The notes: generated by a model from the letters alone, not told the origin. Counted from the first letter of the stretch, positions 1 to 64,000 are shown. The stretch is 64,000 nucleotides of DNA from Candidatus Bathyarchaeota archaeon (GCA_963826715.1 CAWGYA010000008.1:480001-544000), one strand, 5' to 3'. Numbers and translations: made by a program.

Positions 1-213
1 CTCTGGTTCTTTTTATCACTTTATGTTGGCGTTAGCTTTTAAGAGTTTCAGTTCATGATTAGGGTTAACAGTTTATAATAAAACAGGGCAAACACCAAGA
101 CTACTAAAGTAGGCTTAATGAAGCCCATGACCTTTTCCCACAGAAGAGTGAACCATATCAGTCTCAAAAGGTATAGATAATCTTTTACAGGAATGGAAAC
201 ACATAGAGTGGAT

Positions 214-354
214 ATGTCTCAACCTGACGCTTTCGAGAAGAGAGTTAAGGAAGCAATCGAAAAAACAGGTTTACCAACGGAAATTCAAGCTACTAAAACA
301 TTAGTTGATAATGGTTGGCAAGTTCACCCACACCATACCACGAGATGGGGGTAA
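214..354 (+). pseudogene. Truncated gene fragment, possibly the N-terminus of a PD-(D/E)xK-like protein
   Basis: Manual translation MSQPDAFEKRVKEAIEKTGLPTEIQATKTLVDNGWQV..., stopping after 46 aa; the 'I.K.G.P.E......L...GW.V' pattern usually begins a longer protein. Confidence 0.35.
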
Positions 355-483
355 AAGAATAAGAAAATGTTACCTAATCATGCTTTTAATAATATGTCAA
401 AAAAGAGGACATCTTCACTCTTGCCGGGCAATCAATTTTTTCACTTGGAGGATGTCTTGGAATCGCAGTATTCTATGATTGCT

Positions 484-1308
484 CTAATAAGCTGATTTTG
501 AAGTTTGTTTTCTTTTAAAACTTAAAACCATCATAGCTGCAACTAGAAATGAAATTGTACAAGCAACCAAAATCAAGTATACAGGAGATTGCATGTTTAG
601 ATTTTGATTTGTTGTTTGAATATTTGTTACGGGTTGATTAGGTAAAGTATCATTTGTTAAAATTGGAGAGGGTTCTTTAATATTTGAATAAGAAGAATTT
701 TTGGGGGTGGACAGTGGAGGTTGAATGGTTACTTCTGGTTGGATGGGGGCGGGTTGAAGTGTGGACTCAGGTATTGGTGCTGATGCAACGTTTTTTGGGA
801 TGCGACCAACACTTACAGGTGCAGGGTAATCCGCTCCAGATGTGCTCATTGTTATGGAAATTATCTTTGCAATCCAAGAAGCCCCATTGGCATCTGGAAT
901 GACTAATCGAAGACCTTCAGCGAGCGGTTGACCGTTTAGTTCATAAGCGATTATTATTTGGGGTTCAATTGCTAAATCGATGGGTATAAGGACTTGGTAT
1001 CCGTCTGAAGCAGCAAATTGAATTGACCAAACTTCAGGAGTTAGATGTGTTTGGTTTAGGAGATAACTGAGAGACACTCCGCCCCAACTGCCGTAGGTCA
1101 CTAGTGCACCGTCGCAATATAGGTCAGAGGTAATTTCTGTTTTGGGCATAGCTAAAAGTTGTGCAGATGTAAACGTATAGGTTGCGTGGGATAAGTCGGT
1201 AACAACCAAGTAGACCTCATTGTCAACTGTGGCTGTCCCAATTGGAGCTAGTAGTAATAAAATAAGTATTGTCGTGATTGTAAGGATGAGTAGGTGTTTG
1301 TTTTTCAT
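484..1308 (-). CDS. Secreted, membrane-anchored molybdopterin-dependent oxidoreductase-domain protein (sulfite oxidase/MsrP-like domain)
   Basis: Signal peptide; motifs LYCDG..WGGVSL, FAASDGY, IAYELNGQPL, LRLVIP..NGASWIAKI; P/T/Q-rich linker; C-terminal TM helix and basic tail. Confidence 0.8.
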   Translation of the reverse strand: MKNKHLLILTITTILILLLLAPIGTATVDNEVYLVVTDLSHATYTFTSAQLLAMPKTEITSDLYCDGALVTYGSWGGVSLSYLLNQTHLTPEVWSIQFAASDGYQVLIPIDLAIEPQIIIAYELNGQPLAEGLRLVIPDANGASWIAKIISITMSTSGADYPAPVSVGRIPKNVASAPIPESTLQPAPIQPEVTIQPPLSTPKNSSYSNIKEPSPILTNDTLPNQPVTNIQTTNQNLNMQSPVYLILVACTISFLVAAMMVLSFKRKQTSKSAY

Positions 1309-2231
1309 TGTGTTTTATCCTAGCATTAATGACGTGTGTCATACTAATAAACTCTTGCAAAATCAATAAAAACAAGCCCAGAAACTCATAATGAAAACAA
1401 AAATGGTGTGAATCAAGAATGCAAATGCTATCCCTTCTGTCTTTTGCAAGTCCTTGAGCTTCAAAGCAAAAAATTTTCCTTTAATTATCATAAGAAAGTA
1501 GTTTGTAAAACAATGAAAAACTTCAATAAGTACAAAGAAAAACGGAAGTGAAAACTTGAAGATACTCATTTTAAAAACGAAGCAATCAAAAAATCAGTGA
1601 AAGAGCAAATTGCCAAAGAAAAAATCCTGAAGATAATCGTGCCTAATAAGACGGAGGGTATTTGTTTGATCCAAAAGAAATTTGAACTTTATTAATTGAA
1701 TTGCCTAGATAAAAATTTCCTAACACTCACCTGTATAAACAACTAAAATTGAAATATTTATTGATTCATTTAGTTATTCAATTATCGTCTAAATTCAGGT
1801 TTAATTGAGTAATTGACGTATACCACTTTTATTTCAAAGGCATCGACAAAGAAATCACTATTGAAAAAAGCTAAAGCACAAAAGTCAGTCACAGAAACCG
1901 ACCCAAGCTTAAACAACACACACAGTGAATACAAAGCTTGTATGTAATTAAGGCAGAAAAAATGGTGACGCCTCGATCTAAAGAGGTAAAAAACATTTCC
2001 TGGACCCGACACCACATAACTTTTAAGATTTCTAAGATAGAAAATTTTGTTTAAAGGGGTTTGCTGAGATTCTGGCACTTTTATTTGTAGGAGAAAAGAA
2101 TTCAAATGCAAACACGATGAACTATGGCATTTCATCGTAAACCAGAGTCTTCTCAGCCCCCTCCACTCTCTAATCGTGATTTTTTTTGTACAAACTAAAA
2201 AAGGGGAAAGATTGTTGGTATCTTGTTTTTT

Positions 2232-4859
2232 TTATGGCCGTTTTCTGAGCATCAGCAACGCAAGTATTGCGCCAACTACTACGATTGCGACAATAATTGC
2301 TGCAATTCCTGGAAGCAGATATGTATCAGCCATGTTTGATGGCGGTGGCTCTGTCGGTGTTGGTGTTGCAGGTGCAGGATCAACTGCAAAAGCTGAAACT
2401 GCGTGAGATGGCCAATATGATTCAGAGCCTGTAAACGAAGCATACACAATGTATTTACCGTCAATGTCAGGTGTCCAGTTTAAGCTAAAGAAGCCATCAG
2501 AATCACTAGTTACTGTGCCGATTTGGCGATAGTTGCCGTTAGCATCAACAACGCTTATTTCAATGGGTACTCCCACAGTGTCAGTTGGACGAGGTTTCTG
2601 CATATAGACGTATTCCATCCATGCAGCTTGGCTTTCGTCAGAGACCGCTGGTAAACCATTGGGGAAGCGTGCTGATTGTACATTCTGTTCTGTACCTGCA
2701 GAGATATCAGTTATTGTGCCTCGAATCACTAAGCTTTGACCACTAGTTATTGCGGCAGAAGGTGTATCGATTGTTAGCTGACTGGGACCTTTACCTAAAG
2801 AATAGATTTGCATATCATAGCAGTTAAGGTAGACAAAGTGACCGTCTGCAACAATGTCGTTTGCGCCGACGTACATGCCTGTGCCCCAACCTTTCATAGT
2901 CCAAATTTCTTCGCCTGTAGTAGCGTTAATGCAGCGGTACTGAGCGTCCTTGTAGAAAGGCGAGTTAGGTGAATGTTCTGTAGTTCCTAAGTATACTTTG
3001 CCGTCAGCGATCACATCAACAAATATAGGCATATGACCGTATGCTGTTCCGAGACCTTCATAGGTACTGTTGCCAACTCCACCGTTACCATATGTCCATA
3101 GCAATTCTCCAGTCTTGTCGTCATAGCAGTATAATATTCCGTCATATCCTGAAGCGTATAAATTACCGTATGCAGATAGAGTGTCTCTTCTAAGAGTGTC
3201 CCATTCTGTCACAACTGGTCCGCTTGTCCATAGGTGGCTACCGTCAGTTAAGCTGTAACCGTTAATTTCTAGCGTCTCTTTGTCTTCAGTGACTAATGTT
3301 CCAGCTATTGCATCGACTGCTACCATTGCCCGTGTGACATTGTTGGGTGCTGGTGGATAAGATCTAGTCCATAGTACTTGCCCAATTGCTCCTTGCTTAA
3401 GGCTGATTGCTGTTACGTTAACTCCTTCCCCATTGATTCTTGGACCTGTTCCAAAGCTTCCCTGAGTCAAAATCAACAGATTGTTGTAAATGACATCTCT
3501 GAAGATGCTCCACTGACCTTTTAGTGATGGGATTGAAATGTTCCAGTCGTATGCTGATGCCGCACTTGCATCTGGGCTTCCCGAATACCAGTTTGTGGGA
3601 CTAAGACCTGTTCCACCGCCGATTACGTTAGATGAGTTCCATTGAGATAGATAATAGCTAATGTTTGAGTTGTTTCCGTAGTTAGTCAGTGTATATATGA
3701 GGTATTCGCCTGTTGGTCCACCGATTGAAGCAGCAGATCCTGATGATGGAGATAGGTTGCCTGAAGCTGATCCTGATGGAACATTAGTAACGTTCATTGA
3801 TGTTAATTGTCCAGTTCTTGGGTCATATCCCCGCCACGTTGTCATCGATCCTACCCTGACGGAGGCTATTAGTAAACCGTTTGGCAGAACTCCGTGTTGG
3901 TTCCCAGTATCATATGAATAAAGATAGCCAAATGATGGAACGATTGAAGTACCAGTTGCTGCAGGATCTATGCGCCAAAGTTCTGCACCAGTTTTTAAGT
4001 CAACTGCAATGTAATCTCCACCGCCACCAGAGTTGCCATATGGCTCTTGATAAAACAGCGTTCCCTGCATCACAATGGCATTACCGAATCTAACGTTGTA
4101 TGAACCACCCATGTAGTAGGTTTCGCCTAAAACATTTGTGTTATTCCCTCCAACAACTCCACCGAATTGAATCGGTTTGGTCCACATGATGTGAGGACTG
4201 TTTGGTCCTAAACCGTCAGATTGGTATCTACCCCAACCCGCGCCACCTGTTGAAGTTGCGCCTGTACGAATGAATGGGGCATTTAACCAATTTGATGCAA
4301 TCATGAACCAACCGTTGTTTTCTCCCTCTATGGGACGAGCCCAGTATTCGGTTGGCAACGGATACGTATCGATGGGAGTAGGCAATTGTTCGTCTTGCAC
4401 TCGTAGGATTGTTGTTGCGTTCGCTGCTTCAAACCAATCGTTCTGGTAGGCACCGCTCCAAGTATAGTTTTGACCAGCATAGTTGAACTTTATTGTGTAA
4501 TTACCGACCTGATCAGGGGTATATGTGTAGAATTGAACACCTGTTGTATCATCGATATAATCCCAAGTGTTGGTAACAATGTTTCCATCTGGTTTGGTGA
4601 TTGTTAAAGTATAGTCGTGTCGTCTAATGTCGTTTGCAACATTTGCACTGGGTAATGGAACGTCTACCCACATGTAAACTTGAACGGTTTGGCCAACACC
4701 AACTGGTGATGGAGCAACGCTTACGTATGCAAAAGATGGAATATTCCATCCAGGGGAGTGAGCGCTAGCTGAAGGTGATAATAGTAGTTGAGAGCTTATA
4801 GTTATCATTAGAACTAAAGTAATTATTGAAGCTATAGTCTTATTTGCAATATATTTCAT
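2232..4859 (-). CDS. Secreted PQQ-type beta-propeller repeat surface protein with C-terminal membrane anchor
   Basis: Repeated 'AVDLKTGAELW', 'YDDKTGELLWTY' and 'INATTGEEIW' propeller blades; signal peptide; PTPT linker; TM helix followed by RKRP. Confidence 0.85.
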   Translation of the reverse strand: MKYIANKTIASIITLVLMITISSQLLLSPSASAHSPGWNIPSFAYVSVAPSPVGVGQTVQVYMWVDVPLPSANVANDIRRHDYTLTITKPDGNIVTNTWDYIDDTTGVQFYTYTPDQVGNYTIKFNYAGQNYTWSGAYQNDWFEAANATTILRVQDEQLPTPIDTYPLPTEYWARPIEGENNGWFMIASNWLNAPFIRTGATSTGGAGWGRYQSDGLGPNSPHIMWTKPIQFGGVVGGNNTNVLGETYYMGGSYNVRFGNAIVMQGTLFYQEPYGNSGGGGDYIAVDLKTGAELWRIDPAATGTSIVPSFGYLYSYDTGNQHGVLPNGLLIASVRVGSMTTWRGYDPRTGQLTSMNVTNVPSGSASGNLSPSSGSAASIGGPTGEYLIYTLTNYGNNSNISYYLSQWNSSNVIGGGTGLSPTNWYSGSPDASAASAYDWNISIPSLKGQWSIFRDVIYNNLLILTQGSFGTGPRINGEGVNVTAISLKQGAIGQVLWTRSYPPAPNNVTRAMVAVDAIAGTLVTEDKETLEINGYSLTDGSHLWTSGPVVTEWDTLRRDTLSAYGNLYASGYDGILYCYDDKTGELLWTYGNGGVGNSTYEGLGTAYGHMPIFVDVIADGKVYLGTTEHSPNSPFYKDAQYRCINATTGEEIWTMKGWGTGMYVGANDIVADGHFVYLNCYDMQIYSLGKGPSQLTIDTPSAAITSGQSLVIRGTITDISAGTEQNVQSARFPNGLPAVSDESQAAWMEYVYMQKPRPTDTVGVPIEISVVDANGNYRQIGTVTSDSDGFFSLNWTPDIDGKYIVYASFTGSESYWPSHAVSAFAVDPAPATPTPTEPPPSNMADTYLLPGIAAIIVAIVVVGAILALLMLRKRP

Positions 4860-5035
4860 TTTTTTTTCTCCTAAATTTTACGGTATAGAATCAACTGTGA
4901 ACGTTATTAAGCCCCGCTCCTTAAGCGTGAGTACAAAAAAATGTATATTTTAAGAACTAGATACAAAGTCCTACGATTAATTTTAACTAAAACAAATAGT
5001 AAAAACAAATAAAAGACAAAGCGAAATAAATACTT

Positions 5036-5710
5036 ATGTCAGAGTACCAAGCGTTCAGGGTTACATATGAAATCATTTCTGCACTTCTTTGTTTCATCCT
5101 AGTATGGTTTATGATGAAACCATATCGGTTCACAAGAAAAGGGCAATATGTTGGCTTACCGCTGGCTTTTGGTTTGCTTGGCGCATCCTACTTATTCTCG
5201 GCCATAATATATGCTAGACCTAGTTTTTTTTCGGAAGATGTTTTATGGTTCCAACTAGTTGCAAGAGCTTTTGCATTTATTTTTCTTGGGGCTACCTATC
5301 TTTTTTCAAAAAAGCAGAGTGAGACTGTACAGCTAATTTGGAAAATAACATTTAGTATAATTGTAGCTGCTATCATAACTTCAGTAATAGCGGTAATTTT
5401 CTTACCTCAACTAAACTTCGATAGCTACCGAACAGCTTCATCGTACGTCCGTATTCCCATAATTATTTCACTTATTTATGTCATAATTCAAACTATTAAG
5501 AACCATATAGCAAAGCCCCTTCCAACAACATTATTGACTCCTATGGGCTATATCCTGCTCGCAATAAGCCAGTTTTCGTTGATAATTTGGGGCGCCGAGG
5601 AAAGTATGATTGCATGGTGGGAATCACTCGCACTTCGCTGGTGCGCCTTAGCGATTTTTCTTTTCGTTGCATATACAACATTTTATCGATCACACAAAAA
5701 GGAAATTTAA
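5036..5710 (+). CDS. Polytopic (about 7 TM) membrane protein, putative sensor
   Basis: About seven hydrophobic helices; stop codon directly abuts the next ATG (taa-atg). Confidence 0.7.
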   Translation: MSEYQAFRVTYEIISALLCFILVWFMMKPYRFTRKGQYVGLPLAFGLLGASYLFSAIIYARPSFFSEDVLWFQLVARAFAFIFLGATYLFSKKQSETVQLIWKITFSIIVAAIITSVIAVIFLPQLNFDSYRTASSYVRIPIIISLIYVIIQTIKNHIAKPLPTTLLTPMGYILLAISQFSLIIWGAEESMIAWWESLALRWCALAIFLFVAYTTFYRSHKKEI

Positions 5711-5980
5711 ATGAAAAATGCACGTAGAGACAAAGTCATAATCTATGGTGACTTACTTTCAGTGCTAAATGAAGAGTCTAAGAACGAAAAAATAGTGTTA
5801 ACACATATCCAGGTGAGACTAAATGTCTCCTTTGACCGTTTAAAGAAATATCTTGTTAACCTTAAAGACCTTGGATTGGTTGAGGACGAGAATTCACCGA
5901 GGCTTACTGAAAAAGGAAAACAATACTTGAAAGAATACGAAAAAGTCCTTGATTTCATAAAACGAATGAATCTACTTTAA
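5711..5980 (+). CDS. Winged helix-turn-helix transcriptional regulator (archaeal HTH_45-like)
   Basis: 'RRDKVIIYGDLL...THIQVRLNVSFDRLKKYL..L...GLV...LTEKGKQYL' pattern. Confidence 0.85.
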   Translation: MKNARRDKVIIYGDLLSVLNEESKNEKIVLTHIQVRLNVSFDRLKKYLVNLKDLGLVEDENSPRLTEKGKQYLKEYEKVLDFIKRMNLL

Positions 5981-6579
5981 TGGTGGCAAAAGATTAATGA
6001 CTAAAACAATTTCCGCTATGCTTTGTGCTTAAAAACTAAGATTAACAGAGATCAGAAAGGAAAAGGAAGTAAATAACGAAATTTTCAATTACACTTGATT
6101 AAGTATTTTTTTGTCATGTGTTTTATGTACGATTCTTAATTTTCATCTTTTTTTCTTCTTTTATTTTAGTGAGCTCAACTAACATTTCTCTCTAGGTTAA
6201 ATCACCTTTCTTAAATTTAGCAATCGATTAGTTTTAAAACAGTTCTAATATCAAAGTCAAAACTAATTATTACCCTCACAAAAGAATTCAATTACAAATT
6301 TCCCCTCACTATCCTCACTTAAATCCATTGAAAGAGGACCACCACAAAGCGGACACGTAAAAAACTCCAAAGCTTTCTTACTCCGCACAATTAAAATCTT
6401 TTTGTAACTTATTCTTAAAGTATTGTATCCTGTATATTGAAAATGTATCGTTTATTCGGTTTTCTACTCTTGCAACACTATTTGTCGCATAAGTAATGTA
6501 AAATAGGTTGTTTTCTCTTTTTAATAAGCAAAATATAAAGACACTAACTTAAAAAAACACTTTTTAAGTTCTGGTTTTC

Positions 6580-7902
6580 CTATTTTTTAGTCTTGAAGAG
6601 AATGAAGACCCCAGCTGCCGCTAAGGTTGCCGTTAAAGCTACTAAAACTGTCAGAAAGACCATGGTTGAAATGTCTTTCATTGGATTTTCGGAATGAGGA
6701 AATGCGTCGTTTGAATCAGTCGAATTTGCTGGCGATACAAACGGTATTGTAGAAAGTAAAATTGAGTGATTCCAATAAACAAGTGAGCCATAATCTTTCA
6801 GGATACTGATCTCAAGTGCATCATCGTATATCATGTCTAAGCTGGAACCAGCTTGCCTTAAAACATCGCTTAGATCAATACTAATTGGAGTTGACAATGT
6901 ATCTGCTTCCCATAGCCCCCAAATTTTATCGTTTGGTCCACGAAAACCGAATGCATAATCTTTAGGAAGTACATATGCGGTCCGCTCATTGACAGGACTT
7001 ATTTTCCTCGAGTTTGTTTGAGAATATTGCCAGAACTGCTTTAGTGCAGCATAGTGTTCCTGCTCAAGAATACTCCCTGTGTAATTTTCGTTAGAATTGA
7101 AAACTATAATGTATTTTGCGCCATTATCGTAAGCTAATAAAAGATCGTTATAGAGTTCTGGACCCGACTCTATATACGGCGGTTGTTTATAAGTCCAAGT
7201 TATCATTGCGCCCCACTCTTTATTTTGGATAGTAGCTGCGCCTCTGCAAAGACCGACATTTAATTGTCTGCTGTAGTTCCAGCCGAACTGGGCTAAAACT
7301 ACATCATAACCTGCCTGATAATCGAACCAATAAAGCGAATAATCCGAGGTAAATAAAGAAACATCATTACCACCTGAATAACCGTCTCTGAACCAGCTAA
7401 CAGCGTTGCTTACTTTTGAGTTAAATTGGGTATTTGCATCAAGATAGTTTTCTGCTTGTTTAACTGTCATCCAATCTGAAACATGATCGAGTTGGCGCCC
7501 CCCAACTTCATCTGTATAATAAATGCCTAAAAACTGGTTTCCCCACCTTGTCTTAGCTATATCGAGCCAATCGGACTTATTCATAGAAAACCAACTATAA
7601 TCTAAAGGATACTCCTGATAAACAATAAAAAACAAGCCCTTATCAAAAAGATATTGGCATGCTTCCTCAAGCTTGAGCCTGTTTTGAGTAACCCCCGTAC
7701 AACCAAGCACAAAGAGATTAGTGTATGAGCCAACATCGTCGGCTAATTGTTTAACATCACCGACATCACCGTAGGCGATATCCACTCCGACAAAAACCCT
7801 GGGAAAATTCTCGTCTAGGACACCAAATGTGGGAGAAACGCCTGAAAACAGAGAGCCAATCAGTGCAAGAAATAAAAATAATCCGATTAATCTATCATGC
7901 AT
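6580..7902 (-). CDS. Secreted, membrane-anchored hypothetical protein (possible TIM-barrel/glycoside-hydrolase-like fold)
   Basis: Signal peptide, 440 aa, Trp/Tyr-rich, C-terminal TM helix and KTKK. Confidence 0.7.
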   Translation of the reverse strand: MHDRLIGLFLFLALIGSLFSGVSPTFGVLDENFPRVFVGVDIAYGDVGDVKQLADDVGSYTNLFVLGCTGVTQNRLKLEEACQYLFDKGLFFIVYQEYPLDYSWFSMNKSDWLDIAKTRWGNQFLGIYYTDEVGGRQLDHVSDWMTVKQAENYLDANTQFNSKVSNAVSWFRDGYSGGNDVSLFTSDYSLYWFDYQAGYDVVLAQFGWNYSRQLNVGLCRGAATIQNKEWGAMITWTYKQPPYIESGPELYNDLLLAYDNGAKYIIVFNSNENYTGSILEQEHYAALKQFWQYSQTNSRKISPVNERTAYVLPKDYAFGFRGPNDKIWGLWEADTLSTPISIDLSDVLRQAGSSLDMIYDDALEISILKDYGSLVYWNHSILLSTIPFVSPANSTDSNDAFPHSENPMKDISTMVFLTVLVALTATLAAAGVFILFKTKK

Positions 7903-8039
7903 TGACGCTTAAAAGGAAAGAAGCTATTTTAAAGTTATCTGCAACCCGCCAGATTGTAGGAAGCTATGAGTTTTGCAGAATATGAAATTTGGCATATCAC
8001 TTTCAGTTAACTTATATGGAGCTAAAAAGGGATCCCGGT

Positions 8040-9359
8040 CTAAGGTGTCAGTCTGACGCGGTCTCTGGGGTAGAGAGTGACTTCACGAATGTTCTTCTTA
8101 CCGGTCAAAATCATCGTTAGCCGTTCCAGACCTATAGCCCAACCTGCATGCGGCGGCATTCCAAAATCGTAGGCTTGAAGATGGCAATTAAACGATTTTG
8201 GGTTTAAGCCCTTTTCCTTGAGGCGTTCAATTAACTGATCTTTATTAGCAATTCTTGTTCCACCTGAAACCAGCTCGATGTAGCGCCACATTAAATCGAA
8301 ACCCTCGCACAGCTTTGGGTTGTCATCATGAGGTTTAATATAAAAGGCTTTAGCGTGGGTTGGCCAATCCGTAACGAAATAGAAGTATGGGTAGAGTTTA
8401 CCCAGTTCACGGAAAGCTTCCGTTGGTATGTCATCACCCCATGGAATGTCTACGCCATGAACTTTAAGGTCTTCGAGCACCTGTGTGTAGGTTAACCGCT
8501 TAAACGGCAGAACGGGGACCTCGAATTTGTACTCAAGCGCAGCCAACTCAGACACACATCTCTCTTTCACAGTTTTAAAGGCGTAGTGAATAACTTGCTC
8601 TAGCAACGTCATGAGATCATCAGCGCTGGCGAAAGCCTGCTCCACATCAATTGAGGTAAACTCGCTGAGGTGCCGCCGTGTGTGGGATTCTTCAGCTCGG
8701 AAAAAAGGACCTACCTCAAACACTTTCTCAAAGCTGAGCGTTAATTCTTCCTTGTAAAGTTGTGGACTCTGAGCAAGGTACGCCTTCTGTTCGAAGTAGT
8801 TTACGCTGAAGAGTTCAGCGCCGCCCTCAGTTGCCGAGGCAATTATGCGTGGGGTGTGAACCTCCAAAAAGTCCTTGTCGAAGAGAAAACTACGCACCGC
8901 CTCAAGCGCTGTATGCTGGATCTTGAAGATAGCCAATACTTTTTCCTGAGTGAGATCTAGGGCTCTTGAGTCTATACGAGCTTCGATGTTAGCGGGAGTT
9001 TTGCCTGTGATGTCTATTGGCAACTGATCAGTAGCGGTGTTGAGGATCTTGATAGCTGTTGGGATAACTTCGATTCCTCGGGTAGTCATGTTGGTTTTTT
9101 TTACGGTCCCCCTAACTGCCAGAGCAAAGCGTTTTTGAAGGCAATCGGATTTGGTTAAAACTTCAGGGTCTACTCTCTTTTTAGGTATGGTAAGTTGCAG
9201 AGTACCTTCTCGGTCTTGGATTATTATAAATCGGATTCCACCTAGGTCACGAACTTCTTGAACCCAACCGAACAGGATAACTTCTTTGCTGTCCAATTCA
9301 GGGGTCACTTGACTAGTATAATGAGTTCTAACCCACTCGCCGATTGAGTCCAAGTTCAT
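8040..9359 (-). CDS. aspS: Aspartate--tRNA ligase, archaeal type
   Basis: OB-fold 'GWVQEVRDLGG', 'TEGGAELF', 'LAQSPQLYK', motif 2 'FRAEESHTRRHLSEF', motif 3 'GMPPHAGWAIGLERL'. Confidence 0.96.
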   Translation of the reverse strand: MNLDSIGEWVRTHYTSQVTPELDSKEVILFGWVQEVRDLGGIRFIIIQDREGTLQLTIPKKRVDPEVLTKSDCLQKRFALAVRGTVKKTNMTTRGIEVIPTAIKILNTATDQLPIDITGKTPANIEARIDSRALDLTQEKVLAIFKIQHTALEAVRSFLFDKDFLEVHTPRIIASATEGGAELFSVNYFEQKAYLAQSPQLYKEELTLSFEKVFEVGPFFRAEESHTRRHLSEFTSIDVEQAFASADDLMTLLEQVIHYAFKTVKERCVSELAALEYKFEVPVLPFKRLTYTQVLEDLKVHGVDIPWGDDIPTEAFRELGKLYPYFYFVTDWPTHAKAFYIKPHDDNPKLCEGFDLMWRYIELVSGGTRIANKDQLIERLKEKGLNPKSFNCHLQAYDFGMPPHAGWAIGLERLTMILTGKKNIREVTLYPRDRVRLTP

Positions 9360-9373
9360 GCGCTGTCAACCTT

Positions 9374-9904
9374 TTAATCTGCAATTTCTACCCGAAGAGA
9401 CATTTTGCGTGTTTTGCTGGCGATTTCTTTTAATGCGTTTAAGTCCATGGGCAATTGCGCACCACGTTTTCGCCTCAGAATAACTCGAGTTTCGGTGGTT
9501 CCGTCGGGAATCCAAATGGTGTTAATAGTGAGAATGCTGAAGGGCACGAAGAGGTCTTCAAGAAATTTGCGGTCGTCAACGCCGTATTCGAGTACACGCA
9601 CGTTTTTGCCAGTTTCGTCGCCAATGGTTTTGACGATTTTGCCGCCGTAACCTAAAAGTTTAGGGACATCTCCATGTCCGACGAGGATGGCTAACGTTTT
9701 TTCAACATCAACTGCTTTGTAGAAGCAGACGTTTTGCAGGGAAGGATATTTCTCCTCTAAGTTGAGCAGTAAACGGGCGATTTTCAGATCTAAGTCACTG
9801 ATTTCGCCAGTTTTTACTTTGGCTGAACATTTTTGGCATAGTATGCCGCTTTTTAGGCAGAAACTGCATAGTTCTGTTTTCATTTGGAGTCGTTTTTCCT
9901 GCAA
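9374..9904 (-). CDS. NusA-like KH-domain protein with N-terminal Cys cluster
   Basis: 'CSFCLKSGILCQKC' plus KH-type 'LLGYGGKIVKTI'; adjacent to aspS. Confidence 0.8.
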   Translation of the reverse strand: MQEKRLQMKTELCSFCLKSGILCQKCSAKVKTGEISDLDLKIARLLLNLEEKYPSLQNVCFYKAVDVEKTLAILVGHGDVPKLLGYGGKIVKTIGDETGKNVRVLEYGVDDRKFLEDLFVPFSILTINTIWIPDGTTETRVILRRKRGAQLPMDLNALKEIASKTRKMSLRVEIAD

Positions 9905-9930
9905 AGAAGGAGTTTACACTTTATCGTGAT

Positions 9931-10224
9931 TTAACGCATCAACGTAATTTCTATAGTGCTAACGTTAGTGGAGCCCTGAGTAGTTTCTTCTTGGTCGAGC
10001 GGTGAGAACTGATCTGTTCCTATTCCGATTGCCTTGATTCTTAAATCAGGCAAGAATCGGTGTCTGACAACTTCAGCTACATCAATGGCTCTGCTGATGG
10101 ATCTACCACGTGCTTTGATGCTGACTTCTTTTGCGCCGCCATGGAAGAAAGTGATGCATGCAAGGACATAGTTCATGATTGGTTTTTTACCGATTAAGAC
10201 TGCAGCGCTGGTGGTTTCCGTCAC
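9931..10224 (-). CDS. albA: DNA/RNA-binding protein Alba
   Basis: '[12 protein letters not shown]', '[15 protein letters not shown]', 'VSTIEITL'. Confidence 0.95.
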
Positions 10225-10447
10225 GATTTCGCTTCACTCCTAGTTTACTTTTAGTGGCTTCACTACATTTTTTTGGAAATAAATAGGTTGTGGTATAAGC
10301 GCGTTGTTCTATCTGGGGATTTCGGATTAGTACTTATGAGTCCAAATAGTTTATAATCTAATATAAAGTACCGTGCACTATTGGGGACATCAGATTCATA
10401 AGCAACTTCACTATTGTAAAGGTTTAACTTAACAAACATAGCCATAA

Positions 10448-10915
10448 GTGACCAAATTGGAACTATTAACTAAACGTTCAATTCAGCTTTTAAAAACCAT
10501 TTATGAAAAAGGAAAATCCACAAACGCCTACACGCTTCGGATTAAGCAAGATGAACTTTCAGAGCAATTAGGAGTTAGCAGACAGGCATTAAACGTTCAT
10601 CTTCGCAAACTCAAAAACCGAGGCTACATCCGCACCGGTCGAGGTTTCATCGACGTTACAGAAAAGGGACTAAACGTATTGGGTATATCGACCACTCCGG
10701 CTTTTATACTACTCAAAATTTCCCCAATAAAACGCATCCAAGTCTACGAGCAAATTCGGGATTTAGCTGTTTCACGAGCCTTCCGTGTTGCAGGCGAAGT
10801 TGATGCGTTAATCATCGTGGAACGAGAAAACTTAGACGAAGTGCTAAAGAAACTCTACAGTATTGATGGTATAGAAGACACACGGTCGTATGTAACTATA
10901 GAAGTAATCAAGTAG
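10448..10915 (+). CDS. Lrp/AsnC-family transcriptional regulator
   Basis: N-terminal wHTH 'QDELSEQLGVSRQALNVHLRKL'; C-terminal RAM domain 'RVAGEVDA...IDGIEDTRSY'. Confidence 0.85.
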   Translation: MTKLELLTKRSIQLLKTIYEKGKSTNAYTLRIKQDELSEQLGVSRQALNVHLRKLKNRGYIRTGRGFIDVTEKGLNVLGISTTPAFILLKISPIKRIQVYEQIRDLAVSRAFRVAGEVDALIIVERENLDEVLKKLYSIDGIEDTRSYVTIEVIK

Positions 10916-11008
10916 CCTATATGGAAGCTGATATGCCGGAGTTAAGACAAAAGGTATATTTGAGACTAAATCATCAAAGAGTTAGCCAAACAAAAGGAAT
11001 CACAAAAA

Positions 11009-11170
11009 ATGCCGATATTAGATCCAGTAAAGAAAGCCATAGCGCAAAAACATCGCTTATATATGAAAATCTGCAGAGAATGCGGTGTACGTAACGCAGC
11101 TACCGCATTAAAATGTAGAAAATGCAAAGGCAAAAATCTGCGCTGGAAGAAACGTGAAATAGTGAAATAA
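11009..11170 (+). CDS. rpl40e: 50S ribosomal protein L40e (missing from the ORF track)
   Basis: Manual translation MPILDPVKKAIAQKHRLYMKICRECGVRNAATALKCRKCKGKNLRWKKREIVK (53 aa). Confidence 0.95.
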   Translation: MPILDPVKKAIAQKHRLYMKICRECGVRNAATALKCRKCKGKNLRWKKREIVK

Positions 11171-11275
11171 TAGTTCACTTTTCTTTACTTATTTAATTTT
11201 AAGTTAAATTAGAAGTTTTCTTTAGCGACCCCTGATAAACTCTAATTACTATGCGGGTCCATAAAGACTGATCGT

Positions 11276-12562
11276 TTACTCATCGAACTCCAAGGGATAA
11301 GTGGGTATGTAATCCGACGCGAATTTCTCATCATCAGTTGAGTTATTCGAGGACTCTTCAGGTAACTCCTGTTCACAGGCTCTTCGCAGAAGGAGCGGCG
11401 CTAAAAGCGTCGTTATCATAATCATACCTAAAATTGCGGCATATGTGCTCGGGGTTATAGCACCAGCAGTAATCGCGACACCTGCTACGATAAGGCCAAC
11501 TTCGCCTCTGGAAATCATGCCGTAGCCCACTTTATTGCCTTTACTGCGGCTTTTAAGGAAGTAGGCAGCTGGTAATGCACAGCCAATCATTTTGCTTGCA
11601 ACCGCCGCTATGACAAGGACTATAAAGAAAAAATAGAAGAACCAATCTGTTGTGATGAAGCTTCTAAGATCAAATTGGGCTCCTGCTAAAGCAAAGAAAA
11701 CAGGGGAGAAGACTATACTTATTTTTTTGGTGTAGTCCCGGATTTTGTTTATAACGCTTGAGCTTGCAACAGCCATACCTGCTGCGAAGGCTCCAACTAT
11801 GGGAGATAATCCTAATGCCGCAGCTAAGGCAGAAGCACCAAAACATGACGCAGTAGCTGCCGCTTCAACAGTTCCCTCAAGATTTCCTTTTGAGGTTAAA
11901 TTGATTATTCTGGGCAGAATTATGGAGGCGAATATAGTCAGAGCAAGCCAAAGGGCTAAAGAGGTAGAAATAACCACGATAATACTTAGCGGCGTGATAA
12001 CTGTTGAAGAAGAGATAAAGGAAATGATGACACCAAGAATTGCCAAGCCCAAAACGTCATCGATGACGGCTGCGCTAATCATCATTCGCGACTCAATTTT
12101 CCGGTGCTGATTCATCTCTTGCAAAACCAATGCAGTGATGGAAATGCTGGTAGCAACTAGTGCGGCAGCAACAACTAAACTGGTTATAGTATCAAAACCC
12201 ATCAGAATGGAAAGCCCATAGCCCATAGCAAAGGGAACAATTACACCGGCAGTTCCTATGACAAAACCCGCTTTACCTACCCTTCGGAAATCCTTAAAAG
12301 TCATCTCTAAGCCCGCAACAAACAAAATCAGAATACCCCCGATTTCTCCGAAAGCTCTCACAATTTCATTAATGGCAATAAGGGGAGTCCCATTGATGGC
12401 AATTACGGAACCTAAAGCGAAAGGACCAAGTATGATACCTGCTGTTAATTCGCCAAGTACAGAGGGGATTTTTCTCCAGGAAAAAATCTCGCCCAGAACC
12501 TTGGCTGAGAAAACTAGAATACATATTGTGACAATTGCAGTAAGGACACTGTTTAAAGCCAA
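11276..12562 (-). CDS. Cation:proton antiporter (CPA2, Kef/NapA family)
   Basis: About 12 TM helices; 'LFVAGLE', 'ATSISIT', 'AAVIDD', 'GMISRGEVGL'. Confidence 0.92.
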   Translation of the reverse strand: MALNSVLTAIVTICILVFSAKVLGEIFSWRKIPSVLGELTAGIILGPFALGSVIAINGTPLIAINEIVRAFGEIGGILILFVAGLEMTFKDFRRVGKAGFVIGTAGVIVPFAMGYGLSILMGFDTITSLVVAAALVATSISITALVLQEMNQHRKIESRMMISAAVIDDVLGLAILGVIISFISSSTVITPLSIIVVISTSLALWLALTIFASIILPRIINLTSKGNLEGTVEAAATASCFGASALAAALGLSPIVGAFAAGMAVASSSVINKIRDYTKKISIVFSPVFFALAGAQFDLRSFITTDWFFYFFFIVLVIAAVASKMIGCALPAAYFLKSRSKGNKVGYGMISRGEVGLIVAGVAITAGAITPSTYAAILGMIMITTLLAPLLLRRACEQELPEESSNNSTDDEKFASDYIPTYPLEFDE

Positions 12563-12723
12563 GGGGGACGCCTCTTCTTAAAGAGGCACACCGTAGAATA
12601 ACTATTTAAGATTAGCTCACGTGAAATGATTTTTTATTCATAGGTAAAAAAAATTCTGTTTATTAGGATTATTAAAAAATAGAAGAAAATTTGAAGGTTT
12701 TCAACTATTATGGAGCTTGTTTT

Positions 12724-13011
12724 TTACTTTTTGGTAAGGGTAATCTCCATTGTCGAAACCATTCTGGACTTGCTCTCGCCCTCACGTGGCGGCATCTCGA
12801 CTGTCCCAATTGCAATTTTGGAAACTTTGAGGTCTTTAACGAAGCGATTTCTTGAAATCTCGGCTACATCGACAGCAGTAGTAATAGCTTGACCTCTAGC
12901 TTTTAGTGTTATTTCATTCGATGTACCTGATGAAAGGTTGGTGATAATTGCCAGAACATAGTTCATGGGTGGTTTGTTTCCTACGAAGATAACATTTGAA
13001 TTTTCTGTCAT
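12724..13011 (-). CDS. albA: DNA/RNA-binding protein Alba (second paralogue)
   Basis: 'VGNKPPMNYVLA', 'KARGQAITTAVDVAE', 'VSTMEITL'. Confidence 0.93.
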   Translation of the reverse strand: MTENSNVIFVGNKPPMNYVLAIITNLSSGTSNEITLKARGQAITTAVDVAEISRNRFVKDLKVSKIAIGTVEMPPREGESKSRMVSTMEITLTKK

Positions 13012-13219
13012 TATTCATTAACTCCTTTGGTCGCGTAGAGGAACATTGGGTTTTAGTTCTTCTTTTGAGCGCAACGTTACTGAAAATTATGTAAGGTAAC
13101 TTCCTAATAAGTTCATTGAAAAATCTTCTCAGCCAAAATAATGTTGAACAAGCTGGTTAAGAAAGGCTTTTCTACAGCCAACCCGTAATTGGCTCAATAT
13201 ACGAGAGACTCAGAAAACT

Positions 13220-13852
13220 GTGCTGACTAAACTAAAAAAACAAATCCAGGAAATGCTAAAAAGCGAAGCAAAAATAGCACATAAAATAGGTTTAACTCCC
13301 AACCACATTAGCATAATAGGCTTCATCTTAGCCTCAGCCTCTGCAGTTGCATACGGGTTATTTACAACACAAGCAAATTGGCTTTTGCTTCTAGCAACCT
13401 TTTTCCTGCTCGCATCAGGATTCTGCGACACGATGGACGGCATCGTAGCCCGCACTCATAAACAAACCACGGTTTTCGGCGGATTCTTCGACTCGGTACT
13501 AGACCGGTACGCAGACTCTGCAATCTACGCAGGAATAATAATCGCAGGAATTAGCAATGCCGCTTGGGGACCTGTTTGGGGGGCAATCTGGGGTTTGGCA
13601 ACATTTGGGGGTTCATTACTTGTTAGTTATACACGTGCAAGAGCAGAAGTCGCGGGATTAAAAATGGAGTCTGTGGGTTTTGCTGAACGTGCGGAGCGTA
13701 TGCTTATCCTAGCTGTGATTAGTATAATAGGGTTCTTCTGGTTGCCTGTGTTTGGCTACGGCATCGCTTTATTAGCGGTACTTTCAAACCTAACGGTTTT
13801 ACAAAGAGTGTTGCATGTTTATAAAAAATTAAATAAAAAGGTAGCTGTTTAG
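13220..13852 (+). CDS. pgsA: CDP-alcohol phosphatidyltransferase (archaetidylinositol phosphate synthase-like)
   Basis: 'DTMDGIVAR...FGGFFDSVLDRYAD' signature; 'VSYTRARAE'. Confidence 0.9.
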   Translation: MLTKLKKQIQEMLKSEAKIAHKIGLTPNHISIIGFILASASAVAYGLFTTQANWLLLLATFFLLASGFCDTMDGIVARTHKQTTVFGGFFDSVLDRYADSAIYAGIIIAGISNAAWGPVWGAIWGLATFGGSLLVSYTRARAEVAGLKMESVGFAERAERMLILAVISIIGFFWLPVFGYGIALLAVLSNLTVLQRVLHVYKKLNKKVAV

Positions 13853-13856
13853 CCAC

Positions 13857-14150
13857 TTAATACCGTCTTTTGTAGCCTCTTGAATGCCGTTCACTTTCGG
13901 CTCTAACCTTGACGATGCCACGATGAACAGCGCATGAAATACAATAATATTTAGTATCAACCCAAGAAGCTAAAAATGTGCCTTTCTGTCTGAGTTCTTT
14001 AGCTAATTGAGGCTCAACAAAAGATACTCTTCGAGTGGAGCGTTTGGCCTTGTCCCTGGGTACCATTGCACCGCAATTTACACATTGAACTAGGGTACTG
14101 CTTCCTTTGCTTCCTTTCGCTCTTCCTCGGCTTTTTCGCTTACTGGGCAT
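13857..14150 (-). CDS. rps26e: 30S ribosomal protein S26e
   Basis: 'MPSKRKSRGRAKG', 'VQCVNCGAMVPRDKAK', 'YCISCAVHRGIVKVR'. Confidence 0.96.
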   Translation of the reverse strand: MPSKRKSRGRAKGSKGSSTLVQCVNCGAMVPRDKAKRSTRRVSFVEPQLAKELRQKGTFLASWVDTKYYCISCAVHRGIVKVRAESERHSRGYKRRY

Positions 14151-14431
14151 TATTTTGACCTACTTTTTTCCTTTTGTCCCATTTATTGAATTAACTATCT
14201 TATATATCTGCCTTAACATTGCGTGCGAAGCATGATGCATTAGAAGCTGTAAGCGAAACATTTTTTGCAAAATCGATTAATATTAGTCATAGAGACTCAA
14301 CTTTGTAACCTACATAAGTACGCAATCAAACTGACAAAGGAATTTTTCATGTTAAGTAACTCTTAATTATGCGCTTAACCTATTTGTTCACTCGTGCAAA
14401 AGTCTATCTGAATTGTGGAAGTGAGACAATA

Positions 14432-15010
14432 ATGGCTGAAATCGGATTAAGAACAAAAATGCTGGTTCGAGACGTGATGAGCAGTCCAGTCGTAACTATG
14501 GGCGAAAATGAAACTTCAAACCAGGCTGCTTCCAACATGGATAAGAACAATTTAGGTGCAGTCATAGTCCAGAACAAAGTGGGAAAACCAATCGGTATCA
14601 TAACAGAACGCGATATCGTAAAGCGTGTTGTTGCTAAAAACCTAAAACCAGATACTATAGAGGCCAAAGAAATCATGACAACCCCCCTGGTCACAATTGA
14701 ACCTGAAGCATCCATCACTGATGCTGCGCGAAGGATGACACGTCTTGACATCCGAAGATTAGGCGTAATCTATAAGGGCAATTTGGTAGGAATAATCTCG
14801 AGCAAAGACATTTTAGGCGTCATGCCCGAACTCATTGAAACCATGCAAGAACGCTCGCGAATAGAAAACGCAGACAGAACCGAGGAGAACGAAGAGATTC
14901 CGCTTTCAGGCTCTTGCGATCGCTGCAATGTCTACTCTGAGAACCTCAAAGAACGCAATGGACAAAATATCTGCGACGAATGCCGAATAGAACTTGAACA
15001 AGAAAAATAA
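14432..15010 (+). CDS. CBS-pair protein with C-terminal Cys4 zinc-binding tail
   Basis: Two CBS motifs ('GIITERDI', 'GIISSKDI'); 'CDRC...CDEC'; start moved to ATG 14432. Confidence 0.88.
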   Translation: MAEIGLRTKMLVRDVMSSPVVTMGENETSNQAASNMDKNNLGAVIVQNKVGKPIGIITERDIVKRVVAKNLKPDTIEAKEIMTTPLVTIEPEASITDAARRMTRLDIRRLGVIYKGNLVGIISSKDILGVMPELIETMQERSRIENADRTEENEEIPLSGSCDRCNVYSENLKERNGQNICDECRIELEQEK

Positions 15011-15136
15011 CCCTTTTCACGAAATAAGTTTTCTTAATTCCTTTTTCGCGACCAAAACGTTATTGAAAACATCTAAATTAATATCTCCAAAATATCAATT
15101 TAGATGTAGCAAAAATTTTCACTCGAGGTCAACTTA

Positions 15137-15790
15137 GTGAAAGATGAATGCGGAATCTGCGGTATAGTTATGCGTACAATCTATTTGCGCCAGTGTCAAC
15201 GTTGCAAAAAAAAGTTTTGCCGAGACTGCATGACCCCAGATGTCGCTACTGGCGACCCCAATGCAATGCTGTGTCTCCATTGTGCACGCCGAATTGTGTC
15301 ACCGCGAAATATTTCCAAGTATGCGGGGTTAGAAAGTCATCTAAAATTCCGAAGTGCCTTTACAGACCAGGTCACACTAAAATTTGCCCGAATCGACGGC
15401 TTAATCGGCAACAATCTCTCTATGGCCGCTTACCGGCAAGAGACATTGTGGAGCAACAGTTCGTCTAGCAGTCATGCGAAGGCTTGGCTTAATGCAGGTT
15501 GGGAAGTGCAGCAACTCAACCTCAAAGAAGGTACTGTTACCTTCAAAAAAGTTCGGGCCTTGCCCAAAAAACGAAAGAATAACAAATCTGAAATCACATC
15601 GCCTTTCACTCCAGTACCGGTACATTCCCCCCGTTACAAAGCACCATCAAAAACCAAGGTTTCCAAGCTGTACGCCAGAATCAAAAACCTGGAACGCCAA
15701 CGTACGATGCCTCGCCAACCCGTAAGAGGATTTAAGTCAAAAACACATTATCAAAAGAAACTTTTTAAGTCCAGCCAGAAACCACGTTAG
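15137..15790 (+). CDS. Zinc-finger protein with DUF7662-like domain
   Basis: Four CxxC pairs at the N-terminus; 'KY..L..HL...VTLKF..I..LIG..L...AY....WSN.....HAKAWLNAGW' motif. Confidence 0.7.
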   Translation: MKDECGICGIVMRTIYLRQCQRCKKKFCRDCMTPDVATGDPNAMLCLHCARRIVSPRNISKYAGLESHLKFRSAFTDQVTLKFARIDGLIGNNLSMAAYRQETLWSNSSSSSHAKAWLNAGWEVQQLNLKEGTVTFKKVRALPKKRKNNKSEITSPFTPVPVHSPRYKAPSKTKVSKLYARIKNLERQRTMPRQPVRGFKSKTHYQKKLFKSSQKPR

Positions 15791-15794
15791 TTGA

Positions 15795-16340
15795 TTGAGA
15801 TGTGGTTTTCTGATAATTAAACAAACAGTTAATTTTGATGTTGAAGCGGCGTTTTCTAGAGCAAAGTCTGCACTTTTGGGTAATGGTTGCAAAGTTCTGC
15901 GTGAGCAGGCTCCAATAACTCTTGTTTTAGGACAAGGTTCACTAATGGGTATTGCGCCAAAAAAGGCTAAAAAAACAATTTATGTTGATTTTGAGGCAGT
16001 TGAAGAAAAAACGCTGGTAAGTTATCGCTCAGCAGTTGCTCGCGACTGGATTTATATCACATTAATCGGGTGTAGTTTGTCTTTAGCCTTGGCGACAGTT
16101 TGTCTTTGGATTAGTTGGGACTTAGAGGCTTTCATGGCGACTGGTCACCCGAGCGTTTGGAGTTGGTTAATCACCGCACAGAATCAAGTGGATTTTCAAG
16201 TTGGTCGAACCTTTGTCAACCTCGCTTATTGATTAGCCGCATTCCTGTTTGTAGTGATTTTTGTTGAAGCCATAATCTACATTAACGTTCAGTCTAAAAT
16301 CAACGGGTTTGCTCAAGAGATCCTAAAGAGTCTCAGTTAG
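15795..16340 (+). pseudogene. Membrane protein interrupted by an in-frame TGA (16230-16232)
   Basis: The frame continues past the TGA with a hydrophobic helix LAAFLFVVIFVEAIIYINVQSKINGFAQEILKSLS to TAG at 16338-16340. Confidence 0.65.
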
Positions 16341-17463
16341 AAGATCCATTGATATTTTTTCCGCATTGTTCACAGTAAGCAGCAAATTCTTTGTTTGGGG
16401 CGCCGCAGTGGATACAATATTTGCTTTCAGAAGTATCGGACGAGTTTTCTAATGCACGACTTGAAATCGACGTTATACTGAGGATTTTGGGTTTTCTGGC
16501 GGACCACACAGCAAGTGCAATACACCCAGATATCGCAATTATGATGACTGCGAAAAGGATGGGGTTTTCTGAAATCAAGTTGAAGGAAAGCGGCAGAACT
16601 GTTTTTACAGTTGGATCAGTCACATCAGGGGATGGAGTTCGGGTGGGATTTGGGGTTTCCCCTGTCGTAACCGGCGCATATGTAGGGGTTGGATCAGCAG
16701 CGGGTGTAACAACTATGTCGGGAACGAACTGTTTACTTTCATCTATGGTGTAAATCATTGCTTTTTGGTTTAGAAATGCCTCAGGAAGCTGCCCGATTTT
16801 AAAGTTGTTCCCAGTTGTTTCGCAGTAATAGTATGATTTGTTTGAGTCAGAAGGATAGTTCCAATAAGTGCCATGTAGATTATTGCCTAAAATGCCCACT
16901 GCATAATGATTAGGCGGATTAATGTAAACCGTTCCGTAGCCTAAAATCAAAGTTAGAGATGCAAAAAGAATCGAAGTGTCTTCACAATCTCCCCCGTCAT
17001 CAACTAAAGTTTCAATGGGAAAACGTGGGTACTCGTCATGACCTGTGGTTACCGAATCTGAGGTATAAGGCAGGCTCTGGACGAAGGCTAACATAAAACT
17101 GACTTGGTCAAAGGAGCTATATTGAAGCTGAGTGGTTGTTTCGTTGAGTTTTCTAGCAAGCATGTTTAGATAGTAGTCTTCGGTTGTGGTGAGAAAACCA
17201 TAACCCGCTGGACCGTCACGCGTGCGACGGCTATCTGGAACAGAATTGTAAGCGTCATAGAGAGCTGTGGGTATAGTCAGGTTCCAAGTCCAATGTTTAC
17301 CATCGTAATCCCATGCAAACACTTTATCATAATTAGAGCCTGTTTGTGCGGCAACAACTTGGCGCGGCAAAAATATTGGCAATGATATAATGAGAACTAA
17401 AGATAAGATAACCAGTAATCCAAGAGGTTTTAAAACCTGAAGACGCTTGTTTAGCTTAGTCAT
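16333..17463 (-). CDS. Transglutaminase-like (papain-fold) surface protein with TM helix and C-terminal zinc ribbon
   Basis: 'FVQSLPY', 'GDCEDTSIL', 'NHYAVGI', 'YYYCETT'; PT linker; TM helix; 'CIHCG...CEQCG'. Confidence 0.85.
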   Translation of the reverse strand: MTKLNKRLQVLKPLGLLVILSLVLIISLPIFLPRQVVAAQTGSNYDKVFAWDYDGKHWTWNLTIPTALYDAYNSVPDSRRTRDGPAGYGFLTTTEDYYLNMLARKLNETTTQLQYSSFDQVSFMLAFVQSLPYTSDSVTTGHDEYPRFPIETLVDDGGDCEDTSILFASLTLILGYGTVYINPPNHYAVGILGNNLHGTYWNYPSDSNKSYYYCETTGNNFKIGQLPEAFLNQKAMIYTIDESKQFVPDIVVTPAADPTPTYAPVTTGETPNPTRTPSPDVTDPTVKTVLPLSFNLISENPILFAVIIIAISGCIALAVWSARKPKILSITSISSRALENSSDTSESKYCIHCGAPNKEFAAYCEQCGKNINGSSN

Positions 17464-17645
17464 TTTGGGTGTCTTAAAGAGTTCTCGGGGTCATGTTTAA
17501 AACTTCCCCCAAATTAGTATTTTTTTAAAATTGATTGATTAAACCAGGTTGCGCAATTTAAAGCTAAAGAAGGAAAGACAACATAAGGTATGGCTAAACA
17601 ATTCGTTCATAGACCAGTAGCAACATGCAGAATTCTGGCTTCAAG

Positions 17646-17939
17646 TTATTTCTGTTTGATTATACCGTAACTCTGCTTCTTCCAGGCGTCACGAAACTTG
17701 TTATAATAGTCTACGGGCTGAAACACAGGTGCATATATGAGTTCCCACTCTAAACCGCATTTGCAAACTGCATAGGCTTTCTTGTTTTTTGTGTCAGCAT
17801 AAATCTGCAACAATTCCTTACGACATTTTGGGCAGTAGTAGGGACCGTTCACCATTTGCTTGGCATCCTTTGTGAGGATTTTCATACGACTTGAAGTGAC
17901 TTTATGCAGACCTTTGGCAGGGCTTTTGTCCGAACTCAT
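17646..17939 (-). CDS. Elf1-like zinc-ribbon protein (divergent)
   Basis: 'YYCPKC...AVCKCGL...QPVDYYNKFRD' matches the Elf1 layout. Confidence 0.7.
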   Translation of the reverse strand: MSSDKSPAKGLHKVTSSRMKILTKDAKQMVNGPYYCPKCRKELLQIYADTKNKKAYAVCKCGLEWELIYAPVFQPVDYYNKFRDAWKKQSYGIIKQK

Positions 17940-18176
17940 CTAAATCATGATAAACATAGGCTAAACCTCAAAGATATACTATTCCATTCAAAAATCAGAA
18001 ATCCCAAGTAGAAAAAGGAATCAACTAAGCATCAAAGCCCCAAAAATTAACAGATCTTAAAGGAATCTCGTCCAACTCGAAACAACTAAAGTAAGCAGTA
18101 ATCAATGCAAGAATCAAATCTCAATTGCAAATAAATTATTAAAAAAATAAAAATACCAAGACATTGACAATTAAAA

Positions 18177-18371
18177 TTAACTTTTTTCTTTGCACGGATT
18201 TGAACCAAGATAAATTGTTACCAAAAGGGCTACAAAAACTAGGGTTCCTACAGGGAGGAATAATCCAAAAAGAATATCACCGATTAAGCTTTCAAAAACT
18301 AACATATAAACTGACGAGATCAATGCCACAGCTAACCAGCAACTAACAACTGCTGCAGTTCTATACTCCAA
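18177..18371 (-). CDS. Small two-TM membrane protein
   Basis: 64 aa with two hydrophobic helices; gaggcg SD-like site upstream. Confidence 0.55.
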   Translation of the reverse strand: MEYRTAAVVSCWLAVALISSVYMLVFESLIGDILFGLFLPVGTLVFVALLVTIYLGSNPCKEKS

Positions 18372-18545
18372 TATCTTCGCCTCAAATTGAGTTTATCTTT
18401 CATCTTATTAATAGTTTTAACAATCAAAAGAATAACAAAAATATTCTCGCTCTAGTATGAGAGAAATCAATTTTAAAAAGAAAAATGAAAAATTTGAAAG
18501 AATCTGTTTACTACATATTTTTCAAAAGGCCTCGAAGGATCCGAC

Positions 18546-18875
18546 TTACATTTGCATTGGCATCATTTCAAAGATTTCAATACTTGAGTGGGGCATCATG
18601 AAATGTGGATGACCAGTAAGCATTAACTTAACTGCTTCTATGTCATTCGCTTGAACAATAGAGTACCCGTTGATCTGCGTTTGACTTTTAGACTTGCCTT
18701 CCTTGTCTAAGCGCACTCCATTTCCTAAAGGAGCGCCCATATCAACTACTGCATTTCCGGCTTTCTTATACCAAGCCATCCAGGGCTCCATCCCTTTCTT
18801 CAGCTCTTCAGGACTCACATTCATTTGCGCTTCCGCTGATACCGGAGCTAAATATAAAATCATAAATTTCTTCAA
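18546..18875 (-). CDS. YCII-related (dimeric alpha-beta barrel) protein
   Basis: 'MKKFMILY', 'WMAW', 'VDMGAPLG', 'GYSIVQA', 'HPH', 'IEIFE'. Confidence 0.8.
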   Translation of the reverse strand: MKKFMILYLAPVSAEAQMNVSPEELKKGMEPWMAWYKKAGNAVVDMGAPLGNGVRLDKEGKSKSQTQINGYSIVQANDIEAVKLMLTGHPHFMMPHSSIEIFEMMPMQM

Positions 18876-19286
18876 AATAGGTCTACCTCATCAAAACTGA
18901 GATATCTAAAAAGTTGAAGCAAGCAAATAAACGCTTGTGACTACCATTGCACTACAACAGGAATTAACTGATTTTGTATAGGTATTTTCTGTATTGACAT
19001 TAATACTCCAGTCTATGCCAAAATTTAAGATTCAATTTAGTATAATATTGTCGCTTGAAGAAGCAAGGGCAAAAAAGTTCCTTAAACAGACACTAAAAGT
19101 AAAATCTAACTAAGCCACTAAAGATAGCTTAGAAAGATAACTAACTTTTAGTAGAAAACTAAATATTAGAGACATCTTCAACCTTGCTTACTTGGGGCAT
19201 TAACGTCCTCAGTTAACAAATGTAAAACGCTTAAATCCCAAATGGTGTTACAGTTCACTAATTCAGTTGTGAGGTGAAATAGGAGC

Positions 19287-19358
19287 ATGATATTCGAGGA
19301 AGAAGAAGAGGAATGGACAGAAACTGAAGATGAAGAATTTGAAGAGGAAGATTGGTAA
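19287..19358 (+). CDS. 23-aa hyper-acidic microprotein
   Basis: MIFEEEEEEWTETEDEEFEEEDW; SD-like GAGGTGA and AGGAG upstream, TATA-like CTTAAAT near 19230, T-rich tract downstream. Confidence 0.6.
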   Translation: MIFEEEEEEWTETEDEEFEEEDW

Positions 19359-19652
19359 AATGAACCTTTCATTTCACTTTAATTTTTATTTTCACCAATT
19401 ATAGCAAGCAATGTTGTTTCAAATCATTCTTTTAGACATTAAGAACTTTTACCCATTAAAAGTGTCAAGATCGACTCTGTAACTTCAAAATTTACGTTCT
19501 GTAAAAAAACCAAATTCAAGCCTTTTGACAATAAAACTTCAAAATTAGTTCTTCGCTTTAATCCGTACAGGTCGATTTTTAGCAAAAATAAAAAAAATTC
19601 TAAAGACTCATATACAAAAACAAACTTAAGTTAAGTGAAGCAGTGAATTAAA

Positions 19653-19898
19653 ATGAAGAAAATCTCACAGGAAGATTTTGATAGATTACTGAATCAGTTT
19701 AGAGCGTTAAGTAACGAAAGACTGGAAATCGAAAATGAGCTTCTTAAGGTTTATGAGGTGCTAAACGTTAAAAATATTTCAACAATACCATCTGAAAAAT
19801 TTAAGACCATAACATCTTTAAGAGAAAGGTTGAAAATCGTGAAGAAAGAAATAAAAAAGATAGACCAAAAAATCTTAAAAATGCTAAAAATCAGCTAA
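19653..19898 (+). CDS. Small coiled-coil hypothetical protein
   Basis: 81-aa ORF, heptad-like and K/E/L-rich. Confidence 0.55.
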   Translation: MKKISQEDFDRLLNQFRALSNERLEIENELLKVYEVLNVKNISTIPSEKFKTITSLRERLKIVKKEIKKIDQKILKMLKIS

Positions 19899-19924
19899 AA
19901 TTCTTGCTATATAAACCCTAACCA

Positions 19925-20260
19925 AAACAATCGTTCTTCCTTTCTGAAATTATCCAGTGAAAATCCCAGTTCAAGGAGTGGGTAAAAGACATCTCTAAGA
20001 TTATGCAGCTCTGGCAAAGGTATTTGGCTCTGTCAGGTTTGAGACATACTGAATCATGAAGTTAGCTTCAACAGAATAATAGAGCTAGGCAAAGAGGCAA
20101 GAAGTGAATACATCAATGATGAAGGCATAGTTGAGTATTTTAGAAATCCTAAAGATTTCCTTAGTTAGGCACCAAGAACAGCTACATAAAAGTAGTCCCA
20201 GCCAGGTTACTTGATGAAATATCTAAGAGTAGAAAACTTTGTTATTCTCTCCTAACATAA
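19925..20260 (+). pseudogene. Tyrosine integrase catalytic-domain remnant (archaeal SSV/pTN3-like Int(C))
   Basis: Stitched frames: ...EWVKDISKIMQLWQRYLALSGLRHTES* / SFNRIIELGKEARSEYINDEGIVEYFRNPKDFL / GTKNSYIKVVP; includes the (S/T)GLR..E catalytic Arg motif and the TKN Lys. Confidence 0.7.
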
Positions 20261-20320
20261 CAGGAATTTTTGAGAGGACTCATGTATAAAATCTTATTAG
20301 TACACATTTCTTATTGCTAA

Positions 20321-21024
20321 GTGAAAATCTTGACAAAAAAAGATTCTCTAACAAAAGCTAATTCAGCTATTTTGCACGAATTTATTAAGGAATTTTTTGA
20401 ATTTCTTACAAGAGATGATTTAGTGGGTGTTTGTAACATTGATGGCGAAATGATACTCGCATTACCATTTGACCTTCTTGCAGAAGATTTTATGAGGTTT
20501 GCAAAAGAGGACCTTAAAGAAAGCTCAGAAAGGTCCCTAATAAACGCTCTTTCCAACATAAAGAGAACTATAATTGTAGAATAGCTTGCTTACTTGTTTA
20601 TTTTGGACTTTATAATACAGCTAAAAAGAATCATTGGAGTCTTCCAAAGAGCGCAAAATTTCTTATGGATATTGGCGTAATCGCCCCAGGGATTTTGAAT
20701 AAAATTAATACTAAAAGAAACAAGTTAGAGCATGAATTCAAAAAACCAACTATCACAGAAGTTAGAGACTATTTTGATGTTGCTGAGCTGTTTATGAGTT
20801 GCACTAACCAATTCCTTAAGAATTTTACAGATTTTGAGGTCCATGCCTCTAAGATTGAAGATGACACTCCAAGGGGAGAGATATACCTCTTTTCAAAAGA
20901 GGGTCTAATTAAGGTAATATACAAAACATCATTGAATAAAACAGATTTTGAAGTGCCTCTCGTTGAAATAGAAATTTACACTAAATTGTTGTCATATTTA
21001 GTTCGTTTTATTCAGGATAGGTAG
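20321..21024 (+). pseudogene. HEPN-domain protein, frameshifted near 20573
   Basis: Restoring one base joins ...NALSNIKRTI to CRIACLLVYFGLY...FLMDIGVIAPGILNKINTKRNKLEH; R-x4-H motif at 20716-20733. Confidence 0.7.
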
Positions 21025-21177
21025 GTTCTTGACCACTCGTATTCAGCATCCTCTTATCTTTTATCTTAGTTTTCTTGTTCATGTCTGCTTGGAGGGTCAA
21101 GGGCGAAAAAGTACAATAAACAGGTACTAAGACGTAAGACCTGTTGATAATAAAAAGAAGATGATTTGAAAAACCAG

Positions 21178-21578
21178 CTATTTTATGAAAGAAGTTGTGT
21201 AGCCGTACCCTTCTATTCTGATTACCTGTAGATCAATGGAGGCATCAAATGAAAAAGGAGTTTCAGATTTGAGATTTGGTACTGCTTGACAATCTGTTAG
21301 GGTGAAACTGTGCCCTTTACCTGTTACATCTACTGTTCCCAATTCTTTAGATAGGTTTATCCATGAACCATTGTAGGCTAGGTAACTTACAGTTGCTTCA
21401 CAGTTATAGAGAACTCCATCGGTTTTGAATTGCAGAGTAGCTCCAACATAATCACTTGAGATTTGCATTAAAGTTCCCGCATAGGAGAGTGAAACTTGTT
21501 TCTCAAAAATACAAATACTGAAAATAAAATAACTTCAACAATAACAACTGATAAGCCAATTATTACTTTCTTCTTCAT
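21178..21578 (-). pseudogene. Small membrane-anchored protein, frameshifted in a T-run near 21507
   Basis: MKKKVIIGLSVVIVEVILFSVFVF joins (F)EKQVSLSYAGTLMQISSD... if one T is added. Confidence 0.6.
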
Positions 21579-21808
21579 ATTTATTTTAATACTTCGATTA
21601 TAACTTAAAAGCTTAAGCTTACTGAATTAAGTGTTTTTTCTAGACTTTCTTTAATCATAAACTAATAAGCAACCTGATTAAATAGTGGAAGACATGCGAC
21701 CACCAGAGTTTACAGAGGTAAATAGAATAAAAGTTCTATTATGATGAGAAAGGCATTGTTGTCTTTGTGGGATTATTGGTGTATCCTTGTTTATGGAAAA
21801 CTTGGCTT

Positions 21809-22077
21809 TTAAATTCTTTCTAATAGTCTTAACTGCTGGGCATACCCTAACTCTTGATTAACAAATTGAGAGAGAACTCCATGTTCTGTTAGCAGGACAA
21901 TCATAAGGAACAATTGATGTTTTCATTCTGAATGCGCTGCTTAAACGCTTGCTCAAAGCTTAGATAGTTTTCTGCTTTGTATGGTCAAACTGGACTATTC
22001 TGCCCAAAGAATCATGAAGAAGTTGCGCTAAGTTGTTGTCTTCTCTAGCAAAGGATGAATATATTATAGCTCTTCAA
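21809..22077 (-). pseudogene. TIR-domain (TIR_2-like) gene remnant with three frameshifts
   Basis: Stitched: MKSYNIF/SFAREDNNLAQLLHDSLG.../PYKAENYLSFEQAFKQRIQNE.../MIVLLTEHGVLSQFVNQELGYA; matches the FIS..ED box and the S..V..E.G.A catalytic-Glu motif. Confidence 0.75.
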
Positions 22078-22224
22078 ATACCGATCCTCAGATTTTTAGG
22101 TTAAACATTCTTTTCAGCTATTCAGCTATAACTTTTTTGTAAGGTGTAACGCTCCAAAATTATCCTTTAGAGGACTTTATAAGCAGAGTTGACCAGTCTG
22201 GGTTCCAAACTAAGGTTGGTCAGT

Positions 22225-22607
22225 ATGAGGTATAAGTGCATAAAATTTGAATGCGCAGTTTGTGGCAAAGTTTCCACCATACAATTATTCATAAAAGCCA
22301 ATGGACAATTAGCCTATAGCAGAGCAAGACACTAAATTGGCAAAACCAATGGCAAACCCCAATTCAAATATCATCCTCAAAACATAGAATCTCTGAAAAC
22401 TTTATTAAAAACACAAAACATCAATCTGACAACTGAGAAGAGAATAAGTGGTCAAATAGGTCAAAACCAAAAAAATAAAAACCATGACCTAGAAAGCCAT
22501 GAGAAAACCTCTGCTCAGAAAAACATTGGCGGTTGTCGTCTAGTCTGGTTTAGGACTTTAGCCTTCCAAGCTAATGATCCCGGGTTCAAATCCCGGCGAC
22601 CGCACCA
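22225..22607 (+). pseudogene. CxxC ORF reading into tRNA-Gly, putative integrase N-terminal fragment Int(N); internal TAA at 22333
   Basis: MRYKCIKFECAVCGKVSTIQLF...SRARH*IGKTNGKPQFKYHPQ...; the frame stays open through the whole tRNA (GGCRLVWFRTLAFQANDPGFKSRRPH); TATA box CTTTATAAG at 22175. Confidence 0.5.
22529..22607 (+). tRNA. tRNA-Gly (anticodon TCC), CCA encoded, no intron
   Basis: Acceptor stem GCGGTTG/CGACCGC; anticodon arm TTAGC-CTTCCAA-GCTAA; T arm CCGGG-TTCAAAT-CCCGG. Confidence 0.97.
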
Positions 22608-22678
22608 ATTACATTACCACAAAAAACACTCTTTTATGTTGCAACCTTTCTTGATATTTTTCGGAAATCAGAACTTCT

Positions 22679-23155
22679 TCAATTGCGGTCATTCTTCCCA
22701 ACAAGAAAGTGGAAAAGCTTACCTAAGTCCTTCGGATTAACAAAGAAGGCGGGAACTTTATTGCGATAATTACGATAAGATTCACCAAACCGCTGCATCA
22801 ATTCTCTTTCCTCAATTAAAGTTACATGAATATAGAAACCAGCAAGAAAAATCGCAAACACCGCTAGTGAAAAAAGCGCCTCCAAGGCAAATCAGTATCG
22901 CGCCAGCATATGTAGGATGTCTAAGCACAGAATAGAGTTCATTCTGTTGAATTTTGCTCTCTTCAGGAAAGTACAGGTATAAAACAACCATGTAGTCTAA
23001 ACCAAAAAATTGGAGAGCTCTAGTGCACATTAAGAAACCTGTTAATAGGAATATTATTCCCAATCCGAATTTAAAGAAAAAGACTAATGGGGTAGTAATT
23101 CCAAAAAGTGTTTCTAGCGGTGTAGCAATGATTTGAAGCGGAGAAGATATCCAGA
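22679..23155 (-). pseudogene. ICMT/PEMT-family methyltransferase, C-terminal part (second frameshift near 22865)
   Basis: 'LYSVLRHPTYAG' and 'IEERELMQRFGESYRNYRNKVPAF' signatures; begins WISSPLQ at the TCCAGA repeat. Confidence 0.85.
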
Positions 23156-23160
23156 TACGA

Positions 23161-23174
23161 CTTATTCCCTATTT
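23161..23174 (+). repeat. Subterminal direct repeat CTTATTCCCTATTT, left copy
   Basis: Identical to 31507-31520. Confidence 0.9.
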
Positions 23175-23510
23175 CCATAATCTGATTATTAGTTTATGAA
23201 GGTTCTAAAAATCGTTTTTCTGCGCCATGTTTATCCTCAAGCGCCTCAAGGAATTCTCACGGTCGGCTGAATTGGTGTATTGGCTGGGATTCGAATCCTT
23301 CACACCGGAAAAATTAGGCATCGATAGAACTTCCAGAAACAATTACAAAACCTTCAAAGAGAAATACTATACCATCAGCAAATAGATAGGAGAAGTTGAA
23401 AGAATTATAGCTAAACAAGAATAAGTTTGTTTAACATATCTGAATATTTGTATTTTTAGCTTGTTTTGTGTCTAACGCTTATTTCTAGAATGGATTATAT
23501 AGTATAGTTC

Positions 23511-24110
23511 ATGTTTGGGTTTATAGCGGGCGTACCGCGCAGAATTAAGAACCTTTTCTCAAAATTCAAAAAACACTTCAGCAAGCCTCAATTTCAAAAC
23601 TTCTGCAGAACCGAGATAGGCTTAATGGTAGCTGGAAACGGAGAACACAACGTCAAAAGCGTCAATGAACTCTTCCTCGACAGAAAAAACCAAAGCAGCC
23701 TCAACAGATTCATAACAGATCCAAAATGGGACATCAAAGCTGTAACCAACCAAGCCAAAACCATTCTTCTTAGGAAGCAAGCCTGGGCACGTCATTTGAG
23801 TACAAGATCATCGACGATACCGTATGCCGCAAATACAACCAAAACACCCAGATGGTCGGTTACAACCATTCCTCAACCATGGGAACGGTGCTAAGCCACG
23901 ACTACATAACATCCCTCTAACTAAACCTCGCAGTTCCTGACGGCTTGAAGCTATATGCCAACCAGAAGAAGTGCCAAGAGAAAGGAATCGAGTTTAAGAC
24001 GGGACTGCAGTTGGTATGCGACATCATCATCGATGAGCACACTCCAGTGGCGAAGAGGACAACTTGGTTTTGAGATTCCTGGTTCATCTGCCAGGAAATG
24101 GCGTCAAATA
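23511..24110 (+). pseudogene. IS701/IS4-superfamily DDE transposase remnant
   Basis: 'FSKPQFQNF...QSSLNRFIT..KWD', frameshift to 'IIDDTVCRKY...SHDYITSL*', later 'FKTGLQL...*DSWF'; truncated. Confidence 0.8.
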
Positions 24111-24471
24111 AAAAGCTCGATTTAAGAAAGTTTAAACCAAAAAAATCAAGCCCTAAAAGTCGAATAAAAGCGTTAACTGATCAAAATGCATAGTGACTGA
24201 ATGATGAAAACATTTTTTTCACTCTAACCTCACTGCCAGCGCTGCAATGAGCCACTGCGGCTTAATGTTTGATATTTTAAAAAACCTATAATTCTCTCTT
24301 TGGTTGTTCTCATAAGCGGGAAAACATCTTTTTATTGAAACGCCTCCAAAAAAGTTTCTTGGCTGATAAACTTTCGAGCGGTTATTTCTTTTTCAGTATG
24401 ATAGTCAAGAAAGCTTGACTAAAAACCTTTTATACCTGCTTGTTTTTAGCCAGTTTGTGAATGAGGAAGCT

Positions 24472-25347
24472 ATGTTGAAGAAGACAATTGGCGTATTGGT
24501 TCTTTCCTTTGTTATACTGTTTAGCTTAGGGTTTGAAGTCGTTAACGCAAACCTTGTCGGTAACCCAAAACCCACGGAAAACATGCCTGAAATTTCCATT
24601 ACAGAGGACGGAAGTATCGACCCAAAAACAGCTCCAATACAGCGAAACGGAAGAACCTACACCCTAACGGGGGACATCACAAAATACCAACTCATAATCA
24701 AATGCGACAACATTATACTAGACGGCAAAGGCCATACCCTTCTAGGAAGAGGTATCGTCCCTGGAACGGATACTGCAATAACAATTGAATCTACGGCTGT
24801 AACTATTAAAAATTTTAGTATAGAAAAATTCCGAATAGGCATATATGCACCTAGTATTTATGGCTGCATTATCACAGAAAATACAATTAAAAGCGGTGAA
24901 CATGGGATAAGAATAGGTTATTCTGCTGAAAATAACAAGATTACTTATAACACCATATTGGGTGGTCTCCAAGATTATGGTTGTGGAATTAGCGTTTTCG
25001 GGTCTTACAATAGTGTTATCGGAAACAACATTTCTAATTTACGCTGTGGCATTGAGTTCGATTATGGTGACCATAATAGAGCTTCAAATAATACATTATC
25101 AAATATAAAGGAAACATACATCGATATTTCATCCGCTCCAGATACATTTTTAGAAAACAATATATTGCCCGTTGCTTCACCGAGCCCAACAGCCACATCT
25201 GCAACTACAACGACCAGCACACCACCGTCTGTAGGTTCTTATTACTTGTCCATTTCAACACTCCTAATATTAGGCTTGGTCGCAATAGTTGTTGTAGTCG
25301 GTTTAGTAATTCTGATAGTCTATAGAAGGTATCAAGAAAAAAGTTAG
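24472..25347 (+). CDS. NosD/CASH parallel beta-helix surface protein with C-terminal TM anchor
   Basis: 'YTLTGDI...DNIILDGKGHTL' and repeated 'GI.I....NN.I..N.I'; T/P linker; TM helix; start moved to ATG 24472. Confidence 0.85.
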   Translation: MLKKTIGVLVLSFVILFSLGFEVVNANLVGNPKPTENMPEISITEDGSIDPKTAPIQRNGRTYTLTGDITKYQLIIKCDNIILDGKGHTLLGRGIVPGTDTAITIESTAVTIKNFSIEKFRIGIYAPSIYGCIITENTIKSGEHGIRIGYSAENNKITYNTILGGLQDYGCGISVFGSYNSVIGNNISNLRCGIEFDYGDHNRASNNTLSNIKETYIDISSAPDTFLENNILPVASPSPTATSATTTTSTPPSVGSYYLSISTLLILGLVAIVVVVGLVILIVYRRYQEKS

Positions 25348-25548
25348 CACTGGCCATATGTGTCATTATTTGTTACAATTAGGATATCGTAAGATTACTA
25401 TTTTATTCATTTTTTTAACAACATCGGAAGTGGAATGGCATTTGTAGTTAATAAATGACTCCGCGGCTTCATCTACTTAAACACAAAATATGTGACAAAC
25501 AGTAAATATGAGAAGCACGCAAGCAGCGATTGTTAGGTGTGATCAATA

Positions 25549-28500
25549 GTGAAGTTGGCTAATAAAGACTTGGTTATACTTGGTTTTATTATTGCCTTGC
25601 TTACTTCCATGGTTTACGTGTATACGCTCCCTACAGCTTTTGCAGCCGAGCTAAATGTCCAAGATAAAACAATATCAGTTTTAAACGATGTAATGGGTCT
25701 AAAGACAGATCTGTATGCAATTAATCAGAGTGCGCAAAGAGATAGTCAGCATATTAGTCTTGCCCAAGAAGAAGCCAACGTTTACTTGTCTTCTAGCCAG
25801 AGCAAACTCAGAGTAAGCTGCTCCTTTGTGAATAACCAGTTACACGAGATTTATTTAAGCGATCAAGAAGGAAGTCTCGCATTAAAGCAATCCGCTGCAA
25901 ACTCGGTTGAAATGGCTAAAAGTTTCTTAGAACGATTCCAAAACTACACGCGTGACTCTTTCTATGGCTCACTTTCTGCAATACTAAACGATACCAATGG
26001 AAATTTAAACATAACTAAACCTTCAGACAACATACAACTTAGGGTTACGACTACTGACCAGAATAACTCTGATTACATTTGGACATACATTGATGCAAAC
26101 GGAACTAGAGCTGACAGAAAAAACATTGTTCTGAGCTATGAAGGAGGACAGCTGAAAGGGTTCTTAAACAATTGGCCACTGTACAAGATATCAGGTACTC
26201 CTAAGATTTCAGCGAAGGAAGCTACTGCAATAGCTATTGAAGCTTCCAAAAACTTTTCTTATCAAGTAATCTCCGAAAATGGAACATTAGAGACTGTTAC
26301 TGAATTCAAGATTGCGCCGGAGTCGTTGGGTCATGAATCAATAGCTTACCTAAACTACAATAATGAGATTGATGCACGAGGTAGAGACCCCTTTACATTG
26401 TATCCTGCATGGTATGTTCCAATAGGCTTTGACAAGTTCTACCCAGGCGATGTTTCCAGCATGGCGGTTATAATTTGGGCTGACACCGGTGAAGTGAGTG
26501 CGATGCAAGAGCTTGTCGTTGACAGCGGATTAGCACGCTCAAGCATGGATGAAACCATTAATTCCCAAGAGATTTCCAACGGATTTAGTCAACAATTACT
26601 TATTCCAATCGCAATATTCAGTGGACTTCTATTTGGCGTGATAAAATCGACGTCAAGTAGAGGCAAGATTGCTTATCGAAGATTCTGGGGGATTCTCATT
26701 TGCATATCAATTCTCTTCAGTGCATTGCTTGTAGTGTCGTCACCAAGTGTCAGCGCAAGTACACCGGCGCACAATAGCAAATCTCGAATATACTCATGTG
26801 AAGGCACAGAGGATGGTTATAATAATGATGATGCTGATACACAGGAGGAAAGCGCAACGGCAGAAGTATGCAATTACATAGGAAACCTAACTGAAGATTA
26901 TGGATATGATACGACGAACTTACATGGGTCTGGTACAGTTTATGGAGATGTATATGATAACGCTTATTCCGACGAGCAGAATTATGACCGAACGACGGTA
27001 TTTCATGCTGGTCATTTTTCATCTTTGGGTCGTTCTTATCAGGATTGCAACGGCCGCCCAATAAGAGACATAAACTTGACTGCTGAAACAGGCTTGGGTG
27101 AGCATTTCTTTACATTCTTATGGATATGTGTTCAAGCACACAATCCAGTTGTTGATGGAACTGTGAGATGTTACGATACTATCCTGCCTTCTGAGGATCC
27201 CGGAACACCCATTGGTTGGACTCATAGAGACGGCAGTGATAACCACCCATTTATGAGTTCTGATGGCTATGCACGGCCCGATTCCTATGGTCAATGCTAC
27301 ATAAGCTTCTATGGTTATTCACCTATGCTAAGCGGTTTGCCCATCAATACTTTTTTTGAGCAAACAGGAGTCACAAATTGCAAGGAGTTTATAAAGAAAT
27401 TCTACGACTATGCCCTAACTGATGGCTTATCTGTACATGATGCATTAGATCAAGCCTCAAGTGACTACTTTGGAGTGTACTACTCAAGTAGCCTACTTAG
27501 CACAGGCTATAACGCCTATTGGCCAGGTGGTGATAATCAACCTCCTTTAAACAAAACAGGCTACTATCCTAAGGATTTTTTCCCCGAGGAGCCATTGAAT
27601 CAGATGAGGGTATATGGCGATGCAAGCATACACCTTGTTCCTCAAACTGAAACTATTTCGGTTGACTATTTCAGTGGGACATACGATGTCTGGAATGAAG
27701 TTGGGGCTTCGCCGTACTTACAGGAAGGCGTCAGTAACTTCATATACGAAAGCGGAAACGATACTGGAGATGCTGAAGCTTTCTTCTACTTCTCAAACCC
27801 CACCAATGGGCAAGGCAAGATAGAATCGGTAAAACTAAAATTATTTTGCGGGCAAACCGATCCTCAAAGTCGTATGCAGTTTAATGCCTCAGTAGCGCAA
27901 GCCAAAAACACCACCCTTACCAGTTCTTCGTATGTTTTCTACCAAAACTACATAGTCACGCCCCAGTATGGCCCCTACTACGGTGATGGTGCATGGGAGG
28001 ACATCGACATCACTTCTTGGGTGAATTCCTGGGAGACACTTGACAACGTACGATTAAAATTTGTCTATAGAAGCTACTATGGAAGCTATGAGGTTAAGGT
28101 ATACACTGCACAGATAGAAATTACGTATTGGCCCACAGTTGGATGTGAAAGAGACATAGTGATTTTTGGCAACGAAACCAGTTACCCATGGCTGGGCGAC
28201 TGGGCTGATATGCTCTATAACTTTGGCTACAACTACGCCATAGTAGATCCAAGCCAGGTATCTCATGGAATAATAAGTAAAGCGCACGCGTTAATTGTTG
28301 CGCCAAACATTGTTAACGAGCTTCCTGGAAGATTTAACCTCTGGGGCGCAAGCCTTATCCAAGAAGCCAGCGTCGATATCCCGGTTTTATGCCACATGTT
28401 CAGCTACACCTCCCAAGTCTACAGGCAAGACGACACCAACTACGGTGACGGATGGGGACCTTTGCAAGCCTCGTATAAACATTCAAACGCTACCTCAGTC

Positions 28501-30192
28501 AAAGACCCCTCAGGCGCTGACATGCAGAACATAACCTTCAACATGGATTGGAGCTACTTTCCCAACGGCGCAGTCGTGCCTTTCTACAGCGATGCCGACG
28601 GTTACTTGCGAACAGTCAATTCTAATTCAGCCTACTGGAACAGCTACGCCTCACACACCATAGTGGCAAAAGAGTATGGAAGCCAAAACTACGCAGCGAT
28701 AGTGCATGGAGACTTCTATGGCGGAGAAGGTATCTTAGCAGTTGATCTTGAAGCAATTTTTTCTAATGATTGGAACTGTAGAAATCTAATTTTCTATCCT
28801 TGGCTTGATAAAGTGGACTTTGAGATTGGCTATGACAAATGTCCAACAAGCAATTACCTGAAGCATTGGTACGCTAACGGCTATGAATTCATATCATTCT
28901 CTGACATCCAAAATGCAATAACAAGCATAGACAACAACGATGATGGTGAAGTGTCAACTTTTAGCCTTGGTACAAGCGTTCAAGGAAGAGATATAACCGC
29001 TCTTCAAATAGGCTCTGGCAGCGAGGTGGTCCTGATAGTTGCTGGTATCCATGGAAATGAGAAGGCGGCAGTGGCTGGCGCACTCAACCTTGCACACGTC
29101 TTTGACAACCTGTATCAAACTGCCCCCAACTGGAAGCATATACTTGATAACCACATTCGGATTGTGCTTGTGCCCTGCAATAATCCTGATGGGTATGTAA
29201 GTAACACTCGCGAAAACGCCAACGGGGTGGATGTTAACAGAAACTATGACTATGGGTCAGACACACCTTTTAATCAGCCAGAAACAAGAGCGATAAGCAA
29301 CTTCGTGGGCAATAACACGATAAAAGCATATGTGGGTTTTCACATGGGAGAAGCCCAGGTATACTTAGTTGAGGCTACTACAACAGGCATTAACAGACAT
29401 GACTACCCATACAGGGACCAAGCGTACATGCTTGGTTACAGAACAAACGAGACGTTGGTTAACGAAGCAAAAATTTTCCATGGATTTTACATTCGACTTC
29501 AAGGTGTAGGAGACTCTCAAACGTTAATGGGTCAGGCGTTCAACGGAACTCAGGCGTTGCATGTGATGCTAAATGAGGATTGCCCAGCGGTTACTTTTGA
29601 AACGCTACCGGGTTTTGATGGGAATGATCCTTCTAAGTCTTCTGCAAGACTTATGGGCACTTCAATTATTCAGATTACGGTTGTTGGAATGGAGCTTTCT
29701 CATTGGCGTTATGAAACGTTGGTTCCTTGGGGTGAGGGAGCATATCTTGAGTTTAGTTATCTGTCTGGCGGTACTTCTCACTACTTAAAGGTCGATGACA
29801 ACACGGATGTGGGAGATGGCGATAGTACTTGGGTTGGTTCAAACTCTTACAATATTGAGCGTGACACCTATTCCGTTCCAAGTTTAAGTGGTTATAGTTC
29901 AGGGATGAGTATTGGCAAAGTTGCCGTTTATGTAGTGGCTAGGGGTACAACTGGGCCTAGTATTGTTTTGCCTGCGTTGCAGACGCAGTCTACTTTCTAT
30001 TCGGGAACTGACCAGAACATTGTTATTACTTATTCAAGGGTTAACTATACGTGGCCGGTTAATCCCAACACTGGGGCGGCATGGACTAACAGTGACATCG
30101 ATAGTCTGCAGGTTGGCCAGAAAGCCGATCATGCTGCACTAAGAGTGACTGAAGTGTATGCTGTGATAGAATATGACCAACTTCACAGTTGA
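25549..30192 (+). CDS. 1547-aa modular secreted protein: PepSY-like region, internal TM + signal peptide, clan-CD-like domain, beta-rich domains, M14 zinc carboxypeptidase
   Basis: M14 motifs GIHGNE (H1168/E1171), NPDG, RENANGVDVNRNY, QPETRA, GFH (H1265), TFE (E1351); see findings for the other domains. Confidence 0.85.
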   Translation: MKLANKDLVILGFIIALLTSMVYVYTLPTAFAAELNVQDKTISVLNDVMGLKTDLYAINQSAQRDSQHISLAQEEANVYLSSSQSKLRVSCSFVNNQLHEIYLSDQEGSLALKQSAANSVEMAKSFLERFQNYTRDSFYGSLSAILNDTNGNLNITKPSDNIQLRVTTTDQNNSDYIWTYIDANGTRADRKNIVLSYEGGQLKGFLNNWPLYKISGTPKISAKEATAIAIEASKNFSYQVISENGTLETVTEFKIAPESLGHESIAYLNYNNEIDARGRDPFTLYPAWYVPIGFDKFYPGDVSSMAVIIWADTGEVSAMQELVVDSGLARSSMDETINSQEISNGFSQQLLIPIAIFSGLLFGVIKSTSSRGKIAYRRFWGILICISILFSALLVVSSPSVSASTPAHNSKSRIYSCEGTEDGYNNDDADTQEESATAEVCNYIGNLTEDYGYDTTNLHGSGTVYGDVYDNAYSDEQNYDRTTVFHAGHFSSLGRSYQDCNGRPIRDINLTAETGLGEHFFTFLWICVQAHNPVVDGTVRCYDTILPSEDPGTPIGWTHRDGSDNHPFMSSDGYARPDSYGQCYISFYGYSPMLSGLPINTFFEQTGVTNCKEFIKKFYDYALTDGLSVHDALDQASSDYFGVYYSSSLLSTGYNAYWPGGDNQPPLNKTGYYPKDFFPEEPLNQMRVYGDASIHLVPQTETISVDYFSGTYDVWNEVGASPYLQEGVSNFIYESGNDTGDAEAFFYFSNPTNGQGKIESVKLKLFCGQTDPQSRMQFNASVAQAKNTTLTSSSYVFYQNYIVTPQYGPYYGDGAWEDIDITSWVNSWETLDNVRLKFVYRSYYGSYEVKVYTAQIEITYWPTVGCERDIVIFGNETSYPWLGDWADMLYNFGYNYAIVDPSQVSHGIISKAHALIVAPNIVNELPGRFNLWGASLIQEASVDIPVLCHMFSYTSQVYRQDDTNYGDGWGPLQASYKHSNATSVKDPSGADMQNITFNMDWSYFPNGAVVPFYSDADGYLRTVNSNSAYWNSYASHTIVAKEYGSQNYAAIVHGDFYGGEGILAVDLEAIFSNDWNCRNLIFYPWLDKVDFEIGYDKCPTSNYLKHWYANGYEFISFSDIQNAITSIDNNDDGEVSTFSLGTSVQGRDITALQIGSGSEVVLIVAGIHGNEKAAVAGALNLAHVFDNLYQTAPNWKHILDNHIRIVLVPCNNPDGYVSNTRENANGVDVNRNYDYGSDTPFNQPETRAISNFVGNNTIKAYVGFHMGEAQVYLVEATTTGINRHDYPYRDQAYMLGYRTNETLVNEAKIFHGFYIRLQGVGDSQTLMGQAFNGTQALHVMLNEDCPAVTFETLPGFDGNDPSKSSARLMGTSIIQITVVGMELSHWRYETLVPWGEGAYLEFSYLSGGTSHYLKVDDNTDVGDGDSTWVGSNSYNIERDTYSVPSLSGYSSGMSIGKVAVYVVARGTTGPSIVLPALQTQSTFYSGTDQNIVITYSRVNYTWPVNPNTGAAWTNSDIDSLQVGQKADHAALRVTEVYAVIEYDQLHS

Positions 30193-30193
30193 C

Positions 30194-30248
30194 TTTTTTT
30201 TCTTTTTGAACACCGTATTTCGCTTACCCAAAAATATTACGGTGTTCA
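30194..30248 (+). terminator. Oligo-T terminator followed by an 11-bp inverted repeat
   Basis: T-tract right after the stop; TGAACACCGTA (30207-30217) and TACGGTGTTCA (30238-30248). Confidence 0.6.
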
Positions 30249-31506
30249 GCAAGGATGGTGCAGAATACAATTAAACTGGCGGTCGGCTAAAACGAGCGAC
30301 ATGGTTTTATGTCGGCGCTAATATCCTTAGTTGTTGTATTGTCGTCGTTTATTCGCATAGCGGTTCTTGACTGAGTTGTCCCAAACCACCAGGAACGCGC
30401 GCCTTAGAGAATTAACATTTGTTGCTAACAAGCGTATGTAGTCGTTTGTTGGTTGGCAGAATCTTGTGAATCGTAAGAACACCTTCCATAATACTTGCTA
30501 AAAACTAAATCAATTATTTCTTATAATCAAGGTGCAATAAGTTGTTTTATCTGCCGCAGAGTTAGGGAAGTTGTTAGTGAACCTTGTCGGCGCTGTAAAT
30601 CAACTTTTTTTGTCCAACCTGAAAACACCGAGCTTATTTTTTGCTAACTGCAACAGCTTTAAAGAATAGAAGGTACCTGTTTTTTGCTCTGCGGGGAAGT
30701 TAGGTTTTAAAAAGGAAGGGCGCAAACATTGCCTTAGAAAATTATTTTTTTGCAGTTAATTGGTGATCTTTTAGAAAATAAAAAAGCCCAAAGGCTAAGC
30801 TCTGGAACTGATAGGTTAGGTATTGACTGAGCCGATATAGGATTAACTATTGCTTAGAGTTGAGGTTATCAAATGAACTGTCAGTAATGTTTGTAGGCTT
30901 TTAGTTTGACGGCTCATATCTGAGAAAAGGAATATCTTTGAATTATAGTTTACTAAGTTCGTTTTTGAAAAAAAATGTTCACACTAGGCAGATGGAAAAG
31001 GTGTAGTTTTTGGATTAACTTATGTCTGAACCCTGCATTTTATGATGAAAATTGTTGGAACTCAGGAATATTCTGGCTAGGATTCTGCGATTATTTCGGG
31101 CGAATTGTCATTCGATTCATCCTCATTAATCATGAGTTCTGGTTTCTTGAAAGCTCGATCTAGAACAGTAATATTAACGCGAGATGGTTACCTTGAAGTG
31201 TCGCTATTGAGATTGAAGTGAGCGAATACATCGCTTAGATTTTTGTTCTTGCATTGTCAAGCCTGTAGCTTATTATTCTCTCTTGTATCCCCAAAATGGT
31301 TTTTTATGGTGATTATATGCATTAAACGCTTTTCACCATAGAATAGAGCTTGAAAACACCCGCATTCGCGTAAAACTAACGGCTTTTCGCCTCATTCGCG
31401 CCAATATGTAAAAACGCTTATTTACAAAAACGCGAGAATACGTTTTTGTTTACCATACTATAAACTATACTTTAAGGGCAATAATGCAAATCCCATGTTT
31501 AACCGC

Positions 31507-31532
31507 CTTATTCCCTATTTAATTCCCGCTTT
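31507..31532 (+). repeat. Subterminal direct repeat CTTATTCCCTATTT, right copy, plus degenerate tandem copy TAATTCCCGCTTT
   Basis: Identical to 23161-23174; the second copy is offset by 12 bp. Confidence 0.85.
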
Positions 31533-31560
31533 CTCCATAAAAAACGCTGAAACTCGCTCT

Positions 31561-31945
31561 TCCAGAAAGATAGCGCAAATGAATAAAACGGAATGTATTC
31601 ACTAAGGGCAACCGTTAATATCCAAACTATCCCTCCAAAGCCAAAAAGAAACACCCGCTGATACGCCACCGATCCATACTTTGCTTTCAGACGGTTTCGC
31701 CAGAACCAAAGTTGCCACACAAGCAATAGACCAACAACCTCGACAATTAATACACCGAATAATGGAAACAAGGAAAGTAATACCCCGTTTACTTCCTCGA
31801 CGCTTAAGATAGTGGGTAATGAATCAAACGTGATAAAAATAACAAGAGCTAAGGCAATCATGCAAATTAGGTAAATTGGTAAAAAAACAATTTTTTTACC
31901 GCAAAGAGCAGGTAGTTTTTCTCGAAATTTTCTGTATCCTTTTAT
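31561..31945 (-). pseudogene. ICMT/PEMT-family methyltransferase, N-terminal part
   Basis: (I)KGYRKFREKLP...TM helices...SFALSFW ends at the TCCAGA repeat; the listed ORF tail KSEFQRF... is read-through into the insert. Confidence 0.8.
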
Positions 31946-32199
31946 GGGAAAGAATAAAACACAGTACCCCTTTGCTTAAATTATGATTTTTTGATTTGCT
32001 CATCAAACTGGCGATTTGAACGGAAATCTCATACATGACCACTCTTTTATGAAGAAATAGTTTGTTATAATTATTTTGATTTAATTTCTTGATGGATAGC
32101 GCAGTATTCCTAGAAAATAAGTTATTGCCTTCTCACAACTGTTTGGAGGGAAAAGGTGAAAAGCAACCGCGAATAATACCACCTAAGGAGACATCGAAA

Positions 32200-32397
32200 A
32201 TGAGTGATCAACCCAACATAGCAACAATCCAATTAAATGGCGATAAACAAAATTTCATCATTGATAAGAAAGATTTCAAAACAGGCAGTAGAGGATACTA
32301 CGGAACAGGCAAGATGGTAGCAGCTGGGAAAAAGTATCAGATAAGCATCCAAGTTGTCGAAATCGGTTCAAAGCCAAAAGAAGAAAATAAAAAGTAG
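32200..32397 (+). CDS. Small beta-rich hypothetical protein (65 aa)
   Basis: AAGGAG SD before ATG 32200; 'DFKTGSRGYYGTGK...KYQISIQVVEIGSK'. Confidence 0.75.
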   Translation: MSDQPNIATIQLNGDKQNFIIDKKDFKTGSRGYYGTGKMVAAGKKYQISIQVVEIGSKPKEENKK

Positions 32398-32420
32398 AAA
32401 TTTCTAATTTCTTATTTTAT

Positions 32421-32897
32421 TTATGGCAGCATTGTAGCGGTAATGATTGTAACATCAGTTATGGGTTTATCGCGTGAGTTTTTTTTCACCTTTGCGATTT
32501 TGTCAACAACATCCATCCCCGACACAACATTTCCAAAGACAGGATGTTTACCATCTAAGAAATTGTTGTCCACTAAATTGATGAAAAATTGACTGCTCCC
32601 TGTATTTGGACCTGCATTTGCCATTGCAATGGTTCCACGTTGATTGCGGTTGCTCCGTGTAAATTCATCAGGTATATTAGGGATGGAGGGATCGCCGTAT
32701 CCAGTTCCTGTAGGGTCGCCGCCTTGAATCATAAAGCCATCTATGACACGATGAAAGATTACTCCGTTAAATGTTCCCTTCAGAACAAGGTTTTTGAAAT
32801 TATTTGCGGTTATTGGCATGTCACTGCGTAAAGCGATTGTTATGTCGCCCATGTTTGTGTGAAGTAAAACTTTTGTTGGGTTTGTTTGATTAGACAT
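32421..32897 (-). CDS. Cyclophilin-type peptidyl-prolyl isomerase
   Basis: 'FHRVIDGFMIQGGD', 'AMANAGPNTGSSQFFIN', 'HPVFG'. Confidence 0.95.
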   Translation of the reverse strand: MSNQTNPTKVLLHTNMGDITIALRSDMPITANNFKNLVLKGTFNGVIFHRVIDGFMIQGGDPTGTGYGDPSIPNIPDEFTRSNRNQRGTIAMANAGPNTGSSQFFINLVDNNFLDGKHPVFGNVVSGMDVVDKIAKVKKNSRDKPITDVTIITATMLP

Positions 32898-33200
32898 AGT
32901 TTTGACCAGATTAGAAATGTATAGTATATGCCCTATTAGGGTTATTGTTAACCATCAAAATTAAGCAAGGGAAAAATATTTTTTCAAGAGAGCAACTCAT
33001 GGATCAGGTCGTTTAGTCGGGGTAAGCATTTAGTTTAAGAGTTCAAACAGCCAACACAATCGGAAAAAGAAGAAGAATCAACCCCCCACCAAGTCATTTC
33101 TTCTATTAAAGAGAAAAATTTTCCTTGCCCAAGTCTAATTTTGTCCTGATAACAACCAAAAAAACAGAAAAACAAATAATTCTGGGAGTTAGTCGTTGTT

Positions 33201-33902
33201 TTACGACAAAACTTTTGCCCCGATTATAGGAACTGCCTGCAATGGAGCATCGTTTGAGTCAGTAGGCAAATGCGCAATCGCCATAACTACATCCATACCT
33301 GACACCACTTTGCCGAAAGATACATAGCTATTGTCAAAAGCGGTGCTATTATTGTTCGCGACATTGATGAAGAATTGGCTACTTCCACTGTTCGGTGCAC
33401 CTGTATTAGCCATGGAAATGGTTCCATTATAGTTGTGATTAGTTGTTGTAAACTCATCTTGAATGTTAGGAACATTAGGGTCGCTTAATCCATTTTCAGC
33501 AGGTTGTCCCCCTTGAATCATAAAGCCATCGATTATCCGATGAAACGCACTACCATTATATGTTCCTTGATTTGCAAGTTTTATGAAGTTACCAGTCGTT
33601 ATAGGCATATCATTACGTAAAGCTATGGTTATGTCGCCAAAAGAAGTACGTAAAAGAACTTGGGTTGCTCCAGAATATGGATCCGCAGAAGCAGGTATCT
33701 TGGTTGGAGTCGGGGACGGCGTCGGGGTTGCCACACTACTTGATGGGTTCCAGGTTGGGTTAAGAGAAGCTATGACGCCGAAAACTATTACAATAACTAA
33801 AATAACGGCCAACGCTATCCAAACTGATTTGTTACGTTGCCGCGTCTGCAACTTTCCGGTTTTTACCGATTTCTTGTGTGATTTTCGATTTCTAGGCGCC
33901 AT
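33201..33902 (-). CDS. Membrane-anchored cyclophilin paralogue
   Basis: Basic N-terminus, TM helix and PT linker; 'FHRIIDGFMIQGG', 'SMANTGAPNSGSSQFFIN'. Confidence 0.93.
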   Translation of the reverse strand: MAPRNRKSHKKSVKTGKLQTRQRNKSVWIALAVILVIVIVFGVIASLNPTWNPSSSVATPTPSPTPTKIPASADPYSGATQVLLRTSFGDITIALRNDMPITTGNFIKLANQGTYNGSAFHRIIDGFMIQGGQPAENGLSDPNVPNIQDEFTTTNHNYNGTISMANTGAPNSGSSQFFINVANNNSTAFDNSYVSFGKVVSGMDVVMAIAHLPTDSNDAPLQAVPIIGAKVLS

Positions 33903-34154
33903 GCCCTTGTAGTCTTCAGCTCTTCATATAAAATTTTTCTTTTCTAGACATAAAACCTCCTCAGCCAGAAAAGTGCAGGTTTTCAAAAATCATGTCTAAT
34001 TAAAAAAGGCGAAAGAAAAATAGAGTTTTCTTTTCCAACCCAAGATTAAACGGTGAAACATAAATAAACAAATCTGCATTAAGCAGAAAAATAAAGCATT
34101 GGATAATTCTTAAATCATTAAACAGCATCACAAACAGTTAAAGGTGTAAAAAAT

Positions 34155-35087
34155 TTGGCACAACCAACTTTCAAAACAGTTTTCGTTTTTTTAGACACAG
34201 ACAAATACTGCAGCCCATTTGACATGCTCGTCGCCATCGATGCATTCCCCGACTCGATGATATTCAAGTACGAAAATGTCACAAGCGAGGATGCACCAAA
34301 AATAGTCTTTGACCTCCTATTCCCACGAGGACCTCTCGGAGCAGCCCATACCAAAGTCTTCATCAACGGCAGCAACTTTGAAGAAGTCGAAAAAGTCGTG
34401 GCAGCAACACAGAAAGCAATGAAATCCGCACCATGGGGGAACAGCATCATTGTTGACCCAAGGGGTGGATATAGCACAGCAGCAGCAGCAGTCGCCAAAA
34501 CCTTCGGCGCATCTAAAGAAAAGGGACTGGGTGAACTGAAAGGGAAAAAAATCACTGTGTTAGCAGGCACAGGTCCAGTAGGACAAACTGCAGCAAGAAT
34601 TTATGCTTCAGAGGAAGCAGATGTCACTATCACCAGCCGTTCTTTAACTAAGGGACAAGTAATCGCTGACAAAATTAACGCTGAATGCGGTGCCGCCCGG
34701 GTCAAAGTCGTCGAAGTCAACAAACCAGAGCAGACATCCGCAGCAGTCAAAGATGCTGAAATCATCCTTGCCGCAGGCGCAGGAGGCATCCAGTTGCTTA
34801 GCAAAACTGATCTAGAAACTGCAACCAAATGTAAAATTGTCGCAGACATTAATGCCATTAAGCCGCTTGGTGTTGAAGGTTTAGGACCCAACGACGACAG
34901 CATCACACTAAAGACAAGCACATGGGGAATCGGGGCTTTGGCCATCGGCAAACTAAAAATTAAAACCGAGACCGAAATGATAAAGCGTGCAACCGCTGAA
35001 CCACAGGGACTATTCGACTACGAAATCGCCTACACTATCGCAAAAGAAGCCATCCTTAAGAAACTCGCAAAAGCAGCTGCCAAATAA
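34155..35087 (+). CDS. NAD(P)-dependent methylene-H4MPT dehydrogenase (MtdA/MtdB family)
   Basis: 'SPFDMLVAIDA', 'DPRGGYSTAAAAVA', 'AGTGPVG', 'AGAGGIQLL', 'ADINAIKPLGVEG', 'GIGALAIGKLK'. Confidence 0.88.
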   Translation: MAQPTFKTVFVFLDTDKYCSPFDMLVAIDAFPDSMIFKYENVTSEDAPKIVFDLLFPRGPLGAAHTKVFINGSNFEEVEKVVAATQKAMKSAPWGNSIIVDPRGGYSTAAAAVAKTFGASKEKGLGELKGKKITVLAGTGPVGQTAARIYASEEADVTITSRSLTKGQVIADKINAECGAARVKVVEVNKPEQTSAAVKDAEIILAAGAGGIQLLSKTDLETATKCKIVADINAIKPLGVEGLGPNDDSITLKTSTWGIGALAIGKLKIKTETEMIKRATAEPQGLFDYEIAYTIAKEAILKKLAKAAAK

Positions 35088-35264
35088 CGCAGCCAAACTC
35101 TTTATCTTTTCTTTTTAGCCAACACTCCAGTTAAACAAGCTACACAGGAAGATAACACGTAAAAGAATCTCGGCGCTCCAACACGAAAAATCCAAATTTC
35201 AGCATTTGACAAAATGCCTGCAACCTAAGGACTATAATATTTCATCATATCTAATCAATTCTTT

Positions 35265-35975
35265 ATGCGCAAAATTAAAGCCCAAAGCAACTATCTCAAA
35301 AACCAAACTTTAAAAAACTTAGTTAAGGCTGCACTTTGCCTACTGATTTTCGGCACTGTTTTTTTGGGATTATCTATACGAATTATCTATACCAAGCACG
35401 CAGGTGTATTCGAGGCAGCAGGACTGATTTTCCTTCTCTCCCCGCTTATCGCAAGTTACTTTTACCTGCGCAAGTACCACATCTTCCGCGGCGGTTGGGA
35501 AGGCGAAAAACAAGTCGCATCGTACCTCAACAACGCCTTAAACGATGATTATTACCTGATAAACGACCTTTATCTTCAAGGCGGCGAAGGAGACATTGAC
35601 CACGTGGTTTTAGCCCCAAACGGAGTGTTTGTTTTGGAGACCAAAAATTGGCGAGGCAGTATAAGCTGCAATGACGACGAATGGCAACGAAATGGGAAAC
35701 GAACTCCAAGCCCCAGCCGTCAAGTTAAACGTAACGCTACAAAGGTAAAACGTATAATCGACACTTCGGCAAACCTGAGACTTTCTGGGATTTGGGTCAA
35801 AGGCATAGTGGTTTTCACTAACAGACATGCCAACTTTCACTTAAACAGCCCCACTGTACCAAGCCTAAAACTCGAACAGCTGCCAAACTTTTTAACCACA
35901 CACAAAAGCAAACACCAATTAAGCCGTAGTGAACTCGAAACCATCGGTAAAGAAATTACAAAGCAAAAATCGTAG
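35265..35975 (+). CDS. NERD-domain nuclease-like membrane protein
   Basis: Two TM helices then 'GWEGEKQV', 'DIDHVVLAPNGVFVLETKNWRG', 'SPSRQV'. Confidence 0.88.
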   Translation: MRKIKAQSNYLKNQTLKNLVKAALCLLIFGTVFLGLSIRIIYTKHAGVFEAAGLIFLLSPLIASYFYLRKYHIFRGGWEGEKQVASYLNNALNDDYYLINDLYLQGGEGDIDHVVLAPNGVFVLETKNWRGSISCNDDEWQRNGKRTPSPSRQVKRNATKVKRIIDTSANLRLSGIWVKGIVVFTNRHANFHLNSPTVPSLKLEQLPNFLTTHKSKHQLSRSELETIGKEITKQKS

Positions 35976-35985
35976 AAGGTTTCCG

Positions 35986-36663
35986 TTATGGAGAAGTGAT
36001 GTTGAGCCATGCTTTACGTTTTACGAGAGCAAATGAAGTTATGCTGGTTATGAAAAGGCTCACTATAACAAAGGAGTTAGGTATAGCCCTCTCGCTATAC
36101 TGCAGCGTAGAGAAGAGAATCGAGAGGCTACAATACATGGCAAATCCACCTAATACTAATTGGAGAAGATGAAGAGTTTTTCTGCCCCGACACGCTTGCG
36201 CCTTTATCCAATTTAAAATTGACGCCACATGTTTGGAAACATCAGGCAAATCATCAAGAAACAGAGCTAAACCCGCCAAGAAGAACACCCGACCAGCGTT
36301 AACAGAAACTGTGCTGTTATCGACAAAGAAGAGGTTAGGCAACGGAATAGGAGTAAATGCCATCACAAAAGCTGAAGATGAAGCCAGAACAAAAAAGCCA
36401 TAGACGTAGTGATGAAAAAGGAATCTTCCAGTATGCAGAGCACGCCCAATAGCAGCACTTGGAAAAATGTTAACGATCCCCGCGGCCAATGCCAACCAAA
36501 AGACATTTCCGTTAATTAGGAATGGCGTATATGGCTGCCAGTAGGGGTATGCTTGGTAGTAACCATAGATTATCCCCGCAACGCATGCTACCGAGATAAG
36601 CGCGTTAAAAACTAACGCTATGCTGAAAGTTTTCTTCAATATTACCCAGATGGAAGTAGCCAT
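35986..36663 (-). CDS. Hypothetical polytopic membrane protein
   Basis: About six TM helices; 'FHHYVYG', 'LFLDDLPD'. Confidence 0.75.
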   Translation of the reverse strand: MATSIWVILKKTFSIALVFNALISVACVAGIIYGYYQAYPYWQPYTPFLINGNVFWLALAAGIVNIFPSAAIGRALHTGRFLFHHYVYGFFVLASSSAFVMAFTPIPLPNLFFVDNSTVSVNAGRVFFLAGLALFLDDLPDVSKHVASILNWIKAQACRGRKTLHLLQLVLGGFAMYCSLSILFSTLQYSERAIPNSFVIVSLFITSITSFALVKRKAWLNITSP

Positions 36664-36979
36664 TTTACGCCATGCCCTAACTGAGTCAATTCAACTAATT
36701 TAATACATGGTTTGTTTGCCTAGTTTTTATAAGTAACGCATATAGAGGAAATAAACAAGCAACAATCAGATTATCAATTGCTCAAAGTTAGAGTCTTACA
36801 AGTAACTACCGTTTTAACTCTACTCTGCCCATTCATCAACTATTTTAATTGAGAGCCCGAACGAAAAATCAATCAGCCACAAAACCCAATAAACCACTCA
36901 AGACACCAAAAAGTGAAGATTCTTTTGCTAGCGTTATTTATCAACTTGTCTACTCATAATACAATTGGGAGGTTAAGAA

Positions 36980-37810
36980 ATGAATACTACCGTTGACTGG
37001 CAACAGGTCTTATCCGAATGCAGCATCAACATACAAAACGCCATTAAACCCTGCCTAAAAACCGTTCGGGAGCCACATCAAAATCTAGGCACAGGAGCAG
37101 GTGGCGACCTTATGAAACCGGTGGATTTAGCTGCCGAAAACGCCATTGTAAAGACACTCCAAATTCACAATATTTCTTTCACTCTTATCAGTGAGGAATC
37201 AGGCATCAAAAAAATCGGCGATTCGCCCGACGAATGCTTTGTTTGCGTTGACCCAATCGACGGGACAACCAATCTAACCCATGGCTTACCATTCTACGCT
37301 TCCTCTATCGCAATTTCAGATAAACCTCAACTTTCCGCCGTCTATGCGGGGATTGTCACCGATTTAGCTCACGATAGCACATACCTGGCTTTTCGAGGAA
37401 AAGGTGCCTTCAACAACGGTGAACACATTCAAACATCCAAAACAAAAGCCCTAGATGAAGCTGTTTTAGGCTTAGACATAAATACCTATAAAATAAAAGC
37501 TGACATAGCAACTTTTACCTCTTTTATACACAACACAAGGCATACGCGGCACTTCGGCGCCAACGCCCTTGAAATCTGTTATGTGGCTTCAGGATTAACA
37601 GACGGTTTCATAGATTTACGTGGGAAAATCCGTACTACGGATGTGGCAGCCGGTTTCCTCATCTTGAAAGAGGCAGGAGGAGTCATCACGGATGCCTCTA
37701 ACAAACCAATTAATGTACCCTTGGACCCCAAACAAACACTCAATTTTGTTGCTTCGAATAACATAGAAATTCATGAACAAATCATGAGCCTGATAAAACC
37801 TAATGTTTAA
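36980..37810 (+). CDS. suhB: Inositol monophosphatase / FBPase class IV
   Basis: 'ISEE', 'VDPIDGTTN', 'GANALEICYVASG', 'TDVAAG'. Confidence 0.92.
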   Translation: MNTTVDWQQVLSECSINIQNAIKPCLKTVREPHQNLGTGAGGDLMKPVDLAAENAIVKTLQIHNISFTLISEESGIKKIGDSPDECFVCVDPIDGTTNLTHGLPFYASSIAISDKPQLSAVYAGIVTDLAHDSTYLAFRGKGAFNNGEHIQTSKTKALDEAVLGLDINTYKIKADIATFTSFIHNTRHTRHFGANALEICYVASGLTDGFIDLRGKIRTTDVAAGFLILKEAGGVITDASNKPINVPLDPKQTLNFVASNNIEIHEQIMSLIKPNV

Positions 37811-38645
37811 TATGCTTCTGCCTCACCCTGCAGCGCTCGTGAAAACCCTAAAAACCAGGACTCTCCTCATCGCTGACCCACATATCGGCTGGGAAATAGA
37901 GCTGCAGCAAAAAGGTATCCATGTACCAAGTCAAACCAACAAAATTTTTTCTAAATTAACATCTATCTTAAGCAAATACACGCCCAACCGTCTTATCATC
38001 TTAGGAGACGTAAAATATACAGTGGTTTCCAGCCAGCGAGCTGAATGGCAAGACATCCCGGAATTCTTTAAGAACCTTAAACATTATGTCACTGACATAG
38101 CCATTGTTAGAGGCAACCATGACGCAAACATTCAGCCACTATTACCAGAAGACATACAGTTGCTACCAGCAACTGGCGAAGTTATTGGCGACGTTGGCGT
38201 TTTCCATGGACACAAATGGCCCTCACCACGACTATTGCGTTGCAAGACCTTGGTGATGGGGCATCTACATCCAACAGTGGTTTTCCATGACCCAACCGGT
38301 TGTAGAATCACAAAACAGGTTTGGCTGAGAGCAAATGTTGACGGCAAAGAACTTGCACAGGTATTATTGCGCAAAAATAACGTAAAAATTGTTGACTCAG
38401 TTGAGCAAACGTTGGAACAACATTACAATATCAAGCTTAAAACATCAGAAATCTACATTATGCCCAGCTTCAATGATTTCCTGGGCGGCAAACCCATAAA
38501 TGAAACCCGAAAAAGAAAACAGTCAGATACTGAATCGTTGATGGGACCTGTGTTGCGGTCGGCAGCAGTTGAAATGAAAGAGTCGGAACTATATTTATTA
38601 GACGGCACTTACTTAGGAAAACTAGATCAGCTCAAGTATTTGTGA
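37803..38645 (+). CDS. Calcineurin-like metallophosphoesterase
   Basis: 'ADPHIG', 'LGDVK', 'GNHD', 'HGH', 'GHLHP', 'MPSFN'. Confidence 0.9.
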   Translation: MFNMLLPHPAALVKTLKTRTLLIADPHIGWEIELQQKGIHVPSQTNKIFSKLTSILSKYTPNRLIILGDVKYTVVSSQRAEWQDIPEFFKNLKHYVTDIAIVRGNHDANIQPLLPEDIQLLPATGEVIGDVGVFHGHKWPSPRLLRCKTLVMGHLHPTVVFHDPTGCRITKQVWLRANVDGKELAQVLLRKNNVKIVDSVEQTLEQHYNIKLKTSEIYIMPSFNDFLGGKPINETRKRKQSDTESLMGPVLRSAAVEMKESELYLLDGTYLGKLDQLKYL

Positions 38646-38718
38646 TTACGACTTGCCGGGCTAACTCTTATATTTGCTACATGTTATATGCCTAACATAG
38701 TTTGGGAGAGAAAATAAA

Positions 38719-38874
38719 ATGAAGCTTGTAACAGTCCTCTTGCCAGAGGCGTATTTGGAAGGTCTAGATGAATTAGTGCGGGCAAACATGTACCCCAGCC
38801 GAAGCAGCGTCATCCGAAGCGCGGTACGCGACCTGCTAAAGAAGGAACTCTGGGAAAACAAACGCGGCAGATAA
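38719..38874 (+). CDS. Ribbon-helix-helix regulator, CdrS/aCcr1-like (missing from the ORF track)
   Basis: MKLVTVLLPEAYLEGLDELVRANMYPSRSSVIRSAVRDLLKKELWENKRGR (51 aa). Confidence 0.9.
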   Translation: MKLVTVLLPEAYLEGLDELVRANMYPSRSSVIRSAVRDLLKKELWENKRGR

Positions 38875-38878
38875 ACCG

Positions 38879-39646
38879 TTAAACTCGTCTTATTTGAGCG
38901 CATAGCCGCATAGCGGCTTCCGCAGGATCCTCGGCCATAGTGATTTCCCTGCCCACGATAAGGTAATTGGCACCTGCCTTAACTGCAACTTCTGCCCCCC
39001 CGCCTTGGACACCCACACCTGGCGAGTATATTGCGGCTTTATCCATTAGAATCTGTTTAATCTCTGAGATTTTTTCGGGTTGTGTTGCACCAACCACAAC
39101 ACCATCAGCACCCCATTGCACAGCCTTTTTGGCAAAAGCAATGTATTGAGGCATTTGTAGACCAGTAATGGGATCAATCACAGTTTGTCCGTAACCTTCA
39201 CTAGCACCTTTATGACTCATGTAAGTAAGCAAAATAACACCTCGATTGAGGCGTTTTGAGACATCAAAGAGTGGTTTTAAGCCTTCTTCCCAACCCACAA
39301 ATGGATTTGCTATAATAGCATCAAAACCCGCCGCATAGTAGTATTCAGCAATGACCTGGTTAGTTGCGCCAATATCATTAACTTTGGCATCCATAATCGC
39401 TAGCATTCCTTGCCCACGAATTTGCTCCACAAGGTATTGGACGCCATCAAAAGTCCCCAACGGCAACGTGAGATGATGGTTGATTTTTACTGCGCAAATA
39501 TAAGGGTGAACAGCTTTGAGGATTTTCTGTGCTTTAATAAGGATGTTGTTGCGATTTTCAGCAGACTCAAAAGGAAAATCTAAGGCTAAGATGAGGGGGG
39601 AGTTTTTGCTTTTGGCGGATTCCTGCATTTTACCTTTAAACGACAC
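38879..39646 (-). CDS. pyrF: Orotidine 5'-phosphate decarboxylase
   Basis: 'LILALD', 'DAKVNDIGATN', 'SPGVGVQGG', 'IVGR'. Confidence 0.95.
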   Translation of the reverse strand: MSFKGKMQESAKSKNSPLILALDFPFESAENRNNILIKAQKILKAVHPYICAVKINHHLTLPLGTFDGVQYLVEQIRGQGMLAIMDAKVNDIGATNQVIAEYYYAAGFDAIIANPFVGWEEGLKPLFDVSKRLNRGVILLTYMSHKGASEGYGQTVIDPITGLQMPQYIAFAKKAVQWGADGVVVGATQPEKISEIKQILMDKAAIYSPGVGVQGGGAEVAVKAGANYLIVGREITMAEDPAEAAMRLCAQIRRV

Positions 39647-39786
39647 AGTTTCTTTCTCCAGTGAATAGCAATTGTGTTTATCGCTGAATTAGCATTTAAA
39701 CCTTCAATCCATACACGAAACTTAAAATTTTGCCCCTCCAATTGGCGTATAACAACAGGTAACACTTAACAAAACGAGGCGGAAAA

Positions 39787-41706
39787 ATGAAGCAAACTCT
39801 AGCCCAAAAAATCTTGGCTAAACATCTAATCGAAGGCAATATCGAGGCGGGCGAAGAAATCGCCATCAAAATCGACCATACTTTAACCCAAGACAGTACG
39901 GGGACCTTAGCATATCTCGAATTTGAAGCTATGGGCGTGCCTAAAGTCAAAACTGAACTCAGCGTTAGCTTCGTCGATCATAATATGCTACAAAACGATT
40001 TCAGAAACGCCGATGATCATCGCTATCTCCAGAGTGTCGCCGCTAAGTACGGCATACTCTTTTCACGTCCAGGAAACGGCATCTGCCACCAGCTTTACCT
40101 TGAACGCTTTGCCCGACCAAGCAAGACACTTTTGGGCAGTGACAGCCACACCCCAACCGCAGGAGGCATGGGCATGATAGCCATTGGCGCTGGAGGCTTA
40201 GATGTTGCAGCCGCTATGGCCGGTGAACCATTCTATCTACAAATGCCTAAAGTCGTCGGTATAAAACTCACTGGAAAGCTGCAGCCATTTGTCTCAGCTA
40301 AAGATGCGATACTACAAATTTTAAAAATACTCACCGTGAAGGGTGGAGTCAACAAAATCCTCGAGTATTATGGTCCAGGTGTAGAAACGCTTAGTGTGCC
40401 AGAACGTGGCACAATCACCAATATGGGAACTGAAACAGGCTGTACCACCTCAATTTTCCCCTCGGACAAAACTACAATGGAATTTTTGAAAAGTCAGCAA
40501 CGTGTAGAACAGTGGCTTGAGCTCAAAGCAGACGATGATGCAGAGTACGATGAAACCCTTGAAATCGATCTTTCCAAAGTGGAACCTCTAATCGCATTAC
40601 CCCACAGCCCAGATAACGTCAGAACCGTAGCAGAGATAGAGGGAACACCAGTGGACCAAGTTTGTATTGGCAGCTGTACTAACTCTTCGCTCAGGGACCT
40701 TAAAATCGTCTCAGCACTGTTGAAAAACAAGAGAATTGCTGTAAATATTAGCTTGACAGTCTCTGCCGGTTCAAGACAAGCGATGGTGAATTTGGCTTCA
40801 ATGGGAGAATTAGAGCCACTAATTCAGTCAGGCGCCAGAATCCTCGAAAATGCCTGCGGACCGTGCATAGGCATTGGTCAAGCGCCCACTACAGGCGCAG
40901 TTTCCTTGCGCACGTTTAATCGCAACTTCAAAGGACGCAGTGGAACACAGGATGCCCAGGTTTATCTTGTCAGCCCCGAAACCGCAGTTGCTGCAGCTTT
41001 AACAGGAAAAATTACGGATCCACGTAAACTTGGTAACTACCCAGAAATCAACATACCCGACCGGTTCATTCTAAGCGATTCCATGTTTATCCAACCAACC
41101 CAATGTGCATCTTCAGCGGTAATTATGGGTCCAAACATTAAGCCTCTACCAACTTTTGCTCCATTACCGAAGAAACTCGACGGTGAGGTGCTTTTAAAAA
41201 CCGGTGATAACATATCAACCGATGACATCTTACCAGGAGGTAGCGAAATTATGTCATTACGCAGCAATATACCCCAAATCAGTACCTACACTTTTTGTCA
41301 TGTGGACAAAACCTTCGCTTCTCGAGCTATACAGAAGGGTGGTGGATTCATTGTCGGTGGTGAAAACTATGGACAAGGCAGCAGTCGGGAACATGCAGCA
41401 CTTGCACCGAAATATCTCGGGGTTAAAGCTATCATCGCCAAATCTTTCGCTCGAATTCACTTGGCCAATCTTGTGAATTTTGGAATTTTGCCATTGACTT
41501 TTGCCAATAAAAATGACTATGACTGCATTTCTTTGGGCGATGTGTTAGAACTTGAAGTTGATAATTTTAAAAAGACACTAGTGGCTATTAATAAAACCAA
41601 AGGCACAAAAATACAGGTAAATCTAAACCTCAATACTATAGAACGAGAGATAGTTTTTGCAGGCGGTAAATTAGCAGCCATAAAAGCAAAACAAATCAAA
41701 AAATAG
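39787..41706 (+). CDS. Aconitate hydratase (about 640-aa archaeal/bacterial type)
   Basis: 'QDSTG', 'GNGICHQ', 'DSHT', 'IGSCTN', 'CGPCIG', 'FNRNF', 'GQGSSREHAA'. Confidence 0.93.
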   Translation: MKQTLAQKILAKHLIEGNIEAGEEIAIKIDHTLTQDSTGTLAYLEFEAMGVPKVKTELSVSFVDHNMLQNDFRNADDHRYLQSVAAKYGILFSRPGNGICHQLYLERFARPSKTLLGSDSHTPTAGGMGMIAIGAGGLDVAAAMAGEPFYLQMPKVVGIKLTGKLQPFVSAKDAILQILKILTVKGGVNKILEYYGPGVETLSVPERGTITNMGTETGCTTSIFPSDKTTMEFLKSQQRVEQWLELKADDDAEYDETLEIDLSKVEPLIALPHSPDNVRTVAEIEGTPVDQVCIGSCTNSSLRDLKIVSALLKNKRIAVNISLTVSAGSRQAMVNLASMGELEPLIQSGARILENACGPCIGIGQAPTTGAVSLRTFNRNFKGRSGTQDAQVYLVSPETAVAAALTGKITDPRKLGNYPEINIPDRFILSDSMFIQPTQCASSAVIMGPNIKPLPTFAPLPKKLDGEVLLKTGDNISTDDILPGGSEIMSLRSNIPQISTYTFCHVDKTFASRAIQKGGGFIVGGENYGQGSSREHAALAPKYLGVKAIIAKSFARIHLANLVNFGILPLTFANKNDYDCISLGDVLELEVDNFKKTLVAINKTKGTKIQVNLNLNTIEREIVFAGGKLAAIKAKQIKK

Positions 41707-41945
41707 AGGTAACATCCCAGCCCGAAGTTTCTACAGCCCATTTTGAAGCTTTCTAATCCCCAATTTCGCAAGTTTGAGGAACTGTAAATTTCGTATTTTC
41801 CATATCGTAAGTTCTTCATAGCAATGCGACTAAAACGAAAGAGCCAAAATGGATCATCCGTAAAAAACTGAATTAAGTTATGTAAGCCCTTAATTGCACT
41901 CTTTTTCTAATAACACTTAAGTCAGTGTTGCTAAAAATTGGAGAA

Positions 41946-42632
41946 TTAAAACTCCCAAGCAGTAGTATTAGTTAGAATGTATGTAATTACTAAACGGTAT
42001 TGTGGGTTGTTGTATTCTTGCCAGTTCTGCATGTTAACCATCATACCGGTTTGTTTGTCAAAGTTGACTCCAACGTAATCATAGCGGTAGGTGCTATGTG
42101 TGGGATCGTTGGCATCGAAAAACTCACTATCGACCCAGAAAAAGTTTGTTGCCCTATCAGCGCTGGAGTAACTTTTGGAGTCTGTTGCGTTAACCCTTTG
42201 ACCGTCAAATCCTTCTGGGCGCAATAAGTCATTTACTGTGAGATCGGAGGGATAAATTGCCCAGAAGCCATTATCGTCACTTTTGTCGCCATTACCAATG
42301 TTGATTTTTTGGGTTTGGGTTAGGTCGGTTCCGTTTTTGAATTTCCATTCGGTCGCAAGGGTAATAGTTGTGTTCTGGATATCAACTACTCTGACTTTAT
42401 AGTATTCAGTGGCATTATACTCAGTGAAATAGTCAGGAGTCGTTACGTTTACACCCAAAACGGATATTCCTTGTATTGAATAAGTGAAGGTATCGCCTAC
42501 TTGCACGCCCACCTTTATGGGTTTAGGGATACTTGCGAAATAAACAGCTGCTGCTGAGGCTACAACAAGGATAACTATCAGTGAGATTGCAATGTAGAGA
42601 TTTTTGTGACTGGGTTTCTTCACGTAAGACAT
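41946..42632 (-). CDS. N-terminally anchored extracellular hypothetical protein
   Basis: TM helix then 'VGVQVGDTFTY' and a beta-rich domain. Confidence 0.75.
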   Translation of the reverse strand: MSYVKKPSHKNLYIAISLIVILVVASAAAVYFASIPKPIKVGVQVGDTFTYSIQGISVLGVNVTTPDYFTEYNATEYYKVRVVDIQNTTITLATEWKFKNGTDLTQTQKINIGNGDKSDDNGFWAIYPSDLTVNDLLRPEGFDGQRVNATDSKSYSSADRATNFFWVDSEFFDANDPTHSTYRYDYVGVNFDKQTGMMVNMQNWQEYNNPQYRLVITYILTNTTAWEF

Positions 42633-42804
42633 AGCTTAATCATTGAAGGTTTCAACTATTTAGTTGTTTTCCCAAAAGCATAATCCAATCGATATCCATG
42701 ATAAAACCAAAAGTAAAGCGCATGTATTTCATCTATTAATGTAAAAGGTATAGTAATCTGATCCGACAAAGCAAAAATTATTTGGCGCCGCTGAAAAGGA
42801 CATT

Positions 42805-42915
42805 TCAGTCTTCTATATTCAGCAGAAACTCAACAATCTTTGCCAATTGCGCGGCTGTGACGCGATCGAGATTTTGTTCCTCGTCAATGTTTACGATTGA
42901 GTTTTCGCTTTGCAT
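42805..42915 (-). CDS. Possible 36-aa acidic microprotein
   Basis: MQSENSIVNIDEEQNLDRVTAAQLAKIVEFLLNIED; amphipathic C-terminal helix. Confidence 0.35.
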   Translation of the reverse strand: MQSENSIVNIDEEQNLDRVTAAQLAKIVEFLLNIED

Positions 42916-43151
42916 AAACTACGGGTATACTCGTTCGTGTAATAACAGTATCTACGGCTTTTACTTCGAAGTTCGAAGTTGTGAATGTTTGCAGGGCAAG
43001 CATTTTAACAGTTTCATGTAATTTAAAGGCTTCATGATAGCTGCAACCCATGGAAAAATTTAATTAAAAACATTAATTCACTTATTTATCCATTAAAAAA
43101 TAAATCTGCAGTCAACAAGAGTTATATCCCAAAACACCCTAATAGAAAACT

Positions 43152-43427
43152 ATGTCAGCCAAAGTTCATTGTTGCCACATACTCGTCAATACAGAAACTG
43201 AAGCAAAAAACGTCAAAGCCCGCCTAGACAAAGGCGAAAAATTCGCAGCTATAGCCGCACAAGTTTCTCTTTGCTCATCAGGGAAAAAAGGCGGAGATCT
43301 CGGCAAATTCGGACGCGGCCAAATGGTTAAGGAATTCGAGAAAACTGCCTTCGAACTCAATAAGGGCCAAATTTCGGAGCCAATCAAAACGAAGTTCGGA
43401 TATCACATCATCAAGAGACTCGAGTAA
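43152..43427 (+). CDS. ppiC: Parvulin-type peptidyl-prolyl isomerase
   Basis: 'HILV', 'SLCSSGKKGGDLG.FGRGQMVKEFE', 'KTKFGYHII'. Confidence 0.93.
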   Translation: MSAKVHCCHILVNTETEAKNVKARLDKGEKFAAIAAQVSLCSSGKKGGDLGKFGRGQMVKEFEKTAFELNKGQISEPIKTKFGYHIIKRLE

Positions 43428-43497
43428 ACCCAGAAGAGGCTGTCGCTGAACCACTTTTTACTTAGCCTTCTTTGACTCCAAAACAGCAGGTACCTTA

Positions 43498-44238
43498 ATG
43501 AAGAATAACAAATCAAAGATATCACAGAAAACAAGGATTCATTTTGCCGTTTGTGTAGCGCTTCTTGCAGGTTTTCTGTGCATCACCATCTTTAGACTAA
43601 ACCTTAACGCCGCCGACTCTGCAGTTAACCTTTGGATACCAACTATCCAATCAACGGTCTTAACTTTTCTTGCTGAAGCCATTGCGCAGGTCTTTGACAC
43701 TACAAGCTTAGTCCTCATTTCACTTGTAATTTCAGGCATCTTCTTTCTGAAAAACCGCAAACCCCATGGCTTGCTTCTTCTGGGCGCAATAGGCGGAGAC
43801 GCACTCATCGTTGAAACCATTAAGATACTTGACCACATTACAAGACCAACAAATGGCATCCTGATAGAAACAGGGTTTTCTTATCCTAGTGGACACAGCG
43901 CAGATGTTATCGTTTTTGGGGGTGTGCTAGCTTATTTTGCGTGGCGACATTGGCATTGGCAAAGTAAACGTGTGAGAACAGCGGTCGGTATCGGTTTGGG
44001 TGCGTTGGTGAGTGTTGTGGGTTTTGATCGGCTTTACTTGAATGTTCATTGGCTGAGTGATGTTTTGGGTGGTTGGTTGTTTGGGGCGTTTTGGTTGTCG
44101 TTTGTTGTTTTGTTATTTGATCAACTTGAGGTGAGAGGGAAGTTTGGGTTTGAGAGATTTGATTTTGTTGCCGATTTACTTTTTGTGCTGGCGGTTGTAG
44201 TTTCGGTTTTGGTTGTTTTGTCAGGGTTTATTGGATAA
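43498..44238 (+). CDS. PAP2-family membrane phosphatase
   Basis: 'K......RP', 'SYPSGHS', '[15 protein letters not shown]'. Confidence 0.92.
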
Positions 44239-44339
44239 TTACTCATATTCGCCGTCTAAAGATATATCTTATACAGACACATTTAAATGCTACAAAAACA
44301 ACTTTAACAAAAACAGTCGCTAAGCGGGAGCAAGACCTT

Positions 44340-46760
44340 TTGAACCAAGAAAAAACTGAAAAAATCGTACTCAACATCGGCGGAATGAGCTGCATAAACT
44401 GCGCACGAGCTATTGAAAAAGCACTCAAAAAACAAAACGGGATAACCCAAGCAACCATCAACTTAGCCGCAGAAAAAGCCATTATTGACTACAATCCAGA
44501 CCTCATCAACCAGAAAACAATAGAGGACACTATAATCCAAGCTGGGTACCAAGTCATCCACGAAAAAATCGCCCTCCAAGTCGAGGGCATGACATGTATA
44601 AACTGTGCTAAAACCATCGAAAAAGTACTTCAGCCCCGAGAAGGCATCTATAACGCCACCGTCAACTTTGCTATGGAAAACGTTTTGGTTGAGTATAATC
44701 CTGAACAGATTAGTCTCCCCGCAATCAAAAAAGCCATCCGAGACGCAGGCTACCAAGTGGTTGAACCCCAACAGAAAACAACCGAGGACGCCGAAGGAAA
44801 AGCACGCCAACGCCACATCCGACACTTAAAACTACTCTTAACCACCAGCATCACGTTAACGGTGCCAATCATGCTCATGATGTATTTTTCGCCGCTCCCT
44901 ATGGCCCAGACCAACATTTTGATGTTTATTTTAGCCACACCCGTTCAATTCATCGTCGGCTGGACATTTTATGTCGGAGCTTATAAGGGCCTGCGAAACA
45001 AAACCGCCAACATGGATACCCTTATCGCAATGGGTACCTCGACAGCGTGGATTTACAGCACCGTCGTCACCTTCGCCCCAAGCATCTTCCCAAACGGAGC
45101 AGTTTTCTTCGACACGGCAGTCATGATAATGAGCTTCATCTTAGTGGGCAAACTCTTAGACGCCATCGCTAAAGGCAGAACCTCAGAGGCCATCCGAAAA
45201 ATTATGGGGCTTCAAGCCAAAACCGCCCGGGTCATCCGCGACGACACAGAAATCGAGCTACCCATAGAAGAGGTCCAAGTTGGTGACATTTTGGTTGTGC
45301 GACCAGGCGAGAAAATCCCCGTGGACGGTACCGTCGTCGAAGGTTATTCGGCGGTGGATGAGAAAGTCATCACGGGCGAGAGTATTCCAGCGGAGAAGCG
45401 CAAGGGCGACTTGGTTGTTGGCGCCACGATGAACAAGACCGGCATGCTCAAGTTCGAAGCAACGAAAGTTGGTAAAGACACAGTTCTTGCCCAAATCATC
45501 AACCTAGTCGAGGACGCATTAACTTCGAAGGCACCTGTTCAACGAATAGCTGACGTAGCAGCGGGCTACTTTGTGCCCGCAATAATCTTGACGGCGACGC
45601 TGTCGGCGTTTGTGTGGTATTTCCTTGTCGGCGAAACCTACATTTTCTCGCTCACCGTGTTTATCGCCGTTTTGATTGTTGCTTGCCCCTGTGCTTTGGG
45701 CTTGGCTACTCCGACAGCTATCATGGTCGGTGTCGGAAAAGGTGCAGAAAACGGCATCTTAATAAAAAGCGGGGAGGCGCTGGAAACGGCGCATAAGCTT
45801 CGAGCAATCGTATTCGACAAAACAGGCACCCTTACCAAAGGTGAACCTGAGGTTACAGACATTGTCACCGACAAATCATTCACTGAAATGCAGCTTTTGC
45901 AGTATTCCGCTGTGGCAGAGAAGAACTCTGAGCACCCATTAGGTGAGGCCATCGTTAAATTGGCAAAATTAAAAGGACAAAGCGTAGAGGACCCCGACGA
46001 TTTCATAGCAATACCTGGACAAGGCGTCGAAGTCCAGTACAAAGGGTTAAAAATTTTGCTGGGCAACCGAAAACTGATGGAAACCAACAGCGTCAACATA
46101 AGCCACCTGGAAGTACAAATGGTAACGTTTGAAGCAGAGGGCAAAACAGCAATGCTATTAGCAGCAAATGGCAAAGCCGCCGGGTTAATTGCGGTAGCTG
46201 ACACATTAAAGGAACATTCAGCCGATGCTGTACATGCTCTTAAAGAAATGGGGCTTGAAGTCATTATGTTAACTGGCGATAACAAGCGCACCGCTCAAGC
46301 CATCGCCTCTCAGGTCGGCGTGGATCGCGTACTCTCAGAGGTTTTGCCCAGCGAGAAAGCCACCGAAATCAAGCGGCTACAAAGCGAGGGAAAGGTAGTT
46401 GCAATGGTGGGTGACGGCATAAATGACGCACCAGCATTGGCACAGGCAAACATCGGCATAGCAGTAGGCACAGGAACCGATATAGCGGTGGAGACAGGTG
46501 ACATAGTGTTAATCAAAAACGACCTACGCGACGTGGTAGTTGCCATCCAACTCAGCAGAGCTACCATGCGCAAAATACGGCAGAACCTGTTCTGGGCGTT
46601 CTTCTACAACATACTTCTCGTTCCGCTTGCAGCAGGGGCATTCTATCCAATCATACATGTACTCTTTAACCCCGTCTACGCGTCGATTGCTATGGCAAGC
46701 AGTTCCGTCACCGTAGTCAGCAATGCATCACTTCTTCGCAGGTTCAAACCAAAACTCTAA
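44340..46760 (+). CDS. copA: Cu(I)-translocating P1B-1 ATPase with two HMA domains
   Basis: GMxCINC twice; TGES; CPC; DKTGT; SEHP; GDGIND; YN and MxxSS. Confidence 0.96.
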
Positions 46761-46797
46761 GTAACCCAAAACGAAATGGTTTGGAGGTGAATTACGT

Positions 46798-47040
46798 ATG
46801 GCAAAAGACTTAGTATGTAACATGGATGTTGACGAGAAAACCGCGAAGTGGAAGGCAGTCTACAAGGGCAAAACTTACTACTTCTGCGCTCCAGGATGCA
46901 AAAAAGCCTTCGAAAATGAACCTGAACTTTATCTGAAGGCTGAAGTTTCAGCGGACCAGCACCACATGCACCATCATCACCATGAAGGCGAAGACACGGG
47001 TAGCTGTGATAGCTGTGGCTGCGGATGTGGAAACCACTAA
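46798..47040 (+). CDS. YHS/TRASH-domain metal chaperone with His/Cys-rich tail
   Basis: 'DLVCNMDV...YYFCAPGCK..F..EP..Y'; tail HHMHHHHH...CDSCGCGC; GGAGGTGA SD. Confidence 0.9.
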   Translation: MAKDLVCNMDVDEKTAKWKAVYKGKTYYFCAPGCKKAFENEPELYLKAEVSADQHHMHHHHHEGEDTGSCDSCGCGCGNH

Positions 47041-47249
47041 AACAAAAACCTCTTTCTTTCCTTTTTTGTAAATCTAACTTTTTTTGTTTTTAATCGTCTC
47101 AAAGATGAAGTTGAAGATGATTTTATCTGAATCAATTCAATCATCCAATTAGCATTTAAATTCCGGGTAACGACGGCATCTTTATTATTTTGGTTAATTA
47201 GGAAGGTCTGGCTTAGTTACGATGGGAGTTCTATAGGTCCGGAGCGAAA

Positions 47250-47912
47250 TTATTTAAGCGTACCCAGAAGCACATGCTCGGCAAAGAGGTCCTCGCTAAA
47301 CGCACCCACAAACTCTGTTTTTTCGTTTATTATTACTTTGGGTACGCCGATAACGTTATATTTCACAGATAGGTCGGGGAATTCGCTACTTTCAATCACA
47401 TCGGCTCGAATAAGGTCGGATTCGACAGCGAGTTTATGGGCGACTGAAGCTGCGACGGGACAGTGTGGACATGTGAGGGTGACAAAGACTTTGATTTGCA
47501 CGGGCAGCATTATGTCTTTTAAGACGACTTTGGTTTTCTCAGATAGATCTGTAGTACCTTTGGAAACATTAAAGATAGCTTCGATTAGTGTCTGAAGCTC
47601 ATAGCCAAATGGAATGCCATAGATACGCACACCATAGTCCTTTTTTCCAATTATGGCTAACGCAGGGATCTTTTCGATGCCGTATTCTTTGGCTTTTTCG
47701 GAGTCTCTTACGAAATCATAAATTTCCACGGATAATTTTTCACTCAGACCTGCGATTTCCATTGCAAGTTTACGAGTGTCGTTACAAAAACGGCATTCCA
47801 CCTTCTGAGTAAACATGACAAGCGTAACTGGATCTATTAGTTTATCTTGAAAGTCTTTTTTCAAGAATTCTTTTTTTTCGTCAGGAAGTAAACTCAAAAT
47901 TTTGTCCTCCAC
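47250..47912 (-). CDS. Protein disulfide oxidoreductase (double thioredoxin fold)
   Basis: CRFC and CPHC motifs; 'GIPFGYE'; 'GVPK'. Confidence 0.92.
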   Translation of the reverse strand: MEDKILSLLPDEKKEFLKKDFQDKLIDPVTLVMFTQKVECRFCNDTRKLAMEIAGLSEKLSVEIYDFVRDSEKAKEYGIEKIPALAIIGKKDYGVRIYGIPFGYELQTLIEAIFNVSKGTTDLSEKTKVVLKDIMLPVQIKVFVTLTCPHCPVAASVAHKLAVESDLIRADVIESSEFPDLSVKYNVIGVPKVIINEKTEFVGAFSEDLFAEHVLLGTLK

Positions 47913-48052
47913 AACCCTTGCCTTTCAGCTATAAGAAATACTTTAGCGTTTGTTGCATATAACTTTAGAGCGCATTTGAAACGAAAGTGATATAAACGGT
48001 AGCGAATGAATTTTTCTAGTTAATTATTTAGTGTTTTGGAGAGACAAATAGA

Positions 48053-49240
48053 ATGGTTAAAGTCACTTTAAAAAATGGTGTAAGTTGGGTGGGCGTTGTT
48101 GACTGGGATATGCGTGACTTCCATGGTTATGTCACTAACCGGGGAAGCACCTACAATGCTTACCTTATTCAGGACGAGAAAATAGCTTTAATTGACACAG
48201 TAAAACACAGCTTCTCGGATGAACTCGCCCGAAAAATCAAGGAACACGTTCCCCTTGAGAAAATCGACTACATTATTATCAACCATGTGGAGATGGACCA
48301 CTCCAGCAGTCTTCCGATGATAGCTAAATTAGCGCCGAATGCGAAAATTCTATCTTCCCAACGGGGCAAAGAGGAACTAATCGAACACTATGGTCCTGAA
48401 TTTAACCATGTTGAAACGGTTAAATCTGGCGACGAACTCAAACTGGGCAAAAAGACACTACGCTTTATGGAGGCACCGATGTTGCATTGGCCTGACAGCA
48501 TGTTCACATACATAGTTGAAGACAAAATTTTGATGCCTAACGACGCTTTCGGTCAGCATTTGGGGACGTCTGAGCGCTTTGATGACGAAGTTGATGAACA
48601 TGTGCTGATGGAAGAAGCAACAATGTATTATGCCAACATCCTTATGCCGTTGGCACCGCTTATCACCCGCAAAATCCAAGAAGTTGTCGCAATGAAAATT
48701 CCTATAGACATTATCGCACCCAGCCACGGCGTTATCTGGCGCAAAGACCCTATGAAAATCATCAACGCATATCTGGAGTGGAGTAGCGGTGCATCAAAAA
48801 ACAAAATTGTTATAGTTTTCGACACCATGTGGAACAGCACTGATAAGATGGCACGGGCTATAGCTGACGGCGCAGCAAGCGAAGGTGTAGATGTAAAACT
48901 CCTCAAGCTGCGTGCTTCACCTAATTCGGAAGCAGTCACCCAAATCCTGGACGCCAAAGCCGTCCTTGTTGGTTCACCAACGCTCAACAACGGCATATTC
49001 CCAACAGTTGGTGGATTCCTCACCTACGTTACAGGACTCAAACCCAAAGGCAAACTGTGGAGCTTTTTCGGCTCGCTTGGCTGGGGAGGCGGCGCAGTAA
49101 AAGGCATGACTAAGATGGCAAAAGAAGCAGGTTTTACAGTAGCTGAACCAGGCGTAGAAGTTAAGTTTGTTCCAAACGAGGATTCGCTCAAGAAATGCTT
49201 TGAGTTTGGGCAACAAATCGCCCAGAAAATCAAAGCCTAA
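48053..49240 (+). CDS. fprA: Flavodiiron protein (O2/NO reductase)
   Basis: 'HVEMDH', 'LHWPDSM', 'DAFGQH', 'APSHG'; flavodoxin domain. Confidence 0.96.
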   Translation: MVKVTLKNGVSWVGVVDWDMRDFHGYVTNRGSTYNAYLIQDEKIALIDTVKHSFSDELARKIKEHVPLEKIDYIIINHVEMDHSSSLPMIAKLAPNAKILSSQRGKEELIEHYGPEFNHVETVKSGDELKLGKKTLRFMEAPMLHWPDSMFTYIVEDKILMPNDAFGQHLGTSERFDDEVDEHVLMEEATMYYANILMPLAPLITRKIQEVVAMKIPIDIIAPSHGVIWRKDPMKIINAYLEWSSGASKNKIVIVFDTMWNSTDKMARAIADGAASEGVDVKLLKLRASPNSEAVTQILDAKAVLVGSPTLNNGIFPTVGGFLTYVTGLKPKGKLWSFFGSLGWGGGAVKGMTKMAKEAGFTVAEPGVEVKFVPNEDSLKKCFEFGQQIAQKIKA

Positions 49241-49284
49241 TTCAGCCCTTATTTTAAAAAAAGAAAAAAATAGGCATTAGCTGC

Positions 49285-49788
49285 CTATGTTATCTTCATG
49301 AATTTCTCTTTTTTTGTTGCACAGATGGGACAAGAGTCAGGTATTTTGCCTTCAAAAGTGTTTCCGCAAACTGGACATACGTAAAGATCGGCTAAAGAAA
49401 GGTCCTTTTTAGCTTTAACGGCATCAATTGCTTTTTGATATAGCCCCGCGTGTATTTGCTCGACTTTGTTGGCATAGTCAAAGCTAAGAACTGCGGCTTT
49501 GTTGCCTTCGGCCTTGGCTTCTTCGATAAATTTGGGGTACATCTGCTTGAACTCATAAGTTTCGCCAGAAACTGCAGTGCTGAGGTTGTCAACTGTGCTT
49601 TTGACTTGCCCGAGCACCCGAAGATGGTTATGAGCGTGGACGGTTTCAGCTTCCGCTGCAGCTTTGAATAGTTTTGCAATTTGGGGGAACCCTTCTTGTT
49701 CGGCTGCTTTGGCAAAAGCGAGATAAAGGCGGTTAGCTTGAGATTCGCCTGCAAAGGCAGCTTTTAGGTTTTCATCAGTTTTAGACAT
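49285..49788 (-). CDS. rbr: Rubrerythrin
   Basis: 'AFAGESQA', 'ETVHA', 'VEQIH'; CPVC/CPIC rubredoxin tail. Confidence 0.95.
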   Translation of the reverse strand: MSKTDENLKAAFAGESQANRLYLAFAKAAEQEGFPQIAKLFKAAAEAETVHAHNHLRVLGQVKSTVDNLSTAVSGETYEFKQMYPKFIEEAKAEGNKAAVLSFDYANKVEQIHAGLYQKAIDAVKAKKDLSLADLYVCPVCGNTFEGKIPDSCPICATKKEKFMKIT

Positions 49789-49941
49789 TTAAAATCACAA
49801 TAGATTGTTAAGCAAAGGCGAGTAATAAGCACTACCTCGTCAAAGCCGAAACAGAATACCAATTTAGTGGCTTGAGTCTTTAAAGCAAAGTATATTAAGC
49901 ATTTTCAGCTTTGAAAATAATTGATTTTTGGTGAAACTTTT

Positions 49942-50556
49942 ATGGAAAAAATAAAAATTTTTACTCTACCAAAACTACCCTACGACTACAACGCCCTATC
50001 CCCATACATATCTGAGGAACAACTAAAAATCCACCATGAAAAACACCACCAAGGCTACGTCAACGGCGCCAACAACATATTCAAGAAAATAGATGAAGCC
50101 AAAGAAGCCAAAACCATGCTCGACACAAAAGCCATCGCTAAAGAACTCAGCTTCAACATAGGCGGCCACATGCTCCATACAACCTTCTGGGAAAACATGG
50201 CGCCCGCAGGCAAAGGCGGCGGAGGAACACCAGGCGGAGCAATCGCAGACGTAATCGACAAGCAATTCGGCGGCTTTGACATGTTCAAAAAAACCTTCTC
50301 TACGGCGGCGATAGGCACGGAAGGCTCAGGTTGGGCGGCTCTGGCGGTTCACCAATGCGTAGACCGCGCGTTGGTTATGCAGATTGAAAAGCACAATGTT
50401 AACGTTTTCCCCGATTTCCAAATCGTGATGGCGCTGGATGTTTGGGAGCACGCTTACTACATTGACCATAAGAATGACCGCGCCAAATTCGTTGAGAACT
50501 TCTGGAACATCGTCAACTGGGACAGAGTGAACAAGAACCTTGCCCTAGTAAAATAA
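49942..50556 (+). CDS. sod: Fe/Mn superoxide dismutase
   Basis: 'HHEKHHQGYV', 'GGHMLHTTFW', 'DVWEHAYY'; start moved to ATG 49942. Confidence 0.96.
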   Translation: MEKIKIFTLPKLPYDYNALSPYISEEQLKIHHEKHHQGYVNGANNIFKKIDEAKEAKTMLDTKAIAKELSFNIGGHMLHTTFWENMAPAGKGGGGTPGGAIADVIDKQFGGFDMFKKTFSTAAIGTEGSGWAALAVHQCVDRALVMQIEKHNVNVFPDFQIVMALDVWEHAYYIDHKNDRAKFVENFWNIVNWDRVNKNLALVK

Positions 50557-50582
50557 ACCCTTTTTTTGGGTTCCACCATTTT

Positions 50583-51251
50583 TTAACTCGTCAACTGACC
50601 CGTCTCTAATTTTTTGAGCAACTCGCTCTGCCGCTTAGTGTACCGAGTCGTGATGCCCTTTTGGAGGAAGATGGATACGGCGGCTATGCTTTTGGCGGGG
50701 TCATTTCGCATGATGATGGAGTGAAGATGGAAAAGCTTGATGCCCACCGCGTCCTTGGAAATTTCCCCGCCCGCTAACTTCAGGGCGAGGGCGATGGAGT
50801 CGTTGATGGAGCCGCCTGCCGCCACAATTTTGACTTCATCAAATTTTGCGAAGCGTAGCAGACTGATGGTTAATAGCCGCTCCATGGTGGATGCGCGGCT
50901 GACGCTGATGGTTTGCTCGCCTGCATCACTCATTTTTTTGTCTTCCGCCTCAGCCAACGCAGCATAGTCCCCCGCTTGCTTCTGCGAGAGATGCACAGAA
51001 ACAGCGGCGGCTTTGCCTGCTGTGGGGAAGTCGAGGGCGGCTATGTCGATGTCGTCCACATATACCTTGGCGATTTCCGTTGCCATGTTAATCGCGCTGC
51101 AAGCCAGAAACATCGAGTCATTGATACCGACAACGTTCACTTCGCCCTCCGCCATGATGCCTGATATGATTCCCTCTACGACATCGGTTATTTTTGCATT
51201 GGCATCAGAGGACTGGATGATTATGGTTTTAGCTTTTGATTCTTGACTCAT
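50583..51251 (-). CDS. Tandem double Alba-like domain protein
   Basis: Two repeats of about 90 aa with the Alba beta-alpha-beta-alpha-beta-beta pattern, e.g. 'TISVSRASTMERLL...DEVKIVAAGGSINDSIALA...SIAAVSIFLQK'. Confidence 0.65.
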   Translation of the reverse strand: MSQESKAKTIIIQSSDANAKITDVVEGIISGIMAEGEVNVVGINDSMFLACSAINMATEIAKVYVDDIDIAALDFPTAGKAAAVSVHLSQKQAGDYAALAEAEDKKMSDAGEQTISVSRASTMERLLTISLLRFAKFDEVKIVAAGGSINDSIALALKLAGGEISKDAVGIKLFHLHSIIMRNDPAKSIAAVSIFLQKGITTRYTKRQSELLKKLETGQLTS

Positions 51252-51309
51252 AGGCGGTGCCTAGCAGTTAATCAAGCGCCTGCAAAATATAACACTTACC
51301 ACAATCGGG

Positions 51310-51621
51310 CTACGGCGTGATTTTTATGGCTGCCGTAGGGCATTGCAGTTGGCAGGCGAGGCACTCGATGCAGGTGCTCTCGCGGGCTGGGTCGGCTTTG
51401 CGGTTGGAAAGCGGATGACCGGGCGTGTCCACCATGTCATAGAGCGAAACGGGGCAGACATCGGCGCAGACGCCGTCGCCCACGCAGACATCCCAGTCCA
51501 CTGCCGTGTGGCTTCCATGGATACCCAGCTTGGTCGGGGGCTCGACGGGTCCCCAAACTTTGTGTCCACTGTGTTCACTTACAACTTTGCGTTTAGTTTG
51601 AAAATCAGGGTCAATAGGCAA
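51310..51621 (-). CDS. zfx: Zinc-containing dicluster ferredoxin (Sulfolobus Zfx type)
   Basis: 'IDPDF...EHSGHKVWGPVEPP..LGIHG...VDWDVCVGDGVC..VCPV' and CIECLACQLQCP. Confidence 0.9.
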   Translation of the reverse strand: MPIDPDFQTKRKVVSEHSGHKVWGPVEPPTKLGIHGSHTAVDWDVCVGDGVCADVCPVSLYDMVDTPGHPLSNRKADPARESTCIECLACQLQCPTAAIKITP

Positions 51622-51711
51622 AAACAATCACCACTTAAACTTCGCAGAAGCAGACATATTAGTGTTTCCGCAAAGGATTTCGGCGAGAGAGCATTTTATA
51701 CTCTGAAGGCT

Positions 51712-52488
51712 ATGGCTCAATATTCCTTGCCCAAAGGCATGCGGTACGCCACACTAGAGGAACGTAGAGAATTCTACTTTGAAGAATTCAGCACAGAAAA
51801 AGTTGCGGAATGGTTCGGGTACAGTACAGATAAAATACGATTCGCCGTCATCGTAGGAAGTCACACCAAAATTTTCCCCGAAAAATACCGCAAAGACGCA
51901 TCAACTACGATTATAATCGACGATTACCGTAACTTGGCCGATGTGCAAACACAGGTTTTGGATTTTTTACCTGAAGCCGTATATTACGACCGCAACATCT
52001 ACAACAATCAAAACGTAGCAGTGGGGCAGGAACTGGCGTTTGATCTTGACCCCGAAAATATCACATGCCCCATCCACGGCGCGCTAGAAGATAAGATGAA
52101 GAGGCAACAAGGAATAAGCTTCTGTGAGATTGAGTTGAATATGGTGAAGCAGGAAGCCATTGCCCTTCACGGGTATCTTGAGAGGCGCTTCAAGAAACTG
52201 AAGGTGGTTTATTCAGGCAGGGGCTTCCATCTACATGTTCTCGACACAAAAGCTTACTGCTTAAGCGTTGAGGAGCGGCTAGCAATAGCAAAAGAGATCA
52301 AAGGGGCAGGATTCCACATCGACGAATGGGTGACCTCAGGCGAGTACCATCTAATCCGCCTCCCATACAGCCTCAATGGATTGGTTTCGCGTATAGCATT
52401 TCCCCTAAGAAAAGAAGAACTGAAAAGCTTTGATGCCCTCAAAGATAAGCGCTGTTTGCCCAAATTCTTGGCGCGGGCGACTTTTTGA
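51712..52488 (+). CDS. Archaeo-eukaryotic primase catalytic-subunit (PriS-like) paralogue
   Basis: 'ELAFDLD', 'YSGRGFHLH', 'LIRLPYSLN'; likely start ATG 51712 (the upstream part of the listed ORF is the antisense shadow of zfx). Confidence 0.85.
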   Translation: MAQYSLPKGMRYATLEERREFYFEEFSTEKVAEWFGYSTDKIRFAVIVGSHTKIFPEKYRKDASTTIIIDDYRNLADVQTQVLDFLPEAVYYDRNIYNNQNVAVGQELAFDLDPENITCPIHGALEDKMKRQQGISFCEIELNMVKQEAIALHGYLERRFKKLKVVYSGRGFHLHVLDTKAYCLSVEERLAIAKEIKGAGFHIDEWVTSGEYHLIRLPYSLNGLVSRIAFPLRKEELKSFDALKDKRCLPKFLARATF

Positions 52489-52684
52489 CTAATTAGTTTT
52501 CTGCTCTTCACATTCTTTAAGCTCGCTTTCTCTTTGTTCTCCTTAAAGGTTTTGTAAGCGATAAAACTTCAAACCAAATTTAGGAACAGATACTTGAAGG
52601 CTTTTTTAGGGCAATGCTCTTGCAATTGAAAAGTTTATTTGCCCTCGATTCTTCAATTAACAGTACATATTTGAGGTTTACTTA

Positions 52685-54079
52685 ATGGAACAATTCGATA
52701 TAATGGTTATCGGGTCGGGTTCAGGTATGCTAATTGCATCCGCCGCCATAGAACAGGGCTTTAAAGTTGCATTGGTTGAACAGGGTCGCATGGGCGGCAC
52801 CTGCATAAACGTGGGCTGTGTACCCTCAAAGATGCTGATTTACCCCGCGGATCTACTCACCAATATCGGAAACGCGGAAAAACTGGGAATAAACACCACC
52901 CTCAATAGCGTAGACTTTCAAAGTATTATGACCCGCATGCACAATCTCGTTGACCACGACACGAGCCATCAAGCAGCCGGTGTTGAAGCTAATCATCAAA
53001 TAGTGTGGTTCAAAGACAAGGGAGAATTCATCTCTGATTACGTTATGCAAGTTGGAAATCAAACCATCAAAGCCAAAAATATCTTCATTTGTTCAGGCGC
53101 CCGCACCTCAATTCCACCCATTAAAGGCATCGAAACTGTAGATTACTTGACCAGCGACACCGTGTTGAACTTACAAACTCAACCAAAAAGTATCATAATT
53201 GTGGGCGGAGGCTACATAGGTATGGAATATGGGCACTTCTTCAGCGGCATCGGCACCAAAACCACAGTGGTGCACCGTGGTGACCGTCTCTTACCTGAAG
53301 AGGAAACCGAAGTTTCTGATTTACTCAAAGCTGAAATCGGCAAGCGTATAGAGATTTTCACGAGCTACGATGCCTTAGAAGTGAAACAGGACTCAGCGAG
53401 TAAAACGCTTATCGCAAAAAGCAAGATTGACGGTTCCACAAAAACCTTTATTGCCGACGAATTGTTGGTTGCCACGGGCAGAGTTTCCAATGCGGACTTG
53501 CTTAAACCCGAAAAAACAGGAATTAAACTTGATAGCCGGGGCTATATTGTCGTTAACGAGTACTTAGAAACTACTAAAAAACACATTTATGCCTTAGGTG
53601 ACGCTGTAGGTAAGCAGATGTTTAAACATGCTGCGAACTATGAGGCAGGCATCGCTTGGCATAACGCTAACCATGACCACAAGGTTCCAATGGATTTCTC
53701 TATGACGCCACGCGCCGTGTTTACACACCCCCAAATTGCTGCAGTAGGCTTAAAAGAAAACGAAGCAAAGCAGCAACACAAAATCCTCGTTGGACACGCA
53801 CTATTCCGAGACACAGCAATGGGAGCCGCCATGGGGGGCCCTGAGGGTTTCGTCAAAGTCATTGTCGAGATGCAGACTGGCAAAATTCTTGGCGCTCATA
53901 TCATCGGACCCGAAGCGGCCGTGCTGATTCAGGAAATCACCAACGCCATGGTAACTGGCAACGGCGACTATGGACCTATCGCAAGGGGGATGCATATTCA
54001 TCCAGCTTTAAACGAGGTTGTGCAGAATGCTTTTGGGAGCCTCCAAGACCCCGATCATCACCATGAACATGAGAGCTAA
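52685..54079 (+). CDS. Class-I pyridine nucleotide-disulfide oxidoreductase (dihydrolipoamide dehydrogenase/mycothione reductase-like)
   Basis: 'GSGSG', 'GGTCINVGCVPSK', 'GGGYIGME', 'HIHPALNE'; His-rich tail. Confidence 0.9.
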   Translation: MEQFDIMVIGSGSGMLIASAAIEQGFKVALVEQGRMGGTCINVGCVPSKMLIYPADLLTNIGNAEKLGINTTLNSVDFQSIMTRMHNLVDHDTSHQAAGVEANHQIVWFKDKGEFISDYVMQVGNQTIKAKNIFICSGARTSIPPIKGIETVDYLTSDTVLNLQTQPKSIIIVGGGYIGMEYGHFFSGIGTKTTVVHRGDRLLPEEETEVSDLLKAEIGKRIEIFTSYDALEVKQDSASKTLIAKSKIDGSTKTFIADELLVATGRVSNADLLKPEKTGIKLDSRGYIVVNEYLETTKKHIYALGDAVGKQMFKHAANYEAGIAWHNANHDHKVPMDFSMTPRAVFTHPQIAAVGLKENEAKQQHKILVGHALFRDTAMGAAMGGPEGFVKVIVEMQTGKILGAHIIGPEAAVLIQEITNAMVTGNGDYGPIARGMHIHPALNEVVQNAFGSLQDPDHHHEHES

Positions 54080-54124
54080 AATCGGAGCACCAAATGAACA
54101 AAAAGAAAGTTTAGGGGTGGCAGT

Positions 54125-55393
54125 TTAACCTTGGGTTTTGAAACGTAAAATAGCCGCAATGCCACCAAAAGCGTTCTTTAACATCTGCCCCTCCTCGGTT
54201 TCAGTTGAAATAATCTCGACTTCCGAGTTTGAGAGCACCGCAAGATCCGCAATGTCGTCAACAACATCCCTCTTATCAACAACAGTCATAGAGGGCGCTT
54301 GGCAGTTCTTACAAGGTTTCCCAATTAAGCCCTGCTCAAACTCTGCTAAATTCTTGCCATTAACAGTGTGTTCCTCTTGGGTACTGCAGGCACCGCATTT
54401 AACGGTAACACGCAACAAATCCAAATCCTCAGACATCAAAACAGTCCGCACAGCGCCCGCGTTTAGGAGCCTACGAACTTCAGCTTCGCCATAGGTGATA
54501 AGACCACTATCATGACCAACTTCATAGAGAAACTTCTGCATGATTTCTTTCTCTTCGATGTAACGTACTTTTTTCATGATATCAGGGGCTTTATCAACTA
54601 CTTCTTTGACACCCTGCTCCTCAACATAAGCGGTATCAAGGATATCGATGACTTTACCCTTCAACTGGTAGTTGAGGTATCCGCCTTTTTCAAAGTCGTA
54701 TTTTGTGGGACCAGGTCCACCCAAAATGATGCCCTTTAGAGTGTCAATGGGTAAGAAAATCTCGTCGGCATGGTGCCCAACACGCGTAAAATACTCGTTA
54801 AGCTGCATGTCGCGCAAACGTTCATAACGCCGCGAAGATTGACCCCCAGCACGGGTTTTACCCGCCACACCCGAATGCATCTCGCGTACAATTTCAAGCC
54901 GCTTGCCCTGCAACGTTGCGATGGTAGCGTCGTTCGCATCCACTAGCAATATACCGTAGGTTTCTTTCTCCCGCAACATCTCTTGAAGGTGCTCGGTGTG
55001 AAAACGATTATCACAACGGTAAAGGAAGATCCGAATCGGTTCAGGTGGAACGATTACGTAACTTTCCATCCGTTCTGTTCCCGGTCCGCCACCTTCCTGA
55101 GGAAGCGCCCCCGTGAAGACCACGATGCCTTTTTCGCCAGGATCTTTGAAAAGCTTGAGTTTCTGTTGTGCTTTTATAATCGCGTCAAGAACGTTTTTGC
55201 GAGTGACGTTGGATTTGATGTTACTAGCAGTTCCGTACTCGTTTCGCAACAGGTTAAGAGCATCGCTGATTTGTTTATCAGGTGGCACATAAATAGTGAT
55301 AAGTTCTGTGTGGCTACCTTCTTTGTTAGCTAGGGAATTGATAGTTTTTCGTAACCTGAATAGTTCAAGAGAGCTTTTCTTGGCGGCACTCAA
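54125..55393 (-). CDS. prf1: Peptide chain release factor aRF1
   Basis: 'ASNIKS', 'YRCD', 'AGGQSSRR', 'FGGIAAILRF'. Confidence 0.97.
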   Translation of the reverse strand: MSAAKKSSLELFRLRKTINSLANKEGSHTELITIYVPPDKQISDALNLLRNEYGTASNIKSNVTRKNVLDAIIKAQQKLKLFKDPGEKGIVVFTGALPQEGGGPGTERMESYVIVPPEPIRIFLYRCDNRFHTEHLQEMLREKETYGILLVDANDATIATLQGKRLEIVREMHSGVAGKTRAGGQSSRRYERLRDMQLNEYFTRVGHHADEIFLPIDTLKGIILGGPGPTKYDFEKGGYLNYQLKGKVIDILDTAYVEEQGVKEVVDKAPDIMKKVRYIEEKEIMQKFLYEVGHDSGLITYGEAEVRRLLNAGAVRTVLMSEDLDLLRVTVKCGACSTQEEHTVNGKNLAEFEQGLIGKPCKNCQAPSMTVVDKRDVVDDIADLAVLSNSEVEIISTETEEGQMLKNAFGGIAAILRFKTQG

Positions 55394-55473
55394 ATTTTTT
55401 TCACTTAAATGTTAATTCAATAGCTTACGTTATTGGGGATCAAATAAAAGTTCCGACTAAAAAAAGGAATCAA

Positions 55474-56472
55474 TTATGCTTTTGGTTCTTTAGGCGCCTC
55501 TTCAACTATACCAATGGCATCTTTGAGGTATGCTTTGAAAGGACCCAGTTTACCACCGTAGTTACCAGCCGAAATTTTTAAGATTCCCGGACAAGTAAGT
55601 GAAGCTTGCACACCAACCATCATAGCCTTCTTCACGGCATCCAAGGTTAAGCCGTTGATAACTATTTCAAGAACACTTTCTGCATTTTCGGGAACAACCG
55701 TTTCTGGCACTATAGTACGAAGTGTTGGGCAATAAGTATGGTTTGTAGATGCTTTGAGTTTATATTTTAGTGAACCAGCTTTACTTCCAGATCGGCAGAC
55801 TCCTCCGGGGAATGGCATAATTACATCGGGGACTTGCGCTCGGATAGCATCGACCGCTGCTTCTGCGGCTACTAGACATTCTGAGTCTGACTTTGCGAAA
55901 ATCATAAAATTGCCACCTGCTACTGCTTCCATAGCTCCGAAGCCATCTTCTACGATAAATATGCCTTCCATAACTGGGATTTTCCAGCATTTACGCCCAC
56001 CCACCATGGCTTTCTTTTGGAAGCCATCGCCAAAGTAACGCAAGCTACTACCAACATTGAGAACCCTTTTACCTAATAATCCGTTAAAGGCTGCTGTAGT
56101 TGGACAAGTCATGGTGCATTGACCAATACGTCCCATTAGTTGATGTTTAAGTTCGAAACGGTCTTTATTGTAAATTTGAATTAGGATTCCAGGTCTCTTA
56201 TCAGGGGTTTGCGCAGCTGGAACCTTGCGTTCAATAGCTGCCTCTGCAGAAGCAGCAATAACACTTGTAGCATACCCTGTGGTTACGGATGCGGCGATTT
56301 CGGCCCATTTCTCATTTGCCGCAGTTATAAGAACTCTTCCTACCCAAAGCGGAAACATCTCAGCAAATGTATCTTGAACCTTAACGGTATCGCCTAAAGG
56401 TGACCTGACAAGATACATTTTTTCTTTTTCATCGTAACCTTGGATTTCAAACTGCTTAGTGTTTGCTGACAT
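55474..56472 (-). CDS. ftr: Formylmethanofuran:H4MPT formyltransferase
   Basis: 'DTFAEMF', 'TPDKRPG', 'RIGQC.MTCPT', 'PFPGGVCRSGSK', 'SAGNYGGKLG'. Confidence 0.95.
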   Translation of the reverse strand: MSANTKQFEIQGYDEKEKMYLVRSPLGDTVKVQDTFAEMFPLWVGRVLITAANEKWAEIAASVTTGYATSVIAASAEAAIERKVPAAQTPDKRPGILIQIYNKDRFELKHQLMGRIGQCTMTCPTTAAFNGLLGKRVLNVGSSLRYFGDGFQKKAMVGGRKCWKIPVMEGIFIVEDGFGAMEAVAGGNFMIFAKSDSECLVAAEAAVDAIRAQVPDVIMPFPGGVCRSGSKAGSLKYKLKASTNHTYCPTLRTIVPETVVPENAESVLEIVINGLTLDAVKKAMMVGVQASLTCPGILKISAGNYGGKLGPFKAYLKDAIGIVEEAPKEPKA

Positions 56473-56607
56473 TGATGGGACAACCTTGCCTCTTCAGTGG
56501 GGATTTGTATAATTTAAGAGTTTTCATGATTTTTATGTTTTCAACTTACCTAGTTTTTGACATTACCCTTTAGCTTCGCCCTCTAACAAGTGAGTAGCCA
56601 AAAACAA

Positions 56608-56982
56608 TCAAATGCCAGTCTTGACTTTGGGCTTCAAAATCAAGCTGGATTTATCAGTTGTAGCCAACTCAAAAAGACAAGAGTTGCTTATTGCCTGTTT
56701 AGGGCAAGTCTCTGCACACTGATAACAGAAAACACACTTAGACAAGTTAAGCTGGGGACGTCGTTTCTTACCATCCACCGGCACCATTTCTATGGCTTTT
56801 GATGGACAATCACGGCTGCATAAACCACATCCGATGCATGCGGAATAATTAAAGCATGGTTCACCTCGATATTTCTCAGGCAATTGAGGTTTAACATCTG
56901 GATACTTACCAGTTGCAGTCTTAGAGAAAACGGATTTAATTGCCCTTTTAAGCATCGTGGATGCATGTGGTCTTTTAACCAA
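56608..56982 (-). CDS. 2x[4Fe-4S] protein, NuoI/EchF-like
   Basis: 'T.KYP...P..YRG.P', CIGCGLCSRDCP, CVFCYQCAETCP. Confidence 0.88.
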   Translation of the reverse strand: MVKRPHASTMLKRAIKSVFSKTATGKYPDVKPQLPEKYRGEPCFNYSACIGCGLCSRDCPSKAIEMVPVDGKKRRPQLNLSKCVFCYQCAETCPKQAISNSCLFELATTDKSSLILKPKVKTGI

Positions 56983-57320
56983 TTATGCCACCGAACTTAA
57001 TAGTAATTGGAGGGTGAGGGATTTTTATCTTACTGAAGACTTCAATAGATTTTTAAAATCTTTGTGACCTTGCCTTGATGGAAAAATGCTGTTTCGATAA
57101 ACCGCATAATTATTCTTTTCACAGTAAAAACTTTACTATTTTATGTAAAGCGCACTAGAAGTTTATAATTTAATTATAAGAAAAGAAATACGTAACGTGG
57201 CAATTGAGTCCTCACGCCACTCATACGCGATGTAATTCGACTCGTTTTAAACTTGCATATTTTCAATCGACCGATAGATGACTTCGTGCAACTGTCAAAA
57301 ATTTGGTTGAAAAATTTCTA

Positions 57321-58019
57321 TCAACTGATTAAAGTGAACTGTTCGAATTTGTCACCTTCGACGCTATTCTGCTCCTGCTTTCCCCCTTTGCCCTTAACGA
57401 TAGGAAGTATAAACTCAATTATTAACAGAATAATAATCAGAGCAATAATAACTGGCAACCCCCAGGGGGTGCCTCGCAGAAATAACGTAATATGTCCAAA
57501 CCAGGGAATTCGCATAACAACTTTGCCGATAACTAGATCTTGAGGGACCCCCTGACCCGTTGACCAAAGAGTGTAGGAATCATATTCGCTTTGGGAGGGA
57601 ACAGTGGGCCATTTCTGGAAGCCATTTCCGTCGCCTTTAGTCTGAAAGTATAATGTACCGTTGACTTCGTAGCTGGCAACAATTCGGTGCACTATAGGTG
57701 TAGCTGTGGGGTCAGTAGGGTTCTGGTAGACAATAATGTCGCTGTTGGGATATCCTATGTTTAAGTCCTTAGGATCCACGCCCTGAATAACTATGATATC
57801 ACCTATGTGAAGCGTTTGGTCAAAGGGATGACTCCAACCGTCGCATAAACCATCGAAAGGCACACACATACTACCGCTTTCAACAACACGAACAGGAACA
57901 TCAGTGTTGAGTACAAGACCCAACCCGACAAAGAATCCTAAAACGACAATAATGATTACAGCTATGACAACTGCCGATTTTATGTATTCTTTGCGGGAGG
58001 TTTTTGGAGTGTTACTCAA
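57321..58019 (-). CDS. Signal peptidase I, ER/archaeal type (S26B)
   Basis: 'VESGSM', 'IGDII', 'IVHRI', 'TKGDGN', 'IGKV..RIPWFG'. Confidence 0.92.
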   Translation of the reverse strand: MSNTPKTSRKEYIKSAVVIAVIIIVVLGFFVGLGLVLNTDVPVRVVESGSMCVPFDGLCDGWSHPFDQTLHIGDIIVIQGVDPKDLNIGYPNSDIIVYQNPTDPTATPIVHRIVASYEVNGTLYFQTKGDGNGFQKWPTVPSQSEYDSYTLWSTGQGVPQDLVIGKVVMRIPWFGHITLFLRGTPWGLPVIIALIIILLIIEFILPIVKGKGGKQEQNSVEGDKFEQFTLIS

Positions 58020-58139
58020 TCGTCTACCTTCAACTTATGACCGTTATAGGAATAGAACCTGTCTTAATAAATCGCATTCTTTCTTTTGATATAGCAAACA
58101 AAAATAATTCGTGCTAATCATAGATTCAGGGATTAAAGG

Positions 58140-59366
58140 ATGTTTAGAAACATAAAAACCTGGAATGCTTTTTTTGTCATATTGTGCGTTTTAGGCTTTT
58201 TTGCAATTTTAAGCTCAACTATGTCTAAAAATCCTGTCCTTAAGCCTTTTGCAACAAGCTTAGGGACTCCCGACTGTCTACTGGGAATTGTTGCTTCAGC
58301 CTCTACAATACCTGGAATCCTAATCAGTTTACCCGCTGCCTCGCTCTCAGACATTATTGGCAGACGCAAAGTTCTCGTGATAGCCACCTTCTTTTTTGCT
58401 TCCGCGCCCTTCCTATATCTAGGGGTAAATTCCTGGTGGACACTATCGCTTGTTCGCTTCTACCACGGCTTCGCAACAGCAATGTTAATCCCTGTTGCTG
58501 AAGCCACCATCGCAGAGATGTTTCCAGCTAAACGGGGAGAACGTATCTCGCTTTTCAGTTCTGCAACTGCAGTTGGCAGAGCATTAGCGCCATTTCTAGG
58601 GGGCTACATACTTTTTGTAACAGCCCAAAGTTACATCACCCTATACTTAGCCGTTAGCATAGCAGGCGTTACCTCATTTGTCATTGCTTTTCTATTCATA
58701 GCGGAGAAAAAAAACCGAACCAATCAGCGTCCACCGATGAAAGAGACGACTAGAAAAATGCTCGGTGGTTGGATTTTCATCGCACGGAACCGAGGGGTTT
58801 TAGGCGTCAGTTTTGTTCAAGCAGCCCAGTACTATGTATTTGGGTCTGTCGAGTTCTTTTTGGTGGGTTACCTCACAGATGTAGCCAGAATGGATATTTT
58901 TTTGGTAGGCATCATCACAGGCAGCCAGATTGCGGCATTAGTCATCGCACGACCTTTAATTGGGCGTGTTTCAGACAAGGTGGGTCGAACTAAACCTATA
59001 ATTGCAGGAATTGTAGCCAGTTGTGTTCTTGTTGGAGCGTTCCCTTTTACTGTTCAGTTTCCGGTGCTATTTGTCTTAGCGGTTGGATACGGGGTTTCTT
59101 TCGCCACGGTGCTCTCTTCAACCACCCCGTTTGTTAGTGAAATTGTACCTGCGGGTTTGGTTGGAGCTTCGCTGGGTTTTCTCGCCACCATGATGGATAT
59201 CGGGCAAACGTTAGGACCTATCGTCAGTGGGATTATTTTCGCCACCAGCCTAAAGTACATAGGCTTGTTTGTTTCACTTAGCCTGTTGCTAATTTTGTCA
59301 AGCGCCGTTATTCTATTAACGAATAGAGTTGCCAAAGAAACCAAAAAACTTAGTTTTGAGGGTTAA
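58140..59366 (+). CDS. MFS transporter
   Basis: Motif A 'SLSDIIGRRK' and 'GRVSDKVGR'; 12 TM helices. Confidence 0.92.
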   Translation: MFRNIKTWNAFFVILCVLGFFAILSSTMSKNPVLKPFATSLGTPDCLLGIVASASTIPGILISLPAASLSDIIGRRKVLVIATFFFASAPFLYLGVNSWWTLSLVRFYHGFATAMLIPVAEATIAEMFPAKRGERISLFSSATAVGRALAPFLGGYILFVTAQSYITLYLAVSIAGVTSFVIAFLFIAEKKNRTNQRPPMKETTRKMLGGWIFIARNRGVLGVSFVQAAQYYVFGSVEFFLVGYLTDVARMDIFLVGIITGSQIAALVIARPLIGRVSDKVGRTKPIIAGIVASCVLVGAFPFTVQFPVLFVLAVGYGVSFATVLSSTTPFVSEIVPAGLVGASLGFLATMMDIGQTLGPIVSGIIFATSLKYIGLFVSLSLLLILSSAVILLTNRVAKETKKLSFEG

Positions 59367-60703
59367 CGCTGTTGCAACCCCTTAATTAATCGCGTTAAGA
59401 AGCGGACTATAAAATGGAGTAAAATGGATGCAATCATCAGAGCCAAAGCTGCAAAATGAATTGGATTCACGATATCACTGCTCAATAATCCCGAATACAG
59501 ATTAAAGGGATAGTAAATTGAGGTGTTTACACCGAACCACGCATAATCCACCCAAGTGTTGAGATAGAGAGTGCTTTCAACAAGTGAAGCTAATAACAAA
59601 ACCGACCCAGCCCCCACAAACACAGGCTTAAGATATCTGGATTTTTTTGTGTCCTCGATCCCATGTAGTAGAAAACTGCCTTTGTCAATTATAGATGCGG
59701 CAAGAAGGCAAAAAAAGGGCAAAGCCAAATAGTTGTATTTAACGGCACTAACGTATGGAACTTTTAAATGGAAACCAAATACCAGAAGCATATCCAACCC
59801 CATGATAACAGCGATAGTTGTAAGGCACACTACATCTAACCGCAAAAAACTCATCAGACTCTTCCTAAAAAAGAATGCAACTATGACTGAGAAGAATCCA
59901 GCCAAAAACATGAACCACCCTGCGCTCATGCTAAAAACAATGGGTAAAAATGTAAGCGCAGGATTGACTACAAGCTCAGGATGCGTCAAGTCACTTGCGA
60001 GGTAAACACCAAAAAAGTTTTGGTTAGCTAAGCCGCCAAACCAAATAACTTGCGAAATCAGTGCGGGTAGGAGAAACAGTAAAATCTTTCGTTTAGTTAG
60101 TTTGAAACTGCTGTTTTTGCGGTTTAAAAAGATAAACGCAGTCAGGGTAACAAGCGCAAATATAGCAAAGAGCTTTATGAGAAAAGCCAAAGCAAAAAAG
60201 AGTCCAGCCGCTAAAACCATCCGATTCGAGTCCCGCTTAACCGCCAACAAACCAACTACTAAAAAAAGCAAGCTAAAGAATAGGTACTGGTTATCAATCA
60301 AAAAAATTCTGGATACATAAACATGCCAAGGAACTAAACCGAAAAGCGAAGCCGCCACAAGCCCAGTGCGTCGCCCATACAAAACCGTCCCTAAGACATA
60401 CACGAGTACGACACTTCCGAGCCCAAAGAGGGTAGTTAAATATACACCGTTTTGGTAGCTTAAACCAAAAATTACGAACATTGGTACAGAGAGGTAGAAA
60501 CCCAAAGGCGGCTGATTGATCATAAGACCTGACGAGAGGAAAGGGAAGCCTTGAGTTAAGACATTTCCTACAGCTTCAAACTCGACCTGAGCATCCCAAT
60601 TAGTGTAAATTGCCATTGAAACCGCAACCATGAAGCTGGCAATTAGTACGCCAATTAGCGGGTAATGTGCGGCTAGGAATGCTTGGATTTTTTGCTGCTC
60701 CAC
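59363..60703 (-). CDS. GT-C glycosyltransferase (ArnT/PMT family)
   Basis: 'NQPPLGFYL', 'VYVLGTVLYGRRTGLVAA', 'LAFLIK'; many TM helices. Confidence 0.85.
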   Translation of the reverse strand: MEQQKIQAFLAAHYPLIGVLIASFMVAVSMAIYTNWDAQVEFEAVGNVLTQGFPFLSSGLMINQPPLGFYLSVPMFVIFGLSYQNGVYLTTLFGLGSVVLVYVLGTVLYGRRTGLVAASLFGLVPWHVYVSRIFLIDNQYLFFSLLFLVVGLLAVKRDSNRMVLAAGLFFALAFLIKLFAIFALVTLTAFIFLNRKNSSFKLTKRKILLFLLPALISQVIWFGGLANQNFFGVYLASDLTHPELVVNPALTFLPIVFSMSAGWFMFLAGFFSVIVAFFFRKSLMSFLRLDVVCLTTIAVIMGLDMLLVFGFHLKVPYVSAVKYNYLALPFFCLLAASIIDKGSFLLHGIEDTKKSRYLKPVFVGAGSVLLLASLVESTLYLNTWVDYAWFGVNTSIYYPFNLYSGLLSSDIVNPIHFAALALMIASILLHFIVRFLTRLIKGLQQR

Positions 60704-60829
60704 GAAGTTTCCCAGGATAACATAATATGTTTGATGTTTTATAATTATCTAAGTTATCCAAAAGCCTTACGAGCATTTTGGTTATGGTAACAAAAATATT
60801 AAGCAGATACAAATTAGTCTTGGGAAAAA

Positions 60830-61168
60830 ATGGGTCAAAAAGAAAATATGAGATCCCCCGTTTTCTTCGGAATAGCTGCCTGGATGGCAATCAACGTATT
60901 GCTGATGGCAGTTCTGATTTTAAGCGGCGACCTTGAAGACTTAAACAACTGGATTGAAATCGTCCTGTGGATTATCTCAATTCCTGCTTTGCTTTCCACC
61001 AAGAAGTGGGGCGTTGCCTTCGCGTTATTTGTGCTTATCTATACATTGAGTACGAGTATGGGAATCTTGGTCTACTATCAAATCTGGCTGAACGTTGTCC
61101 GTGTCGCCGTTAATACAGCAATCACCGTTTACCTCTTCAGGTTAATCTTAAAAAACCAAACCGAATAG
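60830..61168 (+). CDS. Small four-TM membrane protein
   Basis: Four hydrophobic segments. Confidence 0.7.
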   Translation: MGQKENMRSPVFFGIAAWMAINVLLMAVLILSGDLEDLNNWIEIVLWIISIPALLSTKKWGVAFALFVLIYTLSTSMGILVYYQIWLNVVRVAVNTAITVYLFRLILKNQTE

Positions 61169-61234
61169 ACAATAACGCAGAAAGAAACAAAATTCTAATA
61201 TTAGCCTTCTGCAATCTTTATGTCAGAATCGCAA

Positions 61235-61309
61235 GGGCCGGTCGTCTAGCCTGGTTAGGACGTTGGCTTTACACGCCAAAGGTCGCCGGTTCAAGTCCGG
61301 CTCGGCCCA
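61235..61309 (+). tRNA. tRNA-Val (anticodon TAC), CCA not encoded
   Basis: Acceptor stem GGGCCGG/TCGGCCC; anticodon arm TTGGC-TTTACAC-GCCAA; T arm GCCGG-TTCAAGT-CCGGC. Confidence 0.97.
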
Positions 61310-61606
61310 CTTCAGAATAAATCAAAAAAAGAAAAAAGTGGTTTTTCAGTGTTTGCATTCTTAGGACAACAAAAACTATGGAAGCTCTTAGCTAACTATT
61401 TGAATATCTCTAATTTCCAAAATTGATAATTCGAACTCCACAACGTTAAGTTAAAGACTATCGCGCCAAGGTTTGAGACTAAAGCTCCACCGCATTTTTG
61501 CATGTACGTTTTTTAACTAGTTGTTGGCTTGGCGCAGTCACATATTTTAATTAACTATCCAAGGCGCTGTTTATTACTACATCTAGTTTGCCGGAGGTGA
61601 AAAGGA

Positions 61607-61771
61607 TTGGTTAATGAAAGTGACGAGTGTAGAAGAACTGCGCCACGTGTGACGGTTCCCAAACCTGAAATGACTAATGAGAATAAATTCAAGTGTCCAA
61701 TAGATCAACAGGTTTACGATAACCGTCAGGATTATGAGGCGCACTGCAAAGAAGAGCACGATGTGCTTTAG
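61607..61771 (+). CDS. 54-aa microprotein with C2H2-like zinc finger (CxxD...HxxxxH)
   Basis: GGAGGTGA SD then TTG; ...KFKCPIDQQVYDNRQDYEAHCKEEH. Confidence 0.7.
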   Translation: MVNESDECRRTAPRVTVPKPEMTNENKFKCPIDQQVYDNRQDYEAHCKEEHDVL

Positions 61772-61963
61772 AAGTCGCAAGCCATATTTTGCCCGTGAAG
61801 TTGAGCAATAAATCGGGGGCTTATCGAGCTGCTTTTTTATCTTCTAGCCTTTTTGATTTGGAAGTCACTCTTTGTGCTGATAACTTCCTTGAAAAGAAAA
61901 GGCTATTACTAATTTTGGACCAAACAGTTTGATTGACTAAAATACACTTTTTCATAAGTTAAT

Positions 61964-62719
61964 TCATTGTTCACAGAGAAAAGTCGTCAACCTCTTAGAG
62001 CTAAAAACCACAAAAACCCCATAACGCATGTATCGCCCCACCCGAGGAATCAACCCCGCCGCATCCGTGCCCAACTTACACACCAAAGCAAACTCAAACA
62101 TACCCAGCGTCTCCACATCGATGACATCACGATCAAGATGTGTTCGCTCAAGCGTTGTTGTTACCAACTCTTTAGAGGCACGCAAAACAATGAGTCTATC
62201 AAGAAGAGAGTTCTGCCACGTCTGAAATTTCTCTACTTGCGAATCCGCCAACTCCGCCAGCAAACCATCTGAGGTCTTCGCGATCACTTTAACGCTTAGA
62301 ATCAAACCTTCCGAAACTGCGTAAGCATCAGCAATTTTTTTTAGTCCAACTACTTTGCCAGCCAAAAGCTGAGTCTGTAAAACCTCCAAGGGCACGCTGG
62401 CCAAAATAATTTTGGGTTCAAACACGCCCACATCCACCTGCAACCTCTCCCCATCCACCTTAGAAACGTAACCCCTCAGAACTGAGCCATCCTCAATGGC
62501 TTCGAGGGAGACAGGACAGATACCGAGTTCCCTTCGGATAAAACTTGTCGCCACCGCTTCATCCTCGCCCTCAACAGAAACCTGCACCCATTTGTTTGGG
62601 GTATTGCCTAAAACTTTGAGTTCCACATCTAAATCTTCAAATTGGTTCTGCAAAAGCTCCGTTAACTGTTTGAGTTGTGCGCCATGAAATGTTTTTACAA
62701 GTGTGGTTAAGGTAGTCAT
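61964..62719 (-). CDS. DUF2110-family protein
   Basis: 'GEDEAVA', S1-like 'LRGYVSKV....L.VDVG', 'CKLGTDAAGLIPRVG'; typical position after TFE and the HD gene. Confidence 0.8.
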   Translation of the reverse strand: MTTLTTLVKTFHGAQLKQLTELLQNQFEDLDVELKVLGNTPNKWVQVSVEGEDEAVATSFIRRELGICPVSLEAIEDGSVLRGYVSKVDGERLQVDVGVFEPKIILASVPLEVLQTQLLAGKVVGLKKIADAYAVSEGLILSVKVIAKTSDGLLAELADSQVEKFQTWQNSLLDRLIVLRASKELVTTTLERTHLDRDVIDVETLGMFEFALVCKLGTDAAGLIPRVGRYMRYGVFVVFSSKRLTTFLCEQ

Positions 62720-63246
62720 AGCATTTCACCTAATTGAGTTGTTATTTCCTCATGCAGACTTCTAACTCTTTCTGCAACCACCTTTTTTCCCTTGCGTTGG
62801 AGCCGCTCAATTTCGATTTCGATAGGCACGATTTTCCCTTCATCTATACGTTTATCGGCATAGCAGATGACTTTTTCCTCCAACGTTTGTGGCACATAAA
62901 CGCCTTCGGGCCAACCCAGCGCCTTTGCTTCCGAGTCGACTATTCCTGCACCGACATGTCGCTTTATTATGTCGATGATCGGCTGGGGCAAATCTAGGGA
63001 TTGGGCTATTCGAGCACCGACAATGGAGTGATCAACGGTGTTGGTTTTAGAGCGTCCGATATCATGCAGAATTGCACCTACTTCTACCAAAGGCAAATCT
63101 ATTTTTTGCCCTCGAGCATCTAGTTTAATCGCTATTTGTTTAGCAAAATCCGATACAGCTATGGAGTGATCAATCACTGAAAATGGAACACCGCTTTCTT
63201 GCAAAAGGTTGATTGCTTGCTCCCTGCTGGGAAGCTGCTTATTCAC
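62716..63246 (-). CDS. HD-domain (HDIG) phosphohydrolase
   Basis: 'LHDIGRSKT', 'RHVGAGI', 'PQTLEEKVICYADK'. Confidence 0.92.
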   Translation of the reverse strand: MNKQLPSREQAINLLQESGVPFSVIDHSIAVSDFAKQIAIKLDARGQKIDLPLVEVGAILHDIGRSKTNTVDHSIVGARIAQSLDLPQPIIDIIKRHVGAGIVDSEAKALGWPEGVYVPQTLEEKVICYADKRIDEGKIVPIEIEIERLQRKGKKVVAERVRSLHEEITTQLGEML

Positions 63247-63751
63247 CGAGTTCCTTCCTTAAAATTTCCACTTTTACAGAGAGCTTATCTATCATACCAT
63301 CGTTTTCGAAATGTACCAGTGATTTTCCGCAGCCTGAGCAGTGAAAAACTAGTTCCACCGCTTCCTCAAAGGGGACACGTTTACATTCTTGGCTTCCACA
63401 ATAGTAAAAATCGTGGTTTTTCTCATACTCTAGGCGGACGTTGAGTTTTTCAAGTACACGCCGTTTCTGGCTCAGTATAAAGCCTTCAAGTTGGTCAGGT
63501 TGAAGTTTCCAATGGAATATGAACCAACCAGTTTTAGGGTCGCGGGTGCGTCTTAAGCTAACTAGCGAGTGGTCGTAGAGTTTGTATAGGATTTTACGTA
63601 CAGAATTTAGGCGAATACCCGTCTTGTTGGCAATCTCGTCGTCAGTGATTTCTTCTACGCCTTTTAAATGCTCAATAAGGTTAACGGCGTCTTCTTCACC
63701 TAAGGCCAAAGCAACTTTATGTAAGGTTGCATCATCAATGGTTGATAACAT
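63239..63751 (-). CDS. tfe: Transcription factor E (TFIIE alpha)
   Basis: 'TDDEIA..TGIRLNSVRKILYKL', 'RDPKTGWFIFHW'; zinc ribbon. Confidence 0.95.
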   Translation of the reverse strand: MLSTIDDATLHKVALALGEEDAVNLIEHLKGVEEITDDEIANKTGIRLNSVRKILYKLYDHSLVSLRRTRDPKTGWFIFHWKLQPDQLEGFILSQKRRVLEKLNVRLEYEKNHDFYYCGSQECKRVPFEEAVELVFHCSGCGKSLVHFENDGMIDKLSVKVEILRKELGE

Positions 63752-63820
63752 AATCTCTAGAGTCCCTGTTTTTGCACTCTAATATTGCGTGGAGCTGCAA
63801 TAAAACTCTTCTCACACATT

Positions 63821-64000
<180 letters not shown>

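Follow-up and report, generated by a model that had tools for sequence, protein, structure and literature searches.

A cargo-bearing, integrase-less insertion with virus-type attachment ends in a methyltransferase gene of a Bathyarchaeota archaeon

Which machinery could have placed an 8.4-kb block of DNA, with no recombinase gene of its own, to the base inside a methyltransferase gene? This question is raised by a 64,000-nucleotide stretch of a Bathyarchaeota genome (G000), called here the window. According to our analysis there is about an even chance that the block is a non-autonomous cassette that derives from a virus attachment site and was inserted by a tyrosine integrase absent here.

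The insert comprises 8,405 bp and interrupts the methyltransferase gene exactly at one TCCAGA hexamer. On the minus strand the 5' half translates to ...IPFYSFALSFW and the 3' half to WISSPLQIIATPLE..., the latter matching PF04191 (PEMT, E 1.9e-5) and PF04140 (ICMT, E 1e-3). Excision of 23156-31560 together with one TCCAGA restores the exact frame, as judged from the intact orthologs in G014 (288 aa, ...APTFWAASPLQ) and G022 (290 aa, ...APTFWSNSPLK), both of which read without a gap over the junction. The translations and these orthologs bear out the split and the frame restoration described in an earlier, sequence-only reading of the window. That description holds for the split, the ends and the cargo, but it overlooked an IS701 remnant, a viral vestige and two further lesions of the host gene. 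One lesion is a frameshift in the 3' half near an A-run at 22870-22875, where the short-read contigs have no indel; the other is the absence of the ATG, the window having TTT CCC ATA in place of ATG CCC ATA in G014. The two extra lesions suggest that the disruption is old or that the gene had lost its function before the insertion.

The ends of the insert (Table 1) have the asymmetric anatomy that the sequence-only reading had reported, and both the sequence itself and an inverted-word test agree with it. The 14-mer CTTATTCCCTATTT is present in direct orientation at both ends, 5 bp from the left one and 40 bp from the right one (31507-31520), where a degenerate copy follows with the TTCCC cores of the two spaced by 12 bp. 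A scan of all 2.64 Mb of the genome gave exactly two copies of it, one at each end of the element, and shuffling of the two 100-bp ends produced a shared direct word of at least 14 letters in 0 of 5000 cases. The right arm contains three direct repeats at 31488-31500, 31507-31520 (the 14-mer) and 31521-31534, followed by a CCATAAAAAA box, and approximately the first 90 bp of the left arm are kept in sibling elements. Terminal inverted repeats were not found between the ends (the longest inverted word is 7 letters, and an in-register comparison gives agreement at 10 of 40 positions), nor was a further copy of the ends found in G000. We infer that an integrase binds the arm repeats and that crossover takes place within TCCAGA.

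Table 1. Features of the insertion, its interior and the surrounding locus (positions in the window)
Feature	Position	Strand	Evidence
tRNA-Gly(TCC)	22529..22607	+	ARAGORN, Rfam; synteny with G101, G014
Methyltransferase 3' half, ICMT/PEMT-type	22679..23155	-	translations, Pfam PEMT/ICMT, orthologs
Left TCCAGA core, proposed crossover site	23150..23155	+	sequence; same hexamer in all 5 complete elements and L175
Left arm (attL side)	23156..23429	+	14-mer CTTATTCCCTATTT at 23161-23174; alignments with siblings
IS701-family insertion sequence, truncated and frameshifted	23430..24116	+	NF049999; nucleotide matches in relatives
Promoter-like motif: palindrome GTCAAGAAAGCTTGAC, then TATA-like box, upstream of NosD-like gene	24395..24434	+	
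NosD/right-handed beta-helix surface protein, C-terminal membrane anchor (cargo gene 1)	24415..25347	+	PF05048, PF13229, E ~1e-12
Secreted M14 zinc carboxypeptidase, 1547 aa (cargo gene 2)	25549..30192	+	PF00246, E 2.2e-26
Non-coding spacer	30193..31199	.	sole ORF of at least 60 aa is 30975-31163
Vestige, 5' end of viral right-terminal gene, in-frame stops	31200..31290	-	nucleotide alignment to L175
Right arm (attR side)	31200..31560	+	GGGCAAT at 31476-31482; pattern search and alignments with siblings
Right TCCAGA core	31561..31566	+	sequence
Methyltransferase 5' half, start codon lost	31561..31945	-	translation, ortholog comparison
Cyclophilin-type PPIase, conserved far border of variable interval	32421..32897	-	G101 ortholog PF00160 E 1e-49; synteny

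A search with these end motifs among 120 genomes of the genus identified four further complete elements (in G091, G080, G101 and G114) with the same end anatomy as the window element, namely TCCAGA-N5-14mer on the left and GGGCAAT-N24-14mer-N39/40-TCCAGA on the right. The pattern GGGCAAT-N24-CTTAWT-N46-49-TCCAGA is present in 5 of the 120 genomes, compared with 0 of 120 for the reversed control, and all five right-arm carriers also have TCCAGA-N5-CTTAWT at the opposite end. Across the five elements the left spacer is always N5 and the right one 39-40 bp, and TCCAGA is identical at 10 of 10 junctions. The left and right 14-mers of one element agree at 12-14 of 14 positions, and their type covaries within elements, being TCCC in the window and G091 and TTTAC in G080, G101 and G114. 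Solitary left arms were detected in G023 and G116. The elements have inserted into protein-coding genes or into intergenic DNA and not into tRNA genes, in line with the non-tRNA targets proposed in the sequence-only reading, and the TCCAGA core occurs about every 1.8 kb.

The siblings fall on both sides of autonomy. The elements of G091 and G080 are proviruses of 12-13.5 kb. Besides a capsid protein of the double jelly-roll type and an ATPase for packaging they encode a divergent tyrosine recombinase, and so supply the recombinase-encoding relatives that the sequence-only reading had called for. Both remaining elements are without an integrase: the G101 element carries a complete type I-B CRISPR-Cas locus as cargo, and the G114 element an ABC transporter. 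In these two genomes the integrase family matches only 513-aa-type integrases on other contigs, and a capsid gene is missing. The G114 element splits a gene that has an intact, 94%-identical paralog colinear over the junction, and the site of the G101 element is empty in five relatives.

The assignment of the sibling integrases (437-468 aa) relies on profile and structure comparisons. Their profile matches XerA at E 0.002 with the Arg-I, beta-hairpin Lys, His-II and Tyr regions aligned; in an AF2 model (mean pLDDT 80) compared with the PDB by Foldseek, ranks 1-40 among the matches listed are tyrosine recombinases, the best at E 1.5e-5. All 13 aligned family members share R256, K281, H354 and Y390, K358 aligning with Arg-II and T381 standing at the expected His/Trp-III position. 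PF00589 is matched by 5 of the 13, and the nearest member has no Pfam match. We consider these proteins to be predicted, divergent tyrosine recombinases in whose model the catalytic-domain fold is present. For the G091 capsid protein, a model with pLDDT 88 matches PM2 P2, the STIV capsid protein and PRD1 P3 (E 3e-14 to 6e-13, TM 0.65-0.74, sequence identity 13-15%), and the packaging ATPase matches phrog_2666 (E 8e-13). Neither the integrase family nor such a capsid gene was found in G000, and 0 of the 19 PF00589 matches in this genome lie inside the element.

The two arms are found joined on the metagenome contig L175, where right arm, TCCAGA and left arm are contiguous, as in an attP form spanning ~450 bp. 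Relative to the window, identity is 75% over 374 bp in the right arm and 79% over 92 bp in the left arm, with a single TCCAGA between them. The arms of L175 adjoin a homolog (E 9e-53) of the right-terminal gene of the G091 provirus, and a vestige of the same gene persists in the window: the right-arm alignment extends ~85 bp into the L175 ORF, with RIISYRLDNARTKI followed by a stop in the window against RIVGYRLDDARAKKL in L175, tblastn support for this reading being weak or absent. The joined-arm (circular) junction of the window element itself was not among the contigs of the read runs, which drop rare forms.

Inside the insert, Pfam supports the previously proposed cargo of a NosD surface protein and a giant secreted peptidase. 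The M14 gene has a counterpart of 73% nucleotide identity in G081; there, a NosD-M14 pair sits in a different chromosomal context without arms. The promoter-like motif is common to G081, and short matches of 88-94% to it are found in many genus genomes and at two more places in G000; a spacer motif of 35-70 bp at about 30796-30865 has matches in 17 other genus genomes. The IS701 remnant covers ~685 bp from the start of an element of ~1.3 kb and matches the N-terminal region of NCBIfam NF049999 at E 1.6e-5, which is under the curated cut-off. It is 79-83% identical in nucleotides to copies in G132, G029, G020, G093 and G002, and a genome search found no second copy in G000. Neither an integrase ORF nor a read-through match was detected within 23150-31566, in agreement with the earlier statement that no intact recombinase lies inside, and the element has no gene for a capsid protein or packaging ATPase.

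The read runs, which may include the sample behind the window's assembly, provide evidence for both alleles. A contig of run X1 joins 23149 to 31561 and skips 8,411 bases at depth 2.9, compared with ~4-6 for the filled form; its short side has 26 letters, under the 31-letter bridging rule, and with 3 differences on the long side it may stem from a somewhat diverged strain. Because this empty-allele contig exists beside the filled form, the insertion appears to be polymorphic among close strains. The search for an empty allele was thus answered both by this contig and by the G014 and G022 orthologs colinear over the junction. Contigs of X1 and X2 break at 23145-23153, as would fit a graph fork between filled and empty alleles. 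The same breaks, and the origin of the window in a metagenome-assembled genome, could also be taken to mean that the insert is a chimeric join, but such an artefact is the explanation that we find hardest to credit: an X4 contig at 23108-23260 spans the left junction with 0 differences, having 48 letters on one side and 105 on the other, X1 covers the element in 30 of 30 bins at near identity, and the junction anatomy recurs in four other genomes.

These observations can be combined in the following model. The cassette ends would be the two attP halves of small (12-13.5 kb) double jelly-roll viruses of Bathy-6 Bathyarchaeia, and a virus-type tyrosine integrase, encoded by neither cassette nor genome, would act in trans. 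The cassette attP, with one TCCAGA core and directly repeated arm sites flanking it, would recombine with a chromosomal TCCAGA; as the latter lay inside the methyltransferase gene, one copy of the core would be left per junction. The viral genes would have been replaced by an interior consisting of the promoter, the NosD-like gene, the M14 gene, the orphan IS701 fragment and one viral vestige, and the cassette was presumably inserted already in its present integrase-less form. In favour of this, the insertion appears polymorphic while the interior looks old (the insertion sequence is diverged and orphan in G000, and the vestige contains stops), and the integrase-less elements of G114 and G101 with the same arms are clean insertions too. 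On the other side, G000 has no helper virus or family integrase, and the vestigial viral gene and truncated insertion sequence are internal deletions that could postdate integration of a whole virus. Since a search of the 120 genus genomes found the cassette with its cargo nowhere else, neither at a different site nor in a different genome, its mobility is still a matter of inference. The proposal of a non-autonomous, recombinase-mobilised element is upheld as to the missing integrase, here and in the genome, whereas its movement as a cassette is putative.

Integration of a whole virus is also the starting point of a serious, if less probable, alternative, that of decay in place by the CIME (cis-mobilizable element) route, in which a complete provirus similar to those of G091 and L175 integrated with its own integrase, its interior was later replaced and it was never a mobile cassette. 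It is possible, with the same reservation, that deletions, insertion and truncation of IS701, and gain of the NosD and M14 genes left only the arms. The viral vestige adjoining the right arm, the truncated insertion sequence abutting the cargo and the host-gene frameshift and lost start codon, which suggest time since disruption, all speak for decay; so do the solitary left arms of G023 and G116, which show that such elements decay in place, the lack of the same cassette at a second site, and the armless NosD-M14 pair of G081. However, several independent events would be needed, each sparing both arms, and the same course would be required for three of the five complete elements, whose cargoes are unrelated to one another. 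The apparent polymorphism among close strains leaves little time for such decay, and the insertion sequence has no other copy in G000.

Far less probable is a recombination hot spot, in which the arms would be its conserved flanks in an interval bordered by tRNA-Gly(TCC) on one side and the PPIase gene on the other, and islands would be swapped by homologous recombination. This interval does house both the insertion of the window and the CRISPR-Cas element of G101. In the window, tRNA-Gly(TCC) ends at a distance of 72 bp from the split gene and of 543 bp from the left core; in G101 its end is 72 bp away from the core. The interval content differs among G014, G101, the window and the five empty genomes. 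Nevertheless, this explanation is already largely refuted by elements at other loci, as the same arms bound the elements of G091, G080 and G114 at unrelated loci with no tRNA present; moreover, the arms are joined in L175, the window insertion restores an exact frame while the G101 site has no trace of the methyltransferase gene, and the two elements differ in arm subtype. A tRNA-targeting element of the SSV or pNOB8 type was rejected, the window core being within a protein-coding gene. We give still less credence to a DDE-type transposon, IS701-related or other, with strict choice of TCCAGA and a 6-bp target-site duplication. Such a duplication flanks the insert, which contains a fragment of an IS701-family transposase, but this sole transposase is an internal fragment with its own ends, starting 274 bp inside the left end, which weakens the transposon reading. 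Terminal inverted repeats are lacking, the flanking hexamer is identical in all elements, and the autonomous siblings encode a tyrosine recombinase, while those of their ORFs that were compared with Pfam or PHROGs gave no transposase match. The view that the ends are recombinase-driven and not of DDE type is supported by siblings that agree with the window element in core and arm layout and encode a divergent tyrosine recombinase.

An extension of the cassette model, which we regard as unlikely, is that the family includes satellites of the virus, or att cassettes, whose size of 7.8-13.1 kb does not exceed that of their 12.3-13.5 kb helper. They would keep only the ~450-bp attP arms, be integrated and excised in trans by the viral integrase at any TCCAGA, and perhaps be packaged by the helper. 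If this is true, the host-beneficial modules that they shuttle between cells would range from surface enzymes and an ABC transporter to an entire type I-B CRISPR-Cas locus.

Several known systems share part of the element's features. Attachment sites of the lambda/Tn916 type combine a short crossover core with asymmetric, arm-type direct repeats and have no inverted terminal repeats. A similar layout is seen here around the proposed crossover core, with one repeat at N5, three at ~40-75 bp on the other side and an attP of ~450 bp; in contrast, the integrase is very divergent, with Lys and Thr for Arg-II and His-III, and core identity of just 6 bp is apparently enough for targeting. Integron cassettes and Xer-exploiting IMEX elements likewise lack a recombinase and depend on a tyrosine recombinase acting in trans, using one attC or dif-like site and the enzyme of the host or platform. 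The window element shares with them a cargo without its own recombinase and site-specific insertion, but two viral attP arms flank its cargo. The autonomous siblings resemble PM2, STIV and PRD1-like viruses in capsid fold, being small-genomed and equipped with a packaging ATPase, whereas genes of this kind are absent from the window element. Full copies of IS701-family elements exist in relatives; the fragment in the window is a passenger, and the element ends are not those of IS701.

Among archaea, the available text of a survey of Thaumarchaeota integrated elements describes short att sites in tRNA-gene, intergenic and protein-coding targets, proviruses with a double jelly-roll capsid protein and cryptic elements with complete type I-B CRISPR-Cas loci (PMC6563490). 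As far as that text goes, these features are shared with the Bathyarchaeia family in a different archaeal class, the Thaumarchaeota elements sit in 3'-distal gene parts whereas the window element cuts its gene mid-way, and no integrase-less element with virus att arms is described (PMC6563490).

In concept the element resembles the CIMEs of streptococcal ICE families. The suggestion of an undescribed element class is not retained: the window element is better described as derived from the attachment module of small proviruses with a double jelly-roll capsid, but without their integrase. As in CIMEs, both att sites of an autonomous family enclose cargo without an integrase of its own; the arms align with attL and attR of integrase-bearing siblings, and the integration genes are lost. 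The differences are an archaeal host, a parent that is a small double jelly-roll virus and not a conjugative element, a 6-bp core found about once per 1.8 kb as target instead of a specific gene end, and that mobilization by accretion was not observed, no tandem being found. Like a CIME, the window element would depend on the integrase of a related element.

Two copies of the hexamer TCCAGA (23150-23155 and 31561-31566) touch both halves of a membrane methyltransferase gene, and removal of positions 23156-31560 (8,405 bp) together with one TCCAGA restores the reading frame. The 3' part of the gene matches the families PF04191 (PEMT, E 1.9e-5) and PF04140 (ICMT, E 1e-3). Among 61 related genomes searched, matches to this half were found in five, including the genome of the window, G000, in which the window spans C8:480001-544000. 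Intact ORFs of 288 aa (...APTFWAASPLQ, genome G014) and 290 aa (...APTFWSNSPLK, genome G022) align without a gap at the junction, which confirms the sequence-only reading in two respects: the halves belong to one gene rather than to separate genes, and this gene was split at TCCAGA and regains its frame without the insert and one core copy. In G060, the fifth genome, the match is weak (E 2.5e-4, 28% identity). That reading of the locus stands as an observation but overlooked three features, namely a frameshift in the 3' half near the A-run 22870-22875, over which short-read contigs contain no indel, the loss of the ATG start from the 5' half, and a fragment of an IS701-family element inside the insert.

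The surroundings of the gene are also variable. The methyltransferase ortholog in G015 (G015:C19:208347-208681; stretches L004, L006 and L007) is spread over three reading frames, adjoins the same PPIase gene, and by its sequence appears to be decaying independently in that lineage. Compared with G014, the methyltransferase segment of the window is inverted relative to the tRNA and the PPIase gene (22620-22700 and 31945-32215), and the homology to G014 stops precisely where the start codon has been lost. Two direct copies of the 12-bp repeat CACTCTTTTATG occupy 22628-22639 and 32040-32051, and G101 contains a similar motif upstream of its PPIase gene; the repeat and the inverted segment may reflect another integration or rearrangement.

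Features of the window element and of one related element
Feature	Location	Strand	Details
5' half of the membrane methyltransferase gene	31561-31945	-	ends ...YIPFYSFALSFW
3' half of the methyltransferase gene	22679-23155	-	starts WISSPLQIIATPLE
IS701-family fragment	23430-24116		first ~685 bp of ~1.3 kb; NCBIfam NF049999, E 1.6e-5 (below cut-off)
Palindrome GTCAAGAAAGCTTGAC, then TATA-like box	24395-24434		upstream of the NosD-like gene
Complete type I-B CRISPR-Cas locus filling an att-flanked integrase-less element	L144 4404-17494 (G101)		

As proposed from the sequence, the ends of the element are not inverted repeats but share a direct 14-mer, CTTATTCCCTATTT, set in from the left end by 5 bp and from the right end by 40 bp. 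The longest inverted word common to both ends is 7, whereas a shared direct word as long as the 14-mer appeared in none of 5000 shuffles. The 14-mer is found at these two places alone in the 2.64-Mb genome, and allowing up to 1 mismatch adds 2 further unrelated places. Neither blastn of 22600-32050 nor the 14-mer search revealed a second copy of the ends in G000; the blastn search returned only the region itself, a NosD paralog (69%) and two matches of 31-32 bp to a promoter-like motif. The end motifs, suggested earlier as probes for sibling elements, thus have no sibling in their own genome but do have siblings among the 120 genomes of the genus compared.

The right-arm signature GGGCAAT-N24-CTTAWT-N46-49-TCCAGA is present in five of these 120 genomes (G000, G080, G091, G101 and G114) and its reversed control in none, and all five carry the left end TCCAGA-N5-CTTAWT in the same orientation at a distance of 7.8-13.5 kb. 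The geometry is shared by the five elements: the left 14-mer follows N5, 39-40 bp separate the right 14-mer from the core, 90-91 bp separate GGGCAAT from the end of the element, and a unit of 12-14 nt is directly repeated, with three copies in the right arm and one in the left. The unit is of the ..TCCC.. type in the window and G091 and of the ..TTTAC.. type in G080, G101 and G114, and the left and right copies within one element agree at 12-14 of 14 positions. Such covariation of the arms is expected of recombinase-binding sites co-evolving with their enzyme, and we infer that the arm repeats are putative sites of this kind. Comparison of the flanking cores among the siblings revealed an invariant TCCAGA hexamer, while the target-site sequence beyond it is unrelated between elements; since TCCAGA occurs 1,464 times in G000 (both strands counted), the choice of target is loose.

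BLAST of both ends against the same 120 genomes gave convincing matches in G023 and G116 for the left end and in G091 and G114 for the right end; the other rows (4 and 9), of 22-31 bp with E 1e-3 to 1e-2, were treated as chance. The left arms in G023 (core present) and G116 (core degenerate) are solitary, with no right end within about 48 kb. Within 0.2-6 kb after them lie large genes for PQQ-propeller/Big-domain surface proteins (stretch L028 8057-15066 in G023; stretch L029 2446-8390 in G116), which are reminiscent of the surface proteins carried as cargo by the elements of the window and G114.

Two of the siblings, G091 (12,280 bp) and G080 (13,513 bp), have six proteins in common in the same order. 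One of them is a predicted integrase of 437-468 aa with homologs in 20 of the 120 genus genomes and at 24 loci of a species-genome collection, nearly all of which are labelled Bathyarchaeia or a wider archaeal rank. The family profile aligns with archaeal XerA over the catalytic regions (E 0.002), and in a Foldseek search of the PDB with the AF2 model (mean pLDDT 80) ranks 1-40 of the matches listed were tyrosine recombinases. The family is divergent: PF00589 is matched by five of 13 members and not by the G091 protein, and in the integrase alignment Lys stands in for Arg-II, and Thr for His/Trp-III, in every one of the 13. Its members fall into length classes of about 420, 437-470 and 513-545 aa, and in G091 (C1:147-154 kb) and G134 (C3:140-147 kb) members of the long class have a second double jelly-roll capsid gene nearby. 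Genome G035, which has an integrase 42% identical, was rejected as a sibling because no such arms occur within 34 kb around it, and IMG/VR contained neither relatives of the integrase nor the right-arm pattern.

A 294-aa protein of G091 has the predicted fold of a double jelly-roll capsid protein (pLDDT 88, pTM 0.85), its model matching PM2 P2, the STIV capsid protein and PRD1 P3 with E 3e-14 to 6e-13, and the ATPase of this element matches phrog_2666 (E 8e-13). From the integrase, capsid and ATPase genes, the G091 and G080 elements are small proviruses of the double jelly-roll lineage. In the search of 120 genomes the capsid protein was found in three, G080, G091 (two copies) and G134, and was absent from G000, G101 and G114. 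A contig of 12,290 bp, almost equal in length to the G091 provirus, is listed as encoding a protein (P0003) 80% identical to the G091 capsid protein, and this contig may be a complete free viral genome.

The relation of the window element to these proviruses emerges from a search of public metagenome contigs for the right-arm pattern, which yielded 56 stretches, about the number expected by chance according to a hand estimate. The only one with arms of the family, L175 (1,392 bp), aligns with the right arm of the window (31200-31566) at 75% over 374 bp and continues through a single TCCAGA into a left arm 79% identical over 92 bp to window 23150-23239, while its upstream ORF is a homolog of the right-end gene of G091 (43% identity, E 9e-53). 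Judged from its sequence, this is the arrangement predicted for a free or circular form or a tandem junction, and the joined arms show that the two ends of the window element together form a single viral attachment region, about 450 bp long, with TCCAGA between its halves. The alignment enters the L175 ORF by about 85 bp, where the window has RIISYRLDNARTKI followed by a stop and L175 has RIVGYRLDDARAKKL, which indicates that the window element has kept a decayed stub of a viral gene. This vestige rests on the nucleotide alignment and a read-through translation; no match to the window element was obtained with the L175 ORF in tblastn, the right-end protein of G091 gave E 0.015 in a small search, and in tblastx and blastp comparisons of the window element with G091, G080 and G101 the arms alone matched. 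Eight metagenome contigs resembling one another (L167, L179, L182, L198, L199, L201, L219 and L222) match the pattern but were set aside, as they have no arm repeats, long ORFs or similarity to viral proteins; N5-CTTATT follows the core in six of them, and the group may represent an unrelated repeat.

The remaining three of the five complete elements, those of the window, G101 and G114, contain no integrase or viral genes. The G101 element (13,086 bp) encodes cas6b, cas1, cas2, cas4, cas8b, cas7, cas5 and cas3 with an array of 21 repeats, whose 20 spacers matched nothing in G000 or the compared loci at E up to 0.01. The G114 element (7,772 bp) encodes an ABC-2 transporter as well as fragmentary PQQ-propeller and InlB-repeat surface proteins. 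The gene of ~299 aa that it splits has an intact counterpart elsewhere on its contig, a paralog 94% identical and colinear with it across the junction; against this paralog the flanks overlap by about the length of the core. At the G101 site, the tRNA-Gly and PPIase flanks of five relatives are only about 75 bp apart, and no methyltransferase remnants were detected at E up to 10. Both elements are clean insertions.

The content of the tRNA-Gly(TCC)-PPIase (cyclophilin) interval itself varies between genomes (window 22529-32897; L144, G101:C1:176000-195999; L034 in G014). It is empty in G104, G023, G012, G119 and G010. In G101 it is occupied by the 13-kb CRISPR-Cas element with att flanks, at a distance of 72 bp from the tRNA, in G014 by the methyltransferase gene and a further 3.2 kb, and in the window by the methyltransferase gene with the nested 8.4-kb element.

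The cargo of the window element also occurs elsewhere. The NosD-like and M14 peptidase genes recur with their palindromic promoter-like motif in G081 at 73% nucleotide identity, without arms and among genes syntenic with G000 C8:442-449 kb, and this pair is therefore an accessory module that exists outside such elements. Copies of the IS701-family element in five other genomes are 79-83% identical to the fragment in nucleotide sequence, and neither DNA nor protein searches of G000 found another there; the abutting truncated IS hints that illegitimate or IS-linked recombination may have placed the cargo between the arms. The palindrome motif gives short matches of 88-94% in many genus genomes, as well as at G000 C8:1160079-1160109 and C2:98752-98783, and probably serves secreted-protein genes as a common promoter or operator. 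Within the element, the non-coding spacer holds a motif of 35-70 bp (about 30796-30865) that recurs in 17 other genus genomes with 75-91% identity, with no Rfam family at the gathering threshold. The NosD paralog (69% nucleotide identity) is located at G000:C8:477162-479432, just upstream of the window, beside a decayed tyrosine-integrase pseudogene (PF00589, E 0.017, 7 stops), and the two may constitute another old island.

How the block arrived can be addressed from the genome and from soil contigs. G000 (96% complete) contains neither an integrase of the family nor such a capsid gene, and none of its 19 PF00589 matches (17 above the cut-off) falls in the window element, in agreement with the earlier statement that the insert has no intact recombinase. 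The locus is present as contigs in four runs of one soil study, which may be the source of the assembly. Contigs of run X1 cover the whole element, and another X1 contig (depth 2.9) is the empty allele sought since the sequence-only reading: it joins 23149 to 31561 with 8,411 bases absent, although its short side is only 26 letters and it has three differences at 31613-31664. The circular junction of the window element did not appear among these contigs, which is no evidence that it is lacking. At face value, close strains include both filled and empty alleles though the interior already looks old, which favours recent action of an integrase in trans on an integrase-less cassette; a tyrosine integrase would then act on the cassette at a chromosomal TCCAGA. 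We give insertion of the block as a cassette an even chance. Counted against it is that no second copy of the cassette was found in the 120 genus genomes, which suits instead the decay in place of an integrated virus, a possible but rather doubtful account. Common to both is an island made by a tyrosine integrase, derived from a virus and now non-autonomous, and this much we consider highly probable. The non-autonomous, recombinase-mobilised element proposed earlier thus gains a tyrosine-recombinase family among its siblings, while the missing second copy weighs against its mobility.

Other origins fit less well. A DDE transposon is excluded by the ends, which are not inverted, by the invariance of the hexamer and by the gene content of the siblings. 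Misassembly is likewise excluded, as an X4 contig bridges the left junction with 0 differences and the same anatomy is repeated in other genomes. Purely homologous exchange at a hot spot could explain why the window and G101 elements both lie between tRNA-Gly(TCC) and the PPIase gene, but is unlikely given the same arms at unrelated loci; the interval is at least a tolerated landing zone.

In the literature, thaumarchaeal integrated elements with short att sites and in-gene insertion, double jelly-roll proviruses and cryptic elements with CRISPR-Cas have been described (PMC6563490, in the portions available). For Bathyarchaeia, the terms 'double jelly-roll' and 'Varidnaviria' are absent from a virus paper (PMC10848311), the available portions of PMC11697101 mention a siphovirus-like provirus alone, and those of PMC13573593 report 3 Varidnaviria among 655 archaeal provirus groups with no hosts named. 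Neither double jelly-roll viruses from Bathyarchaeia nor islands that lack an integrase and are flanked by viral att arms were described in the literature searched, although supplementary tables may list hosts of archaeal Varidnaviria proviruses.

Few descriptions exist of mobile elements in Bathyarchaeia, an abundant and uncultured group. The locus supplies a defined attachment site, consisting of a 6-bp core and covarying arm repeats, together with a divergent tyrosine integrase, and it gives evidence that the arms of a viral attachment site can enclose non-viral cargo, as in three of the five complete elements and in one case with an entire CRISPR-Cas system. The arms provide a simple sequence signature for finding further islands of this kind. 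Should the cassettes be moved in trans, they would represent a route of gene flow in uncultured archaea that is missed by searches based on integrases or hallmark genes, because the cassettes carry neither.

Lambda- and Tn916-like sites combine a short core with direct arm repeats, and by analogy the window element would share this design. It also follows the logic of bacterial cis-mobilizable elements (CIMEs), as defined in the available portions of PMC5704250. The suggestion of a possibly undescribed element class in Bathyarchaeia is thus too strong: no earlier description of such islands was found in the literature searched, but the logic of the element is one already known from CIMEs and from lambda and Tn916 sites.
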